DNA of 64,000 nucleotides from an uncultured Actinomycetes bacterium (GTDB lineage Bacteria; Actinomycetota; UBA4738; HRBIN12), in contig OY969934.1 in NCBI GenBank assembly GCA_963704725.1, positions 3,136,001 through 3,200,000 on the forward strand. The letters run 5' to 3'. The position numbers and the translations under genes were made by a program. Shown piece by piece: positions 1-64,000 of the stretch. Below the pieces are notes generated by a model that saw nothing but the letters and a program-made list of their open reading frames with translations, did not search any database and was not told the DNA's origin. The stretch's first letter is position 1, and every line of letters begins with the position of its first letter.

Positions 1-1376
1 AGCATCATGTTCCCGAGATCGACCGCCTGGCGCCACGGGGACGGTCGCACCTGCACGAAGAACACGTCGATGAGCCGCAGGTGCCCGTCCTGCACCATGA
101 GGTTCGCCGGCTTGATGTCGCGGTGGGCGAGACCGACGTCCCACATGCGCCGGATCATCTGGAGTCCCTCGTCGACGATGCGGTCGTCGATCTCGACGTC
201 GCCGATCTCCTCGCCGCCGTCGAAGAACTCCATCGCGATGAGGTACTCACGCTCTGGGGTGATCTCGACGATCCCGAGTGGCGCGGGCGTCGCGAACCCG
301 TATTCGCCGAGGAGGCGGAGCGTGTAGTCCTCGTACTCGACGAACCGCCGGACCGTCTGGAACGGCGTCTCGTCCTCGAGCCGCCCGTACAGCATCGTCC
401 GGCCGAGCTTGTACCAGCGATCCGCGCGGACGTGGTTCCGGGCGTACAGCTTCGCGAACACCGAGCGCTCAACGCCCTGCTCGTCCACCACGCGCAGCTT
501 CAGGGGAGTGGATCCCCCCGAGCCCTCCAGCCCCACCAGCTTCATCTCCAGGATCGTGAGGCCGAGCTGTTCCTGCATCGCCGCTCGGATCGCCTCGCCC
601 CGGCGGCCGCCGACGTCCAGGTGCGCCGACTTCCCTCGGCGCCCGTACGTCACGGGGAACGTCTCGTTGGGCACGAACGCTCGGAACAGCGACACCGGGA
701 TGGCGACCCCCAGGATCGCGGCGAACACGACGTCGGTGGGGTGATCCACCCCCAGGTAGGTGCGGATGATGCCCACGAACACGACGACCGCCGCGACCAC
801 GAGCTTCGCGTGCCACCGGGGCCGGCCGGGGACGACGAGGAGGTACATCGCCCCCACGAGGACGCCGACCAGCGCCGTGATCGGCAACGACGGCGAGGAG
901 AAGCCCTCCCAGTGCCCGATCGCGAGGACGTCGAACGGGCGGGGACGTGCAGCCAGCGAATACACGAGCGTGAAGACGATCTCGAGGACGGCGAGGCTCA
1001 CGAGGAAGACGATGAGGTGCCGCCACCGGCGGAAGACCGCCCCCAGCCCGACGGACACGAGCCCCAGGATCGGGAGGGCCCATCGGGAGCCCATCGTGTT
1101 CAGGAAGCGTGCGATCGAGTCGAGCCAGGAGGTTCGCGCCGACACGACGACGCGGATGAGGGGGGCGTCGACGCGATCGAGCGGGCCGGTCGAGAGGTGG
1201 AGCCATACCGTCCCGGACACGACGACGAGCAGCACTGCGGCCACCCAGAGCTTGCCCGTCAGGCCGATGACCTTCGGGAGCGGCGGGGGCGCCCCTGTCG
1301 GCCGCCGCCGCCGGTGGACGTCCTGGACGACGACGACTCGTTCTGCCGCCGGTGCCGCCTGCGCCGGTCTCTCCAT
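1..1376 (-). CDS. Membrane PAP2-family phosphatase-like domain fused to a kinase-like (RIO/Kdo/APH-type) domain; 3' end runs off the window
   Basis: Not in the ORF track; translated by hand from ATG at 1376. TM helices with PAP2-like motifs (ARPRP, FSSPS, RTYLGVDHPTDV), then kinase motifs (VFAKLY, LAHRDIKPANLMV, LIDV). Confidence 0.8.
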   Translation of the reverse strand, partial: MERPAQAAPAAERVVVVQDVHRRRRPTGAPPPLPKVIGLTGKLWVAAVLLVVVSGTVWLHLSTGPLDRVDAPLIRVVVSARTSWLDSIARFLNTMGSRWALPILGLVSVGLGAVFRRWRHLIVFLVSLAVLEIVFTLVYSLAARPRPFDVLAIGHWEGFSSPSLPITALVGVLVGAMYLLVVPGRPRWHAKLVVAAVVVFVGIIRTYLGVDHPTDVVFAAILGVAIPVSLFRAFVPNETFPVTYGRRGKSAHLDVGGRRGEAIRAAMQEQLGLTILEMKLVGLEGSGGSTPLKLRVVDEQGVERSVFAKLYARNHVRADRWYKLGRTMLYGRLEDETPFQTVRRFVEYEDYTLRLLGEYGFATPAPLGIVEITPEREYLIAMEFFDGGEEIGDVEIDDRIVDEGLQMIRRMWDVGLAHRDIKPANLMVQDGHLRLIDVFFVQVRPSPWRQAVDLGNMM

Positions 1377-1431
1377 CTCCCCCACCCCGGTCGATCGTGG
1401 CACGGTCGCGACGAGAGGGGAACCCTCCCGG

Positions 1432-1875
1432 TCAGGCGTTCGAGCCGGCCGGTGCGCCACCGCCGGTCGCCGTGTGCGCCCGCGTCAGCTCGTGGATCGC
1501 CTTCGTGAGATCGAGGATCTGCGTGGAGATCGCGAGCAGGTCCTCGTTCTGCTGCCCCTCCGACTGCACCATCCGCCACTCCTGGTCCGCCAGGCGCCGG
1601 CGGGCGTCGTCCTGCCGGTTCTGGCTGATCATCACGAAGGTCGACAGGAAGATGGCCTCGAGCGACACGATCATCGTGAGCAACCCGAACGGGTAGGTCT
1701 CGACTCCCGCGGCGATCCACACGGTGAACCAGACGACGTGGACGTAGGCGAACCACATCGACCCGGCGAACCCCGTGATGGCGTCGGCGACCCGGTTCTG
1801 GACGCTCCGCGCCCGTTCCTCCGCGTGCTCGAGCAGGGCGGGATGGATCGGCTTCCTCGATGCGACGACGGCCAC
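1432..1875 (-). CDS. DUF1003 family membrane protein
   Basis: ADAITGFAGSMWF...YPFGLLTMIVSLEAIFLSTFVMISQNR signature; AAGGAGG RBS. Confidence 0.9.
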   Translation of the reverse strand: MAVVASRKPIHPALLEHAEERARSVQNRVADAITGFAGSMWFAYVHVVWFTVWIAAGVETYPFGLLTMIVSLEAIFLSTFVMISQNRQDDARRRLADQEWRMVQSEGQQNEDLLAISTQILDLTKAIHELTRAHTATGGGAPAGSNA

Positions 1876-1933
1876 GGCTCCTCCTTGACGAGTGCGCGAG
1901 GTGACGATGGCACGAGCCTAGGCCGACGTCGCG

Positions 1934-2128
1934 TCAGGCGTCGCGGCCGCACTCCGGACACCGGTGCCGGCCCGCCGGAACGTCCGGCGGCGCGGACCGG
2001 TTCCCGCAGCGGGCGCAGATGTGCAGCTTGTCGGCCGGCCGATCCCCGGCGGGATCGGGTCGCGGCGGGTTGGCCCTCGGATCGCGGGGCAACCAGCTCA
2101 ACGCGGATCCGCCCTCGGGTGGTCCCAT
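1934..2128 (-). CDS. Small putative zinc-ribbon protein
   Basis: CARC...CPEC cysteine pairs at the C-terminus; fills the gap between STAS and DUF1003 on the same strand. Start uncertain. Confidence 0.5.
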   Translation of the reverse strand: MGPPEGGSALSWLPRDPRANPPRPDPAGDRPADKLHICARCGNRSAPPDVPAGRHRCPECGRDA

Positions 2129-2135
2129 CTCGCGA

Positions 2136-2456
2136 TCATCGGGTGACCGGGCGCGTGAGGAGGTACTCGGTCTCGGTGGACTCGAAGATCCTTCGGATGG
2201 CTCCGAACGCGTTCACCAGCCGGAGGCTCCTGCCCCACGCTCGCACCCGGTGTTCGTAGGACATCACCGCGAGCCACGCCGCGCCGTCCATGAACGTGAG
2301 CTCGCCGAGGTCCAGGACGACGTGGCGGGGGCGCGCCTCGGCGATCGCGTCGTCGAGCTTCGGGACCGCCACCGCGTCGAAGCGCCCGGTCAGATGGACG
2401 TGGGCGACGTCGCTCGAGCTCTCGATGTGAACCCCGAAGAGGTCCGGCTGGCCCAC
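2136..2456 (-). CDS. STAS domain anti-sigma factor antagonist
   Basis: VHLTGRFD...VVLDLGELTFMDGAAW...IRRIFE; AAAGGAG RBS. The usual phospho-Ser (DSS/DST) is replaced by DGA. Confidence 0.85.
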   Translation of the reverse strand: MGQPDLFGVHIESSSDVAHVHLTGRFDAVAVPKLDDAIAEARPRHVVLDLGELTFMDGAAWLAVMSYEHRVRAWGRSLRLVNAFGAIRRIFESTETEYLLTRPVTR

Positions 2457-2569
2457 GGCGTCTCCTTTCGAGGAGGGATCGCGATCACCTCCGGCAAAGG
2501 AGCGTGCCTCTGGGCTCCGGTGTGCGCCCCAACCGCGGACGCGTGCCGGCCGGGACTTGGGGCCAGCCG
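2457..2569 (-). ncRNA. Structured cis-regulatory leader RNA with pseudoknot (possibly che1-like actinobacterial motif)
   Basis: Stem GGCUGG/CCGGCC whose loop CCCCAA can pair with downstream UUGGGG; GGAGC-CCAGAGGCAC-GCUCC hairpin; GGUGAUC; CUCCU-CGAA-AGGAG hairpin over the RBS. Family name is from memory only. Confidence 0.5.
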
Positions 2570-2573
2570 TCCC

Positions 2574-2603
2574 ACGCTAATCGGCGGCGTCCGGGCGAGT
2601 CAA
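2574..2603 (-). promoter_or_regulatory. sigma70/HrdB-type promoter for the STAS leader
   Basis: TTGACT-N18-TAGCGT directly upstream of the structured leader. Confidence 0.55.
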
Positions 2604-2621
2604 TCGGTCGCTTGGGGGTTC

Positions 2622-2816
2622 TCAGTGGTGCTTCGAGACCAGACCGTCCGGCGAGACGTCCCACACCTGACCACTGTCGTCGTCGACCATCGAGACGGTC
2701 GAGCACGACTTGTCGGCCGCGAACCGCGCCGCGCCGACCGCCCGCTCCCAGCTGCGGTACGGATCGGTGCCGTTGCCGATCCGGAGCGTGTACCCGTTGC
2801 TCCGTCTCGGCCTCAT
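2622..2816 (-). CDS. Small hypothetical protein (64 aa)
   Basis: ATGA overlap with the upstream ORF; globular-looking composition. Confidence 0.55.
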   Translation of the reverse strand: MRPRRSNGYTLRIGNGTDPYRSWERAVGAARFAADKSCSTVSMVDDDSGQVWDVSPDGLVSKHH

Positions 2817-3091
2817 CGCCGGTCCACCCGCACCACGCCGTGCTCGCCACGGATGTCGCGCAGCGGGACGCGAAGGAGCTCGCCGGTGCTGGAGCGGACC
2901 ATGTACGTGTTCGCCGCGTCGTCGAGGTACTCGATCGTGCCTGCGACGGTCCGCAGGTATCCGTTCGGAGACTCGATCTCGAACACACGCTCGGCGCGTC
3001 CCAGCCTCGAAACGGGGTCGACCGAAGCCGTGGGCTCGATCGGTGCCCTCGCGGGCACGTCGAGCCGAACGGAGTCCGTCAGCATGGTCAT
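2813..3091 (-). CDS. Small hypothetical protein, YolD/SH3-like beta-barrel candidate
   Basis: GAGGAGG RBS; GYLRTVAGTIEYLD...LRVPLRDI resembles the YolD-like pattern. Confidence 0.6.
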   Translation of the reverse strand: MTMLTDSVRLDVPARAPIEPTASVDPVSRLGRAERVFEIESPNGYLRTVAGTIEYLDDAANTYMVRSSTGELLRVPLRDIRGEHGVVRVDRR

Positions 3092-3199
3092 GGTGCGCCT
3101 CCTCGATCAGAGGGGCGGCCGACGGCCTCGTCGTAGGCGGTCCCGGTGAGCGCTGCTCGCATCCATTGTCTCACGCCGGCTCGTCCCGACGACCGAACG

Positions 3200-4507
3200 T
3201 CATCGCCGCGGGCCGGTCCGCGTTCGGCGCCCGCGGCCGTTCCCCTTCGCGTTGCCGGATCGGTTCCCGCCGCCGTTCGCGTTCCGGTTCCCATTGCCGT
3301 TCCGGTTCCCACTACCGTTCCTCGCCGATCCGTGCTTGTCGATCCGCAGCCCGGCCTGCACGAACTCCGCGTGGAGCTGGAGCTTGGTGGCGATCCGGCC
3401 GACGTCGAGCTGCTGCTCGGGCGTGACGAACGTGATGCCCTCGCCGCCGCGACCGGCCCGCGCGGTGCGACCGACGCGATGCACGTAGTCGGTCTCGTCG
3501 GCGGGCGCGTCGAAGTTGATCACGTGCGTGATGTCCTCGAGGTCGAGCCCCCGGGCCGCGACGTCGGTCGCCACGAGGACGTCGTTGGCCCCCGAGGCGA
3601 AGTGGCCCAGCGCGCGCTCGCGCTGCGGCTGGGACATCCCGCCGTGCAGGGCGCCGGCGCGGAAGCCCTGGGCCTTGAGGTTCCTGGTCAGGCGATCGGC
3701 CCCGTGCTTGGTGCGCACGAAGACCAGCGTGAGGCCGCGGTCGGCCGCCAGCTCGCGCACGAGCGCCGGCGTCTTCGCGGGCTGCTCCACGGCGATGAAG
3801 CGATGCAGGGCCTCCGCGATGACCGGCCGGTCCTCCGCCACCGTGTGCGATACGGGATCGTCGGTGAACCGGGCCGCGAGCCGTCCGACCTCGCCGTCGA
3901 GCGTCGCCGAGAACAGCATCGTCTGCCGCTCCGGTCGGAGCATCTCCAAGATGCGCGTGACGTCGGGCAGGAACCCCATGTCGAGCATCCGGTCGGCCTC
4001 GTCGAGCACGCAGATCCGGACGCGGTCCAGGCGCAAGAGCTTCCGCGCGACGAGGTCGAGCAGCCGCCCCGGCGTGGCGATGAGGATGTCGGCGCGGCGG
4101 GCCCGCTTCGCCTGCGGCCCCATCCCCACGCCGCCGTAGACCGAGGCGACCTCGAGGTGGCGGACGTCGGCGATCGCCCGGAACTCCTCAGTCACCTGGC
4201 TGGCCAGCTCCCGGGTCGGCACCAGGATCAACGCGGCGGGACTGCGGCCGTCGGCGGTGAGGCGCTCCACGATCGGCACGGCGAACGCGAGCGTCTTGCC
4301 CGAGCCGGTTCGCGACCGCGCCAGCACGTCTCGGCCGGCGAGCGCGTCGCCGAGCACGAGCGACTGGATCGGAAAGGTGCTCTCGATCCCGCGCATCGCG
4401 AGAGCGTGGACCACCTGAGCCGAGACGCCGAAGGCGTCGAAGCCGGGCTCGGTCCGGACGGGTGGTGCGGGCGCAGCGTGAGGCTGCGCGGTTCGGATCT
4501 GCTGCAC
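3200..4507 (-). CDS. DEAD-box RNA helicase
   Basis: Q motif, TGSGKT, PTRELA, TPGRL, DEAD, SAT, HRVGRTARAG; Gly/Asn-rich tail. Confidence 0.95.
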   Translation of the reverse strand: MQQIRTAQPHAAPAPPVRTEPGFDAFGVSAQVVHALAMRGIESTFPIQSLVLGDALAGRDVLARSRTGSGKTLAFAVPIVERLTADGRSPAALILVPTRELASQVTEEFRAIADVRHLEVASVYGGVGMGPQAKRARRADILIATPGRLLDLVARKLLRLDRVRICVLDEADRMLDMGFLPDVTRILEMLRPERQTMLFSATLDGEVGRLAARFTDDPVSHTVAEDRPVIAEALHRFIAVEQPAKTPALVRELAADRGLTLVFVRTKHGADRLTRNLKAQGFRAGALHGGMSQPQRERALGHFASGANDVLVATDVAARGLDLEDITHVINFDAPADETDYVHRVGRTARAGRGGEGITFVTPEQQLDVGRIATKLQLHAEFVQAGLRIDKHGSARNGSGNRNGNGNRNANGGGNRSGNAKGNGRGRRTRTGPRR

Positions 4508-4702
4508 ATGATCTCCTCAGGTCCGTGGATGCTCGGTGCGCGGCGAATCAGTGGGCTGCCGCGTGATCGGGAACCCAGGGGCCGAGGGCTCGCGGTGCTG
4601 CGGGGTGGACGAACGCCGTCGCGAGCGGGTCCCGCTCGGGAGCCGCTGCTCCGACAGCGTACGCGATACGCCGGCGGGCGCGACGACCGAGACGCCGGCC
4701 GG

Positions 4703-5020
4703 TCAGCAGTCCGTCGCGGCGCGGAGGGCGGCGCACGGTTCCCCCCGTCGCTCCGCCGAGAGGGTCCCCATCCTGCGCACCAGCAGGGCCTTGGGGAACG
4801 CGAGCACGTTGTCCATCGCCGCGACGCCCTCGGCGGGGAGGCCCTCCTCGGCGCCGACCGGCACCTCCGTGGGGATGCCTCGGATCGTCCGCGTGACAGG
4901 CGCGACGAGGATGGTCCGCAGGACCGGGACCGCCTCGTCGCGCGTCAGCACGAGGTACGGACGCCCCTTCGCGTCCGGGGCCTCGCCCCACCAGATCTCC
5001 CCACGGGCCGGCTCGCTCAC
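4703..5020 (-). CDS. PemK/MazF family toxin (endoribonuclease)
   Basis: RGEIWW...GRPYLVLTRD...VAPVTRTIRGIPTEV; GTGA overlap with the antitoxin. Confidence 0.9.
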   Translation of the reverse strand: MSEPARGEIWWGEAPDAKGRPYLVLTRDEAVPVLRTILVAPVTRTIRGIPTEVPVGAEEGLPAEGVAAMDNVLAFPKALLVRRMGTLSAERRGEPCAALRAATDC

Positions 5021-5268
5021 CACGGCTCCTCGTGGATCGAGCGGATCGCGGCCCGCGTGGCCGCGGCGACCTCGTCGTCGTCCTGGGGGACGCGGCGATA
5101 GCCCTCGACGATCGATTCCCGGACGCGGCGGCGGCGCTCCGCCTCGACGAGCGTCTCGAGTGCCAGCCTCACGGCCTCGGCCTTCGTCTCGAAGCGACCG
5201 GTGGCCACGAGGTCCTCGAGCGAGGAGGCCAGCTCGTCTGGTATGCGAACCGCAATCTGTTCCGACAT
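5017..5268 (-). CDS. Ribbon-helix-helix antitoxin
   Basis: QIAVRIPDELASSLEDLVATGRFETKAEAVR RHH pattern, acidic C-terminus ending EEPW; directly upstream of the toxin. Confidence 0.85.
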   Translation of the reverse strand: MSEQIAVRIPDELASSLEDLVATGRFETKAEAVRLALETLVEAERRRRVRESIVEGYRRVPQDDDEVAAATRAAIRSIHEEPW

Positions 5269-5294
5269 GCGTTTAGCATACCAGCACGCATACC
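5238..5294 (-). promoter_or_regulatory. TA promoter and putative autoregulatory operator
   Basis: Extended -10 TGGTATGCT a few nt before the ATG; GCATACC at 5276 and 5288 and inverted CTGGTATGC at 5238-5246. Confidence 0.5.
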
Positions 5295-5346
5295 GCTGGG
5301 TTGCCGAGGGCGGGCCGCGCCGAGCGACCCGCCCCCGGGTTCCGAT

Positions 5347-6492
5347 CTAGTTGCCACCCTCCACGAGCGTGACCTCGGTGGGCTGGAAGTCCGAGCCCGT
5401 GGTGTCGACGCCGAGGTCCTGCAGTTTGGCCAGGGCCTCGTTCACGATGTCGTTCGTCCATGCCCCGTCGGTGGGGGGCGCGGTGAGCACCGTGGCCCCC
5501 TCGAGGTTCTGGGTGTCCATGGCGATCTGCACCGTGCGGTCCCAGGCTGCCTCGTCGATCACACCGACGCCGCCATCGGCCGGCCAGATGAGCTTGTTGA
5601 TCTCGTTCATCTGCCACAGCTGGTGGCTGTCGCCGAGCTTGGAACCCTTGGCCACGACGACGTTGCGGCACTCCTCGACGTTGTCCCGGCAGTACGCCCA
5701 GCCCTGCAGGCTCGCCGTCACGAACCGCACGGCGATGTCGCGGTAGGCGTCGTCCGAATCGAGTCGCGCGGCGTCGGCCCAGATGGCGTCCTGGAGCATG
5801 CCGACGCCTTCGTCCTCGTAGCTGACGACGTTGAAGTCATCGGGCGAGTAGAGCTCGTCCGTGTCCGGGTTCACCGCCTCCAGCACCTGCGCGTACTCGT
5901 TGTAGGTCATGGCCTCGGCGGCGTCGATGTCCCCGGAGAGCAGGCCGACCATGTCGAACTGCTGCTGCACCAGGCTGACGTCGCTCGCCGGGTCGAGCCC
6001 GTCCTTCGTGAGCGCGGCGAAGATCTCGTACTCGTTGCCGAACCCCCAGTTGCCGATGGTGTGCCCGGCGAAATCGGCGGACGAGGTGATCCCCGCGTCC
6101 TTGAACGAGACCTGCAGCGTCCCCGAGCGCTGGAACACCTGCGCGATGTCCACGATGTTCGCGCCGGCCTCGCGGCTGGCGAGCGCCTTCGGCACCCAGG
6201 CCAGCGCGAAGTCCACGGCGCCGTCCGCGAGCTGCTGCTGCGGCACGATGTCCACGCCGCCCTCGACGATCGTCACGTCGAGGCACTGGTCGGCGTAGAA
6301 GCCCTTGTCCTGTGCCGCGAAGTAGCCGGCGAACTGGGCCTGGATGAACCACTGGAGCTGCAGGCTCACCGCGTCGGTCGAGGCGCAGTCGCCCCCGCCG
6401 CCTCCTCCGCCCTCGTCGTTGCTGCACGCCGTCGCCGCCAGCGCGAGCGCCAGCACGCCGGCGGCCACGACTCGGAACCGCTTGCCCACCAT
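5347..6492 (-). CDS. NMT1/THI5-like ABC substrate-binding lipoprotein (probable pyrimidine/nucleobase uptake)
   Basis: Lipobox LAATAC; LQLQWFIQAQFAGYFAA; start reassigned to ATG after GGGAGGGG. Confidence 0.88.
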   Translation of the reverse strand: MVGKRFRVVAAGVLALALAATACSNDEGGGGGGGDCASTDAVSLQLQWFIQAQFAGYFAAQDKGFYADQCLDVTIVEGGVDIVPQQQLADGAVDFALAWVPKALASREAGANIVDIAQVFQRSGTLQVSFKDAGITSSADFAGHTIGNWGFGNEYEIFAALTKDGLDPASDVSLVQQQFDMVGLLSGDIDAAEAMTYNEYAQVLEAVNPDTDELYSPDDFNVVSYEDEGVGMLQDAIWADAARLDSDDAYRDIAVRFVTASLQGWAYCRDNVEECRNVVVAKGSKLGDSHQLWQMNEINKLIWPADGGVGVIDEAAWDRTVQIAMDTQNLEGATVLTAPPTDGAWTNDIVNEALAKLQDLGVDTTGSDFQPTEVTLVEGGN

Positions 6493-6596
6493 GCGCATCC
6501 CCCTCCCTGCTCTCGTGGGCTCTATCGCTCGCTGCGCTCGCTTCCTGAGCCCCCACACCCCCGAGGCACCGCCCCCCGTGGCCTCGAATCGCCGCA

Positions 6597-7376
6597 TCAT
6601 GCCCCATCGGGCCGGAACCTGCGAGGGGCGCCCGGCGTGGCCACGCGCTCGAGCGTCACCGCCGTCAGGAAGAACGCCAGCCCCAGCAGACAGGCCCCCA
6701 GCACGTACGCCCACGCCGTCGCGTTCGAGGAGATCGCGATGTTGGAGACGATCCGGCTGCCCAGCCCGTTCTGCGAACCGCCGAAGTACTCGGAGACGAA
6801 CGCCGTGATCACGGCGGCCGGCGCGGCGATCCGCAGCGCCGTGAACAGGTACGGGACGGCGTTGGGAACCCGGACCTTCCGCAGGATGGCCATCTCGCTC
6901 GCGGCGTAGGAGCGCATCAGGTCGAGCTGGATGGCGTCGACCTCGCGCAGGCCGCGGGCCACGTTGACCAGCACGATGAACTGCACGACGAGGCTCACCA
7001 TCAGCCGGCGCGGCACCTCGCTCGTGATCGAGAACATGTTGTTGAAGACGGCGACGAGCACGAAGATCGGGACCGCGTTCAGCGCCACCGCGAGCGGGGT
7101 CACCAGGTCGTTCAGCAGCCTGAACCGGCCGAGCACGAACGCCAGCGCCACGCCGATCACGGTGCCGACGAGAAGCCCGATCAGGGCGTTGCCGCCGGAG
7201 ACCCGCGCCGCGCCCCAGATCAGTCCGAGGTTCCCCCGGAACTCGGTCCAGATCGACGTCGGGGTCGGCAGGAAGTAGGGCTTGAGGTCGAAGACCTTCA
7301 CCACGGTCTCCCACAGCACGAGGAACGCCGCCCCGAACACCATCGGCGGGAGCGCGAGGCGGACGAGGCGGCTCAC
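6597..7376 (-). CDS. NitT/TauT family ABC permease
   Basis: Multiple TM helices; LMRSYAASEMAILRKVRVPNAVPYLF EAA-like motif. Confidence 0.9.
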   Translation of the reverse strand: MSRLVRLALPPMVFGAAFLVLWETVVKVFDLKPYFLPTPTSIWTEFRGNLGLIWGAARVSGGNALIGLLVGTVIGVALAFVLGRFRLLNDLVTPLAVALNAVPIFVLVAVFNNMFSITSEVPRRLMVSLVVQFIVLVNVARGLREVDAIQLDLMRSYAASEMAILRKVRVPNAVPYLFTALRIAAPAAVITAFVSEYFGGSQNGLGSRIVSNIAISSNATAWAYVLGACLLGLAFFLTAVTLERVATPGAPRRFRPDGA

Positions 7377-8149
7377 GGCCCCACGCCGGCGCCGCGCAGG
7401 GCCTCGCGCACCTCGGTGACCTTCTTGAAGAACGCGTCGGCCTCGCGCGTCTCCAGGGTCCGCTCGGCGCCGAGGTCGACGTCGACCACGTCGGTGATCC
7501 GCCCCGGCCGCGGTGACATCACGACCACGCGGGTCGACAGGTACACGGCCTCGGGGATCGAGTGCGTGACGAACACGACCGTCGTCGCGGTCTCCGAGCA
7601 GATCCGAAGCAGCTCGGCCTGCATGTGCTCACGGGTCATCTCGTCCAGCGCTCCGAACGGCTCGTCCATCAGGAGGATCGGAGGGTGGGCGGCCAGCGCG
7701 CGGGCGATCGCCACGCGCTGCTGCATCCCACCGGAGAGCTGCCACGGGTGATGCTCCGCGAACTCGGGGAGCTTCACCAGATCGAGCATCTCGAGGGCCC
7801 GGCGGCGGCGTTGAGCCTTGTCCCAGCCCTTCAGCTCGAGCGGCAGCTCGATGTTCTTGGCCACCGTGCGCCACTCGAACAGGCCGGCCTGCTGGAACGC
7901 CATGCCGTAGTCCTGGTCCAGCCGGGCCCGCCGCGCCGGTTTGCCGTTCACGAGCACCTGGCCGGTGGTGGGCTCGACGAGGTTCGCGATCAGACGGAGC
8001 TGCGTCGACTTGCCGCACCCCGACGGCCCGATCAGCGAGACGAACTCCCCCGGCTCGATCGTGAGGTCGATGTCGACGAGCGCGGGCACGGCGTCGGGCC
8101 GGCCCGCGTTGAAGACCTTCGACACGCCTCGGACCTCGACGGCGGTCAC
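7373..8149 (-). CDS. NitT/TauT family ABC ATP-binding protein
   Basis: GPSGCGKS, LSGGMQQR, LLMDEPF, FVTH; GTG start overlapping the upstream permease stop. Confidence 0.93.
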   Translation of the reverse strand: MTAVEVRGVSKVFNAGRPDAVPALVDIDLTIEPGEFVSLIGPSGCGKSTQLRLIANLVEPTTGQVLVNGKPARRARLDQDYGMAFQQAGLFEWRTVAKNIELPLELKGWDKAQRRRRALEMLDLVKLPEFAEHHPWQLSGGMQQRVAIARALAAHPPILLMDEPFGALDEMTREHMQAELLRICSETATTVVFVTHSIPEAVYLSTRVVVMSPRPGRITDVVDVDLGAERTLETREADAFFKKVTEVREALRGAGVGP

Positions 8150-8988
8150 TCGACCGCCTCCCGCGGGCGGTTCCGCATCAGCATCACGTCGGCCAGCGCG
8201 ACCAGCCCGGCCATCAGCAGTCCGAGCGCTGCCGCGCCGAACACGGCCGTGTACACCTTGGCCGGATCGCTCGTGGCCTCGCGGGCGTACTCGATGATCA
8301 GCCGTCCCACCCCGCCGGCCAGCCCGGTCGAGATCTCGGCCACGACGACGCCGACCACCGACGCCGTCGCCGCGAGCTTGAGCGCCGGCACGATGAACGG
8401 GACGGCCGCGGGGAACCGCAGCTTGAACAGCGTCTGCCGCCACGTGGCCGCGTACGAGTCCATCAGCTCGAGCGAGGCCGGGGGCGCGGACGTGAGCCCG
8501 CGCAACGTGCCCACCGCCACCGGGAAGAACGCCAGGAACGCCCCGAGCACCGCGGCCGACAGCCAGCGGGGCCACGCGAACGAGCCCAGGTGGAGCTTGC
8601 CGCCCCAGCTCACGACGAGCGGCGCGAGCGCGATCAGCGGAACGGTCTGCGAGATCACGAGGTACGGCAGCAGTCCCCGCTCGACCACCTCGAGCCGGGC
8701 CATGAGGATCGCCAGGCCGAACCCGACGAGCGCGCCCATGACGAATCCGGCGAGCGCCAGCCGGAGCGAGAACCACGCCCCGGAAAGGACCACGAGCAGG
8801 ATCGGCTCCGACGAACCCCGGCGCTCGGGCCGGGCGAAGCGCGAGAGCATCTCCCAGACGTGCGGCATGGCCTGGTCGCTCGTCCGCGGCAGGACCCTCC
8901 ACCCGAAGACGGTGCCGCCCTCGTCCGGGCCGAGCCACTTGTAGAGCTCCCACAGGACGGCCACCAGCAGCAGCGCCGACGCGAACAT
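8146..8988 (-). CDS. NitT/TauT family ABC permease
   Basis: TM helices; LMDSYAATWRQTLFKLRFPAAVP. Confidence 0.9.
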   Translation of the reverse strand: MFASALLLVAVLWELYKWLGPDEGGTVFGWRVLPRTSDQAMPHVWEMLSRFARPERRGSSEPILLVVLSGAWFSLRLALAGFVMGALVGFGLAILMARLEVVERGLLPYLVISQTVPLIALAPLVVSWGGKLHLGSFAWPRWLSAAVLGAFLAFFPVAVGTLRGLTSAPPASLELMDSYAATWRQTLFKLRFPAAVPFIVPALKLAATASVVGVVVAEISTGLAGGVGRLIIEYAREATSDPAKVYTAVFGAAALGLLMAGLVALADVMLMRNRPREAVE

Positions 8989-9080
8989 GGTCGCTCGCCG
9001 GCCGAGACGACGGACGTCCCCCCTCTCGGCATCCCCGGGATGCTAGTCACACCCCGCCGGACGCGCGACCCGCGACGGCG

Positions 9081-9791
9081 CTACCCCTCGGGCTCGACCC
9101 AGATCGAGCGGGCGACCTCGGTGGACAGCGCGACCTGGCGGCGCCCCACGCGGACGGAGATCGCGCCCGTCGAGGCCCGGGTCGCGGCGACCTGCACGCG
9201 CCGTCCCGTCACGAGCCCGGATTCGTCGAGCAGCCGGAGGAGGTCGGGGGCGTCGTGCTCGGCCACCTCCGAGATGCGCCGCACCAGGGCGGGCGTCCCC
9301 GGCTCGAGATCGGCGAGCGCGACGAGCGGGCCGTAGGGCGCCTCCCGCCCGGGGATGACGTTGCCGTGGGGACACGTGGCCGGCATCCCCAGGTGCGCGT
9401 CGAGGCGGTCGGTCAGCTCGGCCGACAGGGCCGGCGCGAGGCGTTGGGCCTCCTCGTCGGCCGCCGTCCAGTCCAGGCCGAGGCGGTCGGTCAGCCAGCG
9501 CTCCGCGAGCCGGTGGGCTCGCACGATCTGCTCGGCGAGCCTGCGTCCCCGGGGCGAGAGCGTCGCGCTCCGATCCGCCGCGACCCGGATCCACCCGTCG
9601 CGCTCGAGGCTCCGGAGCGTGGTGCTCACGGTGGCGGGGGTGACGTCGAGCCACTCGGCGACACGGCTCGGCCGGACGCGCTCGCCCTCCTGCTGGATGT
9701 AGAAGATCGTCTCGAGGTAGTGCTTCACCGTCTCGTCCCGCAGCGAGCGCGACCCGTCGCGGGGGCTCGCGTGCGTGGAGCGCTCGGGCAC
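9081..9791 (-). CDS. DtxR/MntR family metal-dependent regulator with FeoA domain
   Basis: YLETIFY, HTH, RAHRLAERWL, TCPHGNVIPG, C-terminal SH3-like domain. Start approximate. Confidence 0.88.
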   Translation of the reverse strand: MPERSTHASPRDGSRSLRDETVKHYLETIFYIQQEGERVRPSRVAEWLDVTPATVSTTLRSLERDGWIRVAADRSATLSPRGRRLAEQIVRAHRLAERWLTDRLGLDWTAADEEAQRLAPALSAELTDRLDAHLGMPATCPHGNVIPGREAPYGPLVALADLEPGTPALVRRISEVAEHDAPDLLRLLDESGLVTGRRVQVAATRASTGAISVRVGRRQVALSTEVARSIWVEPEG

Positions 9792-9817
9792 GAAGCCGGC
9801 CCCGGGTCCCGACGGCG

Positions 9818-10660
9818 TCAGCGAGCCACGATGTCGTCGTACGCGTCGGGCCGGCGATCGCGGTAGAACGCCCACCGGTCGCGCACCTCGCGGATCTTGC
9901 CGAGGTCGAGGTCGCGCACGATCAGCTCGGGCTTGTAGGCATCGCCGAGGTCGCCGACGAACTGCCCCTCGGGATCGACGAAGTAGCTCTGCCCGTAGAA
10001 GTCGTCGTCGCCGAGCGGCTCGATCCCGACGCGGTTGATCGCGCCGACGAAGTACATGTTCGCGACGGCCGCGGCCGGCTGCTCCAGGCGCCAGATGTAC
10101 TCGCTGAGCCCGCGGTGGGTGGCCGAGGGGTTGAACACGATCTCGGCGCCGTGCAGGCCGAGGATGCGCCAGCCCTCCGGGAAGTGGCGGTCGTAGCAGA
10201 TGTACACGCCGACCTTGCCCACCGCGGTCTCGAACACCGGGTACCCCTCGGTGCCGGGCGTGAAGTAGAACTTCTCCCAGAACCCCTTGACCTGCGGGAT
10301 GTGCTGCTTGCGGTACTTCCCCAGGTACGTGCCGTCGGCGTCGATCACCGCCGCGGTGTTGAAGTACTGGCCGGGCTGCACGATCTCGTACATCGGCAGC
10401 ACCATGACCATGCCGAGCTCCTTGGCCACGCTCTGGAACCGCTTCGTCGTCGGGCCGTCGGGGATGGGCTCGGTGTAGCTGTAGTACTCGGCGTCCTGCA
10501 CCTGGCAGAAGTACGGGCCGTAGAACAGCTCCTGGAAGCAGATGATCTCGGCGCCCTGGGCCGAGGCCTCGCGAGCCGCGTCCTCGTGCTTGTCGATCAT
10601 GGCCTCCTGGGTCCCGGCCCAGTCCGTCTGCAGCAGTGCGGCCTTCACCGTCCTCGCCAT
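9818..10660 (-). CDS. Nitrilase-family carbon-nitrogen hydrolase, probable beta-ureidopropionase
   Basis: FQELF, KYRKQHIP, WEKFYF, YICYDRHFPE (E-K-C triad); next to a pyrimidine-type ABC transporter. Confidence 0.88.
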   Translation of the reverse strand: MARTVKAALLQTDWAGTQEAMIDKHEDAAREASAQGAEIICFQELFYGPYFCQVQDAEYYSYTEPIPDGPTTKRFQSVAKELGMVMVLPMYEIVQPGQYFNTAAVIDADGTYLGKYRKQHIPQVKGFWEKFYFTPGTEGYPVFETAVGKVGVYICYDRHFPEGWRILGLHGAEIVFNPSATHRGLSEYIWRLEQPAAAVANMYFVGAINRVGIEPLGDDDFYGQSYFVDPEGQFVGDLGDAYKPELIVRDLDLGKIREVRDRWAFYRDRRPDAYDDIVAR

Positions 10661-10725
10661 CGCGCTCCTCCTGGCTCACGCCCGGGCCGTCGTCCCGGCC
10701 TTCCGCGATGGTAGCCATCCGGGCT

Positions 10726-10776
10726 CCGGGGCGCGAGGGGCCGAGCGCCGGGGCGCGAGGGGCCGAGCGCCGGGGC
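10726..10776. repeat. 22-bp tandem direct repeat (2.3 copies)
   Basis: CCGGGGCGCGAGGGGCCGAGCG x2 plus CCGGGGC, in the divergent intergenic region. Confidence 0.85.
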
Positions 10777-10839
10777 CAGCGGGTCGGTAGGGTCGGGATC
10801 GGGGGCAGACGTGGACGAGAGCGGATCGGGGTGAGAGGG

Positions 10840-11232
10840 ATGCTCGGATGGGTCGGCGACGTCGAGCGGACCACGCTCGAGAACGAGGCGTTCCGGACCG
10901 TGGTCTTCACCGGCGAGCACGTTCAGCTCACGGTGATGCGGCTCGGCCCGGGCGAGGACATCGGGCGCGAGGCGCACCCGGACACCGACCAGTTCCTGCG
11001 GATCGAGGCAGGGACGGGGCGGGTGGAGTTCGGCCGGAGCGAGGAGCGCGTGGACGAGACCCACGACGTCGAGGGCGACTGGGCCGTGGTCGTCCCCGCG
11101 GGCGTGTGGCACAACGTGGTGAACACCGGGCCCGGCGAGCTGAAGCTCTACTCGCTGTACGCGCCGCCCGAGCACCCCGACGGCACGGTGCATCGGACCA
11201 AGGCGGACGCGGAGGCCGCGGAGCAGGCCTGA
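10840..11232 (+). CDS. Cupin domain protein
   Basis: NEAFRTVVFTGEHVQLTVM...EAHPDTDQF...PAGVWHNVVN...YAPPEHPDG. Confidence 0.9.
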   Translation: MLGWVGDVERTTLENEAFRTVVFTGEHVQLTVMRLGPGEDIGREAHPDTDQFLRIEAGTGRVEFGRSEERVDETHDVEGDWAVVVPAGVWHNVVNTGPGELKLYSLYAPPEHPDGTVHRTKADAEAAEQA

Positions 11233-11237
11233 GCGCC

Positions 11238-12665
11238 ATGGACGTCCCAGGCGCGAACGATGCCTTCGGTCCCGCGTTCGAGACCGAGGCCGACCGCCTG
11301 ACGGGCACGGTCGTGCGCGAGGGGAACGCGGTGACGTTCCTGCCGAGCGGCGAGGCATCGTACGCGCGACGGTGGGAGCTCCTCGAGAGCGCGGAGCGCA
11401 CGATCCACCTCGTCACGTTCTCGATCATCGACGACGACACCAGCGAGCGACTCGCCCGGACGGTCGCCGAGAAGGTGCGGCAGGGTGTCGAGGTTTCGAT
11501 CGTGTGCGACGACGCGGCGCTGTACACGACGCGGTCGCGCGGCATCGTCGCGCAGATGCGCGCCGCCGGGGCCGAGGTGCTCTGCTACGACCCGCCGTTC
11601 CGCCACCTCGGGGTCGACCTCCGTCGCCGGCACAAGATCCGCCAGCTCCTCAATCGGGCACGGCGACAGTTCAAGCGGCGGTTCCACGAGAAGTACCTCG
11701 TGGCCGACGGGACGCGGGCGATCCTCGGCGGCATGAACTGGGGGTCGAAGTACGCGACGGGCGGCGAGGACCCCAAGGGATGGCGCGACACCGATTGCCA
11801 CCTCACCGGCCCGATCGTCGCGGACGTCGAGCGCCGCTTCCTGGGGTCGCTCCTGTACTCCCGGGCGATGGAGGAGGCGTGGCGACGCCGCCGGGAGTCC
11901 GGGTTCGACGGGGAGGCGCTGGTGGAGCGGGCCGTCGCGGAGGCCGAGACCGTGGAATCGAGCCGCCCGGAGTGCTTCCCCCCGCTCCCGCCGACGGGCG
12001 AGGACCGGCTCCGCTACGTCGGGCACAAGCCGTACGACGAGGAGCGCCTGCCGCTCACGAACGCGTTCGTCCAGGCCGTCCGCGCCGCGCGCCGGTCGGT
12101 GTGGTGGGGGTGCCACGGCGTCCGGCCGCCGCGGATCCTGGCCGAGACGCTGGCCGAGGCCGCGGCCCGGGGCGTCGAGGTCCATCTCATCAGCAACTCG
12201 AAGGCATCGTCCCGCTCGCTCATGGGCCACGGGCTGTACGGCTGGATGTACTGGGAGTGCGGCAACCACTTCCGCTGGCTGATCGAGCACGGGATCCACG
12301 TGCACCTGTGGCAGCGGCCCGGCGCGTTCCACTCGAAGAACTTCCTCGCCGACGACGAGCTGTGCGCGATCGGCTCGTACAACACCGCCAACGGGTCGGC
12401 GTTCCATCACACCGAGAGCGCGGTCTTCGCCTCGGGCGGTTCGCTGCCCGGGGAGGTCCGCGACCAGTTCGCGATCGACCTCCGCGACTGCCGCGAGCTC
12501 ACGCTCGCCGAGACGCGGCGCCCCGCGAGCTGGGCCGACCCGTTCCGCCGCGGCCTGCACGAGCGCAACCTGCTCGTCGACCGGTCGCTGTGGCCACGGG
12601 ACCTCGCCGCCGACCTCGACGCCGGCCGGTACTCGTGGAAGTACGGAGTGCCGCCGGCCTGGTGA
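11238..12665 (+). CDS. Phospholipase D superfamily (cardiolipin synthase-like) protein, no N-terminal TM seen
   Basis: Two HxKxxxxD motifs (HEKYLVAD, HSKNFLAD); GNAVTFL; WRDTD. Confidence 0.85.
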   Translation: MDVPGANDAFGPAFETEADRLTGTVVREGNAVTFLPSGEASYARRWELLESAERTIHLVTFSIIDDDTSERLARTVAEKVRQGVEVSIVCDDAALYTTRSRGIVAQMRAAGAEVLCYDPPFRHLGVDLRRRHKIRQLLNRARRQFKRRFHEKYLVADGTRAILGGMNWGSKYATGGEDPKGWRDTDCHLTGPIVADVERRFLGSLLYSRAMEEAWRRRRESGFDGEALVERAVAEAETVESSRPECFPPLPPTGEDRLRYVGHKPYDEERLPLTNAFVQAVRAARRSVWWGCHGVRPPRILAETLAEAAARGVEVHLISNSKASSRSLMGHGLYGWMYWECGNHFRWLIEHGIHVHLWQRPGAFHSKNFLADDELCAIGSYNTANGSAFHHTESAVFASGGSLPGEVRDQFAIDLRDCRELTLAETRRPASWADPFRRGLHERNLLVDRSLWPRDLAADLDAGRYSWKYGVPPAW

Positions 12666-12681
12666 GCGCTCGAAAGCCCGA

Positions 12682-13473
12682 TCACGCGTCGAGCTGGTCG
12701 AGGATCGCGTCCCGGACGCGCGCCTGGATCGCCTCGTCCGCGAACCGGAACAGGTCGGTGCCGTGCTCGCCGGTCGGGACCAGCAGGATCGCCTTGGGCT
12801 CGGAGGACCATGCGTAGAAGCGCCGGGCGGAGCTCGGCGCGTCGCCGTCCCGGCGGCCGGCGATGAAGAGCTTGGGGACGGCGATCGGCTCCATCGTCGC
12901 GGGCCGGATGTCGTACGCGCCGAGGAACTTCGGCGATGACAGGGTGATCACGCCGGCGAGGTCGGGGGGACCGGTGCTCGCTGCCTGCAGGCATGCGTCG
13001 CCGCCGACGCTCGCGCCGACGAGCCACACGCGCGTCGCCCCGCGTTCGCGAAGGACCCGGGCGGCGCCGAGCACGTCCATCCAGGTGTCCGCCAGCGCGC
13101 CGGGCTCCGAACACCCCCCGATGCCGCCCGGGCAATAGCCGCGGAAGTCGAACGTGAGGACGGCGAATCCGTGGGCCGCCAGCTCCGAGGCGACCTCGAA
13201 CCACGCGGTCTGGTCGTTGTCGATCTGGTGCGCCAGGACCACGCCGACGTCGCCGGCACCGAAGATCCGGCCGGCGAGCCGGGTGCCGTCGCCCGCCCGG
13301 AACCGCAGCGCCTCGGAGCTCGCCGGCGGTCCGTCGGATGCCGGATCCTCGGGCGACGGCGACATCGAGAGCCGGGCGGTCGTCGTCGGACGCGGCGCGG
13401 CAGCCGGGTCACCGGAGCAGGCCGCGAGGAGCGCGACCGCGGCGACCGGGGCGATCCACCGGCGAAGGTCCAC
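12682..13473 (-). CDS. Alpha/beta hydrolase lipoprotein
   Basis: Lipobox LLAAC; FDFRGY; GASVG nucleophile elbow; HGTDL. Start could be upstream (13527). Confidence 0.82.
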   Translation of the reverse strand: MDLRRWIAPVAAVALLAACSGDPAAAPRPTTTARLSMSPSPEDPASDGPPASSEALRFRAGDGTRLAGRIFGAGDVGVVLAHQIDNDQTAWFEVASELAAHGFAVLTFDFRGYCPGGIGGCSEPGALADTWMDVLGAARVLRERGATRVWLVGASVGGDACLQAASTGPPDLAGVITLSSPKFLGAYDIRPATMEPIAVPKLFIAGRRDGDAPSSARRFYAWSSEPKAILLVPTGEHGTDLFRFADEAIQARVRDAILDQLDA

Positions 13474-13507
13474 GACGGGAGATACGGTGACCGGGCGGGC
13501 CTCGGAG

Positions 13508-14059
13508 CTACGTGGCGGCGCGGTCATCCCGCCGGATCTCGTACCGGACGCCGAACCACACCTCGCCCTCGAACCGACGCTCGAACCGCTCGGTCAGGCG
13601 CATCCCCACCTTCTCGGCCACGCGGATCGACGGCGCGTTGTCGGCGCTCGCGTAGGCGCGGACGACGTCGGCCCCCAGCGCGTCGAACGCGTACGCGACG
13701 AGCGCCCGCACCGCCTCGGTGGCGTACCCGCGCCGCTGAAACCGGGGGTCCGTCGTGTACCCCACCTTGATCACGCCGTTCTCGCCCTCGGCCGGGCTCA
13801 GACCGACGTCGGCGACGAGCCGCCCGCTCGCGAGCTCCTCCACCGAGAGCTGCACCCATCCCGGCTCACCGGGCGCACGACCGGCCATCTCCTCGATCTC
13901 GGCACGGATGCCCTGGGGATCGGTCCGATCCCACCCCTGGTAGCGGCGGACCTCGGGAAGGCTCCGGTAGGCCGAGATGGCTTCGGCGTCCCCGGGCAGC
14001 GACCGGCGCAGCCGCAGGCGCTCGGTGACGATCGGCTCGAACCCCGTGTCGATGCTCAT
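13508..14059 (-). CDS. GNAT acetyltransferase (RimJ/RimL-like)
   Basis: TERLRLR, FQRRGYATEA, NAPSIRVAEKVGM. Confidence 0.9.
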   Translation of the reverse strand: MSIDTGFEPIVTERLRLRRSLPGDAEAISAYRSLPEVRRYQGWDRTDPQGIRAEIEEMAGRAPGEPGWVQLSVEELASGRLVADVGLSPAEGENGVIKVGYTTDPRFQRRGYATEAVRALVAYAFDALGADVVRAYASADNAPSIRVAEKVGMRLTERFERRFEGEVWFGVRYEIRRDDRAAT

Positions 14060-14080
14060 CGAAGCCCATACCGTACCCAG

Positions 14081-15079
14081 GTGGACCCGAGGACTCGCGT
14101 CGAGACCGCGCTGGCGCTCGGACGCCCGGACCGGCCGCCCGCGACGTGGTGGGGCCACACCTACGAGCAGGAGTGGTCGGCGGCCGACCTCGCCGCCGTC
14201 ACCGCCGCCCGGCAACGCGCGTTCGGCTGGGACCTGGTCAAGCTCCAGCCCCGGGCGAGCTGCTTCGCCGAGGCCTTCGGCTCCTCGTACCGGCCCTCCG
14301 GCGACGCCGGGACCGGCCCCGTCCTGGTGCGACCCGCGGTCGCCGGCCCGAGGGACTGGTCCCGCCTCCCCGAGGCCGACGCCACCTCGACGCCGCTGGC
14401 CGATCAGGTGGAGGCGGTGCGCCGCGTGGTCGGGGAGCTCGGGCCCTCGGTGCCGGTGCTCCAGACGGTGTTCTCCCCGCTCACCGTGGCGGGGTACCTG
14501 GTGGGCGAGGACAAGCCCCGCGCGGCGACGGCCCTCCGCGAGCGACCGGATCTCCTCGGCCCGGCGCTCGAGCGCATCGGTGACGCGCTCGCCGGCTTCG
14601 CCGCCGCCTCCGTGGACGCGGGTGCCGCCGGCATCTTCTACGCGATCTCCGGCTACGCCTCGCGTGACCTGCTCTCGTACGACGACTACGCCCGGCTCGC
14701 CCTCCCCCACGACCGCCGCGTGCTCGACGCCGTCCCGGCCGACGCGTGGTTCGACGTCCTGCATCTGTGCGGAGCGCGCGTGCACTTCGAGCTCGCGTCG
14801 TCGCTCCCCGCGCACGCCGTGAGCTGGTCGGTGCACGAGCCCGGCAACCCCTCGCTGGCCGACGGTCGCGACCTGACCGGTCGCGCCGTCATGGGCGGCG
14901 TGGACCACATCCGGACGCTCGTCCGCGGGGGGCCCGAGGACGTGCGCGCGCAGGTGGAGGCGGCCGTCGCCGACACGGACGGCGTCGGGCTGATCCTCGC
15001 GCCGGGGTGCTCGGTGCCGCCCGAGGCCCCGGAGAGCACCCTCCGCGCGCTCATGTTCGCGGCGTCCGCAACATCGTAG
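14081..15079 (+). CDS. Uroporphyrinogen decarboxylase-family protein
   Basis: DRPPATWWGH, QTVFSPLT, LHLCG, MGGVDH, ILAPGCSVP; divergent from canonical HemE. Confidence 0.8.
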   Translation: MDPRTRVETALALGRPDRPPATWWGHTYEQEWSAADLAAVTAARQRAFGWDLVKLQPRASCFAEAFGSSYRPSGDAGTGPVLVRPAVAGPRDWSRLPEADATSTPLADQVEAVRRVVGELGPSVPVLQTVFSPLTVAGYLVGEDKPRAATALRERPDLLGPALERIGDALAGFAAASVDAGAAGIFYAISGYASRDLLSYDDYARLALPHDRRVLDAVPADAWFDVLHLCGARVHFELASSLPAHAVSWSVHEPGNPSLADGRDLTGRAVMGGVDHIRTLVRGGPEDVRAQVEAAVADTDGVGLILAPGCSVPPEAPESTLRALMFAASATS

Positions 15080-15215
15080 GGACCCGTTCACCGCGCGGTA
15101 AGGCCCCCGCAAGACCCCTCCGGTATCCAGGGTGCAGCGCGGCACGAGCGAGGACCGGAGGAGGTGAGGATGCGCCGCGCGGACCGGCCCGACTCATCCC
15201 ACGGAGGTGCGATCC

Positions 15216-16310
15216 ATGCGAAGGCCTCTTCGGATCCTCGCGCTCGCGCTCGGGTCCCTGTTGATCTCTCTGCTCCTGTCGGCGCCGGCGTCGGCCGTCA
15301 CCACCGCCGGCGCCGTCTACGCGTTGTCGAACGACCCGGGCGGCAACGCCGTGCTCGTGTTCGACCGCGCGGACGACGGCACCCTGTCCCCCGCCGGATC
15401 GGTCCCCACCGGGGGGAACGGCTCCGGGGACGCGCTGGGCAGCCAGGGGGCGCTCGTCCTGACCGACGACGGCGCGTGGCTGCTGGCCGTGAACGCGGGC
15501 AGCGACGACGTGTCGGTCCTGTCGGTCGGCGCGACGGGGATCGCGGCGAGCGACGTCGCGCCCTCGGGAGGCACCCGGCCGATCAGCGTGACGGCGCATC
15601 GGAACCTCGTGTTCGTGCTGAACGACGGGACGGACTCCGTGTCCGGACTCCGGCTCGACGCGAGCGGCACGCTGACGCCGATCCCCGGCTCGACGGCCGG
15701 CCTCTCGGCACCCGGCGTGGACCCCGCACAGATCGAGTTCACGCCCGACGGCCACAAGCTCGTCGTGACCGAGAAGAACACGAACCTCATCGACGTCTTC
15801 AAGGTGACCTCGAGCGGTCGGATCTCGAAGCCGAGGGTCCAGGCGTCCGAGGGCGCGACGCCGTTCGGCTTCGCGTTCGACCGCTCCGGCCGGCTGTTCG
15901 TCTCCGAGGCGTTCGGCGGCGCGCCGGGCGCGAGCGCGGTGTCCGCGTACTCGGTCGGACCGACCGGGCTGCTCGGCACGATCAGCGCGTCGGTCCCGGA
16001 TCAGCAGGCGGCGGCGTGCTGGGTCGTCGTGACCGCGGACGGACGGTTCGCCTACACGACGAATACGGGCAGCAACTCGGTGTCGGGCTATGCGATCGCC
16101 GCCGACGGCTCGCTCACCCTCCTGCCGAGCGGGCCCGCACCCGCTGGAGGCGCCCCCGTCGACATGGGAGTCGCCGGAGGATACCTGTACGCGCGGAACT
16201 CCAGCTCTCAAGACATCAGCGCGTACGTGGTGGCCGACGACGGATCGCTGACCTCGATCGCGGGCGCGTCCGGGCTGCCGGCTTCGGCGGCCGGCCTGGC
16301 CGCCTCGTAG
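15216..16310 (+). CDS. Secreted lactonase-family beta-propeller protein
   Basis: Signal peptide; repeated blades (DGTLSPAG, ACWVVVTADGRFAYTTNTGS). Confidence 0.85.
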   Translation: MRRPLRILALALGSLLISLLLSAPASAVTTAGAVYALSNDPGGNAVLVFDRADDGTLSPAGSVPTGGNGSGDALGSQGALVLTDDGAWLLAVNAGSDDVSVLSVGATGIAASDVAPSGGTRPISVTAHRNLVFVLNDGTDSVSGLRLDASGTLTPIPGSTAGLSAPGVDPAQIEFTPDGHKLVVTEKNTNLIDVFKVTSSGRISKPRVQASEGATPFGFAFDRSGRLFVSEAFGGAPGASAVSAYSVGPTGLLGTISASVPDQQAAACWVVVTADGRFAYTTNTGSNSVSGYAIAADGSLTLLPSGPAPAGGAPVDMGVAGGYLYARNSSSQDISAYVVADDGSLTSIAGASGLPASAAGLAAS

Positions 16311-16395
16311 GGCGCGCGGGATCGACCAACACGCGGCCGGGCGGCCGGGGCTTCGTGCCCGATCGCCCGGCCGCCCCGGGCCGAGCGCGACGAGG

Positions 16396-17061
16396 TCACC
16401 CTCGGAACAGGCCGGCGACGACGTTCAGCGTCGTCGCCACGATCACCACGCCGAACAGGTACGACAGCAGCGTGTGTCGGAGCGCCGTCCGCCGGAACAC
16501 CCTCGCGGTGAGCGGCGTGTCCGAGACCTGATACGTCATCCCCAGCGTGAAGGCGAGGTACGCGAAGTCCACGTACGAGGGCGGCTCCTCCCCGAAGTCG
16601 ATGCCCCCGCCGCGCTCGTAGTACAGGCGGGCGTACCGGAGCGCGAACACCGTGTGGACGGCCGTCCACGACAGGCCCACGCTGAGCACCACGGCGCCGT
16701 TCACGAGCCCCGCGGAGACCCGGGAGAGCCCGGCCGCCTCCGCGAGCGCGAACCCCCCGCCGGCCAGGTTCATCACGGCCGCCAACAGCAGGACGACGTC
16801 CGCGGCCGCGCGCGACGAGTCCTCCCGCATCGCCACGAGCCTCGTGTGCTCGGCGTCCAGGTGCCCCACCCCCAGCCACACCCACCCCACGTAGAGCGCC
16901 ATCGCGGCGTCCCACCCGAGCAGGAGCGCGACCTGCCACGGGACGACGAAGGCGGTCGCGGCGCCCACGACCACCCCGGCGCCGATCGAGAGCCCCGCCC
17001 GCGTTCCGGCCCGGGCCCGGATCATCTCCCGGCCCGGGTCGCGCCTCGTCGGTCGATCCAT
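16396..17061 (-). CDS. DUF1345 family membrane protein
   Basis: HTVFALRYARLYY, DFAYLAFTLGMTYQVSDT, RHTLLSYLFG. Confidence 0.9.
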   Translation of the reverse strand: MDRPTRRDPGREMIRARAGTRAGLSIGAGVVVGAATAFVVPWQVALLLGWDAAMALYVGWVWLGVGHLDAEHTRLVAMREDSSRAAADVVLLLAAVMNLAGGGFALAEAAGLSRVSAGLVNGAVVLSVGLSWTAVHTVFALRYARLYYERGGGIDFGEEPPSYVDFAYLAFTLGMTYQVSDTPLTARVFRRTALRHTLLSYLFGVVIVATTLNVVAGLFRG

Positions 17062-17294
17062 CACCGGGTCCCGTCGCTCCGCATCGGCCCAGCCTACGGC
17101 CCCCGCGATCCCGCTCGGGGGCGGTCCGGACGCCCTCACGCCCGTGTGACCTTGGCCCCTACCTCGAGATGCGACCCTCCCGCAGCGTATGGGGGTCTGA
17201 CGGAAGGAAGGGCGCCAGAAACGGCGGAGCACCGATCGACGCTCGCGCCCACCCCGAGGCTCGGGTCGGGGACATCGACGAGGAGGAGCGACCG

Positions 17295-19925
17295 ATGAAG
17301 CTCAACCCTGAGACCCTGGCCAAGGCGTCCAGCCGGCACCCCTGGCGGACGCTCGGCACCTGGGTCGTCCTGATCGCGATGATGGGGCTCGTCAGCACCA
17401 AGCTGCTCACCGGCGTGCTGACCGACGACATCGCGTTCACCAGCAAGCCGGAGGCCGTCAAGGCCCAGGACGTGATCGACGCGAAGTTCGGGGGCGCGGC
17501 CGGATTCACCGAGTTCCTCGTCGTGCAGTCGGCGACGGGGTCGTGGGACGAGGCCTTCGCCGCGTACGTCCAGGACCTGAAGGCCCGGACGGAGGCCCTC
17601 GGCGCGGACGTGATCGACGGGCCCGTGGCCACCTACGCGGACGCGCAGGCGGCGGTCGCGCAGCTCAACACGCCGGACGGCCACGGCATGCTGCTCGTGC
17701 TGCAACTCCGCGGCAACGCCGGCGCCGTGATCGCCCGGCTCGGCGACGCGGTCGCCGCGGCGACCCCCGCGGACTACCAGGCGCAGGTCCTCTCGCCCGC
17801 TCAGCTCGCCGAGCTCTCGGGCGGCGATCCGGGCTCGGCGGCCGCGCAGCCCGACCCGCCGGAGGCCTTCGTCCTCATCACCAACCCCTACGCCGTGACG
17901 GGCAACGTGGAGTTCCTTGCCACGGTCCGCGCGATCGAGACGGCCGTGACCCGCACGGGCGGATCCGATCTCGCGGCTCCCCCGTTCAGCGGATACGACG
18001 CCTCGCAGCAGGCGGCCTCGCTCATCTCGAGCGACCAGCGGACCACCCTCGTCGCCGTGCCGATCGTCGAGCAGTCGGAGGCGGTCGTCGCCGACCTGCG
18101 ACGCGTGGCGGCCAACGTGTCGAACGACACCTACACGGTGCAGGTGGCCGGCCAGGCCGCGCTCTTCGCCGACTTCATGAAGGTCGCCGAGGAGGACATG
18201 CGGAAGTCGGAGTCGATCGGCCTCGTGGTCGCCCTGATCGTGCTGATCGTCGTCTTCGGCTCGATCCTCGCCGCGGTGCTGCCGCTGGTGATGGGGATGT
18301 TCGCGATCGGCGTGTCGCTCGGCCTCGTCGCGCTGGTGGGGCAGCTCTTCCAGTTCAACATGTTCGTCGAGAACATCATCACGATGATCGGCCTGGCGGT
18401 CGGCATCGACTACTCGCTGTTCATCGTGTCCCGCTATCGCGAGGAACGGAAGAAGGGCTACCCCAAGCTCGACGCCATCCGCCGTTCGGGCGCCACGGCG
18501 AGCCGCGCGGTCTTCTTCAGCGGCCTCACGGTCGTGCTCGCGCTCCTCGGGATGCTGATCCTGCCGGTCTCGATGTTCCGCAGCCTCGCCGGCGGGGCGA
18601 TCCTGGTGACGCTCTGCGCCATCGCGGCCTCGATGACGCTCCTGCCGGCGATCCTCGGCCTGCTCGGCGACCGGATCAACTGGCCCCGGCTGTCCAAGCG
18701 CGCACGCGTCGACAGCTCGCACGATCCCAAGGGCGGGTTCTGGGACCGGATCACCCGCAGCGTCATGGCCAAGCCCGTCGTGTTCCTCGTGGTGAGCGTG
18801 ATGATCCTGGGGACGCTCGGCTCGTTCTTCTTCCAGCTCCACCGCGGCACGTCCAACAACGTGAGCGGGCTGCCCGAGGACTTCCCCTCGCGCCAGGCGT
18901 TCATGACGCTGGTCAGCGAGTTCGATTCGGGTGGCGCGACCGACCCGGCGCAGATCGTGATCACCGGCGACGTCACCAAGCCCGCCGTGCAGGCGGCCGT
19001 CAAGGGGCTCGAGCGCGGGATCGCGGCCGACGACACGTTCTCGAGCCGGACCAGCACGGCCCAGTCGAAGGACGGCAACGCCCTGCTCATGTCGGTCTAC
19101 TTCGCCGGCGACCCGTACAACGACGCGGCCTTCCAGGGCATCCGGGACCTGCGCAGCACGATCGTCCCGCAGGCGTTCGCCGGCGTCCCCGGGGTCGAGG
19201 TGATGGTCGGAGGCAACAGCGGCTTCTTCGTGGACTTCCTGGGCATCGTGGACTCGTACCAGTGGGTCGTCCTGGCCTTCGTCCTCGGGCTCTCGTTCGT
19301 GCTCCTGACGGTGGTGTTCCGCTCGATCGTCGTGCCGTTCAAGGCGATCGTCATGAACCTGCTCTCGGTCATGGCCGCGTACGGCGCCGTCACGCTCGTG
19401 TTCCAGAAGGGGTTCGGGCTCGGCTTCTTCAACGCGCTGGGGTTCCCGTTCAAGCGGGCCGAGGCGATCGAGGCGTGGCTCCCGCTGTTCCTGTTCTCGA
19501 TCCTGTTCGGCCTGTCCATGGACTACCACGTCTTCCTCCTCACGCGGATCCGCGAGGAGTACGACAAGACGCACGACAACACCGAGGCCGTCGCCTACGG
19601 TCTTCGGACCACCGCGGGGATCATCACCGGCGCGGCCCTGATCATGGTCACGGTCTTCGGGGCGTTCGCCGCGGGGCGCCTCGGACAGTTCCAGCAGATG
19701 GGGTTCGGCCTGGCCATCGCGGTGTTGATGGACGCCACGATCGTCCGAACGCTGCTCGTCCCGGCCAGCATGCGGTTGCTCGGCGACTGGAACTGGTACC
19801 TGCCGAGATGGCTCGGCTGGCTCCCGCAGCTCCGGGTCGAGGGAGCCGAGGAGGAGGCCGAGGCGGCGACGCTGGTCACCACGCCCCTGGAGGTGGCGCC
19901 GGGCAAGACGCCGACCACCCGATAA
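17295..19925 (+). CDS. MMPL (RND superfamily) transporter
   Basis: [19 protein letters not shown] and [18 protein letters not shown]; GAGGAGGAG RBS. Confidence 0.93.
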
Positions 19926-19947
19926 CCGTTCGACGTATCGACGTTCA

Positions 19948-19978
19948 CGAGAGGCCCGCCGCCCCGGCGGGCCTCTCG
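19948..19978 (+). terminator. Stem-loop after MMPL gene
   Basis: CGAGAGGCCCGCCG-ccc-CGGCGGGCCTCTCG perfect 14-bp stem. Confidence 0.7.
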
Positions 19979-20046
19979 CGTTCGCGCCGGGGACGGGCGC
20001 GCATCCGCCTGCCACACTCCCATCGGAACGCCTCCAGGAGGAACCC

Positions 20047-21438
20047 ATGACCGACGACCGGACCGAGACCGACTCGATGGGCGCGATCGACGTGCCCGCT
20101 AACCGCTACTGGGGCGCGCAGACGCAGCGCTCGATCCACCACTTCACGATCGGATGGCCGGACGCCGACCGGATGCCGGTCGAGATCGTCCGCGCCATGG
20201 GCATCCTGAAGAAGGCGGCCGCCCTGGCCAACGTCGAGAACGGGAGGCTGGACCCGGCGCTCGGCAAGCTCATCGTCGCCGCGGCCGACGAGGTGATCGA
20301 CGGGACGCTCGACGACCACTTCCCCCTCTACGTGTGGCAGACGGGCTCGGGCACGCAGTCCAACATGAACGCGAACGAGGTCATCTCCAACCGCGCCATC
20401 GAGATGGCCGGCGGCGAGATGGGCTCGAAGAAGCCCATCCACCCGAACGACCACGTGAACCTGTCGCAGTCCTCCAACGACACGTTCCCCACCGCCATGC
20501 ACATCGCGGGCGCCCGGATGGTGGTCGAGCAGCTCCTGCCCCGCGTCCGCGAGCTGCGCGACGCCCTCGCCCGCCGCGCGACGGAGTTCGACGCCATCGT
20601 GAAGATCGGGCGCACGCACCTGCAGGACGCCGTGCCCCTCACGCTGGGGCAGGAGTTCGGCGGGTACGCCGCCCAGCTCGACGCGGACCTCGCTCGGATC
20701 GAGGCGGCCCTGCCCGGCCTGTACGAGCTGGCCATCGGTGGAACGGCGGTCGGCACGGGACTGAACGCGCCGCCGGGGTTCGGTGCGGCTTGTGCCGCAA
20801 AGATCTCCGAGCTGACCGGGCTGCCGTTCGTCGATGCGCCGAACAAGTTCCAGGCCCTCGCCGCGCACGACGGCGTCGTCTTCATGAGCGGGGCGCTCGC
20901 CACGCTGGCCGCCTCGTTGATGAAGATCGCCAACGACGTCCGGTGGCTCGGCTCGGGCCCGCGAGCGGGCATCGGCGAGCTGAACCTCCCGGAGAACGAG
21001 CCGGGCTCCTCGATCATGCCCGGCAAGGTGAACCCCACCCAGTCCGAGGCGATGACGATGGTCGCGGTGCAGGTGTTCGGGAACGACACGGCCGTGAAGT
21101 TCGCCGGATCGCAGGGCAACTTCGAGCTGAACGTCTTCAAGCCCGTGATGATCCGCAACCTCCTGCACTCGGCGCGGCTGCTCGCCGACGTCTGCCGGAC
21201 CTTCCGCGAGTTCTGCATCGAGGGCCTCGAGCCCAACCGGGAGCAGATCGAGCAGCTCGTCGGCTCCTCGCTGATGCTCGTCACGGCGCTCACGCCCAAG
21301 ATCGGCTACGACCGGGCCGCGGAGATCGCCAAGAAGGCGCACCACGAGGGGACGAGCCTGAAGGAGGCGGCCCTCGCGCTCGGCTATCTCACCGAGGCCG
21401 AGTACGACGAGCTCGTGGTCCCCGCCAAGCTGGTCTGA
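20047..21438 (+). CDS. fumC: Class II fumarate hydratase
   Basis: [40 protein letters not shown]. Confidence 0.96.
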
Positions 21439-21444
21439 GCGCCC

Positions 21445-23328
21445 TCAGGCGATCGCGGCGAACCGGTCGATCGTGACGAGCGCCGCCGTGGCCGCCGGCC
21501 TCGACTCCCCGAGCACGACGATCCGGAGCGTGTGGACCCCGTCGGTCAGCCCCGAGACCGCGCGGGCGACCCCGAACGTGCGGCTCGGCCCGTAGTTGTC
21601 GATCGTGCGCACCAGCAGGCCGTCGACCCAGATCTGCGCGCGACCCTGATCGCGCCCCCGCACCGTGGTCCAGATGACGCCGGTCCCCCGGAATGCGATG
21701 ACCGCGCTCGACCCGGCCAGGTCGGTGGACGACACGCTGCCGCCGGACGCCCTCGGGTACCGCACGTTCCCCCACGCCTCGTCGAGCGCCGGGTTCTTCA
21801 CCACGGCGCCCCCGGCCTCGAAGGCGTCCACGACGACCTGCGTGTCCGTCGCGCTCGCCGACGCGGTCCCGAGCACGCGGATCGTGAGCACGTGCGGCCC
21901 CCGCTCGAGCCCGGTGACCTCGCGGGGGACCCGGAATCCCGGTCCCGGCGCGTACTGGTCGAACGTCCCCACGCGGTGCCCGTCGACCAGGACGGAGGCC
22001 CGGCCCTGCTCCGGTCCGGTCGCCGTGAACCAGGTGATCGACCGCCCCGAGAACGCGAAGGAGGCCGAGGCGCCGGCCCGGTGCTCGATCGCCAGGGAGC
22101 CCCCCAGGGCCCGTGCCTTCGAGACCGTGCGCCAGGCGTCGGCGACGGCCGGGCTCGTCTGCTCGACCTCCGTGGGCGCGGCGAAGTCGACCGTCGTCGT
22201 CGGCACCGGGTTCCCGCTCCGATCGACCACCGCGACCGGGACGATCGCGGGGTCGACGACGGCCTGGTAGCGCTCGCCCACGACGAGCGGTTGCACGGGC
22301 CGGACGACGGCGGTGCGGACGTTGCCGGTCACGCAGTCGACCTCGACGCCCGATCCCGAGCGGCACGTGAGCGAGACGTCCGGATACGTGCCGGTCTCGG
22401 CGGACCAGATGAACGTGTTCTCCGGCGTGACCCGGTGGACGACCTCGCTGAAGGAGACCGTCGTCGTCCCGAGCACGTCGGCCGGCAGCGCGATCGAGGC
22501 CACCGGCGGCGTGACGTCGGGGCTCGGGATCAGGACCGGGTCGAACGACGACGTCTCGTACCAGTCGACGTCCACGCAGCCGGCGATCCCGGGCACCGAA
22601 CCGCAGTTGCCGTACTGCCAGAACGTCCAGCCGTTGCCGCCCCAGTCGCTCGCGGGCAGCCTCGGCTCCGAGACGTTCCAGTGCGCCACCCACAGCACCG
22701 CGTAGCCGGCGGCGGCCACGGCCGTCGTGTCCCCCGTCCGCACGAGCCAGCCGTTCGGGCTCGTGTACACCATCGGCCGCACGCCGAGCCGCTCGGTGAC
22801 GCGCCCGAGCCAGGTCAGGATCCAGGTGGTCATCTCGTCCTGGGTCAGCCCGCCGGTGCGCTCGATGTCGAGCGCGGGGATCAGGTTGCCGGGCTCGAGC
22901 TGGGCCGTGTCGACGAAGTGATCGGCCTCGAGCACCGCGTCGTCGGGGGTGTCGTCGGGGCGCGCGAAGTGGTACGCGCCGAACGCCATCCCGTAGGTCT
23001 CGGCCCCGATCTTGTTCGCCGCGTACATGGGATCGACGAAGGTCTGCCCCTCGGTCGCCTTCGCCATGGCGAACCGCTGCCCGGACGCCGCCACCTGGGC
23101 CCAGTCGATCGCGTCCTGATGATGCGACACGTCGATGCCGGGGACCGCGCCGACCGGCTGAGCCGGCGCCACCGGCGGCAGCGTGGAGATCGCGTCTCCC
23201 GACGACCCCGCGCTGCCCGGACCGCCGTCGGCGGCCCGCGCCGGGACGACCGACCAGGCGGAGAGCGGCGTGAGCAGAACGAAGACGAGCGTCACCCACC
23301 GCCTGCGCGACCCGATCCTGCTCGTCAC
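21445..23328 (-). CDS. Secreted GH25 muramidase with Ig-like domain and two tandem beta-sandwich repeats
   Basis: Signal peptide; GIDVSHHQ, KATEG, GAYHFARP, PALDIE, FWQY. Confidence 0.88.
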   Translation of the reverse strand: MTSRIGSRRRWVTLVFVLLTPLSAWSVVPARAADGGPGSAGSSGDAISTLPPVAPAQPVGAVPGIDVSHHQDAIDWAQVAASGQRFAMAKATEGQTFVDPMYAANKIGAETYGMAFGAYHFARPDDTPDDAVLEADHFVDTAQLEPGNLIPALDIERTGGLTQDEMTTWILTWLGRVTERLGVRPMVYTSPNGWLVRTGDTTAVAAAGYAVLWVAHWNVSEPRLPASDWGGNGWTFWQYGNCGSVPGIAGCVDVDWYETSSFDPVLIPSPDVTPPVASIALPADVLGTTTVSFSEVVHRVTPENTFIWSAETGTYPDVSLTCRSGSGVEVDCVTGNVRTAVVRPVQPLVVGERYQAVVDPAIVPVAVVDRSGNPVPTTTVDFAAPTEVEQTSPAVADAWRTVSKARALGGSLAIEHRAGASASFAFSGRSITWFTATGPEQGRASVLVDGHRVGTFDQYAPGPGFRVPREVTGLERGPHVLTIRVLGTASASATDTQVVVDAFEAGGAVVKNPALDEAWGNVRYPRASGGSVSSTDLAGSSAVIAFRGTGVIWTTVRGRDQGRAQIWVDGLLVRTIDNYGPSRTFGVARAVSGLTDGVHTLRIVVLGESRPAATAALVTIDRFAAIA

Positions 23329-23430
23329 GACCCCCTGCGCGTTCCCCCGGCCCGAGTGCCCGCAAGCTATCGGACCGTCTGGGGAACGTCGACCCGTGGC
23401 GGCGCAGCGCGAACGCGGAATCGAGCGGCG

Positions 23431-24135
23431 TCAGGCCGCGGCGTCGTCGAGCAGCGCGTGCAGGGCCCGGTCCGCGGTCGTCGCGTCGAGCGTGGCGCGC
23501 TGGTTCCGGACGAACGCCGGAAGGTCGTCGGCCTCGAGCGCGGTGACGTGGCCGAGGCGCAGCGGCGTCTTGGACACCCTGGCCAGGGTCGAGGCGATCA
23601 CGGCCTGGACCCACACGTCGATGCCCTGACGCTCGAGGCGGCGCTTGACCGCCAGCGCCGCGGCCGTCACCTGCGACACGACCTCGTCCGCCGAACGCTG
23701 GTTGAACATCAGTCGCCCCCGTTTGGGGTAGAAGCGGCCCTGCCACGCCTTGGTCTCGATCACGAACACGCCGGCGGGTCCGATCAGCACGTGGTCGGCA
23801 TCGCCTCGGCCGATGTCGAGGTCGTGCAGGGCCCTGTAGCCCTCGGGCTCGAGCTCCGTGAGGAGCTCGGCGACGCGCTCCTCCCCCACGATCCCGCGCC
23901 GAAGCGGCACCGGGTCCAGGCGGCCGCCGAGCAGGGTGGCCCGGCCGAGCACGACGATCGGCACGATCGCCAGCGCCGATAGCGGCCACCACAGGATCCC
24001 CGCAAGGGCGAAGACCGCCGCCTCGGCCACGAGCAGCATCGCGGCCGAGACCATCCGCCGATGGCGTTCGCGCAGCGACTGGGCGGGGGATCGCGCCTCC
24101 ACGCGATGGTCATCGGCACCTCCGCGACCGCTCAT
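23431..24135 (-). CDS. Membrane-anchored NERD domain protein
   Basis: Two TM segments, then GEERVA...LHDL...DADHVLIGPAGVFVIETKAW. Start uncertain. Confidence 0.82.
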   Translation of the reverse strand: MSGRGGADDHRVEARSPAQSLRERHRRMVSAAMLLVAEAAVFALAGILWWPLSALAIVPIVVLGRATLLGGRLDPVPLRRGIVGEERVAELLTELEPEGYRALHDLDIGRGDADHVLIGPAGVFVIETKAWQGRFYPKRGRLMFNQRSADEVVSQVTAAALAVKRRLERQGIDVWVQAVIASTLARVSKTPLRLGHVTALEADDLPAFVRNQRATLDATTADRALHALLDDAAA

Positions 24136-24192
24136 GAGCCCCAAGGCGCCGAGCCGGAACACGGGGCTCCCGATCCGTGGTTGGGTAGGGGT

Positions 24193-24657
24193 ATGACCCG
24201 GCTCGAGACCGGCGACGTCGCTCCTTCGTTCTCCCTGCTCGACCAGCACGGGTCGGCCGTGCGGCTCGAGGACTTCCGGGGCCGCAAGCTCCTCGTCTAC
24301 TTCTATCCGGAGGCCGACACGCCCAACTGCACCACCCAGTCCTGCGCGGTCCGGGACCACCGCCAGGAGCTTGCGGGGATCGGGGCCGATTCGATCGGGG
24401 TCTCCCCCGACCTTCCCGACCAACAGCTCGCCTTCGATCGCAAGTTCGGCCTGGGCTTTCCGCTGCTATCCGACCCGGACCACGCCGTGGCCAACGCCTG
24501 GGGCGCGTGGGGCGAGAAGACCCGTGAGGGCCGCACGTTCCTGGGTATCGTCCGGTCCTCGTTCCTCGTGGACGAGCAGGGCCGGATCGAGCGGACCTGG
24601 TACGACGTGAAGGCCGAGGACACCGTCCCCAACGCGCTCGCCGCGCTCGGCGCCTGA
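24193..24657 (+). CDS. bcp: Thioredoxin-dependent thiol peroxidase (Bcp)
   Basis: YFYPEADTPNCTTQSC; LLSDPDH. Confidence 0.92.
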   Translation: MTRLETGDVAPSFSLLDQHGSAVRLEDFRGRKLLVYFYPEADTPNCTTQSCAVRDHRQELAGIGADSIGVSPDLPDQQLAFDRKFGLGFPLLSDPDHAVANAWGAWGEKTREGRTFLGIVRSSFLVDEQGRIERTWYDVKAEDTVPNALAALGA

Positions 24658-24678
24658 GCACGCTCGGACCGGTGGCGT

Positions 24679-25299
24679 TCAGCCCGCACCCTCCGCCGGC
24701 GGCGGCGCGACCTTCCGGCCGGGGAGCTGGTCCTCCTCGGTCTCGTCCCACACCGTGCTCCCCTTCAACGGCTCAACGTTGAACTGGTAGTCGAAGACCA
24801 GCGTCCCGCCGTACGTGGCGCCGATCGCCACCAACATCGCGGCGAGGATCGACAGGACCACGATCGGACCGGTCGTCAGGTCGTCCCAACCGGTGATGCG
24901 CAGGACCACGTCGACGACGACGATCGCCGTGACGGTGAGCATCACCGTCATGTGCCAGTTGGCCGTCCGCCACACCTGGGTGTGCTTGGCCCGGCCGATG
25001 AAGCCGCTCGACCGATCCCGCTCCAGCCCCTTCCACCAGTCCCAGAACCCGGTGAGGGCCGTGGCGAGCGACACGACCAGGCCGGCCACGATCACGAACG
25101 TCGCCGCCCGGAACAGGTCCCGCGCCGCCTCGCGGTCGTTGGTCACGAACGATCCCAGATCGAAGATCGCCGCCAGCACGTAGCAGACGATCGGGAAGTC
25201 GGTGAGCGGGGGGTGGGTCGGCTTGCCCGCCCATCCCCGGATCCCGCGGAACCGGCGGCCCCGGAGCGTCACCCCGGGCCGGATCGAGAACAGCCGCAT
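24679..25299 (-). CDS. DUF2231 family membrane protein
   Basis: HPPLTDFPI, ALTGFWDW, YGGTLVF. Confidence 0.85.
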   Translation of the reverse strand: MRLFSIRPGVTLRGRRFRGIRGWAGKPTHPPLTDFPIVCYVLAAIFDLGSFVTNDREAARDLFRAATFVIVAGLVVSLATALTGFWDWWKGLERDRSSGFIGRAKHTQVWRTANWHMTVMLTVTAIVVVDVVLRITGWDDLTTGPIVVLSILAAMLVAIGATYGGTLVFDYQFNVEPLKGSTVWDETEEDQLPGRKVAPPPAEGAG

Positions 25300-25402
25300 C
25301 AGCCTCCCCCTCCTCGAGCGCCTTGACTGGCGCGAACGGTAGTACGGGCGGGCTCGACAGGAATACCCACCGGCGGGCCCGAGTTAGCCTGGCGGAGAAC
25401 GG

Positions 25403-26413
25403 ATGCCAGCGATCACGGTCGACGACGTCACCCGCCTCGAGCGGATCCCCGCGGTTCCGGAGACGGGACGGCACCGCCGGGTGCGAGCCGTGACCACGGC
25501 GCCGAGCGGGCTCGAGGGCGAGGGCTTCCCCGTCCGCCGGGCCTTCGCCGGGGTGGACCTCACCGACCTCGACCCCTTCGTGCACATGGACCAGATGGGC
25601 GAGGTGGACTACGCGCCGGGCGAGCCGAAGGGCACGCCGTGGCACCCGCACCGCGGGTTCGAGACCGTCACCTACATGATCGACGGCATCTTCGAGCACC
25701 AGGACTCGAACGGCGGGGGCGGCGTGATCACGAACGGCGACACCCAGTGGATGACGGCCGGCGCCGGGATCCTGCACATCGAGAAGCCGCCGGAGCACCT
25801 CGTCGCGAGCGGCGGACTCTTCCACGGCACCCAGCTCTGGGTGAACCTCCCCAAGGCGGAGAAGTGGGCGCCGCCGAGGTACCAGGACCTTCGGGCGAGC
25901 GAGGTCTCCCTGCTCGCCTCCCCCGACGCCGGGGCGCTCGTGCGGGTCATCGCCGGTGACCTCGCCGGCCACCGCGGGCCGGGGCAGACCTACACGCCGA
26001 TGACGTACTTGCACGCCACGGTCGCGCCGGGCGCGATCCTGGAGGTGCCGTGGCGAGCGGACTTCAACGCCCTCGCGTACGTGCTGGCCGGCGCCGGATC
26101 TGCCGGCGTCGAGCGCCATCCGATCGCGACGGGTCAGCTTGCCGTGTTCGGACCGGGCGACGCGGTGCGGCTGCAAGCCGCGGGGACGCAGGATTCACGG
26201 TTCCCGGCGCTCGAGGTGCTCCTGCTCGGCGGCCGTCCGATCCGTGAGCCGGTCGCCTGGTACGGACCGTTCGTCATGAACACGAAGGCCGAGCTGCTCC
26301 AGGCGTTCGAGGACTATCAGGCCGGTCGGCTCGGGACGATCCCCGCCGCCCATCACACGCCCGACCACATCGTCGAGTCCGGTCAGGGCCCCGCCGAGTC
26401 GCCGGACGCGTGA
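25403..26413 (+). CDS. Pirin family protein
   Basis: HPHRGFETVTY, QWMTAGAGILHIE, YGPFVMNT. Confidence 0.95.
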   Translation: MPAITVDDVTRLERIPAVPETGRHRRVRAVTTAPSGLEGEGFPVRRAFAGVDLTDLDPFVHMDQMGEVDYAPGEPKGTPWHPHRGFETVTYMIDGIFEHQDSNGGGGVITNGDTQWMTAGAGILHIEKPPEHLVASGGLFHGTQLWVNLPKAEKWAPPRYQDLRASEVSLLASPDAGALVRVIAGDLAGHRGPGQTYTPMTYLHATVAPGAILEVPWRADFNALAYVLAGAGSAGVERHPIATGQLAVFGPGDAVRLQAAGTQDSRFPALEVLLLGGRPIREPVAWYGPFVMNTKAELLQAFEDYQAGRLGTIPAAHHTPDHIVESGQGPAESPDA

Positions 26414-27300
26414 GGAGAACCCGCGTCCTGGGCGTTCCGATCGACAGCGTCGGCGGTCGCGTCGGGACGACGTTCGGCCCTCGCGCGCTCCGCGACGCCG
26501 GGATCGTGGAGGCGCTCGGCGCGCAGGACCTCGGCGACCTCGACGTCGTCATCGAACCCCCCGTCCGCGATCCGACCACCGGCATCGTCGGGTCCGACTC
26601 GGTCCTCGCCGTCACGCGCTCGGTCCGCGAAGCGATCTCACGCCCCGGCGACGACGGGTCCACCACGGTCGTTCTCGGCGGGTGCTGCACGCTCGCGGTC
26701 GGCGTGATCGCCGGTCTGCGGGACCGGTTGGGCGACCTCGGGGTCATCTACGTGGACGGTCACCTCGACCTGTACGACGGCGAGACCTCTCCCACCGGCG
26801 AGGCGGCCGACATGCCGATGGCCGTGGCCCTGGGGATCGGCCCGGCCGCGTGGGTCTCCATCGCCGGCGACGCGCCGCTCCTTCGGCCGCAGGACGTCGC
26901 CCTCGTCGGGTTCCGCGACCTCGAGGAGGCCCGGGCCTCCGGTTCGGTGACGCCGGAGGACCTGCCCGGGATGACCGCCATCGACACCGCGGGGATTCGC
27001 GAGGCCGGCCCCGCCGCCACCGCGGCCCGGGCCCGGTCGGCGGTCGCACCGGGCGGTCGGCCCTTCTTCGTCTCGGTCGACCTCGACGTGCTCGACGAGA
27101 GCGTGTTCCCGAACGACGCGCCCGTTCCCGGCGGTATCGACTGGGTGGAGCTCGGCGAGCTGCTCGCGCCGTTGGCCCGCGATCCGGCATGCGTGGCGAT
27201 CGCGATCAACTGCTTCAACCCCGAGCGGGACCCGGGCGGGGAGAGCGCGGCGCGGATCGTCGATCTCCTGCGGAAGGCGGGACCGCCGACGGCGCCCTGA
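26410..27300 (+). CDS. Arginase/ureohydrolase family protein
   Basis: YVDGHLD, SVDLDVLD Mn-binding motifs; GGCC in place of GGDH. Confidence 0.85.
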   Translation: MRRTRVLGVPIDSVGGRVGTTFGPRALRDAGIVEALGAQDLGDLDVVIEPPVRDPTTGIVGSDSVLAVTRSVREAISRPGDDGSTTVVLGGCCTLAVGVIAGLRDRLGDLGVIYVDGHLDLYDGETSPTGEAADMPMAVALGIGPAAWVSIAGDAPLLRPQDVALVGFRDLEEARASGSVTPEDLPGMTAIDTAGIREAGPAATAARARSAVAPGGRPFFVSVDLDVLDESVFPNDAPVPGGIDWVELGELLAPLARDPACVAIAINCFNPERDPGGESAARIVDLLRKAGPPTAP

Positions 27301-27334
27301 GACGCAGCGATGGGACGTCTCGGGGCGCGTCGCG

Positions 27335-27700
27335 TCAGCGGTCTTGGTAGAGGAGGCGCTCGATCGCGGCTTCGTCCTCCAGGACGAAGTGGAAGGCGAT
27401 CAGGTCGTCGATGGTGAGCGGGGGCGCGTCGGGGGCGGGGCTTCGGTCGGGGGCGGGGAGCTCCCAGCTCGGCGACTCGTCGGGCCCGGACTCCGAGTGG
27501 AGCCGCTCGACCTCGACGCCGGCCGCAACCAGGAGGGCGACGGTCTTGCGAGTGGCGCTCTTGCTGACCTGCTCGCTGCACTCGGGGCAGGTGAACGCGT
27601 AGGCCGCCGTCCCGCCGTCGCCGGACAGGCTCAGCGAGATCGCGGCGGCTCCCATGTCCACTTCGCCGCAGGTGGGGCAGGTGGTCCGGATGGTTGTCAT
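27335..27700 (-). CDS. Actinobacterial zinc-ribbon hypothetical protein
   Basis: TTIRTTCPTCGEV...YAFTCPEC...LTIDDLIAFHFVL. Confidence 0.75.
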   Translation of the reverse strand: MTTIRTTCPTCGEVDMGAAAISLSLSGDGGTAAYAFTCPECSEQVSKSATRKTVALLVAAGVEVERLHSESGPDESPSWELPAPDRSPAPDAPPLTIDDLIAFHFVLEDEAAIERLLYQDR

Positions 27701-27820
27701 GGCACTACCCATATCGACCCCAGACCCCGAAACCTCCAGCGTTTGAGGGCACGACGGGGCTACTCGGCACGGGTGATTCTCGGGGTCGAGGAACTCCCAT
27801 AGATCGGGTAGGCGCGTTGC

Positions 27821-28420
27821 CTACCAACGGTTTCGGTGGACCTGCTCCTCGAGCGGCCGGCGCGGCCGGGTGGTCCCCGAACCCCTCGGGCGCTCGTCCT
27901 GGGCGCGAAAGCCGAACCCCAGATACCCGATCGGGTGTAGATGGGATGGCACCCCGAGCCGGTCGAGGAGATCGCGCTCCCCGTGGGTGATGCCGAAGAA
28001 CCACCCACCGAGGCCCTCGTCCACGGCGGCCAGGAGCATCAGCATCGAGGCCATCGCGGCGTCGACGTCCCAGAACGGGACCGGCCAGTTCGCCGCCTCG
28101 CCCATCCCGAACGGCGCCTTGTCGGGCTGGGAGTAGCGGTCGAGGTACCGCGCCGGGTCCGGCAGCGGGACGACGATGGCCGTCGGTCCCGCGGCCACAT
28201 CCTCCAGATCCCACCCGAACTCCGGGTCCCGCGTGATCTCCCAGAACTCGCTCACGGTCTGCGGGGTGTCGAGCACCAGCAGCTCGAGCCCCTGCGAGAA
28301 CCCGGCGGAGGGCGCCCGGCGTCCGAGGTCGAGGATCCGGTCGAGGGTCTTGCGTGGGATGGGCCGGCGGTCGAACCGGCGAACCATGCGCCGGCGCCCC
28401 ACCACCTCCGCGAACTCCAC
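27821..28420 (-). CDS. Nitroreductase family protein
   Basis: RRRMVRRF, RAPSAGFSQG, AVDEGLGGWFFG. Confidence 0.9.
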   Translation of the reverse strand: MEFAEVVGRRRMVRRFDRRPIPRKTLDRILDLGRRAPSAGFSQGLELLVLDTPQTVSEFWEITRDPEFGWDLEDVAAGPTAIVVPLPDPARYLDRYSQPDKAPFGMGEAANWPVPFWDVDAAMASMLMLLAAVDEGLGGWFFGITHGERDLLDRLGVPSHLHPIGYLGFGFRAQDERPRGSGTTRPRRPLEEQVHRNRW

Positions 28421-28627
28421 GGCGGCACCCTATCGGAAGCGTTCGCCGGCCCGAGATGCGAGAAACCGCCGGAACCCGAGGGCCCCAGCGGTCTCTCAGT
28501 TGCAGGATACGGCCTGGCTCGATGAGCGGTCAAGCCCGATCCGCCGATCTTGTCACTCTTGTTCGGCCCGCGCGCGCCGAGTCCGGGTGGCATAGCCTCC
28601 GCCCAATCGAGCGAAGGGGGTCGTGAC

Positions 28628-29485
28628 ATGGGGAGGGCGCGAACGGTACGGCGTCTCCTGGGCATCGCCTCGGGCATCGGCCTGTTCGCGGCGGGGGTCG
28701 CCGCCGGGGGCCTCGGCCCCGCGTCGGCGGACCGCGCGACCGGCGGGGTCGCCGCCCTGCCGGGGTTCACCCGGGTGGTGAGCCTCAGCCACATCAACGA
28801 CCCGGCGAGGACCCCGCTGTTCCCGGGAGATCCACGATTCCACATCGAGACGGCCTTCACCGTCGCGGACGACGGGTTCTTCCTCGAGGTCGTCCACGAG
28901 GGCATGCACACCGGGACCCACTACAGCGCGCCGTGCCACTTCCACCCCAACCTGGCCTGCGCGCCCGAGCTCGACGTCTCCGACCTCGTCCTGCCCGCGG
29001 CGGTGATCGACGTCCGAGACGAGGTGGCCCTGGACCCGGACCACGTCGTGACCGTGGCCGACCTTCGGGCCTGGGAGGCCGACCACGGCGAGCTGCCGGC
29101 CGGCGGCGCGGTGTTGCTGCTGACGGGCTGCTCCCGGTTCTGGGCGGACGGCGACGTCGACGGGGAGCCGAACTACTACAACTGCGGAAGCGGGATGGCG
29201 GGGTTCCACCAGCCCGGGTTCTCGCGGAACGCGGTCAGGTGGCTGATCGAGACGGGTGTCCTGGGCCGAACCGGCGCGCTCGGAACCGACACGTTCGGGC
29301 CGGATCCCTCCGCCGACGCCTCGTTCACGCCGACCTCGCTCACGTTGCACGGACACCGGGTCACGATCGAGAACCTCACGCACCTGGCGGCCCTTCCGCC
29401 ACTCGGGGCGTGGATCGTGCTGGGGAGCCCCCGCAACGTCCACGGCTCGGGAGCCCCGGGAACGGTCTTCGCGTTCCTGCCGTAA
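28628..29485 (+). CDS. Secreted cyclase-family (kynurenine formamidase-like) metallohydrolase
   Basis: Signal peptide; HTGTHYSAPCHF; GTDT; IENL. Confidence 0.85.
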   Translation: MGRARTVRRLLGIASGIGLFAAGVAAGGLGPASADRATGGVAALPGFTRVVSLSHINDPARTPLFPGDPRFHIETAFTVADDGFFLEVVHEGMHTGTHYSAPCHFHPNLACAPELDVSDLVLPAAVIDVRDEVALDPDHVVTVADLRAWEADHGELPAGGAVLLLTGCSRFWADGDVDGEPNYYNCGSGMAGFHQPGFSRNAVRWLIETGVLGRTGALGTDTFGPDPSADASFTPTSLTLHGHRVTIENLTHLAALPPLGAWIVLGSPRNVHGSGAPGTVFAFLP

Positions 29486-29496
29486 GGCGGGCCGGC

Positions 29497-30786
29497 TCAG
29501 CCCTCGAAGCGCGGACGGAGGGCGAGCCCGCCGCGGCCACGGTCGTTGCGGACCGCGAGGATCTGGTGCACCTGGATGGAGGCGGCCTCGAAGTTCAGCG
29601 CCGAGGCCGCCATGTACAGGCGCCAGATGCGCGCCCGGCCCGGACCGACCTCGGCCACGGCCTCGTCCCAGTTGGCCTCGAGGTTGGCCACCCATGCCCG
29701 CAGCGTCAGCGCGTAGTGCTCGCGCAGGTTCTCCAGATGGCGAACCTCCAGGCCGCGCCCCTGCAGCACCGAGATGGCCGAGCCCACCTCCTGCAGCTCC
29801 CCGTCGGGGAACACGTAGCGGTCGACGAAGCTGTTCCGGCGGAGCCGCGGCGGCGTGACGGGGACGCCACGCCTGGTCCGACCGCCGCGGCGGGCGGGAC
29901 GGGCGATCCCGTGGTTCAGGAGCCGGCCCCCCGGCCGCAGGAGGCTCCCGAGCCGGCCGAAGTACGTCCCCAGGTTGGCCAGCCCGACGTGCTCGAACAT
30001 GCCGATCGAGCTGATCGCGTCGAACGGGCCGTCCCGGACGTCGCGGTAGTCCTGGAGCCGGATCTCGACGCGGTCGGCGAGCCCCGCCTCGGCGACCGCC
30101 TTCTCCGCCCACTCGGCCTGGCGGACCGAGAGCGTGACGCCGACCGCGCGGACGCCGTGCGCCCGGGCGGCGTGCATGGCCATCGAACCCCATCCGCAGC
30201 CGACATCGAGGAGCCGCATCCCCTCGGCGAGCCCGAGCTTGCGACAGATCAGCTCGTGTTTCGCCGCCTGAGCCTGCTCGAGCGTCACGTCCGGCCGCTC
30301 CCATACGGCGCACGAGTAGGTCATCGAGGGACCGAGGACGAGCTCGAAGAACCGGTTCGAGACGTCGTAGTGATGCGAGATCGCCGCCGCGTCTCGTTCG
30401 CGCGAGTGCCGGCGGCCCGACAGCCTCGCCTCCTCCGGCGGTGGCGGCAGGCGCCGCACCCCGCCGGTGCCGGCGAGCCGGGCCAGCGCGAGCAGGCCGC
30501 GGACGTCGATGCGGGCGGCGGGGAGCCGCTCGCGAAGCGCGGCCAGGGCCGCGAAGACGTCGCCCTCCACGTCGAGGTCGCCGGCCACGTAGGCCCGCCC
30601 GAGCCCCAGCTCTCCGGGCGCGGTCACGATCCGACGGATCGCCTCGGGCGAGCGGACGACGATAGTGGCCGGCGCCTCGGGCGGTCCGAGCCGCCCCCCG
30701 TCGTACAGCCGGATCGCGATCGGCGGCTCGCCGCCGATGATGCGCCGGACGGCGCCGGCGATCGAAGAGCGCGGACCCTCGGGCAT
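29497..30786 (-). CDS. cfa: Cyclopropane-fatty-acyl-phospholipid synthase family methyltransferase
   Basis: ISHHYDVSN, MTYSCA, LDVGCGWG, SIGMFEHVG, HYALTL. Confidence 0.9.
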   Translation of the reverse strand: MPEGPRSSIAGAVRRIIGGEPPIAIRLYDGGRLGPPEAPATIVVRSPEAIRRIVTAPGELGLGRAYVAGDLDVEGDVFAALAALRERLPAARIDVRGLLALARLAGTGGVRRLPPPPEEARLSGRRHSRERDAAAISHHYDVSNRFFELVLGPSMTYSCAVWERPDVTLEQAQAAKHELICRKLGLAEGMRLLDVGCGWGSMAMHAARAHGVRAVGVTLSVRQAEWAEKAVAEAGLADRVEIRLQDYRDVRDGPFDAISSIGMFEHVGLANLGTYFGRLGSLLRPGGRLLNHGIARPARRGGRTRRGVPVTPPRLRRNSFVDRYVFPDGELQEVGSAISVLQGRGLEVRHLENLREHYALTLRAWVANLEANWDEAVAEVGPGRARIWRLYMAASALNFEAASIQVHQILAVRNDRGRGGLALRPRFEG

Positions 30787-30853
30787 CGGTCTGCAGACAT
30801 CATCTGCCGCGCTGCCGGTTCGGGCAATCCACGGCCCTGGGGGGACGGCGGGA

Positions 30854-30961
30854 CACGCGCTCGAGAACCGGAACCGGCAGCAGCTCTACGACGTCGCGCG
30901 ACGCTTGGGGATCCCGGGCCGGTCGCGCATGGGCACGTCGGACCTGATCGACTCGATCCGC
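30854..30961 (+). pseudogene. Rho-N-like (helix-extension-helix) domain remnant
   Basis: LENRNRQQLYDVARRLGIPGRSRMGTSDLIDSIR with no nearby in-frame start; frame runs into the convergent Flp gene. Confidence 0.5.
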
Positions 30962-30977
30962 ACCGGCCCGGTGACGA

Positions 30978-31160
30978 CTACGGGAACTTGGTCGGGGCTT
31001 GCTGGAACAGCCCGAGCAGCGTTCCGCCGTAGAGGGTGACCGCGGCCACGATCACCACCGCCACCAGGGTCAGGATCAGGCCGTACTCGGTCGACACGGC
31101 ACCCAGCTCTCCCTGCACCGCAACGGAGAGCCTGCGAAGCCTGCGCGTGATCCCGTCCAT
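30978..31160 (-). CDS. Flp family type IVb pilin
   Basis: ELG/AVSTEYGLILTLVAVVIVAAV: prepilin cleavage Gly and E+5-Y motif; AGGAG RBS. Confidence 0.85.
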   Translation of the reverse strand: MDGITRRLRRLSVAVQGELGAVSTEYGLILTLVAVVIVAAVTLYGGTLLGLFQQAPTKFP

Positions 31161-31324
31161 GATGCTCCTACGGTAGGCCCTTGCGGCGTCGGTGGATATC
31201 GGCCGACCGGGGGCCCGACCAGCGCACGACTCCCCACCCCCCGCCCGGCGCCCGGCGGCGTCGCCGGGCGAGGCCGATGGTCGGCCCCGGATTGGCCGTT
31301 CGACCGAGTCGTAGGCTCGGGGCC

Positions 31325-32224
31325 GTGACGCACCGGGTGCTGCTCGACGTCTCGAGCCTCATGTACCGAGCCCACTTCGCGATGGGCGATGCCGTGCGCT
31401 CGCCGGCGGGGCGGCCCGTCGGTGCGCTCGGCGGGTACCTGGACATGGTCACGAGGCTGCTGGTGTCGAGGCGGCCCCAGGAGCTGGTCCACGCGTACGA
31501 CCACGAGTGGCGCCCCGTGGCCCGGACCGACCTGTACCCCGCCTACAAGTCCACCCGTCCCCCCGATCCGGAGGGCCTGCCCGAGCAGTTCACGATGCTG
31601 CGACAGGTGCTCGACCTGGCCGGGATGCCGCAGGCCCAGACCCGGGGCTGGGAGGCCGAGGACGCGATCGGGGCGCTCTGCCTGGCGTCCGCCGACGGCG
31701 ACCGGGTCGAGATCGTGAGCGGCGACCGCGACCTGATCCAGCTCGTCCGCGACCCGGTCGTGACGCTCCTGTTCACCCTGCGGGGCGTGACCGATCTGCT
31801 CGTGCTCGACGAGGCCACCGTGCTCGAACGCTACGGCGTGCCCGCGAGCCGGTACGCGGAGTTCGCGATCCTGCGGGGCGACCCCAGCGACGACCTCCCC
31901 GGCGTCCGCGGCGTGGGCGAGAAGACCGCGCGGGCGCTCGTGCAGACGTACGCCTCGCTCGACGAGCTCCTGGCCGACGCCGCCGCCCCGGAACCGAGAC
32001 CCGGCCCGCTGCGCGGCAAGCCGGCGCTCCGGGCGCGTCTGCGGGAGGCCGGCGACTACCTCGACACGATGCGGCGGCTCGTCCCGGTCAACGCCACCGC
32101 CCCGTTCGACCGGTGGGACGGCGAACGCGACGACGCGGGCCTCGAGGAGCTCGCGGCCGAGCTGGGCGTCCGCGGCCCGGTCATGCGGCTCCGGGCCGCG
32201 CTCGATTCGGTCGGCGGCGTCTGA
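31325..32224 (+). CDS. Stand-alone 5'-3' exonuclease / flap endonuclease
   Basis: LLDVSSLMYRAHF, YKSTR, EAEDAIG, SGDRDL, LRGDPSDDLPGVRGVGEKTA. Confidence 0.92.
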   Translation: MTHRVLLDVSSLMYRAHFAMGDAVRSPAGRPVGALGGYLDMVTRLLVSRRPQELVHAYDHEWRPVARTDLYPAYKSTRPPDPEGLPEQFTMLRQVLDLAGMPQAQTRGWEAEDAIGALCLASADGDRVEIVSGDRDLIQLVRDPVVTLLFTLRGVTDLLVLDEATVLERYGVPASRYAEFAILRGDPSDDLPGVRGVGEKTARALVQTYASLDELLADAAAPEPRPGPLRGKPALRARLREAGDYLDTMRRLVPVNATAPFDRWDGERDDAGLEELAAELGVRGPVMRLRAALDSVGGV

Positions 32225-32238
32225 CCTATCGTGTGCGG

Positions 32239-33591
32239 ATGGCTGCGCGGAAAGAGGTCCTGGAGGTCGCCGGTCGCGAGGTGACCGTCAGCAACCCGGA
32301 CAAGGTGTTCTTCCCGCGCACCGGACACACCAAGCTCGACCTCGTCCGCTACTACCTCGCGGTCGCCGACGGCGCGCTGCGCGGGGTGTCCGGCCGCCCC
32401 ATGGCGCTGAAGCGATTCGTGAACGGCGCCGAGGGAGACTTCTTCTTCCAGAAGCGCGCCCCGACCTCGCATCCGGACTGGGTGGAGACGGTCGAGCTGA
32501 AGTTCCCCTCGGGGCGGACGGCGCACGAGATCGTGGTCCGCGACGCCGCGCAGCTCGTGTGGATCCTCAACCTCGGCTGCATCGACCTGAACCCCCATCC
32601 CCTCCGGGCCGAGGACCTCGACCACCCCGACGAGCTCCGCGTCGACCTCGACCCCGTGCCGGGCGTCGAGTGGCCGCAGATCCGCGACGTCGCGCTCGCC
32701 ACCCGTGAGGCGCTGGAAGACCTCGGGCTGGTGGGCTGGCCGAAGACCTCGGGCTCGCGCGGCATCCACGTGTACGCGCGGATCGAGTCGCGGTGGACGT
32801 TCCCGGAGGTGCGCCGCGCCGCGCTCACGCTGGCGCGCGAGGTGGAGCGGCGCGTTCCGGACCTCGCCACGAGCCGGTGGTGGAAGGAGGAGCGCCACGG
32901 CGTGTTCCTCGACTACAACCAGAACGCGAAGGACCGAACCGTCGCCTCCGCGTACTCGGTGCGTCCGACGCCGGACGCGCGCGTCTCGGCGCCGCTCACG
33001 TGGGACGAGGTGCCGGACTGCGAACCGGACGCCTTCACGCTCGACACGGTGCCGGAGCGCTTCGCGCGCATCGGCGATCCGAGCGAGGGCATCGACGAGG
33101 CGGCAGGGTCGCTCGAGCCGCTCCTCGAGCTGTCCGCGCAGCACGAGGAGGCCGGCTTCGGCGACGCGCCGTGGCCACCTCAATACGCGAAGCAACCCGG
33201 CGAGCCGACCCGCGTCCAGCCCTCGAAGCGCCGGACGGGCGAGGCGCCCAAGACGGGGATCGTCCCGCCGCCGGCGCCGGGCAAGCGCGCCGGCCCCACC
33301 GGGCGCCGCCGCTCGACGATGCCGCTGATCGAGATCGCCCGCGCCGCCACGACCGAGGAGGCCATGGCCGGGCTCGACCGGTGGAAGGCCCGTCACCCGA
33401 AGGTCTGGCCTCACCTCGAGCCTCCCGACGTGCTCGTCGACGCCATGCGCGGGCGGTTCACGACGTGGACGCGGATCCGCCTCAACCTCGTCCACGTGCC
33501 GGAGGCGGAGCGCCCCGCGCAGGAGCCGCTCGAGGTCGACTTCGATCCGTGGGCGGGGTTCGAGGGCCCCTGGTCGCCTACCGAACCGTGA
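32239..33591 (+). CDS. LigD-type primase-polymerase (stand-alone PolD/Prim-Pol) with C-terminal extension
   Basis: SNPDKV, FFQKR, DELRVDLDP, KTSGSRGIH, DYNQN; no ligase domain. Confidence 0.9.
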   Translation: MAARKEVLEVAGREVTVSNPDKVFFPRTGHTKLDLVRYYLAVADGALRGVSGRPMALKRFVNGAEGDFFFQKRAPTSHPDWVETVELKFPSGRTAHEIVVRDAAQLVWILNLGCIDLNPHPLRAEDLDHPDELRVDLDPVPGVEWPQIRDVALATREALEDLGLVGWPKTSGSRGIHVYARIESRWTFPEVRRAALTLAREVERRVPDLATSRWWKEERHGVFLDYNQNAKDRTVASAYSVRPTPDARVSAPLTWDEVPDCEPDAFTLDTVPERFARIGDPSEGIDEAAGSLEPLLELSAQHEEAGFGDAPWPPQYAKQPGEPTRVQPSKRRTGEAPKTGIVPPPAPGKRAGPTGRRRSTMPLIEIARAATTEEAMAGLDRWKARHPKVWPHLEPPDVLVDAMRGRFTTWTRIRLNLVHVPEAERPAQEPLEVDFDPWAGFEGPWSPTEP

Positions 33592-35077
33592 ACACGACCG
33601 CGCCGATCTTGACGTAGCTGTCGTCCCGGAGCAGGTACACGGCGTACCGCCCCGGTCGGAGCGGCCACGAGCCGCTCGCGTCCCGGTCCAGGACGAGCGA
33701 GCCGCTCACCGTCGCGCCCGTGTACGCCCACAGCAGGTAGGAGGCGACGTTCGGGTCGGCTCCACGGCGATACACGCCGATCCAGTCGAACCGGTTCCCC
33801 GGCGCGTCGGACCAACCGACGCGGATCGGCGCTCCCGGCGGGTAGACGCGGCGATCGGTCCCGAGCACCGGCCGACTGCCGGGGCCCTCGAGCCAGAACG
33901 CGCTCCGCGACAGCTCCTCGCCCGAGGAGGCGAGGAGGACGACCTCGTACGGGCCCGGGTCCCAGCCGGTCGTCGACGGCGTCGCCTCGCTGCCCGGACC
34001 GGCCGGGATGCGGACCAGCGCCGACGTCCGGGCCGAGCCGCCCAGGCCGGGGACGACCGCGAGCGAGGCGTCCGCAGGTGCATGGAAGCGGATGGGGAGC
34101 TCGTCCCCAACGGCCACCAGGCGGCGGTCGACCGACACGATCGTCGGCTCGGGCGCCGGGCGGATCTGGAACGTGGAGACCGTGGCGCGGTGATCGGTGG
34201 GCCACGGCTCGACCGGCACGTCCACGCCGGCTCCGCCGGTCTCCCCCACGATGACGCTGTCGGTCACCTCTGCCGGCCCTCCGGCGTAGACGAAGTCGAT
34301 CCGGTCGGCCGGCGCCCCGCGCGAGGCGGGGTTGTACCCCGGGACGAACGGTCGGTCCGCCGGCCACGTCACGCCGGGATCGGTCACCGGATCGGGGTGC
34401 GCCGCCCGGAACGAGTCCACGAGCCCGGCCCCCTCGACGGCCATGCTCACCGGCCACGACACCGGGAAGCGAACCTGGTCGCGCGCGCCGACGGTCTCCG
34501 AGGTCCAGTCCAGATGCGATGGCGCGTTGAAGTCGCCGGTCAGGAACACCGGTACACCCTGCGCCGCAAGCCGTTCGAGCGCACCGAGCACCGGCTCGAT
34601 CACCGGCAGGCGTTTGCGCCGCTCGATCGCCACGACCTCCGCGGCGCTCGCGCCGTCGCGAACCTGGAACGGGCCGTAGCTCGTCGACGGGAGGTGGACG
34701 TTGGCGATCGCGACGACCCGGCCGGGTGCGACCTCGACGTACACGAACGGCGGGTCGTGCGGCGGCGTGAGCAGGGGATAGCGAGACAGGATCTGCGTGC
34801 GCGGGTCGTAGTACGGCCACCCCACCGCGCGCGCGATCCGCGGCATGTTGCCGTACCCCTCCTCGATCGCGACGAGGTCGGCCCCGCCCGCCTCGATCGC
34901 CTTCGGCACGCCGGAGAAGTCGACCTCCTCGCCGCCGTACTCGACGTTGAACTCCATCACCGCGAGCGTGACGGGGCGCGGCGTCGCCGACGGGGCGGGG
35001 TTCGGCCCGCGATCCGGCGTGCAGGCGAACAGGAGCAGCAACGCCGCGACGGCGCACGCCCGCGCGCCGAACCTCAC
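33578..35077 (-). CDS. Endonuclease/exonuclease/phosphatase family lipoprotein
   Basis: Lipobox LLFAC; EFNVEYG, GDFNAPSHLDW, RIDFVY, WPTDHR; GTGA coupling to the Rieske gene. Confidence 0.85.
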   Translation of the reverse strand: MRFGARACAVAALLLLFACTPDRGPNPAPSATPRPVTLAVMEFNVEYGGEEVDFSGVPKAIEAGGADLVAIEEGYGNMPRIARAVGWPYYDPRTQILSRYPLLTPPHDPPFVYVEVAPGRVVAIANVHLPSTSYGPFQVRDGASAAEVVAIERRKRLPVIEPVLGALERLAAQGVPVFLTGDFNAPSHLDWTSETVGARDQVRFPVSWPVSMAVEGAGLVDSFRAAHPDPVTDPGVTWPADRPFVPGYNPASRGAPADRIDFVYAGGPAEVTDSVIVGETGGAGVDVPVEPWPTDHRATVSTFQIRPAPEPTIVSVDRRLVAVGDELPIRFHAPADASLAVVPGLGGSARTSALVRIPAGPGSEATPSTTGWDPGPYEVVLLASSGEELSRSAFWLEGPGSRPVLGTDRRVYPPGAPIRVGWSDAPGNRFDWIGVYRRGADPNVASYLLWAYTGATVSGSLVLDRDASGSWPLRPGRYAVYLLRDDSYVKIGAVVFTVR

Positions 35078-36231
35078 CCGAGGAGCTCGCGTCCCATCGC
35101 CAGCCGGTACTCCTCGTTGAACCAGTAGAGGAACCGGTCCTGCCGCGGGTAGACGCCGGTCGAGAAGGCGCGGGAGCCGACGCCCGTCTGCGCCCGCGCG
35201 CACACCGCCCAGTCCTGTTCGGAGATGAGGTCCCACAGCTCGACGACCGGCTCGGGCTTGAAGACCTCCGGGTCCGCGATCACCTCGGGGCGGAACAGGT
35301 ACTCGGACACGACCTGCGTGTGGCCGGGGCCCTTCGGGAACGCCAGGTAGTACATGACGCAGTCCGGGTGGCAGTTCAGCATGAGGTTGGGGAACTCGTA
35401 CGAGCCGTAGTACATCGAGAGATCCTCGGGCCCGATGCCGGGCAGCTTCGGCAGCTCGGATCGTCCGGTCATCGTGAAGCTCGTGGCCCCCTCCACCATG
35501 CGGTTGCCGTCGTCGCGCAGCTCCTCGTCCCACACCTCGCCGAAGCGGAACAGCGGCACGACCTGGACGAGCTCGGGGTGGATCGTCGGGCAGTGCAGGC
35601 ACTCGTTGTAGTTCTCGACGACGATCTTCCAGTTGGCCTCGACCTCGTACACGATCCGCACGCCGATGCGGAGCTCCTGCATCCCGAAGCGCTCGAACGA
35701 CGTGATCGACTCGGCCCCGTCGGTCAGGGCCTCCATCAGCGGGCGGGGCTGCGGCGAGAGGTTCGCGAACACGAAGCCCGCGTACTCGCCGACGGCGAAC
35801 CCGTGCAGCGGGTAGCTGCCGCGGTCGAAGAACTCGTCCTCCTTGACGTTCGGCGTGCCGATGAGCCGGCCGTTCAGGTCGTACGTCCACGCGTGGTACG
35901 GGCACCGGAACGCCTTGCGAGCGTTGCCGCAGGCGCCGTCGTCGAGGAACTTCGTCCCCCGGTGCGAGCAGACGTTGTAGAAGCCGTGGAGCTCGCCCTG
36001 CGCGTTGCGGACGAGGAACACGGACTCGCCGGCCAGGTCCTTCACCGCGAAGTCGCCCGGGTTCGCCACCTCCTCGGACCGGCCGATCGCCACCCAGTCG
36101 CCCCACCAGATGCGCTCGCGCTCGGCGTCGTACGTCTCCCACGATGTGTACTCGTGCCCGCCGAGGGTGGGCCGGGGGCGCCAGTCGCGCTCGTCGTACC
36201 GGAGGTGGGGGCGTTCGCGCTCGGTCTGCAT
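35074..36231 (-). CDS. Rieske ring-hydroxylating oxygenase alpha subunit (glycine betaine/choline oxygenase-like)
   Basis: CSHRG...CPYHAW Rieske site; NWKIVVENYNECLHCPTIH Fe site. Confidence 0.9.
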   Translation of the reverse strand: MQTERERPHLRYDERDWRPRPTLGGHEYTSWETYDAERERIWWGDWVAIGRSEEVANPGDFAVKDLAGESVFLVRNAQGELHGFYNVCSHRGTKFLDDGACGNARKAFRCPYHAWTYDLNGRLIGTPNVKEDEFFDRGSYPLHGFAVGEYAGFVFANLSPQPRPLMEALTDGAESITSFERFGMQELRIGVRIVYEVEANWKIVVENYNECLHCPTIHPELVQVVPLFRFGEVWDEELRDDGNRMVEGATSFTMTGRSELPKLPGIGPEDLSMYYGSYEFPNLMLNCHPDCVMYYLAFPKGPGHTQVVSEYLFRPEVIADPEVFKPEPVVELWDLISEQDWAVCARAQTGVGSRAFSTGVYPRQDRFLYWFNEEYRLAMGRELLG

Positions 36232-36311
36232 CGGCGGCTCCTTGAACGGCCGTTCAATAGGAGCCACAGGATACGCCGCACGGGGGCATCGAGGGAAGTC
36301 GGGCGGGTCCG

Positions 36312-37739
36312 TCAGAAGTTCAGGAGCCGGCTCCGCTGGATCGTCTGGATCGCGATCTGGTGGAACACGTCTTCGAGGTCCTCGCCCCTGCCCTCGCAGA
36401 AGTAGTAGTCGAGGTCGGTGTTCTCGGTCGCCACGCACCCACCACTCGTCGAGCTGTCGGTGAATCCCTGGTCGGGGGCGGTACCGGAGACCGAGGCGAG
36501 GAAGTACGTGCCGTACCGGTTGTGGAAGGGGCCGTTGCTGTCGCTCACGCACCTCGTACCGTCCACACCGTAGCCGAGCGAGTAGATCTCGGTCCCGGCC
36601 AGCTTGGCGGTCGAGGCGACGTCGTTCGCGTACTGGCAGGGGTGCAGGGTGCTCGTGGGCTGGTTGGCCTGCCCGTCGGCGAAGAAGATGATCACGTTCT
36701 CGGCATCGGGTCGTCCCCCGGTGGTCAGCAGGTACTGGGCGGCGGCGAGCGGATCGCCGTGGTTCGTGTGATTGCCGCTGCCGCCGGAGGGCGGATACGA
36801 CTTCACGGTCCCATCGGCGTGCTGCAGGCACTGGATCCGCTGAACGAGCGTGCTGGTCGTGTTGATCGGGGCGGTGGCGCTGAGCCGGTAGTCGTTCGAC
36901 AAGGGGACGATCTGCCACTTGGCCTGATTGGCCAGCGTGCCGCCAGGCATCGGCGGGACCGGCGCCGGATAGTACTGATGTGTGTCCACGGCGCAGGGAT
37001 TGGAGTTCCGGTACGGGAGGGCGACGAGCCCGATGGACACGGTGGCGGGGTCGTAGAACTCCAGGACCGAGTCCGTCGCGGCGCTGGTGTCGACGATCGC
37101 GTCCCTGACGTTGTCGATGTCGGTGTTCGACATGCTGCCCGTCCGGTCGATCACAAAGACGATGTCGAGCATCGAACCGGCCTGCCCGCAGTACCCACGG
37201 CAGGCGGCGGCCTGGATCGCGCCGGTGTTGCCCGAGTTGATGCCCAGGATCGGCGCGAACCAGTACTCGACCGTGCTGGACGCGGACAGGATTATCGTGT
37301 TGCACAGGTCGCCGACCTCCGGGTGGCACTCGTGCAGGGCCTTGCCTGCCCGCACGGTCCAGCCGCCCCTCCACGTCCCGGCCGCCGGGCCGCAGGCGAA
37401 GTTCAGCCCGAAGTCGTCGCTCACCGGGGTCGAGACCACGCAGCCGTAGCTGATCGTCAGCCCGCCCGCCCCCAGCTCGGGAGAGTTCTGCACGGCGACG
37501 GCTCGCGCGGCGTCCGACGTGGTGAGCCTCTCGGCGGCGGTGTCGATGGGCAGGAAGGCGGCTCCGGCGAGGGAGCCGAGGTCCACGGCCGCCTGCACCA
37601 TGTGCCGCTCGTGCCGCAGCCGGGCAAGGTCGAACACGAACGCGGCAGAGCCCATCATGACGATCATCAGGAGCGCCACCATGACGGCGACGACGCCCCG
37701 TTCGTCGTCGAATCGGCCGCGAGCGCGACGCGCGCTCAT
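36312..37739 (-). CDS. TadG-like pilus protein with vWA domain
   Basis: DERGVVAV pseudopilin N-terminus, QAAVDLGSLAG, MIDAS DRTGSM, FFADG. Confidence 0.85.
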   Translation of the reverse strand: MSARRARGRFDDERGVVAVMVALLMIVMMGSAAFVFDLARLRHERHMVQAAVDLGSLAGAAFLPIDTAAERLTTSDAARAVAVQNSPELGAGGLTISYGCVVSTPVSDDFGLNFACGPAAGTWRGGWTVRAGKALHECHPEVGDLCNTIILSASSTVEYWFAPILGINSGNTGAIQAAACRGYCGQAGSMLDIVFVIDRTGSMSNTDIDNVRDAIVDTSAATDSVLEFYDPATVSIGLVALPYRNSNPCAVDTHQYYPAPVPPMPGGTLANQAKWQIVPLSNDYRLSATAPINTTSTLVQRIQCLQHADGTVKSYPPSGGSGNHTNHGDPLAAAQYLLTTGGRPDAENVIIFFADGQANQPTSTLHPCQYANDVASTAKLAGTEIYSLGYGVDGTRCVSDSNGPFHNRYGTYFLASVSGTAPDQGFTDSSTSGGCVATENTDLDYYFCEGRGEDLEDVFHQIAIQTIQRSRLLNF

Positions 37740-38197
37740 ACTCCCTCGAACCTCGCTTCGGAGATCGACCGCATGTCCATCTGCGAGCCGAACCCGACGA
37801 GGTTCGGCAGCGGCGTGATGAAGTCGTAGCTGTATTGGACGGTGACCCGGACGATGTCCCCCTCGAGCCAGTCCGCCGAGTTCGTCGAACACGTGGCGAA
37901 GGTCACCGACGGCGGCCGGCGGCACTGGACCGTGACGTCGAGATCCGCCTGGTTGAGGAAGTCCGTCGTCCCGCGCACGCGGTCGGTGATGTCCACCGGG
38001 CTGGCGTCCACGGCGCCGAGACGCGCGCCCTCACGGGCGGCGTTCTGCGTTGCGTCCCAGGCGTGGAAGGCGAATCCGAACTCGATGATCCCGAGGACGA
38101 GCAGGATGAGCATGGGGGCGATAAGGGCGAACTCGACGGCGATCGCACCGCGCTCGCCGCGCTTTCGCGCGTGCCGGAAGCGACCCCTTCGTTGCAT
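37736..38197 (-). CDS. TadE family pseudopilin
   Basis: ERGAIAVEFALIAP...GIIEFG...AAREGARLG; GAGGAG RBS. Confidence 0.9.
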   Translation of the reverse strand: MQRRGRFRHARKRGERGAIAVEFALIAPMLILLVLGIIEFGFAFHAWDATQNAAREGARLGAVDASPVDITDRVRGTTDFLNQADLDVTVQCRRPPSVTFATCSTNSADWLEGDIVRVTVQYSYDFITPLPNLVGFGSQMDMRSISEARFEGV

Positions 38198-38325
38198 CGT
38201 CTCCTCGCTTGCGTCGCTGCTGTCCACGGCGCTCTCCCTCCGGCAGCAGGCTACGAAGAAGTGACCGCCGGGGCCATAGCCCGTCCGGCGATTTCGAGCG
38301 GAGGGCTGGTCTAATCCGAAGGGCG

Positions 38326-38343
38326 TACGTAATCGAGTACGTA
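38326..38343. promoter_or_regulatory. Palindromic putative operator between tadE and the AKR gene
   Basis: TACGTA-ATCGAG-TACGTA, near-perfect AT-rich 18-bp dyad. Confidence 0.45.
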
Positions 38344-38397
38344 TCCCGCCCGCTCGAGGGGAGGCTGGACGCTTCCTCGCCCGCATAGGATGCGCGC

Positions 38398-39348
38398 GTG
38401 GAGCGGCGGAGGCTCGGTGCCAACGGCCCGGAGGTCGGCGTGATCGGCCTCGGCTGCATGCCGATGGACTGGGGCTACTTCGGCGGCGGGTCGAAGGAGG
38501 AGTCGATCCGCGTGCTCCACCGCGCCGTCGAGCTCGGCGTGACGCACTTCGACACCGCGGACGTCTACGGCCCGTTCACGAACGAGACGACCGTGGGCGA
38601 GGGCCTCCAACCCCATCGCGATGCCGTCGTCATCGCCACGAAGGTGGGCATGCGGGTCGGGCCGAACGGCGGCTACCCCCTGATCCACGACGCCCGCCCC
38701 GAGCGCATCGTGGCGGAGGTCGAGGGCTCGCTCCGCCGGCTGCGCACCGACGTGATCGACCTGCACTACCTCCATCGGATCGACGACGCGGTGCCGTTCG
38801 AGGATCAGTGGGGGGCGATGGCCTCGCTCGTCGACGCCGGGAAGGTCCGCCTGCTCGGCCTGTCGGAGGCGAGCGTGCCCGAGCTCGAGACGGCGATGGG
38901 GATCCACCCCGTGGCCGCGCTGCAATCGGAGCTCTCGCTGTGGACGCGGGACCCGATCGGCGGCGTCCTCGAGTGGTGCGCCGCGCACGGCGTGGCCTTC
39001 GTGCCGTTCTCGCCGCTCGGACGGGGGTACCTCACCGGCGCCGTCACGACCGCGTCCTTCGAGGGGCTCGACTTCCGCCGCACGAGCCCGCGCTTCACAC
39101 AGGCGGCGATCGACGCGAACCGCCGGATCGTCGAGGCGGTGCGCCGCGTGGGCGAACGCCACGGCGGGACCGCGGCCCAGGTCGCGATCGCGTGGTGCCT
39201 CGCCCAGGGCGACCACGTCCTGCCGATCCCGGGCACCAAGCGTCTGCGGTACCTGGAGGAGAACGTCGCCGCGGCGTCGCTCGCGCTGTCGACCGAGGAT
39301 CTCGCCGAGCTCGACCGCCTCCCCGAGGCCGTCGGCCCTCGGTACTGA
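38398..39348 (+). CDS. Aldo/keto reductase
   Basis: GLGCM, DTADVYG, ATKVG, YLHRID, FSPLGRG, IPGTKR. Confidence 0.93.
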   Translation: MERRRLGANGPEVGVIGLGCMPMDWGYFGGGSKEESIRVLHRAVELGVTHFDTADVYGPFTNETTVGEGLQPHRDAVVIATKVGMRVGPNGGYPLIHDARPERIVAEVEGSLRRLRTDVIDLHYLHRIDDAVPFEDQWGAMASLVDAGKVRLLGLSEASVPELETAMGIHPVAALQSELSLWTRDPIGGVLEWCAAHGVAFVPFSPLGRGYLTGAVTTASFEGLDFRRTSPRFTQAAIDANRRIVEAVRRVGERHGGTAAQVAIAWCLAQGDHVLPIPGTKRLRYLEENVAAASLALSTEDLAELDRLPEAVGPRY

Positions 39349-39426
39349 CCGACCAGGTCGACGACCACGCATCGTGCACAGCGGATCCTCCCGGTAGGCT
39401 CGGACCTGCCCGCGACCCTTCCGATC

Positions 39427-40845
39427 ATGCGATCACGCACAATCCTCGCGACCGTCGTCGTGTCCGCCGTGCTCCTCGCCGGCTGCACGGGCGACGCCGG
39501 TGAGTCGCCCTCGCCCTCCGCCGCCCCCGGCAGCCGGCCGCCGGCCACCTCCTCCCCCACCGCGAGTACCAAGACGTTCACGCTCCAGGTCGACCTCCGC
39601 GACGTCCGCGCCCAGGGCGTCGACGAGCGGCTCCGTGCGAGGGATCTGCGCGGTCCGGCCCGAGCGATCAAGCAGACGATGACGGAGCTGTACCGGATCG
39701 CGTTCGTCGACCCCGCCGAATGGGACGGCGGGCGCTTCCCGGGCCTGTTCCCGCTGTTCGCCGGCGACGCTCGCGCGGAGGCGGAGGGCGACCTGCAGCG
39801 GCTGACGCTGGGGCGGCAGGCCGGGCAGCTCGACGCAGTCCGGCCCCGCGTGGCCCGGCTCGACATGCGGTTCCTCGCGGATGCGCGGGACCGTCCCGAG
39901 CTGGCCGTCGCCGACATGCGATTCGAGGGCGTGGGCCTGGAGGGCGACCTCGAACGCCCCATCCGTCAGGACGCCGAGTACACCCTGCGCAAGGTGAACG
40001 GCACCTGGCGCATCGTCGGCTACGACGTCCACAGCCGGACGATCGCCGGGCCCACGAAGGCGGGCTTCGTGCCGGGGTTCCCGTCGCGCCGCACGACGTT
40101 CTTCCTCGTGATCGGCAGCGACGCCCGCCCCGGCCAATCGGTGACCCACACCCGCGCCGACTCCCTCCACATCGTCGGGGTGAACCCGCGGAAGGGGCGG
40201 GCGTCGGTGCTCGGCATCCCCCGCGACTCGTGGGTGCCGATCCCGGGATGGGGCACCGACAAGATCAACGCCTCGCTCGCCGTCGGGGGACCCGACCTCG
40301 TCGTGCAGACGGTGGAGCGGCTCTCGGGCATCCCCATCGACGGCTACGTCCTGACCGGCTTCCAGGGCTTCGAGCGCACGATCGCGGAGGTCGGCGGGAT
40401 CGACATCACGATCCCGTTCCCGATCTTCGACCGGTACGCGCACGCCCGGTTCCAGAAGGGGCGGGAGCACCTGTCCGCCCACGAGGCGCTCGCGTTCTCG
40501 CGCGCCCGCCACGCCCTGCCGAACGGCGACTTCGGCCGGTCCCTGAACCAGGGCCGGCTGCTGATCGCGGCCCTGTCGACCTTCCGCAAGGCCATCGGAG
40601 CTCACGGCAACGCGGCCCTGTTCGCATGGGCCATCGCGGCCGCGCGGCAGCTCCGCACCGATCTGTCGCCCACCGACGTCGTCGACCTGCTGCTCGCCGC
40701 GCCGGCGTTCGACCCGTCGCGCATCCGCAACGAGGTCGCGCAGGGTCGCGTCGGCAGCGCCGGCGGCAGGAGCGTCGTCTTCCTGACCGGCGGCGCGTAC
40801 GCGCAGTTCCGGGACCTGGCCCGTGACGGCCTGCTCGGCGGCTGA
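39427..40845 (+). CDS. LCP (LytR-CpsA-Psr) family lipoprotein with extra N-terminal domain
   Basis: Lipobox LLAGC; IGSDAR, RADSL, IPRD, SRAR, DFGRSLNQ. Confidence 0.88.
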   Translation: MRSRTILATVVVSAVLLAGCTGDAGESPSPSAAPGSRPPATSSPTASTKTFTLQVDLRDVRAQGVDERLRARDLRGPARAIKQTMTELYRIAFVDPAEWDGGRFPGLFPLFAGDARAEAEGDLQRLTLGRQAGQLDAVRPRVARLDMRFLADARDRPELAVADMRFEGVGLEGDLERPIRQDAEYTLRKVNGTWRIVGYDVHSRTIAGPTKAGFVPGFPSRRTTFFLVIGSDARPGQSVTHTRADSLHIVGVNPRKGRASVLGIPRDSWVPIPGWGTDKINASLAVGGPDLVVQTVERLSGIPIDGYVLTGFQGFERTIAEVGGIDITIPFPIFDRYAHARFQKGREHLSAHEALAFSRARHALPNGDFGRSLNQGRLLIAALSTFRKAIGAHGNAALFAWAIAAARQLRTDLSPTDVVDLLLAAPAFDPSRIRNEVAQGRVGSAGGRSVVFLTGGAYAQFRDLARDGLLGG

Positions 40846-40854
40846 GCCCCGGAC

Positions 40855-42378
40855 CTACGCGAGCTCGCCGACCGCGCACTCGACCGCGTCCAGGATCTCG
40901 CCGGAGCGGACGAGCTCCTTCATGCGGTCGTGGTCGGTATACAGAGGGCGGTCCTCGTCGAGGTGGTCGACGTGGCCGCGGATGACCTCGCGGGCGACCT
41001 GCACGCCCTTGCCCGGGGTGAACTCGCGGAAGTCGAGGGCCTGGGCCGCCGCCATCAGCTCGATCCCCAGGACGGCGTGGGCGTTCTCGAGGATCTGCTC
41101 GTTCTTCAGGGCGGTGTTCATGCCCATCGAGACGAAGTCCTCCTGATCGGCGGCGGCGGGGATCGACATCGTCGAGGCGGGCGCGGACAGGATCCGCTGC
41201 TCCACGATGAGCGTGTCGGCGGCGTACTGCGACAGCATCATCCCCGAGAAGAAGCCGGGGTCCGGCGTGAGGAAGTCGGGCAGCCCCTGGCTGAGCGCGG
41301 GGTTGGTCAGCCGGTTCAGCCGCCGCTCCGACAGCACCGAGACCATCGTCACGGCCTGCCCCACGAGCTCCATCGGCAGCGACACCGGCGTGCCCTGGAA
41401 GTTGGCCCCGGTGAGCGTGAGGCGCTCCTCGGGCAGGTACAGCGGGTTGTCGCCGACGCCGTTCAGCTCGATCTCGACCTGCGAGCGTGCGTACGCCGTC
41501 GCGTCGTGCGCCGCGCCGATCACCTGCGGCGAGGAACGCATCGAGTACGCGTCCTGCACCTTGGTCTTGATCCTGCCGGTCTGCAGGTCGCTGCCCTCGA
41601 TGCAGCGCATGATCGACCGCGCGCTGCGGATCGCGCCGGCGAACCCGCGGAGCTCGTGCACACGGGCGTCGTACGGCTTGAGGTTGGCCAGGAGCGCCTC
41701 GAGCGACATCGCGCACGCGATCTCGGCCTGGCGGAGCCAGCGATCGACGTCGCGCAGCAGCAGCGCGCTCATCGCGGTCAGGACGTTCGAGCCGTTGATC
41801 GCGGCGAGCCCGTCGCGCGCCTTCAGCCCGGGGACGGCGATGCCGGCTCGCTCCATAGCCTCATGGCCGGGGAGGCGTTCGCCGTCCACGTACGCCTCGC
41901 CCTCGCCGAGGAGCAGCAGCGCGATCTGCGACATCGGCGCGAGATCGCCGCTCGCGCCCACGGAGCCTCGGCGGCACACCACGGGCGTGACCCCGCGGTT
42001 CAGCATCTCGACGTACGTCGCCGGGATCTCCGGCCGGCACGCCGAGTGTCCGCGGGCGTGGACGTTCACCCGGGAGGCCATCGCCGCGCGCACGACGTCG
42101 GGGGGCGAGGGCTCGCCGATGCCGGCGGCGTGGTTGTAGACGAGGTACCGCTGGAACCGCTCGACCTGCTCGCCGGACAGGACGACCTCGGAGAACTCGC
42201 CGATGCCCGTGTTGGTCCCGTACATGATCTCGCCCGCCGCGAGCTTGTCCTCGAGCATGGCCCGGCACGCCGCGATCCTCCGCACCGCCGCGGGATCGAG
42301 CTCCACGGGCTCGCGTCCACGCGCGATCCGAGCCAGTCCGTCGATCGTGAGCGAGGTGCCATCGAGGACGACGGTCAT
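40855..42378 (-). CDS. MIO-dependent aromatic amino acid ammonia-lyase (HAL/PAL/TAL family)
   Basis: YGTNTGIG, GSVGASGDLAP (ASG), QDAYSMR, DNP, QEDFVSMG. Confidence 0.9.
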   Translation of the reverse strand: MTVVLDGTSLTIDGLARIARGREPVELDPAAVRRIAACRAMLEDKLAAGEIMYGTNTGIGEFSEVVLSGEQVERFQRYLVYNHAAGIGEPSPPDVVRAAMASRVNVHARGHSACRPEIPATYVEMLNRGVTPVVCRRGSVGASGDLAPMSQIALLLLGEGEAYVDGERLPGHEAMERAGIAVPGLKARDGLAAINGSNVLTAMSALLLRDVDRWLRQAEIACAMSLEALLANLKPYDARVHELRGFAGAIRSARSIMRCIEGSDLQTGRIKTKVQDAYSMRSSPQVIGAAHDATAYARSQVEIELNGVGDNPLYLPEERLTLTGANFQGTPVSLPMELVGQAVTMVSVLSERRLNRLTNPALSQGLPDFLTPDPGFFSGMMLSQYAADTLIVEQRILSAPASTMSIPAAADQEDFVSMGMNTALKNEQILENAHAVLGIELMAAAQALDFREFTPGKGVQVAREVIRGHVDHLDEDRPLYTDHDRMKELVRSGEILDAVECAVGELA

Positions 42379-42522
42379 GGCGAGGCTCCTGTGTCGGTCA
42401 CCCCATGCTGGCAACCCCGCGGGGCGGGGCAGGGGCCGCCCGACCCACCGCCGGCGGGTCGGGCGGACCGGGGCGCCGCCGCGGCGATCGGTCGGTAGCA
42501 TCGGAGCCGGTCCCGCCCACCG

Positions 42523-43173
42523 ATGCCACGCATCCTCGCCGTCGCCGACGAACCGTTCCCGGGCCTACCGGACGTCCTGGAGTCCCGGCCCGACCTCGTG
42601 CTGTCCTGCGGCGACCTGCCCTGGGAGGACCTCGAGCGGATCGTGGACCTGGCGAACGTGCCGCTGCTGTTCGTCCCGGGCAACCACGACCCGGCGCTGG
42701 TCCCCGCCAGCCGTCCGGTCTGGCCGCCCTCGATCGAGTTCCGCGACCTGGACGACCCCCCCGGCCCGCGCGGGTGCACGAACGTCGACGGCCGGATCGA
42801 GGACGCGGCCGGCCTGCGGATCGCCGGGCTGGGCGGTTCGATCCGGTACCGCCCGGGCCCCAACCAGTACTCGCAGGGGCAGATGGCCCGGCGGGCGAGG
42901 AAGCTGGGACGGCGCGCCCGGTGGCGGCGGCTGCGGGACGGGCGCGGGGTCGACGTCATGATCGCGCACTCCCCACCGAAGGGACTCGGCGACGAGGACG
43001 ATCGCCCGCACGAGGGGTTCGAGTCGTTCCACGCGCTCGTGCGAAAGCTGCGGCCGCGGCTCATGCTCCACGGCCACATCCACCCGTACGGGATCGTCCG
43101 ACCCGATCGTTACCTGGACGACACGCGGGTGATCAATGTCGTCCCCTTCAAGGTGATAGACCTCGAGCCGTGA
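42523..43173 (+). CDS. Calcineurin-like metallophosphoesterase
   Basis: AVAD, CGD, PGNHD, HSPP, HGHIH. Confidence 0.9.
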   Translation: MPRILAVADEPFPGLPDVLESRPDLVLSCGDLPWEDLERIVDLANVPLLFVPGNHDPALVPASRPVWPPSIEFRDLDDPPGPRGCTNVDGRIEDAAGLRIAGLGGSIRYRPGPNQYSQGQMARRARKLGRRARWRRLRDGRGVDVMIAHSPPKGLGDEDDRPHEGFESFHALVRKLRPRLMLHGHIHPYGIVRPDRYLDDTRVINVVPFKVIDLEP

Positions 43174-44018
43174 ACCCGCCGAAGGACTACGTGCGCTCGA
43201 CGTGGCGCAAGGCGCGCCGGCGCGAGGCTTACCGCCGCCTGTCGCAGATCGCCGGGCGTCACCGGTCACAACCGCTGCTCATGCTCGACGAGGTCTCGCG
43301 GCGGCTCCGCGCGTTCGAGCAGACGTACGTCGGCGTCCGGCCGATCCGCGTCGCGGACGTCGTCGGCACGGTCAGCCGGATCGACGACTTCGACCGCGAC
43401 TTCCTGCCGAAGCGCTCCAAGATCCAGGAGCGCTGGCGCAGCGTGGAGGAGACGTATCCCGAGGGCGACTTCCCGCCGATCGTCGTCTACGAGCTCGACG
43501 GGCGGTACTTCGTCGTGGACGGCCACCACCGCGTGGCGATCGCGCGGCAGCGCGGCATCGAGTTCCTCGACGCCGAGATCACGCGGCTGCGGTCGCGGTG
43601 GCCGCTCCCGCCGGACGCCGACATCGGCGCCATCATCATGGCGGAGCAGTGCCGCCGCTTCCTCGAGGAGTCGGGGCTCGAGCGAGCGCGGCCGGAGGTC
43701 AAGATCGAGTTCAGCCGGCCGCAGGGATACATCGAGCTGCTCGAGCACATCAAGATCCACGGCTTCCACCTCCTCATGGAGCGGAAGGCCCCGCTCTCGA
43801 TGGAGGAGATCGCCGGCGACTGGTACGACCGCGTCTACCTGCCGACCGTGGAAGCGATCCACCGCGAGGGTCTGCACGAGCTGTGGCCTCGCGCCACCCA
43901 CGCCGACCTGTTCCTGTGGGTGGGGCAGCGCCGGCGCGAGCTGTTCCCCGAGCGTGACGACCTCGGCATCGAGGAAGGGGTCCGGGTGGCCCGCGAGCGC
44001 GCCCGGCCGACGCGCTGA
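43170..44018 (+). CDS. ParB/Srx N-terminal-like domain protein with helical C-terminal domain
   Basis: GTVSRIDDFDRDFLP, FPPIVVY, YFVVDGHHRVA; GTGA overlap with the phosphoesterase. Confidence 0.8.
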   Translation: MNPPKDYVRSTWRKARRREAYRRLSQIAGRHRSQPLLMLDEVSRRLRAFEQTYVGVRPIRVADVVGTVSRIDDFDRDFLPKRSKIQERWRSVEETYPEGDFPPIVVYELDGRYFVVDGHHRVAIARQRGIEFLDAEITRLRSRWPLPPDADIGAIIMAEQCRRFLEESGLERARPEVKIEFSRPQGYIELLEHIKIHGFHLLMERKAPLSMEEIAGDWYDRVYLPTVEAIHREGLHELWPRATHADLFLWVGQRRRELFPERDDLGIEEGVRVARERARPTR

Positions 44019-44165
44019 GGCGCCGGGACATCGGGAAACATCAGTTCTCGGGCGTTTGCGACGCGTCCCGGTGGGTAGCCATCGCCGAAGCTCCAGGTCA
44101 CTCGACAGGCGGGTAGGCGTTCGCGAGCCCGCGACGTCCCGCCCAGCCACGGGAGGTGGTTGCCC

Positions 44166-45062
44166 ATGTGGAGATCCATGCGATCGGTCGGCACACGGTC
44201 GCTCCTCGTCACGCTGATCGCCGGGTCGATGGTCGCCCTGGAAGGCGCGCCGGCGCTCGCCGCCCCGCCGACGATCACGTCCTTCTCTCCGACCTGCGGA
44301 GCGGTGGGCACGACCGTCATCATCACCGGCACGGCCTTCCAGGATGCGCCGAGCGCCGTCTCGGCCGTGACCTTCAACGTCACCGCGGCGACGACGTTCA
44401 TCGTGAACTCGGATACGCAGATCACGGCCACGGTTCCGGCCGGCGCCACGTCGGGTGCGATCGCCGTGACGGACTCGGAGGGCACGGCAACGAGCACGTC
44501 GAACTTCACGGTGGCGACGGCCGCAGGGCCGTGCATCTCCAGCTTCACCCCGACGACCGGCGGCGCCGGCACGGTGGTGACGATCACCGGTGGAGGCCTC
44601 ACGGGTGCGACGGCGGTGACGTTCGGGGGCGTCGCGGCGACCACCTTCACGGTCGACTCCGCCACGCAGATCACGGCCACGGTTCCCGCGACCGCGGTCA
44701 CGGGCCCGATCGTCGTCACGACGCCGGCGGGGACGGCGACGAGCGCGACCAACTTCACCGTGACCACGGGGACGAGCGACCACGCTCGGGCGGTGACGCT
44801 CCGGCTGCGGGGTCATCTCAGAGCACGAGGGACGGTGACCTCGGATCTCGATGCCTGCATGAGTGGCGTCACCGTGAAGATCCAGCGGCGCAAGGGCGGA
44901 TGGAGGACGGTCAAGAGCGTCGCCACGAACGACGCCGGGAAGTACGCCGCCGAGATCCGCGACCGGGCGGGGCGGTACCGCGCCCTCGTCCCGGCCAGCT
45001 CGGCGGGTCCCAACGACACCTGCGCCCGGGCGAAGTCGCCGAAGGTGCGGCACCGGGACTGA
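44166..45062 (+). CDS. Secreted protein with two IPT/TIG domains and a C-terminal Cys-paired module
   Basis: Signal peptide; two copies of ITSFSPT.G..GT.V.ITG...SDTQITATVP. Confidence 0.85.
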   Translation: MWRSMRSVGTRSLLVTLIAGSMVALEGAPALAAPPTITSFSPTCGAVGTTVIITGTAFQDAPSAVSAVTFNVTAATTFIVNSDTQITATVPAGATSGAIAVTDSEGTATSTSNFTVATAAGPCISSFTPTTGGAGTVVTITGGGLTGATAVTFGGVAATTFTVDSATQITATVPATAVTGPIVVTTPAGTATSATNFTVTTGTSDHARAVTLRLRGHLRARGTVTSDLDACMSGVTVKIQRRKGGWRTVKSVATNDAGKYAAEIRDRAGRYRALVPASSAGPNDTCARAKSPKVRHRD

Positions 45063-45087
45063 CGCCGCGGCGACCACGAGGCACCAC

Positions 45088-45135
45088 GAACGACGATCCC
45101 TCCCGGGGCCTGAGCCGCGGGAGGGATCGTCGTTC
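45088..45135 (+). terminator. Strong stem-loop after the IPT gene
   Basis: GAACGACGATCCCTCCCG...CGGGAGGGATCGTCGTTC 18-bp perfect stem. Confidence 0.75.
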
Positions 45136-45152
45136 TCGTGACACCATGTGGC

Positions 45153-45866
45153 ATGGCCACCGGTCCGCTCGCGCTCGTCGGCGGCGATGAGCTGAAACCG
45201 GGGAACGAGCCGCACGACGGCGAGCTCGCCCGGGCGGCGGGCGACGGGCCGGCATTCGTCCTGGCCACCGCCGCCGCCCGCCAGCGCCCCGACCTCGCCG
45301 TCGCGAACGCGGTCCGGTGGTTCGCCGCGTTCGGTCTGGGCGTCGAGGAGCTCCCCGCGGTACGGCGATCGGACGTCACCTCGACCGCGAACGCCGAGCG
45401 CGCCGCCGGCGGCCGGTTCTTCTACCTCGTGGGCGGGGACCCGGGGCTCGTGCCCAGGATCCTCGCGGGCTCGCCGCTCTGGGATGCCGTGGTCGGAGCG
45501 TGGCGGGCGGGCGCGGCGCTCGCCGGCTCCTCGGCCGGGGCCATGGCGCTGTGCGAGTGGACCCTGGTGCGAGCACGGATGCCCGGCGACCACCAGCGGC
45601 GGTTCGCGCCGGCGCTGGGGCTCGTGCCCGGCGTCGCGTTCCTCCCCCACTTCGAGACCTTCGGGCACCGATGGATCGACAGCGCCTCGTCGCGCGAGGA
45701 CGCCGTCCTGCTCGGCGTCGATGAGCGCACCGCAGCCCTGTGGACGGGCGGGAGGTGGCGCGCCACCGGCGGCGGCGGCGTGACGGTGATCACGGGCGGC
45801 TCGGCCCGCCGGTTCGAGGCCGGCTCGGACGTCGAGGGCCTTCCCCACCCGGCGACGGCGGGGTGA
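45153..45866 (+). CDS. Peptidase S51 / cyanophycinase-like protein
   Basis: LVGGDE, YLVGGDPG, GSSAGAM, LPHF, GVDERTA. Confidence 0.85.
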   Translation: MATGPLALVGGDELKPGNEPHDGELARAAGDGPAFVLATAAARQRPDLAVANAVRWFAAFGLGVEELPAVRRSDVTSTANAERAAGGRFFYLVGGDPGLVPRILAGSPLWDAVVGAWRAGAALAGSSAGAMALCEWTLVRARMPGDHQRRFAPALGLVPGVAFLPHFETFGHRWIDSASSREDAVLLGVDERTAALWTGGRWRATGGGGVTVITGGSARRFEAGSDVEGLPHPATAG

Positions 45867-45897
45867 CGCTGCGGCGGCCAGCCGGGAGCATGGGTGG

Positions 45898-46992
45898 ATG
45901 AGCGCGCGCGTGTGGAACTTCTCGCCGGGCCCGGCCATGCTCCCCCCCTCGGTCGTGGAGGAGGCCCGAGAGCACCTGCTCGCGCTCCCCGGGGCCGGGG
46001 CGTCGATCCTGGAGATCAGCCACCGTTCGCCGGCGTTCGACCGCGTCATCGAGGAGGCGGAGGCGAACCTGCGGGGACTGCTCGAGATCCCGGACACCCA
46101 CCGCGTGCTGTTCCTGCAGGGCGGGGCCTCGCTGCAGTTCTCGATGGCTCCGATGAACCTGCTCCGGGGGCGCGACGTCCCGGCCGCGTACGTCGTCTCC
46201 GGCTCGTGGGGCGCCCGGGCCGTGGCCGAGGCACGGAAGGAAGGCCCGGCCGAGATCGTCTGGGACGGGCGAGCGGACGGCTTCACGGACGTTCCCGATC
46301 TCGAGGCGCTGTCGGTGACCGGGGCCGCGTACCTCCATGTCACGTCGAACGAGACGATCCAGGGGGTCGAGTTCCCCCCCGGGTTCGAGCCGTCCTCCGG
46401 ATCGCCGTTGGTGTGCGACGCGTCGAGCGACTTCCTGTCCCGACCCCTGCCGATCGATCGCTACGGCCTGCTGTACGCGGGCGCGCAGAAGAACGCCGGC
46501 CCTGCTGGGCTGACGATCGCCGCGATCCGTGGTGACGTCCTCGGCAGGGTCCCCGAGGGCCTTCCCACCATGCTCGACTACCGCACGTTCTCCGAGCACG
46601 GCTCCCGCTACAACACGCCGCCCGTGTTCGCCGTCTACGTGCTGATGCTCGTCACCCGGTGGCTCCGCGACGAGATCGGCGGCCTCGACAAGGTGTTCGA
46701 GCGGAACCGGGAGAAGGCCCGCCTGCTGTACGAGGGGATCGACGCGAGCGACGGGTTCTACCGAGGCCACGCCGGCGCCGGCGCCCGGTCGCTGATGAAC
46801 GTCACGTTCCGGCTTGCCTCGCCGGAACTCGAGTCGGCCTTCCTGGAGGAGGCCGCGCGCTCCGACCTCGTCGAGCTACGAGGACATCGAAGCGTCGGCG
46901 GGATCCGCGCCTCGATCTACAACGCGATGCCGGTCGAGGGGGTTCGCGCGCTGCGCGAGCTCATGGACGGCTTCCGCTCGCGCCACGCCTGA
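45898..46992 (+). CDS. serC: Phosphoserine aminotransferase
   Basis: NFSPGPA, SHRS, GAQKNAGPAG, NTPP, GHRSVGGIRASIYNAM. Confidence 0.95.
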   Translation: MSARVWNFSPGPAMLPPSVVEEAREHLLALPGAGASILEISHRSPAFDRVIEEAEANLRGLLEIPDTHRVLFLQGGASLQFSMAPMNLLRGRDVPAAYVVSGSWGARAVAEARKEGPAEIVWDGRADGFTDVPDLEALSVTGAAYLHVTSNETIQGVEFPPGFEPSSGSPLVCDASSDFLSRPLPIDRYGLLYAGAQKNAGPAGLTIAAIRGDVLGRVPEGLPTMLDYRTFSEHGSRYNTPPVFAVYVLMLVTRWLRDEIGGLDKVFERNREKARLLYEGIDASDGFYRGHAGAGARSLMNVTFRLASPELESAFLEEAARSDLVELRGHRSVGGIRASIYNAMPVEGVRALRELMDGFRSRHA

Positions 46993-47056
46993 GCGAGGAA
47001 GCGCCGGGACCGACGCGGTGGGGGGCTCCCGCCCACGAGACCGGCCCCGGCGCAGC

Positions 47057-47266
47057 TCAGTCGATGAGGCGGTACCGCTCGGCGTCGCCCTCCGCCAGCT
47101 CGCGAGCGTACGAGTCGTGGATCACACCGCCGGACGTGACCGGCGTCCAGACCCAGATGCCGTTCCGGAGGTACTGCGCACCCTGTTCGAGACGATCGAG
47201 TCGCACGCGGAAGACCACCCCGTCGAGCTGGTAGTACCGCTCCTGGAGGGTGAGGGTCGTGTCCAT
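47057..47266 (-). CDS. Small hypothetical protein (69 aa) downstream of the peptide gene
   Basis: AGGAG RBS; aromatic-rich globular composition with high third-position GC. Confidence 0.7.
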   Translation of the reverse strand: MDTTLTLQERYYQLDGVVFRVRLDRLEQGAQYLRNGIWVWTPVTSGGVIHDSYARELAEGDAERYRLID

Positions 47267-47292
47267 CGGGCTCTCCTACCGGGGGTCTGCGT

Positions 47293-47328
47293 TCGAGGCG
47301 GGGGTTCCCCGGTACCCCCCGTCCTCGA
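47293..47328 (-). terminator. GC-rich hairpin just after the peptide gene
   Basis: TCGAGGCGGGGG...CCCCCCGTCCTCGA imperfect inverted repeat 5 nt past the stop. Confidence 0.5.
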
Positions 47329-47333
47329 TGGGC

Positions 47334-47438
47334 CTAGTGCTTCGGCCAGCTGGCCGCCCCCGCGACCAACATCGCCGCGAGCGTCCCGAGCGTGAGCGCC
47401 AGGGCGCGGGCCCGAACCTTCCATCCGCGTGCGCGCAT
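47334..47438 (-). CDS. 34-aa secreted peptide precursor, putative signalling pheromone (MRARGWKVRARALALTLGTLAAMLVAGAASWPKH)
   Basis: Below the ORF-track cutoff. AAGGAGG RBS 7 nt before ATG; basic n-region, hydrophobic h-region, AGA/GAA cleavage site, short polar tail. Confidence 0.75.
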   Translation of the reverse strand: MRARGWKVRARALALTLGTLAAMLVAGAASWPKH

Positions 47439-47472
47439 CGGACTGCCTCCTTCTTCCCGATGCTTCGCCGCG

Positions 47473-47501
47473 AATGTAACTTCATACTTGTCTCCCAGCA
47501 A
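47473..47501 (-). promoter_or_regulatory. sigma70-type promoter of the peptide gene
   Basis: TTGCTG-N17-TACATT. Confidence 0.65.
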
Positions 47502-47510
47502 CCTCACTGG

Positions 47511-47540
47511 TTAAGTTCGGCAGACTGCTGCCGAGGTTTA
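47511..47540. promoter_or_regulatory. Inverted repeat, putative HTH-TPR binding site
   Basis: TTAAGT-TCGGCAG-ACTG-CTGCCGA-GGTTTA; perfect 7-bp core just upstream of the peptide -35 box. Confidence 0.5.
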
Positions 47541-47585
47541 GGGGAGAATCCGAAATCAGGACTCGATGATGGGCGGAGGAGACGG

Positions 47586-48860
47586 ATGATCGGCCCCCGG
47601 CTCAAGCGGCTCCGGGTCGCGCGCGGCCTGACCCAGAAGGAGCTCGGCGAGCCTCGGTACACGCACGCCTACGTCAGCACGATCGAGGCCGGACGCCGTC
47701 ACCCGTCGCGAGAGGCGCTCGAGCACTTCGCCGCGAAGCTGGGCGTCGACGTCGAGGAGCTGTCGACCGGACGAGCCCCCGACCTGGAGGTTCGCCTCCG
47801 AGTCCAGCTCCAGGAGGCGCGCGTCCAGATCTCCGACGGCCGGTTCGACGAGGCCGACGCGGCGCTCCGCCGGGTGGTGCGGGACGCGCGACGCTACACC
47901 TTGCCAAGGCTCGAGGCGAAGGCGGAGGAGGTTCGAGGGCTGTGGCTCCAGCGCAGTGGAGAGCCGGAGGAAGCGCTCGAGCACTATCAGAAAGCGGAGG
48001 AGCTCCTGCGCGAAGAGGCGCCGACGGCTCGCGCCGACGTCGTCGATGGCAAGGCCACGTGCTTCGCGGCGCTCGGCGACGTCCGGTACGCGGTCTTCCT
48101 GCTGGAGAGCCTGCTCGACGAGATCGAGCGCGCCGAGCTGCGGGACCCGGACGCCCTCGTCCGTGTCCACGCCGGCCTTGTGTACTTCTACCTCGATCTC
48201 GGGCTCATGCCGGCCGCCGCTCGCTCGGCCGCCGAGCTCGACCGTCTAGCCCTTCGGGTCGCCGACCCCGCCAGGATCGCGCAGATGCACATGAACGTCG
48301 CGCGCCAGTACCTGGCGGACGGTCGTGTCGAGGACGCGACGGCGTCGCTGCAGCGCGCCGAGGACGCCTATCGCCAGCTGGGGCTCCTCACCGAGATGGG
48401 AGGCGCGCACCTCGCCCGCGGCTACGTCCTGTCAAGGCAGGGCGCGTTCGCCGACGCGCATCGCGAGCTCGAGGAGGCGCGGGACATCTTCGAACGCACG
48501 TCGAACACCAAGGACCTGACGCGGGCGCTGAACGAGCTGGCGCGCGTCGCCCGGCTCGACGATCGCCCCGCCGACGCTCGCATCCTCGTGGAGCGCTCGA
48601 TCGCACTCCTCGGCACCAGCGACGACCCGATCTCGGCGGAGGCGCACCTGGAGCTCGGCACCGTGCTGGCCGCGCTCGGGGAAGCGGACGCCGAGAAACA
48701 TCTCCGGATCGCCGTCGAGCTCTACGAGCGCACGGAGCTGGCGATCGGCCTCGCGGTCGCCTATCGCACGCTGGGCGATCTGTTGCGCGCCCACGGGGAC
48801 GAGGCGGGAGGGTCCGAGGCCTACCGCACGGGCATCCTGGCGATCGAGCCGCTTCTCTAG
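47586..48860 (+). CDS. XRE-HTH plus TPR transcriptional regulator (RRNPP-like architecture)
   Basis: IGPRLKRLRVARGLTQKELG...YVSTIEAGRRHPS, then about 350 aa of TPR-like helices; no NTPase; GGAGGAG RBS. Confidence 0.88.
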   Translation: MIGPRLKRLRVARGLTQKELGEPRYTHAYVSTIEAGRRHPSREALEHFAAKLGVDVEELSTGRAPDLEVRLRVQLQEARVQISDGRFDEADAALRRVVRDARRYTLPRLEAKAEEVRGLWLQRSGEPEEALEHYQKAEELLREEAPTARADVVDGKATCFAALGDVRYAVFLLESLLDEIERAELRDPDALVRVHAGLVYFYLDLGLMPAAARSAAELDRLALRVADPARIAQMHMNVARQYLADGRVEDATASLQRAEDAYRQLGLLTEMGGAHLARGYVLSRQGAFADAHRELEEARDIFERTSNTKDLTRALNELARVARLDDRPADARILVERSIALLGTSDDPISAEAHLELGTVLAALGEADAEKHLRIAVELYERTELAIGLAVAYRTLGDLLRAHGDEAGGSEAYRTGILAIEPLL

Positions 48861-48878
48861 ACGGGACCGTCCCGCGGA

Positions 48879-49109
48879 TCAGACGCGGATGATGGGACAG
48901 GTGAGCGTGCGCGTCACGCCGGGGATGTGCTGGATCTCGTCGATCAACTTGCCCAGCAGCTCCATCGTCTCCGCCTCGGCGCGGACGACCACGTCGTAGG
49001 GACCCGTCACCACCTGCGCGAGCTGCACGCCCGGGATCCGCTGCATCTCGTCCCCGACGCGTCGCCCCACCGTCACGTCCACCTGCACCAGCACGAACGC
49101 CTCGATCAT
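48879..49109 (-). CDS. Stand-alone Lrp/AsnC ligand-binding domain protein
   Basis: EAFVLVQV...VTGPYDVVVRAEA...IPGVTRTLTCP. Confidence 0.88.
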   Translation of the reverse strand: MIEAFVLVQVDVTVGRRVGDEMQRIPGVQLAQVVTGPYDVVVRAEAETMELLGKLIDEIQHIPGVTRTLTCPIIRV

Positions 49110-49227
49110 GCGATCCACCTCCGTCCGACCCTCGGAACCATGCTCCCGGCGCCCCGGGGTTGCCGATAGGGACACTCGGCCCTCGCGTGCCGGTTCCTGC
49201 GGTCCCTGCAGATCGGAGCGCGCGACG

Positions 49228-50214
49228 TCAGTCGGAGACCACGAGCACGGCGGTCCCCCCACGACCGGTCCTCGCCGCGTCGAGCGCCTCGGCGGCCCGC
49301 TCCAGCGGGAACGCCGTGGTCCGCGTGGACAGACCCAGCTCGGCCGCGAGCGGGAGGAACTCGAGGCCGTCGCGCCGGGTGAGGTTGGCCACCGAGCGGA
49401 GCGTGCGCTCGCCCCACAGCAGGTCGTAGGAGAACGACGGGATGTCGGTCATGTGGATCTCGGCACAGACCACGGTCCCGCCGCGCTCGACGGCGGCGAG
49501 CGCGAGGGGGACAAGCTCGCCCACGGCGGCGAACAGGATCGCGGCCTCGAGCGGCTCGGGCGGTGGCTCCGTGGAGTCGCCCGCCCACGCGCAGCCGAGC
49601 TCGAGGGCCTCGGCCTGGGCGGCGCGGTCGCCGGGGCGGGTGAACGCGAACAGCCTCCTCCCCTGGGCCACCGCCACCTGGGACACGAGCCTGGCCGCGT
49701 TCCCGAACCCGTACAGGCCGAGCGCGCCTGCGTCCCCGGCCATCCGGAGCGCCCGGTAGCCGATCAGGCCGGCGCAGAGCAGCGGCGCGACCTCAGCATC
49801 GGTGAACGCCTCCGGCAGGGGAAGGCAGAACCGGGCATCGGCCACCGCGAGCTCGGCGTAGCCGCCGTCCAGCTGGTAGCCGGTGAAGCGCGCGTTCGGG
49901 CAGAGGTTCTCGCGTCCCGTCGCGCAGTACCGGCAGGTCCCGTCGGTCCGGCCGAGCCACGGCACGCCGACGCGATCGCCCTCGTGCAGGTCGGAGACCC
50001 CCTCGCCGAGCCGATCGACCACGCCGACGATCTGATGGCCCAGGATCAGCGGGAGCTTGGGGTCGGGAAGATCCCCGTCGAGCACGTGGAGGTCCGTCCG
50101 GCAGACGGCGCAGGCCCTGACCCGGATCCGGACCCGGCCCCGCTCCGGCTCCGGATCGGCCAGCTCGGCCGCCCGGAGCGGCCGCCCCGGTTCGTCGAGG
50201 ACCATGGCGCGCAC
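49228..50214 (-). CDS. Zinc-dependent alcohol dehydrogenase family protein
   Basis: CRTDLH, GHQIVG, CRYC...C, PLLCAGLIGY, GLYGFG. Confidence 0.92.
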   Translation of the reverse strand: MRAMVLDEPGRPLRAAELADPEPERGRVRIRVRACAVCRTDLHVLDGDLPDPKLPLILGHQIVGVVDRLGEGVSDLHEGDRVGVPWLGRTDGTCRYCATGRENLCPNARFTGYQLDGGYAELAVADARFCLPLPEAFTDAEVAPLLCAGLIGYRALRMAGDAGALGLYGFGNAARLVSQVAVAQGRRLFAFTRPGDRAAQAEALELGCAWAGDSTEPPPEPLEAAILFAAVGELVPLALAAVERGGTVVCAEIHMTDIPSFSYDLLWGERTLRSVANLTRRDGLEFLPLAAELGLSTRTTAFPLERAAEALDAARTGRGGTAVLVVSD

Positions 50215-50230
50215 CCGGCAAGTATGGAGC

Positions 50231-51032
50231 TCAGCGCGGGGCGACGAGCCGCTCGACGAGCGCTCGCTGCGCGTCGTCGAACCACGGAGGCTCACCCGCC
50301 GCCGCGTTCGACCGGGCGTGGGACGGATCGGACGTCGCCGGGATGGCGACATGGACGCGACGGTCCGAGAGCGTCCACTTCAGCAGCGCCTGGGGCCAGG
50401 TCCGGACGCCGAGCTCGCGCATCGCCGCGGGGTCCGGCTCGTCGCCTCGCAGGAGCGCCCCCTCGCCGAACGGCCGCATGGCGATGACGCCGATGCCGAG
50501 CTCCTCGGCGAGGGGCAGGATCTCGCGCTCCGCCCGCCGCTCGAGCGGGTTGTAGGGTACCTGCACGCAGGCCACGCCGTCCAGAGCGCATGACCTCGGC
50601 GAGCTCGTGGAACCGTCGCTCGTCCCAGTGCGTCGCTCCCACCAGGCCGACGGCGGCGTCCCCGCCGAGCCAGGCGAGGTGCTCGCGCCACGCCACCAGG
50701 TTGTGCACCTGCTCGATCTCGACCCGGCCGTCGAACACGGCGAGCTGGGAGGCGAGCTGAACCCGTCCCTCGGCCGCCGAGCGGGTCCAGATCTTCGTCG
50801 CCACGATCGCCGACCCCCGCAGCCCGGACGCGGCGAGGGCGCGGCCGAGCACGGACTCGGCCCGGCCGTACATCGGCGAGGTGTCGACCAGCCGGACCCC
50901 GGCCGCGAACGCGGCCTCGACGACCTCGCGCGGGCCCGACTCTCCGGACGCGGGGACGTCGAACACGCTCCACGTTCCGAGCCCGATGACCGGGACCCGC
51001 AGATCGGATCGGCCGAGGCGGCGGAGCTCCAC
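50231..51032 (-). pseudogene. Aldo/keto reductase split by a frameshift (or a sequencing indel)
   Basis: N-half (GLGTW, DTSPMYG, ATKIW, HNL) and C-half (VQVPYN, MRPFG, IPAT) are in different frames; removing one base near 50578 restores GRVACVQ. Confidence 0.75.
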
Positions 51033-51041
51033 GAGCTTCGG

Positions 51042-51908
51042 TCAGTCGCCCTCGGTGGTGCCGTGGTCGCGCAGGTACCGCTCCAGCTCGGCGGCGAGGT
51101 CCTCGCCGGAGGGTGCGTCGGTCGGCTCGACCCCCGGCCCCGCCTCGGAGGCCTCCTCGAGGCGATGCACGTAGTCCGCGAGGTTGCCGTCCTCGTCGAT
51201 CGCCTCGCTCACCTCGCCCTCCCACGCCCGGGCGGCGTGCTCGACTTGCCGCGTGTCGACCTCCAGGCCGAGGAGGTCGCGCAGCCGCTCCAACAACGCC
51301 AGCGTGACCTTCGGGTTGGAGGTCTGCGGGAGGTAGTGGGGCGAGGCGGCCCACAGCGACACCGCGGGGACGCCCGCCTTGCCCGCCAGGTCGTTCAGCA
51401 CGCCCACGATCCCGGTGGGCCCCTCGTACCGGGCCGGCACGATGTCGGCGCGATCGGCCCACGACGGGTCCGCCGAGGCCGCGCTCACCGGCGCCGGCAC
51501 CGTGTGGGGCACGTCGGCGAGGAACGCCCCCAGCGTCACCACCACGGAGGCGCGGACGTCCGAGCACACCGCGAGGATCTGCTCGCAGTAGGTCCGCCAC
51601 CGGACGTTGGGCTCCACGCCGAGGAACACCACGACGTCCCTGCTGCCGGCGCGGGCCCACCAGAAGTCGTTCGACGGCCAGTCGACCCTCCGCGTCTGTC
51701 CGTCGAGCAGGCGGACGGTCGGCCGGTGCACCTGGAAGTCGTAGAACTCCTCCGGGTCTATCGAAGCGAACCGCCGCGCCCCCCACTGGTCGCGGAGCTC
51801 CCGCGCGGCGCCGGTCGCCCCCTCGCCGCCGTCGTTCCACCCGCCGAACGCGCACACTACGACCGGCTCGACGAGCTCGGGACGCGCGCGGTACTCGACG
51901 TAGCTCAC
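51042..51908 (-). CDS. PAC2 family proteasome assembly chaperone-like protein
   Basis: [43 protein letters not shown]. Confidence 0.92.
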
Positions 51909-51939
51909 CGGACCAGTCTCCGGCGAGTCGCGCCGGCTG

Positions 51940-52221
51940 TCACTCGGCCGGAGGGCCCTCGCCCGGGCCGTCGCCCTCGGTCAGCCACGTCCACCGCCGC
52001 ATGATCGGACAGGTGAGCGTCCGCGTGATCCCCTCGATCTCCGACATCGGCCGCAGGACGCGCTTGCCGAGCTCGTCGATGCTGTCGGCCTCCGCCCGGA
52101 CGACGATGTCGTGCGGGCCCGTGACCACGTGCACCGAGGTCACGCCGGGGAGGTCGGCCACCCGACGGGCGACGCGTGCATCGGTCCCCACGTGGACCTG
52201 GAGGAAGATGTAGGCGTCCAT
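51940..52221 (-). CDS. Stand-alone Lrp/AsnC ligand-binding domain protein
   Basis: DAYIFLQV...VTGPHDIVVRAEA...IEGITRTLTCP. Confidence 0.88.
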   Translation of the reverse strand: MDAYIFLQVHVGTDARVARRVADLPGVTSVHVVTGPHDIVVRAEADSIDELGKRVLRPMSEIEGITRTLTCPIMRRWTWLTEGDGPGEGPPAE

Positions 52222-52392
52222 CACGCTACCGTACCGCCCCGGTCAAGCCCCGGCGCCTGCGAGAACGCGCTCGCCGCGGGAGCTCTGCAACCCGCAGCCG
52301 CGGGCCTCGTTCGTAGAGATGTGGTTGTGCATCGAGGCGCCGGCCGTGACGATACGGGAACGCCGGCGATCCGAGGTCGGGCAGGAGGTGTC

Positions 52393-54147
52393 GTGAGGTT
52401 CCGAACGATCGTCCGGGTCCTGCTGGTCGCGGTGGCGCTCCTGCTGCCCCTGCTGGCCGTTCCGACGGCGATCGCGGTCACGGCGTCCGTGCAGCTCACG
52501 GCGTCCGCCGGCACGATGACGTACGGCGACGCGGTAACCCTTTTCGGCACGGCGAGCGGCGACCCCGGGTGCGTGGCCGGGCGAGCCGTCGAGCTGCAAT
52601 GGCACGCCCTCGACGGGTCCGACTTCGCCACGGTGGCCGAGGCGACGACGGCCGGTGACGGCTCGTTCGGCTTCGAGCAGTCGCCGTCGTTCACCGGTCG
52701 CTTCCGAGCGCTCCTGCCCGACGCCGGGAGCTGCCTGTCGGCCACGTCGGACGAGTCGCCCGTCCAGGTCAAGGTCCTGCTCGAGTCCTCGGGTCCGCCC
52801 GGGCCGACCGAGGCCGGCTCCTGTGGCGAGCTCGCGGTCCTCGTCTCGCCGCCCAAGCCGGGTCAGTCGGTCGACGTCCAGCGCCGCTCCGAAGGTGCGT
52901 GGACGACCGCGGAGACCGTGATCCTGAACGGCGACGGCCGGGGCCGGGCCGAGCCGTGCCTGGGCTGGGACGACCTCGGGACGGCCAGGTTCCGGTTCCG
53001 GTGGACGGCGCAGGACGCGCTGAACGAGTCTGCCTCAGGCCCCGCCCTGGTCCTGCAGGTCACGAGGGCAGGCTGGATGACGGCCATCGACGACGCCATC
53101 GGCGGCCGTGCCGTCTCGGTCTCGGTGGCCGATGAGGACACGACGATGTACCGGCACGCCGACGCCACCCCCCGCGCACCGGCCTCCAACGAGAAGCTCC
53201 TGCTGGCGATGGCCTCGCTCGACGCGCTCGGCCCGGATCACCGCATCCAGACGCGTGCCGCGGCCAGGACGTTCGCCGGCGGCGTGGTCCACGGTGACCT
53301 CTGGCTCCTCGGCCGGGGCGATCCGCTCGTCGGGCGGTCCACGCTCGCGGCGCTGGCCGACCGGCTGGCCGAGGCCGGGCTGCGGCGCGTGTCGGGGAGC
53401 GTGATGGGCAGCACCGGATTCTTCCGGCGCGACTGGGGGGCACCGGGCTGGAACGACGTAGCGCGCGACTACGTGAACCGGCCGACGTCGCTCACGTTCG
53501 AGGGCAACGCGGCGCCCGACCCCGAACGTGAGGCCGCGGAGGCGCTGACGACGCAGCTCGTTCGTCGCGGCATCCGCGTGACGGGCCGTCCCGGGGCGGG
53601 AACGCCGCCCGGCGGGCTGGGCGATCTCGCTTCGATCGATTCGAAGGAGCTCCGCATCATCCTGGCCAAGGTCCTGCGGCCCTCGTGGAACTTCGGCGCG
53701 GAGGTGCTGGGGAAGGGGCTCGGCGCCCAGGTGCGAGGCGGCCCGGGCACGATCGCGAAGGGGGCGGCGACCATCGAGGCCTGGGCCGAGGAGCGGGGCG
53801 TCGACTTCACGCTCTTCGACAACTCGGGGCTGTCGTACGACGACCGCGTCACGGCCGCCGGCATCGTGGAGCTCCTCGGGCAGGCCGAGGACGAGCCCTG
53901 GGGGGAGGCGCTCCGGCGGGCGCTCCCGACCGGCGGGCAGGGCACGCTGGTGCATCGGCTGCACGACGTCCAGGTCCGGGCGAAGACCGGAACGCTGACG
54001 GACGTCTCCGCGCTGTCGGGGTGGGTGTTCTCGCAGCATCGGAACGCCTGGATCGAGTTCTCGATCCTGTCGGCCGGCATGACGAAGCCCGTGGCCTCCG
54101 ACATCGAGGACCGCATCGTGCGCCTCCTGCAGAACGAGGCGGGCTGA
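52393..54147 (+). CDS. Peptidase S13 D-Ala-D-Ala carboxypeptidase/endopeptidase with N-terminal Ig-like modules
   Basis: Signal peptide; PASNEK (SxxK), SWN, AKTGT; AGGAGG RBS. Confidence 0.88.
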   Translation: MRFRTIVRVLLVAVALLLPLLAVPTAIAVTASVQLTASAGTMTYGDAVTLFGTASGDPGCVAGRAVELQWHALDGSDFATVAEATTAGDGSFGFEQSPSFTGRFRALLPDAGSCLSATSDESPVQVKVLLESSGPPGPTEAGSCGELAVLVSPPKPGQSVDVQRRSEGAWTTAETVILNGDGRGRAEPCLGWDDLGTARFRFRWTAQDALNESASGPALVLQVTRAGWMTAIDDAIGGRAVSVSVADEDTTMYRHADATPRAPASNEKLLLAMASLDALGPDHRIQTRAAARTFAGGVVHGDLWLLGRGDPLVGRSTLAALADRLAEAGLRRVSGSVMGSTGFFRRDWGAPGWNDVARDYVNRPTSLTFEGNAAPDPEREAAEALTTQLVRRGIRVTGRPGAGTPPGGLGDLASIDSKELRIILAKVLRPSWNFGAEVLGKGLGAQVRGGPGTIAKGAATIEAWAEERGVDFTLFDNSGLSYDDRVTAAGIVELLGQAEDEPWGEALRRALPTGGQGTLVHRLHDVQVRAKTGTLTDVSALSGWVFSQHRNAWIEFSILSAGMTKPVASDIEDRIVRLLQNEAG

Positions 54148-54190
54148 CCGCACCCTTCCGCATCTTCCCCCCGACCTCTCGGACCTCCGG

Positions 54191-54904
54191 CTAGCGGCCG
54201 AGGCCGCGCTCGATCTCGCGCGCCGCGGCGACGACCAGTGCGGCGTGGCGCCGCGCGTCGGCTCGACCGACCCGGCTCGCCGGCCCCGAGATCGAGACGA
54301 CGGCGATCAGGATGTCGTACGGCCCGCGGACCGGGGCGCTCACGGAGCCGACCCCCGGCTGGCGTTCGTCGGTGCTCGACGCCCACCCCCGCGACCCGGC
54401 CAGCTCGACGTCGCGCGCGAATCGCTCCCGGTCGCCGGCCATACGCACGTGCCGGTCGCGATCGGGCGCCTCGACCAGGAAGACCTTGGCCGCCGATCCC
54501 GCGTACAGGGGCAGCGACGCGCCGACCGGCACGATCGTCCGCAGCTCCTGCGAAGACTCCACCGCGTCGATGCACACCCGCACGTCGCCGGACCGCACGT
54601 AGAGCTGGGCGCTCTCCCCGCTCTCGCGGGCGAGGCGATCGAGCACCGGATGGGCCACGTCGCGCAGGGGGAGCTCGCGCATCGCGTCGTTGGCCAGCCG
54701 GAGCAGTCGCGGCCCCAGCCGGTAGCCGAACCCCGGGAGATGCGCCAGGAGTCCGTGCCCCTCCAGAGCCCGGATCAGCCGATGGGCGGAGCCGCGCGGC
54801 AGGCCGGTGGCCCGCATGATCTCGGTGAAGCGGTGCGACCCGGCCTCGACGGCGTCGAGCACGAGCACGGCGCGGTCGAGGATCCCGGTGGGTGGTGTGT
54901 CCAT
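54191..54904 (-). CDS. IclR family regulator (NdgR/LtbR-like), divergent from leuCD
   Basis: [13 protein letters not shown]; [21 protein letters not shown]; typical actinobacterial position. Confidence 0.9.
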
Positions 54905-54988
54905 GGTTGTTCCGCACGATGGTAGTGCAAGTTCCGATAGATGGAACCGATGTGGACGACGGAGACTGCGTCGGGCAGGATTGCCGCC

Positions 54989-56368
54989 ATGCCGCCGGTC
55001 CCCCGAACGCTCGCCGAGAAGGTCTGGGAACGACACCTCGTCCACCGGGCAGGCGGCGAGCCCGACCTGCTGTACGTCGACCTCCACCTGGTCCACGAGG
55101 TGACGAGCCCGCAGGCGTTCGACGGCCTGAGGCTGGCCGGCCGGCCGGTCCGCCGTCCCGACCTGACCGTGGCGACGATGGACCACAACGTGCCGACGGG
55201 ACCCGGGCCGCTCGAGCCGGTGAGCGTGCGGCAGATGGAAGCGCTCGCCCGCAACTGCGAGGAGTTCGGCATCACGCTGTTCCCGACCGGCGACCTCGGG
55301 CAGGGCATCGTGCACGTGATCGGCCCGCAGATGGGGCTGACGCAGCCGGGTCTCGTGATCGTCTGCGGCGACTCCCACACCTCGACCCACGGCGCGTTCG
55401 GGGCGCTCGCGTTCGGCATCGGCACGAGCGAGGTCGAGCACGTCCTGGCCACCCAGACCCTGCCGCAGCGTCCCCCGGGGACCATGGCGATCACGGTCGA
55501 GGGCGAGCTCCCCAGTGGCGTGACCGCGAAGGACGTGATCCTGGGGATCATCGCCCGGATCGGCACCGGCGGAGGCGTGGGGCACGTGATCGAGTACCGG
55601 GGCGCCGCGATCCGATCGCTGTCGATGGAGGGGCGGATGACGGTGTGCAACATGTCGATCGAGGCCGGCGCGCGCGCCGGGATGATCGCCCCCGACGACA
55701 CGACGTTCGCGTGGCTCGAAGGCCGGCCGTACGCCCCCCCGGGCGCGGAGTGGGAGTCTGCGCTCGAGGACTGGCGCTCGCTCCCCACCGACGAGGGCGC
55801 AGAGTTCGACGCCGAGGTCCGCATCGACGCCGCCGCCCTGCGGCCCCACGTCTCCTGGGGCACGAACCCGGGCCAAACGGTCACGATCGACGACGTCGTC
55901 CCCGAGCCCGCCGACGACGCAGCCGAGCGCGCGCTCGCGTACATGGGACTCCGGCCGGGGACGCCGATCCGCGAGATCCGCCCCGACACGATCTTCATCG
56001 GCTCGTGCACGAACTCGCGGATCACCGACCTCCGCGAGGCCGCCGCGATCCTGGAGGGCCGCACGATCGCCGCGGGCCTGCGTGCCATGGTCGTTCCCGG
56101 CTCCATGCTCGTGAAGCGGCAGGCCGAGGAGGAGGGACTCGACCGCGTCTTCCGGGCCGCCGGGTTCGAGTGGCGCGACGCCGGCTGCTCGATGTGCCTG
56201 GGCATGAACCCCGACCAGCTCGGGCCGGGCGAGCGGAGCGCGAGCACGTCGAACCGGAACTTCGAGGGGCGGCAGGGCCGGGGCGGACGCACGCACCTCG
56301 TCAGCCCGATCGTGGCGGCCGCCACGGCCGTGGCCGGCCACTTCGCCGCACCGGAGGACCTGCCGTGA
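54989..56368 (+). CDS. leuC: 3-isopropylmalate dehydratase large subunit
   Basis: [41 protein letters not shown]. Confidence 0.97.
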
Positions 56369-56958
56369 GGGCGTTCACCGTGCACACCGGGCGCGCCGTG
56401 CCACTGGATCGAGCCGACGTCGACACCGATCAGATCATCCCGGCCGAGTACCTCAAGCGGGTGGAGCGGTCGGGATTCGGGCCCTTCCTGTTCGACGCCT
56501 GGCGCAAGGACCCGGCCTTCGTCCTCAACCGGCCGGAGCACCAGGGGGCCACGATCCTGGTCGCGGGGCCCAACTTCGGCAGCGGCTCGAGCCGCGAGCA
56601 CGCGGTCTGGGCGCTCGAGGACCACGGCTTCCGGGCGATCCTCGCGCCCTCGTTCGCCGACATCTTCCGGAACAACTGCACGAAGGTGGGGCTGCTCCCG
56701 GTCGAGCTCCCGCTGGGCATCGTGCGCGAGCTCCTCGCCGCGGTGGCCGCCGAGCCGGAGACCGAGATCACCGTCGATCTCCGCAAGAAGGTCGTGACCG
56801 CGCCGGGGATCGAGCAGCCCTTCCCGATCGACGACTTCACCCGGTGGCGCATGCTGGAGGGGCTCGACGACATCGGCCTGACCCTGCGGCACGAGGACGC
56901 CATCGCCACCTACGAACGAGCTCGGCCGGGCCGCCTTCCGTCGATGACGTCTCGGTAG
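56365..56958 (+). CDS. leuD: 3-isopropylmalate dehydratase small subunit
   Basis: [25 protein letters not shown]. Confidence 0.96.
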
Positions 56959-57059
56959 CCCGACGGCGGGATTCCCACACCTCGGCGCCTGCGTGGAAGA
57001 CCGCAAGTTCCCCCGATCCGGGTACGAAGAATGGCCTACAGCGTTCCGATAGGAACGGT

Positions 57060-60000
57060 ATGCGGCGGCGCGCGTGGTTCCTCTACCTCTCCGTCGGCAC
57101 GACCACCCTGCTCGCGTACCTCGTCGTCCCGGGCCTGCGCCAGGGCTGGGTCTTCAACCTGATCGCCCTCTCGTCGCCGGTGGCGATCGTCATCGCGGTT
57201 CGGACCCTGCGCCCGGAGGACTCGGCCCCCTGGTACCTGTTTGCCCTCGGCCAGGCGTTCTTCGTCGCCGGCGACGTGATCACGTACAACTACGAGACCT
57301 TCTTCATGCGGCCGGCGCCGTTCCCCTCCACCGCAGACGCCTTCTACCTGTCCGTCTATCCGTGCCTGATCGCCGGCATCCTCCTGCTCGTCCGGCGTCG
57401 CAGCCCGGGGCGGGACCGGGACAGCGTGATCGACTCGCTGATGGTCGCCATCGGCGTGGGCGTGATCTCGTGGGCGTTCCTGATGGCTCCGACGGCGCAG
57501 GATGCCGACGCGACCCTCGTGCAGAAGCTCGTGAGCGTGTCCTACCCGTTCATGGACCTGTTCCTGCTGACCGTGGTCGTCCGCCTGGTGATCGGCCCGG
57601 GCCGCCGCGGGCTCTCCTTCTACCTCCTCCCGGCGGCCGCCCTCTGCCTGTTCCTGACCGATTTCGCCGACAGCTACCTTTCGGTCCGCGGACTCGTGTA
57701 CGACGGATCCGGCGCTCTCGAGGTCGGCTCCGGCCTGTTCTACCTGCTGTGGGGAGCGGCCGCCCTGCACCGATCGCAACGCCACCTCGCCGAGCGGGCG
57801 CCCGACCACGAGGTCCGGGTCACCCGAACGCGCCTGGTCATGCTTGGCGCGGCGCTGCTCATCCCCCAGGCCGTCCGCGAGATCCAGCACCTCCGGGGCC
57901 ACGACGCGGACCTGTGGATGATCTCGATCTCGACCGGCTGCCTGTTCGTGCTCGTGATCACGCGGATGTCTGGGCTCGTCGGCTCGCTGAAGCTGTCCTT
58001 CGGGCGCGAGAAGGCCCTTCGCCGCGCGGCCGCCTCGCTGGTCACCGCGACCAATCGCGACGAGATCCATTCCGCGATGATGCGCGCGGTCGGCACGCTC
58101 GTCCCGAACGGGTCGGCCCGTCTCCTCATCCGAGACCCCGATCACGACGAGCGCTTCGCCATGATCGCCGCGTCGAACGGGCCCGTCGGGCTCCTCGGCG
58201 CGTCGGTCGACGTCCCGGTGGCCGAGCTCGATCCCTCGGGCCTGCCGGCGAGCCGCGTCGTCCAGCGCCCCATGCCGGAGCTCGCCGGCAACCTCCGCCT
58301 CTCCCCGACCACCGTGTCCGTCCTGGCCCTGCCCCTGGTCACCCGGGGCGAGCTGAACGCGCTCCTCGTGATCGGCACCGACGAGGAGCTGCCGCGCTCG
58401 GTGGCGGACGGCCTGGAGACGCTCGCGTCCCAGGTCTCCCTCGCCTTGGAGAGCGCGGCGGCCACGGAGGGAGTTCACCGGCGGCAGAGCGAGGCCCGCT
58501 TCTCCACCCTGGTCCAGCACTCCTCCGACGTCATGATGGTCGTCGAGGCGGACTCTCGGATCCGCTACGTCAGCCCCTCGGCCGAGCGCGTGCTCGGCTA
58601 CGCGCCGAGCGAGCTCGAGGGCACGCGACTCGTCGACGGGGTACACCCCGAGGACCGGGCGAGCCTGCTGCAGTTCCTGACGATGAGCGTCGGCGAGGAC
58701 GCGCATACGGCGCTCGCCGCCTACCGCGTGCGCCATCGGGAGGACCGCTGGTTGCACGTCGAGACCCTGCGCACGAACCTGCTGCACGACGAGAACGTGC
58801 GCGGCATCGTCCTCAACACGCGAGACGTCTCCGAGCGAAGGGCGTTCGAAGAGCAGCTCGCGCACCAGGCCTTCCACGACTCGGTCACCGGGCTCGCCAA
58901 CCGGGCCCTGTTCCGTGATCGCGTCGAGCACGCGCTGGAACGCCACAACCGCGACGGCGGGCCGGTCACGGTCCTGTTCATGGACCTGGACGACTTCAAG
59001 ACGATCAACGACTCGCTGGGCCACGCCGCCGGCGACCGCGTCCTCGGCGAGGTCGCCGACCGCCTGAAGGGGACCCTGCGCCAGGCCGACACGGCCGCCC
59101 GGCTGGGGGGCGACGAGTTCGCCGTCCTGCTGGAGGACGGCGGCGACGGCGTCGAGGCGGCCGAGGTCGCCTCGCGCATCCTCGGCGCGTTCGAGACGCC
59201 GGTGCATCTCGACGGCAAGGTCCTGTTCGTTCGCGCCTCGATCGGCATCGCGTCCACCGAGCATGCGACGGCCGCCGTCCGTGGCGCGGAGGAGCTGCTG
59301 CGCGACGCCGACGTGGCGATGTACATGGCGAAGGAGGCCGGCAAGGGCCGGTACCAGGTCTTCGAGCCGGCGATGCACGACACCGCCCTGAAGCGGCTCG
59401 AGCTGAAGGCGGACCTGCAGCGAGCCGTCGACAACGAGGAGTTCGTCGTCCACTACCAGCCGGTGATCGAGCTCGACACCGGCCGGATCGAGGGCTTCGA
59501 GGCGCTCGTGCGCTGGCAGCATCCGGTCCGCGGCACGGTCCCGCCGCTGGACTTCATCCCGCTCGCCGAGGAGACGGGCCTGATCGTGCCGATCGGAGAT
59601 TGGGTCCTGCGCGAAGCCTGCCGGCGCGCCAAGGAGCTCCAGATGCACTTCCCGACGGACCCCCCATTCCGCATGGCGGTGAACCTGTCCGCCCGTCAGA
59701 TCCAGCGGCCCGAGGTCGTCTCGGACGTCGCCTTCGCGCTGATGGAGAGCGGGCTCGAGCCCTCGAGCCTGGTCCTGGAGATCACCGAGTCGGTGATGAT
59801 GCAGGACGTCGACCTGTCGACACAGCGGCTCACCGAGCTGAAGGAGCTCGGCGTGAAGCTGGCCGTGGACGACTTCGGGACCGGCTACTCGAGCCTCAAC
59901 TACATCCGCCGCTTCCCCGTCGACATCCTCAAGGTCGACAAGTCCTTCGTGGACGGCGTCACCCGGGGCGGTGAGGAGTCCGCACTGACCGCGGCGATCA

Positions 60001-60200
60001 TCGAGCTCGCGGCGATCCTCAAGCTCCGCCCGGTCGCCGAGGGGATCGAGCGAGCCGATCAGCTCGAGAAGCTGCGCTCGCTGAATTGCGGCCTGGGGCA
60101 GGGCTTCTACTTCGCTCGTCCGCTGCCTCTGGAGGCGGTCGAGGACCTGCTCACGGCCCGGAGATCCCTCGCGGAGCGCGAGAGCGAGGTCGCCTCCTGA
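57060..60200 (+). CDS. Membrane sensor-GAF-PAS-GGDEF-EAL protein (paralogue 1)
   Basis: Multi-TM N-terminus, PAS, RQAD I-site, GGDEF, EAL, DDFGTGYSS. Confidence 0.93.
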   Translation: MRRRAWFLYLSVGTTTLLAYLVVPGLRQGWVFNLIALSSPVAIVIAVRTLRPEDSAPWYLFALGQAFFVAGDVITYNYETFFMRPAPFPSTADAFYLSVYPCLIAGILLLVRRRSPGRDRDSVIDSLMVAIGVGVISWAFLMAPTAQDADATLVQKLVSVSYPFMDLFLLTVVVRLVIGPGRRGLSFYLLPAAALCLFLTDFADSYLSVRGLVYDGSGALEVGSGLFYLLWGAAALHRSQRHLAERAPDHEVRVTRTRLVMLGAALLIPQAVREIQHLRGHDADLWMISISTGCLFVLVITRMSGLVGSLKLSFGREKALRRAAASLVTATNRDEIHSAMMRAVGTLVPNGSARLLIRDPDHDERFAMIAASNGPVGLLGASVDVPVAELDPSGLPASRVVQRPMPELAGNLRLSPTTVSVLALPLVTRGELNALLVIGTDEELPRSVADGLETLASQVSLALESAAATEGVHRRQSEARFSTLVQHSSDVMMVVEADSRIRYVSPSAERVLGYAPSELEGTRLVDGVHPEDRASLLQFLTMSVGEDAHTALAAYRVRHREDRWLHVETLRTNLLHDENVRGIVLNTRDVSERRAFEEQLAHQAFHDSVTGLANRALFRDRVEHALERHNRDGGPVTVLFMDLDDFKTINDSLGHAAGDRVLGEVADRLKGTLRQADTAARLGGDEFAVLLEDGGDGVEAAEVASRILGAFETPVHLDGKVLFVRASIGIASTEHATAAVRGAEELLRDADVAMYMAKEAGKGRYQVFEPAMHDTALKRLELKADLQRAVDNEEFVVHYQPVIELDTGRIEGFEALVRWQHPVRGTVPPLDFIPLAEETGLIVPIGDWVLREACRRAKELQMHFPTDPPFRMAVNLSARQIQRPEVVSDVAFALMESGLEPSSLVLEITESVMMQDVDLSTQRLTELKELGVKLAVDDFGTGYSSLNYIRRFPVDILKVDKSFVDGVTRGGEESALTAAIIELAAILKLRPVAEGIERADQLEKLRSLNCGLGQGFYFARPLPLEAVEDLLTARRSLAERESEVAS
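59305..59475 (+). repeat. 171-bp exact repeat, copy 1
   Basis: Identical base for base to 62615-62785. Confidence 0.9.
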
Positions 60201-60357
60201 AGTGGCCGGGGCCGATGGGCTCTCGCCGCGCGAACCCGTGAACGCGGGGTCTCCCACCCGGGGGCTTCGCCGAAGACCCGGCGGGTGAAGGGGAGCCGGA
60301 GGCTCCCTCATCTCGGGTACTCAGGTCGGCCTGCGACCCGCCCGATACGACCAACAT

Positions 60358-63300
60358 ATGCGGCGCCGTGCCTGGCAGCTCTATCTCTCTTGCGGCCTGG
60401 CCGCCTTGCTCGCGTTCCTGTTGGTGCCCGGCCTGCGGCAGCGCTCGATCTTCGACCTGATCGCGGTGTCGTCACCGATCGCGGTCGTCGTCGCGGTCCG
60501 TGTGTGGAAACCGCCGGTGAGGGCCCCCTGGTATCTGTTCGCCCTCGGCCTGGCGTCGTTCGCCATCGCGGATGTGATCGCCGCCGGCAACGACCGGCTC
60601 TCCGGCACCGGACTGCCGGTCCCCTCGGTCGGCGACGTCCTGCGGCTGTCGGCCTACCCGTTCCTCGTCGCCGGCATCTTGCTCCTGGCCCGCAGCCGTC
60701 ACCCCCTCCGCAGCCGCGAGAGCCTCATCGACTCACTCATCGTCGCGATCGGCGTCGGCGTCATGTCGTGGGTGTTCCTGATGGCGCCGGCCGCCGAGGA
60801 CCCGACCTCCACGACGGGACAGAAGCTCGTGAGCATGGGGTATCCGTTCATGGACCTCATCCTGGTGACGGTGATCGTCCGCCTGGTGATCGGCCCGAGA
60901 CGGCGCCGGGAACGGGCCTTCTCCCTGTTGCCGGCGGCCGCCCTGGCTCTGTTCGTCACCGACTTCGCCTCCGGCTACGTCTCGGTGCAGGGAATCGTTG
61001 CCGACCAGTCGAGGTACCTGGAGGCCGGCTGGGCGATCTTCTACCTGCTGTGGGGGGCCGCCGCGCTCCACGAGTCCCAGGGCCATCTCGTCGAGCGCCC
61101 GCCCGCCCGGGAGGTCCGGATCACCCGAGGCCGTCTGATCCTCCTCGGCGCCGCGTCGCTGATCCCGCAGGGGGTGCGGGTGGTCGCGCTCCTGCGCCAC
61201 GACGCCATCGACCTGTGGGTGATCACGATCTCGACCACCTGTCTGTTCGTCCTGGTCGTGCTTCGCATGTCCGGCCTCGTCCGCAAGCTCGAGCTGTCGT
61301 TCGGCCGCGAGAAGGCCCTGCGGACGGCGGGCGCCTCCCTCGTCACGGCCACCGACCGGGAGGGGATCGTGGCGGCCGCGATGCAGGCGGTGGGTACGCT
61401 GGCGCCCCGGGGCGACGCCCGGTTGCTGATCAAGCTGGAGCACGGCGAGGAGGACCACTTCACGGTCGTCGCCTCCTCGGACGTGTTCACCGGGCCCGTC
61501 GGAACCTCGATCGAGGTGATGGACGCCGAGATCGATCGCGCGTCCCTGGAGCAACACCACTCGGTCCAGCGCTCGATGCCCCGGCTGGCGCGCGACCTGG
61601 CCCTCGCCCCGACCACGACCTCGGTGCTCGTGATCCCGCTGTTCATGCGGGGCGATCTGAGCGCACTCCTCGTCCTCGGCACCGACGAGAAGCTCCCCAC
61701 GGCCGCCGCCGACGGACTCGAGGCGCTGTCCTCCCAGGTCGCGCTGGGGCTCGAGAGCGCGACGCTCACCGAGGACCTCCTGCGCCGCAAGAGCGAGGCG
61801 CGCTTCTCCTCGCTGGTCCAGAACTCCTCCGACGTGGTCATGGTCGTGGACGCCGACTCGACGATCCGATACATGAGCCCCTCGGTCGAGGGGGTGTTCG
61901 GCTACTCCGCTCGCGAGCTCGAGGGCGGGAAGCTGATCGAGCGGATCCACCCCGATGAGAAGACGAAGATGCTTCAGTTCCTCACGACCGAGGGCCGCGA
62001 GGGCGACGACCACCCGGTCCTGACACCGTTCCGGATGCGCCACCGGGACGACTACTGGCTCGACGTCGAGATCCTGCAGACGAACCTCCTGCACGATGAC
62101 AACGTCCGAGGCATCGTCCTCAACACGCGGGACGTGTCGGAGCGCAAGGCGATCGAGCAACAGCTCGCGCACCAGGCGTTCCACGACTCCCTCACCGGCC
62201 TGGCCAACCGCGCCCTGTTCAAGGATCGCGTCGAGCACGCACTCGAGCGCCGGGGCCGCGACGGCGAGCCGGTCTCGGTGCTGTTCATGGACATCGACGA
62301 CTTCAAGACGATCAACGACTCGCTCGGCCACGCGGCCGGCGACCGCCTGCTCGGCGAGGTCGGCGACCGCGTGAAGAACACGCTCCGCCAGGCCGATACC
62401 GCGGCCCGGTTGGGAGGCGACGAGTTCGCCGTCCTGCTCGAGGACGGCGGCGACGGGCTCGAGGCGGCCGAGGTGGCGTCGAGGATCCTGGCCTCGCTCG
62501 AGGGCCCGTTCCACCTGGAGGGCAAGGAGGTCTTCGCCCGCGCTTCGATCGGCATCGCGTCGGCCGAGGACATGGAAGGCGCGGGGACGGAGGGCGCGGA
62601 GGAGCTCCTGCGAAACGCCGACGTGGCGATGTACATGGCGAAGGAGGCCGGCAAGGGCCGGTACCAGGTCTTCGAGCCGGCGATGCACGACACCGCCCTG
62701 AAGCGGCTCGAGCTGAAGGCGGACCTGCAGCGAGCCGTCGACAACGAGGAGTTCGTCGTCCACTACCAGCCGGTGATCGAGCTCGGGACCGGCCGGATCG
62801 AGGGGCTCGAGGCGCTCGTCCGGTGGCAGCACCCCGTCCGAGGGCTCGTCCCGCCGCTGGACTTCATCCCGCTCGCCGAGGAGACCGGGGTCATCGTCGA
62901 GATCGGCACGTGGGTCCTGCGCGAGGCGTGCCTGCGCGGCCGCGAGCTCCAGGAGCGGTTCCCCGCCGAGCCCCCCCTGCACATGTCGGTCAACCTGTCC
63001 GCCCGGCAGCTCCAGCGCCCGGAGATCGTGGGCGACGTCGCGGTCACGCTGATGGAGACGGGGTACGAACCGTCGTGCCTGGTCCTGGAGATCACCGAGT
63101 CCGTGATGATGCAGGACATGGACCTGTCGATCCAGCGGCTGGCCGAGCTGAAGGAGCTCGGCGTCAAGCTGGCGGTCGACGACTTCGGGACCGGCTACTC
63201 CAGCCTCAACTACATCCGCCGCTTCCCCGTGGACATCCTCAAGGTCGACAAGTCGTTCGTGGACGGCGTCAGCGAGGGCGGCGAGGAGTCGGCGCTCACC

Positions 63301-63516
63301 GCGGCCATCATCGAGCTCGCCGCGATCCTCAAGCTCCGGCCGGTCGCCGAGGGCATCGAGCGCGCCGATCAGCTGGACAAGCTGCTCGCGCTCAACTGCG
63401 ACCTGGGCCAGGGCTTCTACTTCGCCAAGCCCCTGCCGATGGCCTCCGTCGACGAGCTGCTCACGGCGCGAAGCGCTCTCGCCCAGCGCGAGACCGAGCT
63501 CTCGCCCGAACGCTAG
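60358..63516 (+). CDS. Membrane sensor-GAF-PAS-GGDEF-EAL protein (paralogue 2)
   Basis: Same architecture and motifs as paralogue 1. Confidence 0.93.
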   Translation: MRRRAWQLYLSCGLAALLAFLLVPGLRQRSIFDLIAVSSPIAVVVAVRVWKPPVRAPWYLFALGLASFAIADVIAAGNDRLSGTGLPVPSVGDVLRLSAYPFLVAGILLLARSRHPLRSRESLIDSLIVAIGVGVMSWVFLMAPAAEDPTSTTGQKLVSMGYPFMDLILVTVIVRLVIGPRRRRERAFSLLPAAALALFVTDFASGYVSVQGIVADQSRYLEAGWAIFYLLWGAAALHESQGHLVERPPAREVRITRGRLILLGAASLIPQGVRVVALLRHDAIDLWVITISTTCLFVLVVLRMSGLVRKLELSFGREKALRTAGASLVTATDREGIVAAAMQAVGTLAPRGDARLLIKLEHGEEDHFTVVASSDVFTGPVGTSIEVMDAEIDRASLEQHHSVQRSMPRLARDLALAPTTTSVLVIPLFMRGDLSALLVLGTDEKLPTAAADGLEALSSQVALGLESATLTEDLLRRKSEARFSSLVQNSSDVVMVVDADSTIRYMSPSVEGVFGYSARELEGGKLIERIHPDEKTKMLQFLTTEGREGDDHPVLTPFRMRHRDDYWLDVEILQTNLLHDDNVRGIVLNTRDVSERKAIEQQLAHQAFHDSLTGLANRALFKDRVEHALERRGRDGEPVSVLFMDIDDFKTINDSLGHAAGDRLLGEVGDRVKNTLRQADTAARLGGDEFAVLLEDGGDGLEAAEVASRILASLEGPFHLEGKEVFARASIGIASAEDMEGAGTEGAEELLRNADVAMYMAKEAGKGRYQVFEPAMHDTALKRLELKADLQRAVDNEEFVVHYQPVIELGTGRIEGLEALVRWQHPVRGLVPPLDFIPLAEETGVIVEIGTWVLREACLRGRELQERFPAEPPLHMSVNLSARQLQRPEIVGDVAVTLMETGYEPSCLVLEITESVMMQDMDLSIQRLAELKELGVKLAVDDFGTGYSSLNYIRRFPVDILKVDKSFVDGVSEGGEESALTAAIIELAAILKLRPVAEGIERADQLDKLLALNCDLGQGFYFAKPLPMASVDELLTARSALAQRETELSPER
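62615..62785 (+). repeat. 171-bp exact repeat, copy 2
   Basis: Identical to 59305-59475. Confidence 0.9.
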
Positions 63517-64000
63517 AGGTCGACCCGGTACCGAACGGTCGGGCGCATCTCGCAATCGACGCGTTCGCTGGTGGTGGTCCCGTCCGGCTTCCAGCCGGCG
63601 ATCTCGTAGAACCTCCGCGAGCGCTCGTTGCTCTGGAGCACCCACAAGGTCGCCGTTCGGAAGCCGCGCTCGCGCAGGTCGTCGACGGCGTGAGCGAAGA
63701 GCCGCCGGCCGACTCCCGCGCCGACGCGATCGGGCTCCAGGTAGATCGCGTAGACCTCGGCCGTGCGCTCGTCCGCGTCGGCGTCCTGGCTCTTCGCGGT
63801 GACCGCGAACCCCACGGGTCGGCCGTCCTCCTCGGCCACCCACATCCGGTAGTCGGGCGGCTGGGAGACGAGGGAGCCGCGGTGCATCTCGAGCCGGTCC
63901 TCGACCTTCAAGCCGTCGAGGTAGTCGTCGGTGAGCTGGCCCCGGTAGGAATCCTGCCAGGCGCGCACGTGGATCCCGGCGATCGCCTCGGCGTCCTTGG
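63513..64000 (-). CDS. GNAT acetyltransferase (5' end beyond the window)
   Basis: AIAGIHVRAWQDSYRG, EVYAIYL, LWVLQSNERSRRFYE. Confidence 0.9.
   Translation of the reverse strand, partial: KDAEAIAGIHVRAWQDSYRGQLTDDYLDGLKVEDRLEMHRGSLVSQPPDYRMWVAEEDGRPVGFAVTAKSQDADADERTAEVYAIYLEPDRVGAGVGRRLFAHAVDDLRERGFRTATLWVLQSNERSRRFYEIAGWKPDGTTTSERVDCEMRPTVRYRVDL

What the first reader, a model, noticed from the sequence alone, without database searches (positions are those of the whole stretch)
47057..48860. Candidate RRNPP-type peptide quorum-sensing cassette in an actinobacterium: unannotated 34-aa pheromone precursor divergent from an HTH-TPR receptor
Seen: a 105-nt ORF (47438-47334, minus strand) missed by the track encodes MRARGWKVRARALALTLGTLAAMLVAGAASWPKH. 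It has an AAGGAGG RBS, a TTGCTG-N17-TACATT promoter and a downstream hairpin, and faces a 424-aa XRE-HTH plus TPR regulator across a relatively AT-rich 147-bp spacer. The peptide is almost entirely signal sequence, and cleavage after AGA or GAA would release (A)SWPKH. Established: RRNPP receptors (Rap, Rgg, NprR, PlcR, PrgX, also ComR and AimR) have TPR domains that bind 5-10 aa peptides cut from small adjacent precursors; Rgg/SHP pairs are often divergent; the family is characterised mainly in Bacillota and their mobile elements. Inference: this is an analogous cell-cell signalling system in a high-GC actinobacterial host.
Basis: partly seen in the sequence, partly recalled or inferred. Interest (0 to 1): 0.92.

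Follow-up and report, generated by a model that had tools for sequence, protein, structure and literature searches.

The report
Actinobacterial peptide signal and TPR receptor pair
A tiny, previously unannotated gene for a secreted five-residue peptide sits back-to-back with a peptide-binding-type regulator, and the pair is conserved across many uncultured Actinomycetota, so it looks like peptide cell-to-cell signalling of the kind so far known almost only from Bacillota.

Summary
The 34-aa ORF (47438-47334, minus), its AAGGAGG ribosome site, the TTGCTG-N17-TACATT hexamers, the downstream hairpin, the AT-rich 147-bp spacer and the 424-aa HTH_31+TPR regulator are all present.

The small ORF is a real gene.
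- 68 of 92 distinct regulator homologues have a Shine-Dalgarno-preceded, secreted-type small ORF on the divergent strand, against 14 of 460 control windows.
- 62 of the 92 carry an aromatic-Pro motif right after a small-x-Ala site.
- The frame shows coding signatures.

The regulator models as an HTH plus nine TPRs (pLDDT 94.5). Its best TM-scores in the PDB are to pheromone-bound Rap proteins.

A complex model places the conserved tail (S-W-P-K-H) in the concave TPR groove. The score is 0.83 against a best control of 0.08. Groove residues change in blocks with the tail class.

The family reaches several other Actinomycetota lineages, sometimes with up to four matches per genome.

Best reading: an RRNPP-like peptide signalling cassette, probably assembled independently of the Bacillota families.

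Not shown: secretion, cleavage, re-import or expression.

24 of 92 regulators have no detectable peptide gene nearby.

The parts
47334..47438 (-). 34-aa peptide precursor gene (stop codon included). It has a basic n-region, a hydrophobic core of about 16 aa, a small-x-Ala site, then a 5-residue tail, S-W-P-K-H.
   Evidence: Translation is. Orthologues are 73-82% identical in the genus and 39-50% in other genera. Over 53 distinct CDS, GC1/2/3 is 0.62/0.56/0.84. Over 65 pairs, synonymous/nonsynonymous codon differences are 432/689 in frame, against 187/955 and 153/1003 in the shifted frames. In alignment A3 (52 rows) P32 is invariant and R9 and A29 are nearly invariant. The own genome holds a single copy.
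47446..47452 (-). Shine-Dalgarno site AAGGAGG, 7 nt upstream of the ATG.
   Evidence: A purine-rich SD-like run of 4-6 nt precedes the chosen start in all 67 peptide ORFs found. SD strength was one of the criteria used to choose among candidate starts.
47473..47501 (-). Promoter-like hexamers of the peptide gene: TTGCTG (47501-47496), a 17-nt spacer, then TACATT (47478-47473).
   Evidence: Read. The pair is conserved at 32-39 nt from the ATG in 20 of 25 spacers of the same tail class. It was not reported by the strict consensus scan. Function is inferred.
47513..47538 (.). Imperfect inverted repeat, AAGTTCGGC-N8-GCCGAGGTT, immediately upstream of the -35-like hexamer. It is the candidate operator of the regulator.
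   Evidence: Related loci carry (T)AAAGTTCGGC-N9-GCCGAACTT(TA) with 0-2 mismatches. It is centred 88-92 nt from the peptide ATG, but 27-96 nt from the regulator ATG. A role as a binding site is inferred. An RNA hairpin (-13.6 kcal/mol) is not excluded.
47439..47585 (.). 147-bp divergent intergenic spacer, AT-rich for this genome.
   Evidence: GC is 0.558 against 0.716 for the window. Only 0.06% of 3193 windows of 147 nt are as low.
47586..48860 (+). 424-aa regulator: an XRE-type HTH (residues 3-59) plus 18 helices forming nine TPR-like repeats (residues 67-423). It is the candidate peptide receptor.
   Evidence: Pfam gives HTH_31 at 5e-12 and TPR_12 at 7.9e-21. The AF2 model has pLDDT 94.5 and pTM 0.86. 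Foldseek results are and the complex model.
47293..47328 (-). G+C-rich hairpin between the peptide gene and the 69-aa ORF. It is a candidate terminator/attenuator or stabiliser and has no T-run.
   Evidence: It folds at -27.5 kcal/mol. The GGGGGTYCCGGGGRACCCCC-like core is conserved in 21 of 21 loci, and 3 of 6 consensus pairs show double changes.
47057..47266 (-). 69-aa conserved cytoplasmic-looking small beta protein, co-directional with the peptide gene. It is a candidate output gene of unknown function.
   Evidence: It is conserved next to the peptide in family f1 only. In alignment A4 (22 rows) F19, R20, W38 and T41 are invariant. There is no hit in Pfam, NCBIfam, PADLOC or PHROGs. The AF2 model has pLDDT 89.1. 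Foldseek against the PDB gives 0 matches at E<=0.001. The best Atlas score is 0.76, to unnamed clusters.

Best explanation
This is a two-gene peptide signalling cassette that follows RRNPP logic.

Proposed mechanism, step by step:
1. The 34-aa precursor is exported. The route could be Sec, or Tat given a twin-arginine-like n-region in many orthologues.
2. It is cut by signal peptidase I after the conserved Gly-x-Ala. This directly releases a pentapeptide (S-W-P-K-H here) with no pro-region.
3. The peptide accumulates outside the cell and returns through an oligopeptide permease.
4. It binds in the concave groove of the nine-TPR domain of the divergently encoded HTH regulator.
5. The loaded regulator acts at the inverted repeat just upstream of the peptide promoter. 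This would control the peptide gene (feedback) and read-through into the 69-aa gene, and probably its own promoter in the shared spacer.

Shown: the pair of genes, its conservation, the coding signature, the fold, and the conserved spacer elements.

Modelled: tail-in-groove binding.

Inferred: export, the cleavage site, re-import, the direction of regulation, and density dependence.
For: - Pairing. 43 of 65 named MAG loci have the divergent peptide ORF by a strict pattern. The same pattern hits 0 of 65 on the regulator's strand and 3 of 1544 control windows. A looser pattern finds 50 of 65. A motif-free criterion finds 68 of 92 distinct regulators against 14 of 460 controls. The pair persists down to 27-34% regulator identity and into other Actinomycetota families.
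- Coding. GC3 is 0.84. Synonymous/nonsynonymous differences are 432/689 in frame, against 187/955 and 153/1003 out of frame.
- Signal-peptide anatomy. R9 is nearly invariant, the hydrophobic stretch has a fixed length without indels, position -3 is G/A/S in 52 of 53 and position -1 is Ala in 44 of 53, followed by an aromatic residue and an invariant Pro. More distant relatives have textbook Ala-x-Ala sites followed by 11-17-residue tails with two Cys.
- Receptor. HTH plus nine TPRs in 424 aa, model pLDDT 94.5. The highest TM-scores in the listed Foldseek matches (top 50) are to pheromone-bound Rap proteins: 8rtc at 0.63/0.73 and 4gyo at 0.59/0.68. PlcR-PapR 2qfc has TMt 0.63.
- Binding model. 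The score is 0.83 (three runs: 0.83, 0.78, 0.83) against a best of three controls of 0.08. That mark was reached by 58 of 80 solved complexes and 2 of 110 mismatched pairs. The runs share at least 55% of contacts and the partner pLDDT is at least 59. The lowest-error contacts are peptide residues 30-34 with regulator residues 158, 197, 200, 203, 233-240, 272-280, 310 and 313, which lie mostly on the alternate helices of successive repeats.
- Co-variation. These pocket positions switch in blocks with the tail class. Within the short W-P class, 10 of 10 peptides ending in His have Gly at receptor position 273, and 5 of 5 with another last residue have His, Tyr or Ala there. The sequences are related, so these are few independent events.
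- Paralogues. One genome (G423) has 4 regulator matches, and the three fetched each have a different peptide tail.
- Variable output. The gene after the peptide differs between clades: the 69-aa protein, GerE/REC-GerE regulators, or DUF5317. The regulator-peptide pair stays the same.
- Import is possible. The genome has four intact SBP_bac_5 genes. This is non-specific evidence.
Against: - 24 of 92 regulators have no detectable small divergent ORF. A peptide HMM found nothing convincing (best E 0.34) in the +-3 kb flanks of the 13 loci with no WP-type peptide. It found nothing convincing in 5 of their whole genomes either, though these are MAGs.
- The aromatic-Pro motif is conserved over very deep divergence. 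This is unlike fast-diverging pherotypes, and it is what a membrane-interface anchor would also show.
- The modelled contact positions are not more conserved than other TPR positions: 0.51 and 0.56 against 0.54.
- By sequence, the TPR domain is closest to AfsR-type and generic TPRs (2e-28). RapF (4e-10), PlcR (1e-9, mainly the HTH) and NprR (2e-7) come far behind. The best Foldseek E-values are to eukaryotic TPR proteins.
- The whole precursor was modelled, not the free pentapeptide. The hydrophobic core also touches the groove, and solved RRNPP complexes may be remembered by the model.
- A 5-residue mature part with no pro-region is unusual for a Sec/SPase I substrate. No signal-peptide predictor was available.
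- There is no transcription or peptide evidence of any kind.
- In the large-genome genus g101, only 3 of 6 loci show a secreted-type small ORF, and none of those has the aromatic-Pro motif.
Confidence: 0.62

Rival explanations
1. The small protein is not cleaved. It stays in the membrane as a single-span micro-protein (N-in, with a short tail and an interfacial Trp-Pro outside). It controls the HTH-TPR regulator from there, for example by sequestering it or by reporting an envelope or metal cue through its His- or Cys-ending tail.
For: The segment between the invariant Arg and the aromatic-Pro has a fixed length of about 20 hydrophobic residues. An aromatic residue at the end of a helix fits a membrane interface. 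W-P is conserved far more deeply than pheromone codes usually are. Many tails end in His or Cys-Cys. The complex model also shows contacts to core residues 16, 19-20 and 22-29.
Against: With a basic N-terminus the tail would be outside the cell, yet it is the tail that the model places, with the lowest error, in the groove of a cytoplasmic HTH protein. Small residues at -3 and -1 are conserved like a peptidase site. Distant relatives have plain Ala-x-Ala sites followed by polar two-Cys tails. Gly residues interrupt the hydrophobic core, as in signal peptides.
Confidence: 0.17
2. The peptide is secreted but is not the ligand of the neighbouring regulator. It would be an effector in its own right, for example an antimicrobial, metal-binding or surface-active peptide. 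The HTH-TPR protein would merely regulate it in response to another cue.
For: The pairing itself only shows co-inheritance. Two-Cys and Cys-Cys tails in relatives resemble small disulfide peptides. 24 of 92 regulators exist without a nearby peptide gene.
Against: The complex model passes with a wide margin over controls: 0.83 against 0.08. Groove residues co-vary with the tail class. No modification, immunity or export genes lie beside the pair in the window. The neighbours are Aminotran_5, AsnC and ADH genes. A 4-6-residue unmodified peptide is an unlikely antimicrobial.
Confidence: 0.12
3. The ORF is a chance open frame in a conserved regulatory spacer and is not translated.
For: It is short and was missed by annotation. 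No RNA or protein evidence exists. The strict promoter scan found nothing.
Against: The frame-specific substitution pattern and GC3 argue for coding. The start, the SD and the stop are conserved across 53 distinct CDS. The amino-acid motif is conserved where the DNA has diverged. 68 of 92 regulators have such an ORF against 14 of 460 controls.
Confidence: 0.02

Closest known systems
NprR-NprX (Bacillus cereus group; RRNPP)
   Same: The receptor has the same build and size: an N-terminal XRE-type HTH followed by nine TPRs in about 420 aa (the NprR build is recalled). The profile of this family hits NprR chain 4gpk at 2e-7 over residues 229-416. The precursor is small and secreted, and the receptor is a transcription factor.
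   Different: nprX lies downstream of and co-directional with nprR, and its active peptide is internal to a pro-region that needs further processing (recalled). Here the gene is divergent and the tail is the extreme C-terminus directly after the predicted signal-peptidase site. There is no specific sequence relationship beyond generic HTH and TPR. The phylum is different.
Rap-Phr (Bacillus and phage phi3T; RRNPP)
   Same: The best global structural matches are to these proteins: 8rtc TMq/TMt 0.63/0.73, 8rsv 0.61/0.69 and 4gyo 0.59/0.68, all pheromone-bound forms. The signals are pentapeptide-size and bind in the concave TPR face. One genome can hold several paralogous pairs.
   Different: Rap proteins have a three-helix bundle instead of an HTH, and they act on response regulators rather than DNA. 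phr follows rap, and Phr needs extracellular proteases (recalled). Sequence identity is 10-14%.
Rgg-SHP, ComR-ComS and PrgX-PrgQ (streptococci and enterococci; RRNPP)
   Same: The small peptide gene is divergently transcribed. The precursor is very short (22-35 aa) with a basic N-terminus, a hydrophobic body and an active C-terminal end. The receptor is an HTH plus repeats, and the peptide promoter is under receptor control. These properties are recalled, and partly stated in passages of PMC10075063.
   Different: SHP and PrgQ leave the cell through PptAB after intramembrane cleavage and are not recognised as Sec substrates (PMC10075063 passage). Their mature peptides are hydrophobic. Here the tail is polar and basic and is preceded by a peptidase-I-type site. 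Rgg repeats are not canonical TPR_12.
PlcR-PapR (Bacillus cereus group; RRNPP)
   Same: An HTH-TPR transcription factor. The active peptide is the C-terminal end of a secreted precursor. It binds a palindromic box and auto-activates (recalled). Structural match: 2qfc TMt 0.63 and 3u3w TMt 0.51. Profile hit at 1e-9, mainly over the HTH.
   Different: PlcR has five TPRs in about 285 aa. papR lies downstream and needs NprB processing (recalled).
AfsR-type TPR domains of Actinomycetota (SARP-NB-ARC-TPR regulators)
   Same: This is the closest sequence relative of the TPR part: 8k60/8jke at 2e-28 over residues 208-409, and NCBIfam AfsR at 2.6e-13.
   Different: AfsR is about 990 aa with SARP and NB-ARC domains, has no XRE HTH, and no partner peptide gene is known (recalled). 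The likeness suggests where the TPR module came from, not what this protein does.

Membership tests
RRNPP-type quorum-sensing systems (signature as listed in PMC10075063) | [quoted passage not shown] | tested here: met
   34 aa in the window. Relatives are 26-48 aa.
RRNPP-type quorum-sensing systems (signature as listed in PMC10075063) | The propeptide is secreted (Sec/SPase I, or PptAB for SHP/PrgQ) and matured into a short peptide. | tested here: inconclusive
   The anatomy fits: a basic n-region, a hydrophobic core, small residues at -3 (52 of 53) and Ala at -1 (44 of 53). No signal-peptide predictor was available and there are no experimental data. A twin-arginine-like n-region in many orthologues leaves the export route open.
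RRNPP-type quorum-sensing systems (signature as listed in PMC10075063) | The receptor is 250-500 aa long. | tested here: met
   424 aa. Homologues match over about 416-424 residues.
RRNPP-type quorum-sensing systems (signature as listed in PMC10075063) | The receptor carries tetratricopeptide repeats. | tested here: met
   TPR_12 at 7.9e-21 and TPR_2 at 4e-11. The model shows 18 helices after the HTH, i.e. nine repeats.
RRNPP-type quorum-sensing systems (signature as listed in PMC10075063) | The receptor and propeptide genes are adjacent. | tested here: met
   They are divergent across a 147-bp spacer. The arrangement is conserved in 68 of 92 homologues.
RRNPP-type quorum-sensing systems | The mature peptide binds the concave face of the TPR domain. 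| tested here: inconclusive
   This is a model only. The score is 0.83 against a best control of 0.08, with residues 30-34 in the groove. Pocket and tail class co-vary. There is no measurement.
RRNPP-type quorum-sensing systems | The peptide is re-imported by an oligopeptide permease, and the response depends on cell density. | not testable with these tools
   Four SBP_bac_5 genes exist in the genome. This only shows that such transporters are present.
Known RRNPP subfamilies by descent (Rap, Rgg, NprR, PlcR, PrgX, AimR, ComR) | A specific sequence relationship to a known subfamily, beyond generic HTH or TPR likeness. | tested here: not met
   PDB profile search: AfsR 2e-28 and designed or eukaryotic TPRs rank above RapF 4e-10, PlcR 1e-9 and NprR 2e-7. 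No NCBIfam family passes its cut-off. Identity to the structural matches is 10-18%. The cassette is therefore filed as working like RRNPP, not as a member of any known subfamily.
RiPP precursor with TPR accessory protein (for example HaaA/HaaT cyclophane systems) | A modifying enzyme (radical SAM or other) lies next to the precursor. | tested here: not met
   The HaaT hit is weak: 9.5e-6, 24 bits against a cut-off of 1125. The neighbours are Aminotran_5, AsnC and ADH. Downstream genes in relatives are a 69-aa protein, GerE/REC proteins, DUF5317 or DAO.

The most novel reading that the evidence does not exclude
The cassette belongs to an old, phylum-wide family of peptide-pheromone and cytoplasmic TPR-receptor pairs in Actinomycetota. 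The family would have been built independently of the Bacillota RRNPP families from an actinobacterial TPR_12 module and an HTH_31 domain. In it, signal peptidase alone releases a 4-6-residue pheromone. Sister clades have evolved longer tails ending in Cys-Cys or carrying two Cys, possibly cyclic. Some genomes run up to four private channels. If true, genetically encoded peptide quorum sensing with intracellular receptors is not a Bacillota speciality. A large part of soil Actinomycetota, including a genus with 8-10-Mb genomes, would use it alongside small-molecule signals.
Probability: 0.5. Interest if true: 0.9.

Novelty: new variant of a known kind. Interest (0 to 1): 0.8.

Why it matters
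Peptide quorum sensing with cytoplasmic TPR receptors (RRNPP) is treated as a trait of Bacillota and their mobile elements. The large survey with RRNPP_detector searched only Firmicutes and viruses. Its introduction states that Actinomycetota typically signal with enzyme-made small molecules (PMC10075063, passages read).

A conserved chromosomal peptide-receptor pair in at least 66 of 294 genomes of one uncultured actinobacterial class would extend that signalling logic to a second major Gram-positive phylum. Relatives occur in 26 of the sampled genomes of other Actinomycetota families.

It would also give a very simple design, a signal peptide plus a pentapeptide with no pro-region, that is easy to test with synthetic peptides. 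It offers predicted ligands and operators for regulators of unknown function in organisms that cannot yet be grown. And it shows that small ORFs missed by annotation can hold the key component.

Tried and rejected
- Chance ORF: rejected on the frame-specific substitution pattern and the control windows.
- Mobile-element, defence or phage origin: PADLOC and PHROGs gave only generic HTH hits. A scan of viral contigs found 3 loci that match only HTH residues 2-59 and no full-length relative. The neighbours in the window are housekeeping-type genes.
- RiPP cluster: there is no modifying enzyme nearby, and the HaaT hit is far below its cut-off.
- Function of the 69-aa protein: no family in four libraries, no Atlas lead above 0.76 and no PDB fold match at E<=0.001. 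It remains unknown.
- Peptide gene elsewhere in the regulator-only cases: a peptide HMM on six-frame translations of 15 loci (the 13 regulator-only loci plus L082 and L088) gave only L088, a variant tail, at E 0.0028. Whole-genome searches of 5 such genomes gave nothing that reaches the aromatic-Pro end.
- Expression: no RNA holder was listed for window 46900-49000. Only three soil DNA runs from one study held a small share of the words. Read laying was therefore not used. This says nothing about expression.
- Consensus promoter/terminator scan: 0 and 0 sites. The argument for the promoter and the hairpin rests on conservation instead.
- My regular expression for the inverted repeat was too strict (14 of 34), so I rely on the mismatch-tolerant scan.
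- Literature: six searches found no paper describing peptide/TPR-receptor pairs in Actinomycetota. Supplements of PMC10075063 that list all candidate systems were not seen, so an earlier mention cannot be excluded.


Full report
1. What is in the window

The finding's coordinates hold three genes and a structured spacer.
AAGGAGG precedes it, 7 nt from the ATG.
- 27 nt after its stop codon, 47328-47293 forms a G+C-rich hairpin of -27.5 kcal/mol without a T-run.
- A 69-aa ORF follows at 47266-47057.
- On the plus strand, 47586-48860 encodes a 424-aa protein with HTH_31 (residues 3-59) and TPR_12/TPR_2 matches. No NCBIfam model reaches its cut-off.
- The 147-bp spacer has 55.8% GC in a 71.6% GC window. 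Only 0.06% of 3193 windows of 147 nt are as low.
They are weak by consensus, and the strict scan reported no promoter and no terminator.
- The flanking genes are a class-V aminotransferase, an AsnC-type regulator and an alcohol-dehydrogenase-like gene. PADLOC and PHROGs gave only generic HTH hits.

2. Where it comes from

The window lies in a 3.45-Mb single-contig genome. All 65 related loci found in the named genome collection are metagenome-assembled genomes. They are titled Actinomycetota, Actinobacteria or Actinomycetes bacterium, apart from one 'uncultured bacterium', one 'Bacterium HR12' and one carrying another candidate name. The class holds 294 species genomes in one order and eight families in the set searched.

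3. The small ORF is a conserved gene and is paired with the regulator

- In 17 of 18 relatives' loci with usable upstream DNA, a 28-35-aa ORF lies on the divergent strand 108-251 nt from the regulator start.
- In the 65 named loci, a strict pattern found it in 43. The pattern required a basic residue, at least 10 hydrophobic residues, then aromatic-Pro/Glu and a short tail. It hit 0 of 65 on the regulator's own strand and 3 of 1544 control windows.
- A looser pattern found 50 of 65. Two more variant tails were seen by eye.
- A criterion that does not use the motif at all required an SD, a basic start, a hydrophobic run of 12 or more and a tail of 22 or fewer residues. It found such an ORF for 68 of 92 distinct full-length regulators: 21 of 22 at >=60% identity, 22 of 34 at 40-60%, and 25 of 36 below 40%. 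The control rate was 14 of 460 windows. 62 of the 92 have aromatic-Pro in the tail.
- Over 53 distinct coding sequences, GC at codon positions 1/2/3 is 0.62/0.56/0.84.
- In 65 pairs, synonymous against nonsynonymous codon differences are 432/689 in frame, but 187/955 and 153/1003 in the two shifted frames.
- The own genome has one copy.

4. Anatomy of the precursor

In the alignment of 52 precursors, Pro32 is invariant and Arg9 and Ala29 are nearly so. The stretch between Arg9 and the aromatic-Pro has the same length in almost all rows.

Relative to the aromatic residue, position -4 is Gly, Ala or Ser in 52 of 53 and position -2 is Ala in 44 of 53. This is small-x-Ala followed by one variable residue and then aromatic-Pro. 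It is the pattern of a signal-peptidase-I site, and it would release S-W-P-K-H here.

Three tail classes appear.
- Short x-W-P-x-x tails occur in the window's family.
- x-F/Y-P-W-x tails go with regulators of 27-34% identity.
- Longer tails ending in Cys-Cys go with regulators of 38-55% identity.

Outside the class, relatives have plain Ala-x-Ala sites followed by 11-17-residue tails with two Cys. Many n-regions contain Arg-Arg followed by hydrophobic residues, so Tat export cannot be excluded. No signal-peptide predictor was available. Export and cleavage are inferred.

5. The regulator as a peptide receptor

- With a 54-row alignment, AlphaFold2 gave pLDDT 94.5 and pTM 0.86. The model has five HTH helices and 18 further helices, i.e. 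nine TPR-like repeats.
- A profile search of PDB sequences ranks AfsR's TPR domain first (2e-28). Designed and eukaryotic TPRs follow. RapF is at 4e-10, PlcR at 1e-9 (mainly the HTH) and NprR at 2e-7.
- Foldseek's best E-values are to eukaryotic TPR proteins. The highest TM-scores in the list are to pheromone-bound Rap proteins: 8rtc 0.63/0.73, 8rsv 0.61/0.69 and 4gyo 0.59/0.68. PlcR-PapR 2qfc has TMt 0.63.
- So the overall shape is that of RRNPP receptors, but there is no specific sequence kinship.

6. Modelled binding

I sent the TPR part (residues 62-424, 54-row alignment) and the precursor (52-row alignment) to the complex predictor.
- The score was 0.83 (runs 0.83, 0.78, 0.83) against 0.08 for the best of three controls.
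- That mark was reached by 58 of 80 solved complexes and 2 of 110 mismatched pairs.
- The runs share at least 55% of contacts, and the partner's pLDDT is at least 59.
- My own alignments were used, so the calibration holds only roughly.
- The contacts with the least expected error are W31, P32, K33, H34 and S30 of the peptide. They touch regulator residues 158, 197, 200, 203, 233, 236, 237, 240, 272-277, 280, 310 and 313. These sit mostly on alternate helices of successive repeats, i.e. the concave face.

This supports binding but does not show it. Solved RRNPP complexes may be remembered by the model, and the whole precursor was used rather than the free pentapeptide.

7. Pocket and tail change together

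At the 16 best-defined contact positions, the three tail classes have three distinct residue sets. Within the short W-P class, 10 of 10 peptides ending in His pair with Gly at receptor position 273. The 5 of 5 ending otherwise pair with His, Tyr or Ala. These sequences are related, so the number of independent events is small.

Contact positions are not more conserved than the rest of the TPR domain: 0.51 and 0.56 against 0.54. That fits specificity positions but is no support in itself. Regulators without a peptide gene keep the pocket of their peptide-bearing sisters.

8. The spacer

- In the window's family, an inverted repeat of the form AAGTTCGGC-N9-GCCGAACTT (0-2 mismatches) is centred 88-92 nt from the peptide ATG. 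Its distance from the regulator ATG varies from 27 to 96 nt. In the window it is 47513-47538, 11 nt upstream of the -35-like hexamer.
- The -35/-10-like pair is kept at 32-39 nt from the ATG in 20 of 25 spacers of this class.
- The distant F-P-W class has a different repeat, CTTAAC-N13-18-GTTAAG, centred 58-66 nt from the peptide ATG.
- A repeat fixed relative to the peptide promoter fits a receptor that controls the peptide gene. Whether it activates or represses is not known.
- The hairpin after the peptide gene is conserved in 21 of 21 loci. It may set the ratio between the peptide message and read-through into the next gene.

9. What follows the peptide gene varies

- In the window's family it is the 69-aa protein. 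In 22 aligned rows F19, R20, W38 and T41 are invariant. The model is a small beta protein with pLDDT 89. It has no fold match at E<=0.001, no family and no Atlas lead.
- In the F-P-W class it is a GerE-type or REC-GerE regulator.
- In some Cys-ending loci it is a DUF5317 protein.
- In one locus it is a DAO oxidoreductase.

A constant sensor pair with changing outputs is what signalling cassettes look like.

10. Distribution

- In the class, 87 of 294 genomes match at E<=1e-20. By my count of the table, 66 have E<=1e-100.
- The distribution is patchy. One genus has 0 of 38 and another 10 of 12. Most genomes have one copy.
- In a sample of 401 genomes of the phylum, 35 match at E<=1e-25, and 26 of these lie outside the class. 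By family: f9 has 13 of 26 (up to four matches per genome), f27 has 6 of 10 (all from one genus with 7.7-9.9-Mb, fully complete genomes), f18 has 3 of 21, and there are single hits elsewhere.
- In genome G423, the three fetched copies each have a different tail.
- In the large-genome genus, only 3 of 6 loci show a secreted-type small ORF, and none of those has aromatic-Pro. Membership of that branch is uncertain.
- No full-length relative was found on viral contigs.

11. What speaks against the reading

- 24 of 92 regulators lack a detectable partner. Neither the flanks nor five whole genomes supplied one.
- The aromatic-Pro motif is far more conserved than pheromone codes usually are, and it would also suit a membrane-interface anchor.
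- A five-residue mature part is unusual for Sec substrates.
- There is no evidence on transcription.
- The receptor's nearest sequence relatives are not RRNPP proteins.

I therefore keep an uncleaved membrane micro-protein and a secreted peptide with another role as live rivals.

12. Comparison and verdict

The cassette meets four of the five signature criteria that the RRNPP_detector paper lists: small propeptide, receptor length, TPRs and adjacency. The secretion criterion is met by anatomy only (PMC10075063, passages read).

It does not meet the test of descent from any known subfamily. So I file it as working like an RRNPP system, closest in build to NprR and in gene arrangement to Rgg-SHP and PrgX-PrgQ, but as a new variant. 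The differences are a different phylum, a receptor built from an actinobacterial TPR_12 module, and a precursor with no pro-region.

Six literature searches found no earlier description. The library is incomplete and supplements were closed.

Confidence in the signalling-cassette reading is 0.62.

Noticed in passing
window 47057-47266 (minus); alignment A4: A 69-aa protein is conserved directly after the peptide gene in the window's family only. It models as a small beta protein (pLDDT 89). It has no family in Pfam, NCBIfam, PADLOC or PHROGs and no PDB fold match at E<=0.001. It is probably the immediate output of the cassette.
   Followed up: partly
L054-L076, L165-L170: In sister clades the peptide tails end in Cys-Cys (some only 2-3 residues after the W-P). 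Others carry two Cys 7-9 residues apart after a plain Ala-x-Ala site. This suggests vicinal-disulfide, cyclic or metal-binding variants of the same signal.
   Followed up: no
L009, L040, L042, L044-L046, L050, L070: Many precursors have Arg-Arg followed by hydrophobic residues in the n-region, which resembles a twin-arginine motif. The window's copy has Arg-Ala-Arg instead. The export route (Sec or Tat) is open.
   Followed up: no
G009:C18:780840-782109 = L052: One MAG holds a second regulator copy that is read in two frames (residues 2-162 and 160-424), so it is probably frameshifted. An intact peptide gene with a slightly different tail still lies next to it.
   Followed up: no
L065: This regulator homologue has an in-frame stop codon and no peptide gene nearby. 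It is possibly a decaying cassette.
   Followed up: no
L168 = G371:C30:199000-204500: Two regulator paralogues lie tail-to-tail (convergent), 76 bp apart. One of them has a divergent two-Cys precursor.
   Followed up: no
L013-L019, L079-L095 spacers: The distant F-P-W class has its own conserved inverted repeat, CTTAAC-N13-18-GTTAAG, centred 58-66 nt from the peptide ATG. The candidate operator therefore changes with the receptor clade.
   Followed up: partly
G000:C1:454940-455674, outside the window: One of the genome's SBP_bac_5 (oligopeptide-binding type) genes carries a TGA and a TAG inside the match, so it is probably a pseudogene. Four others are intact.
   Followed up: no
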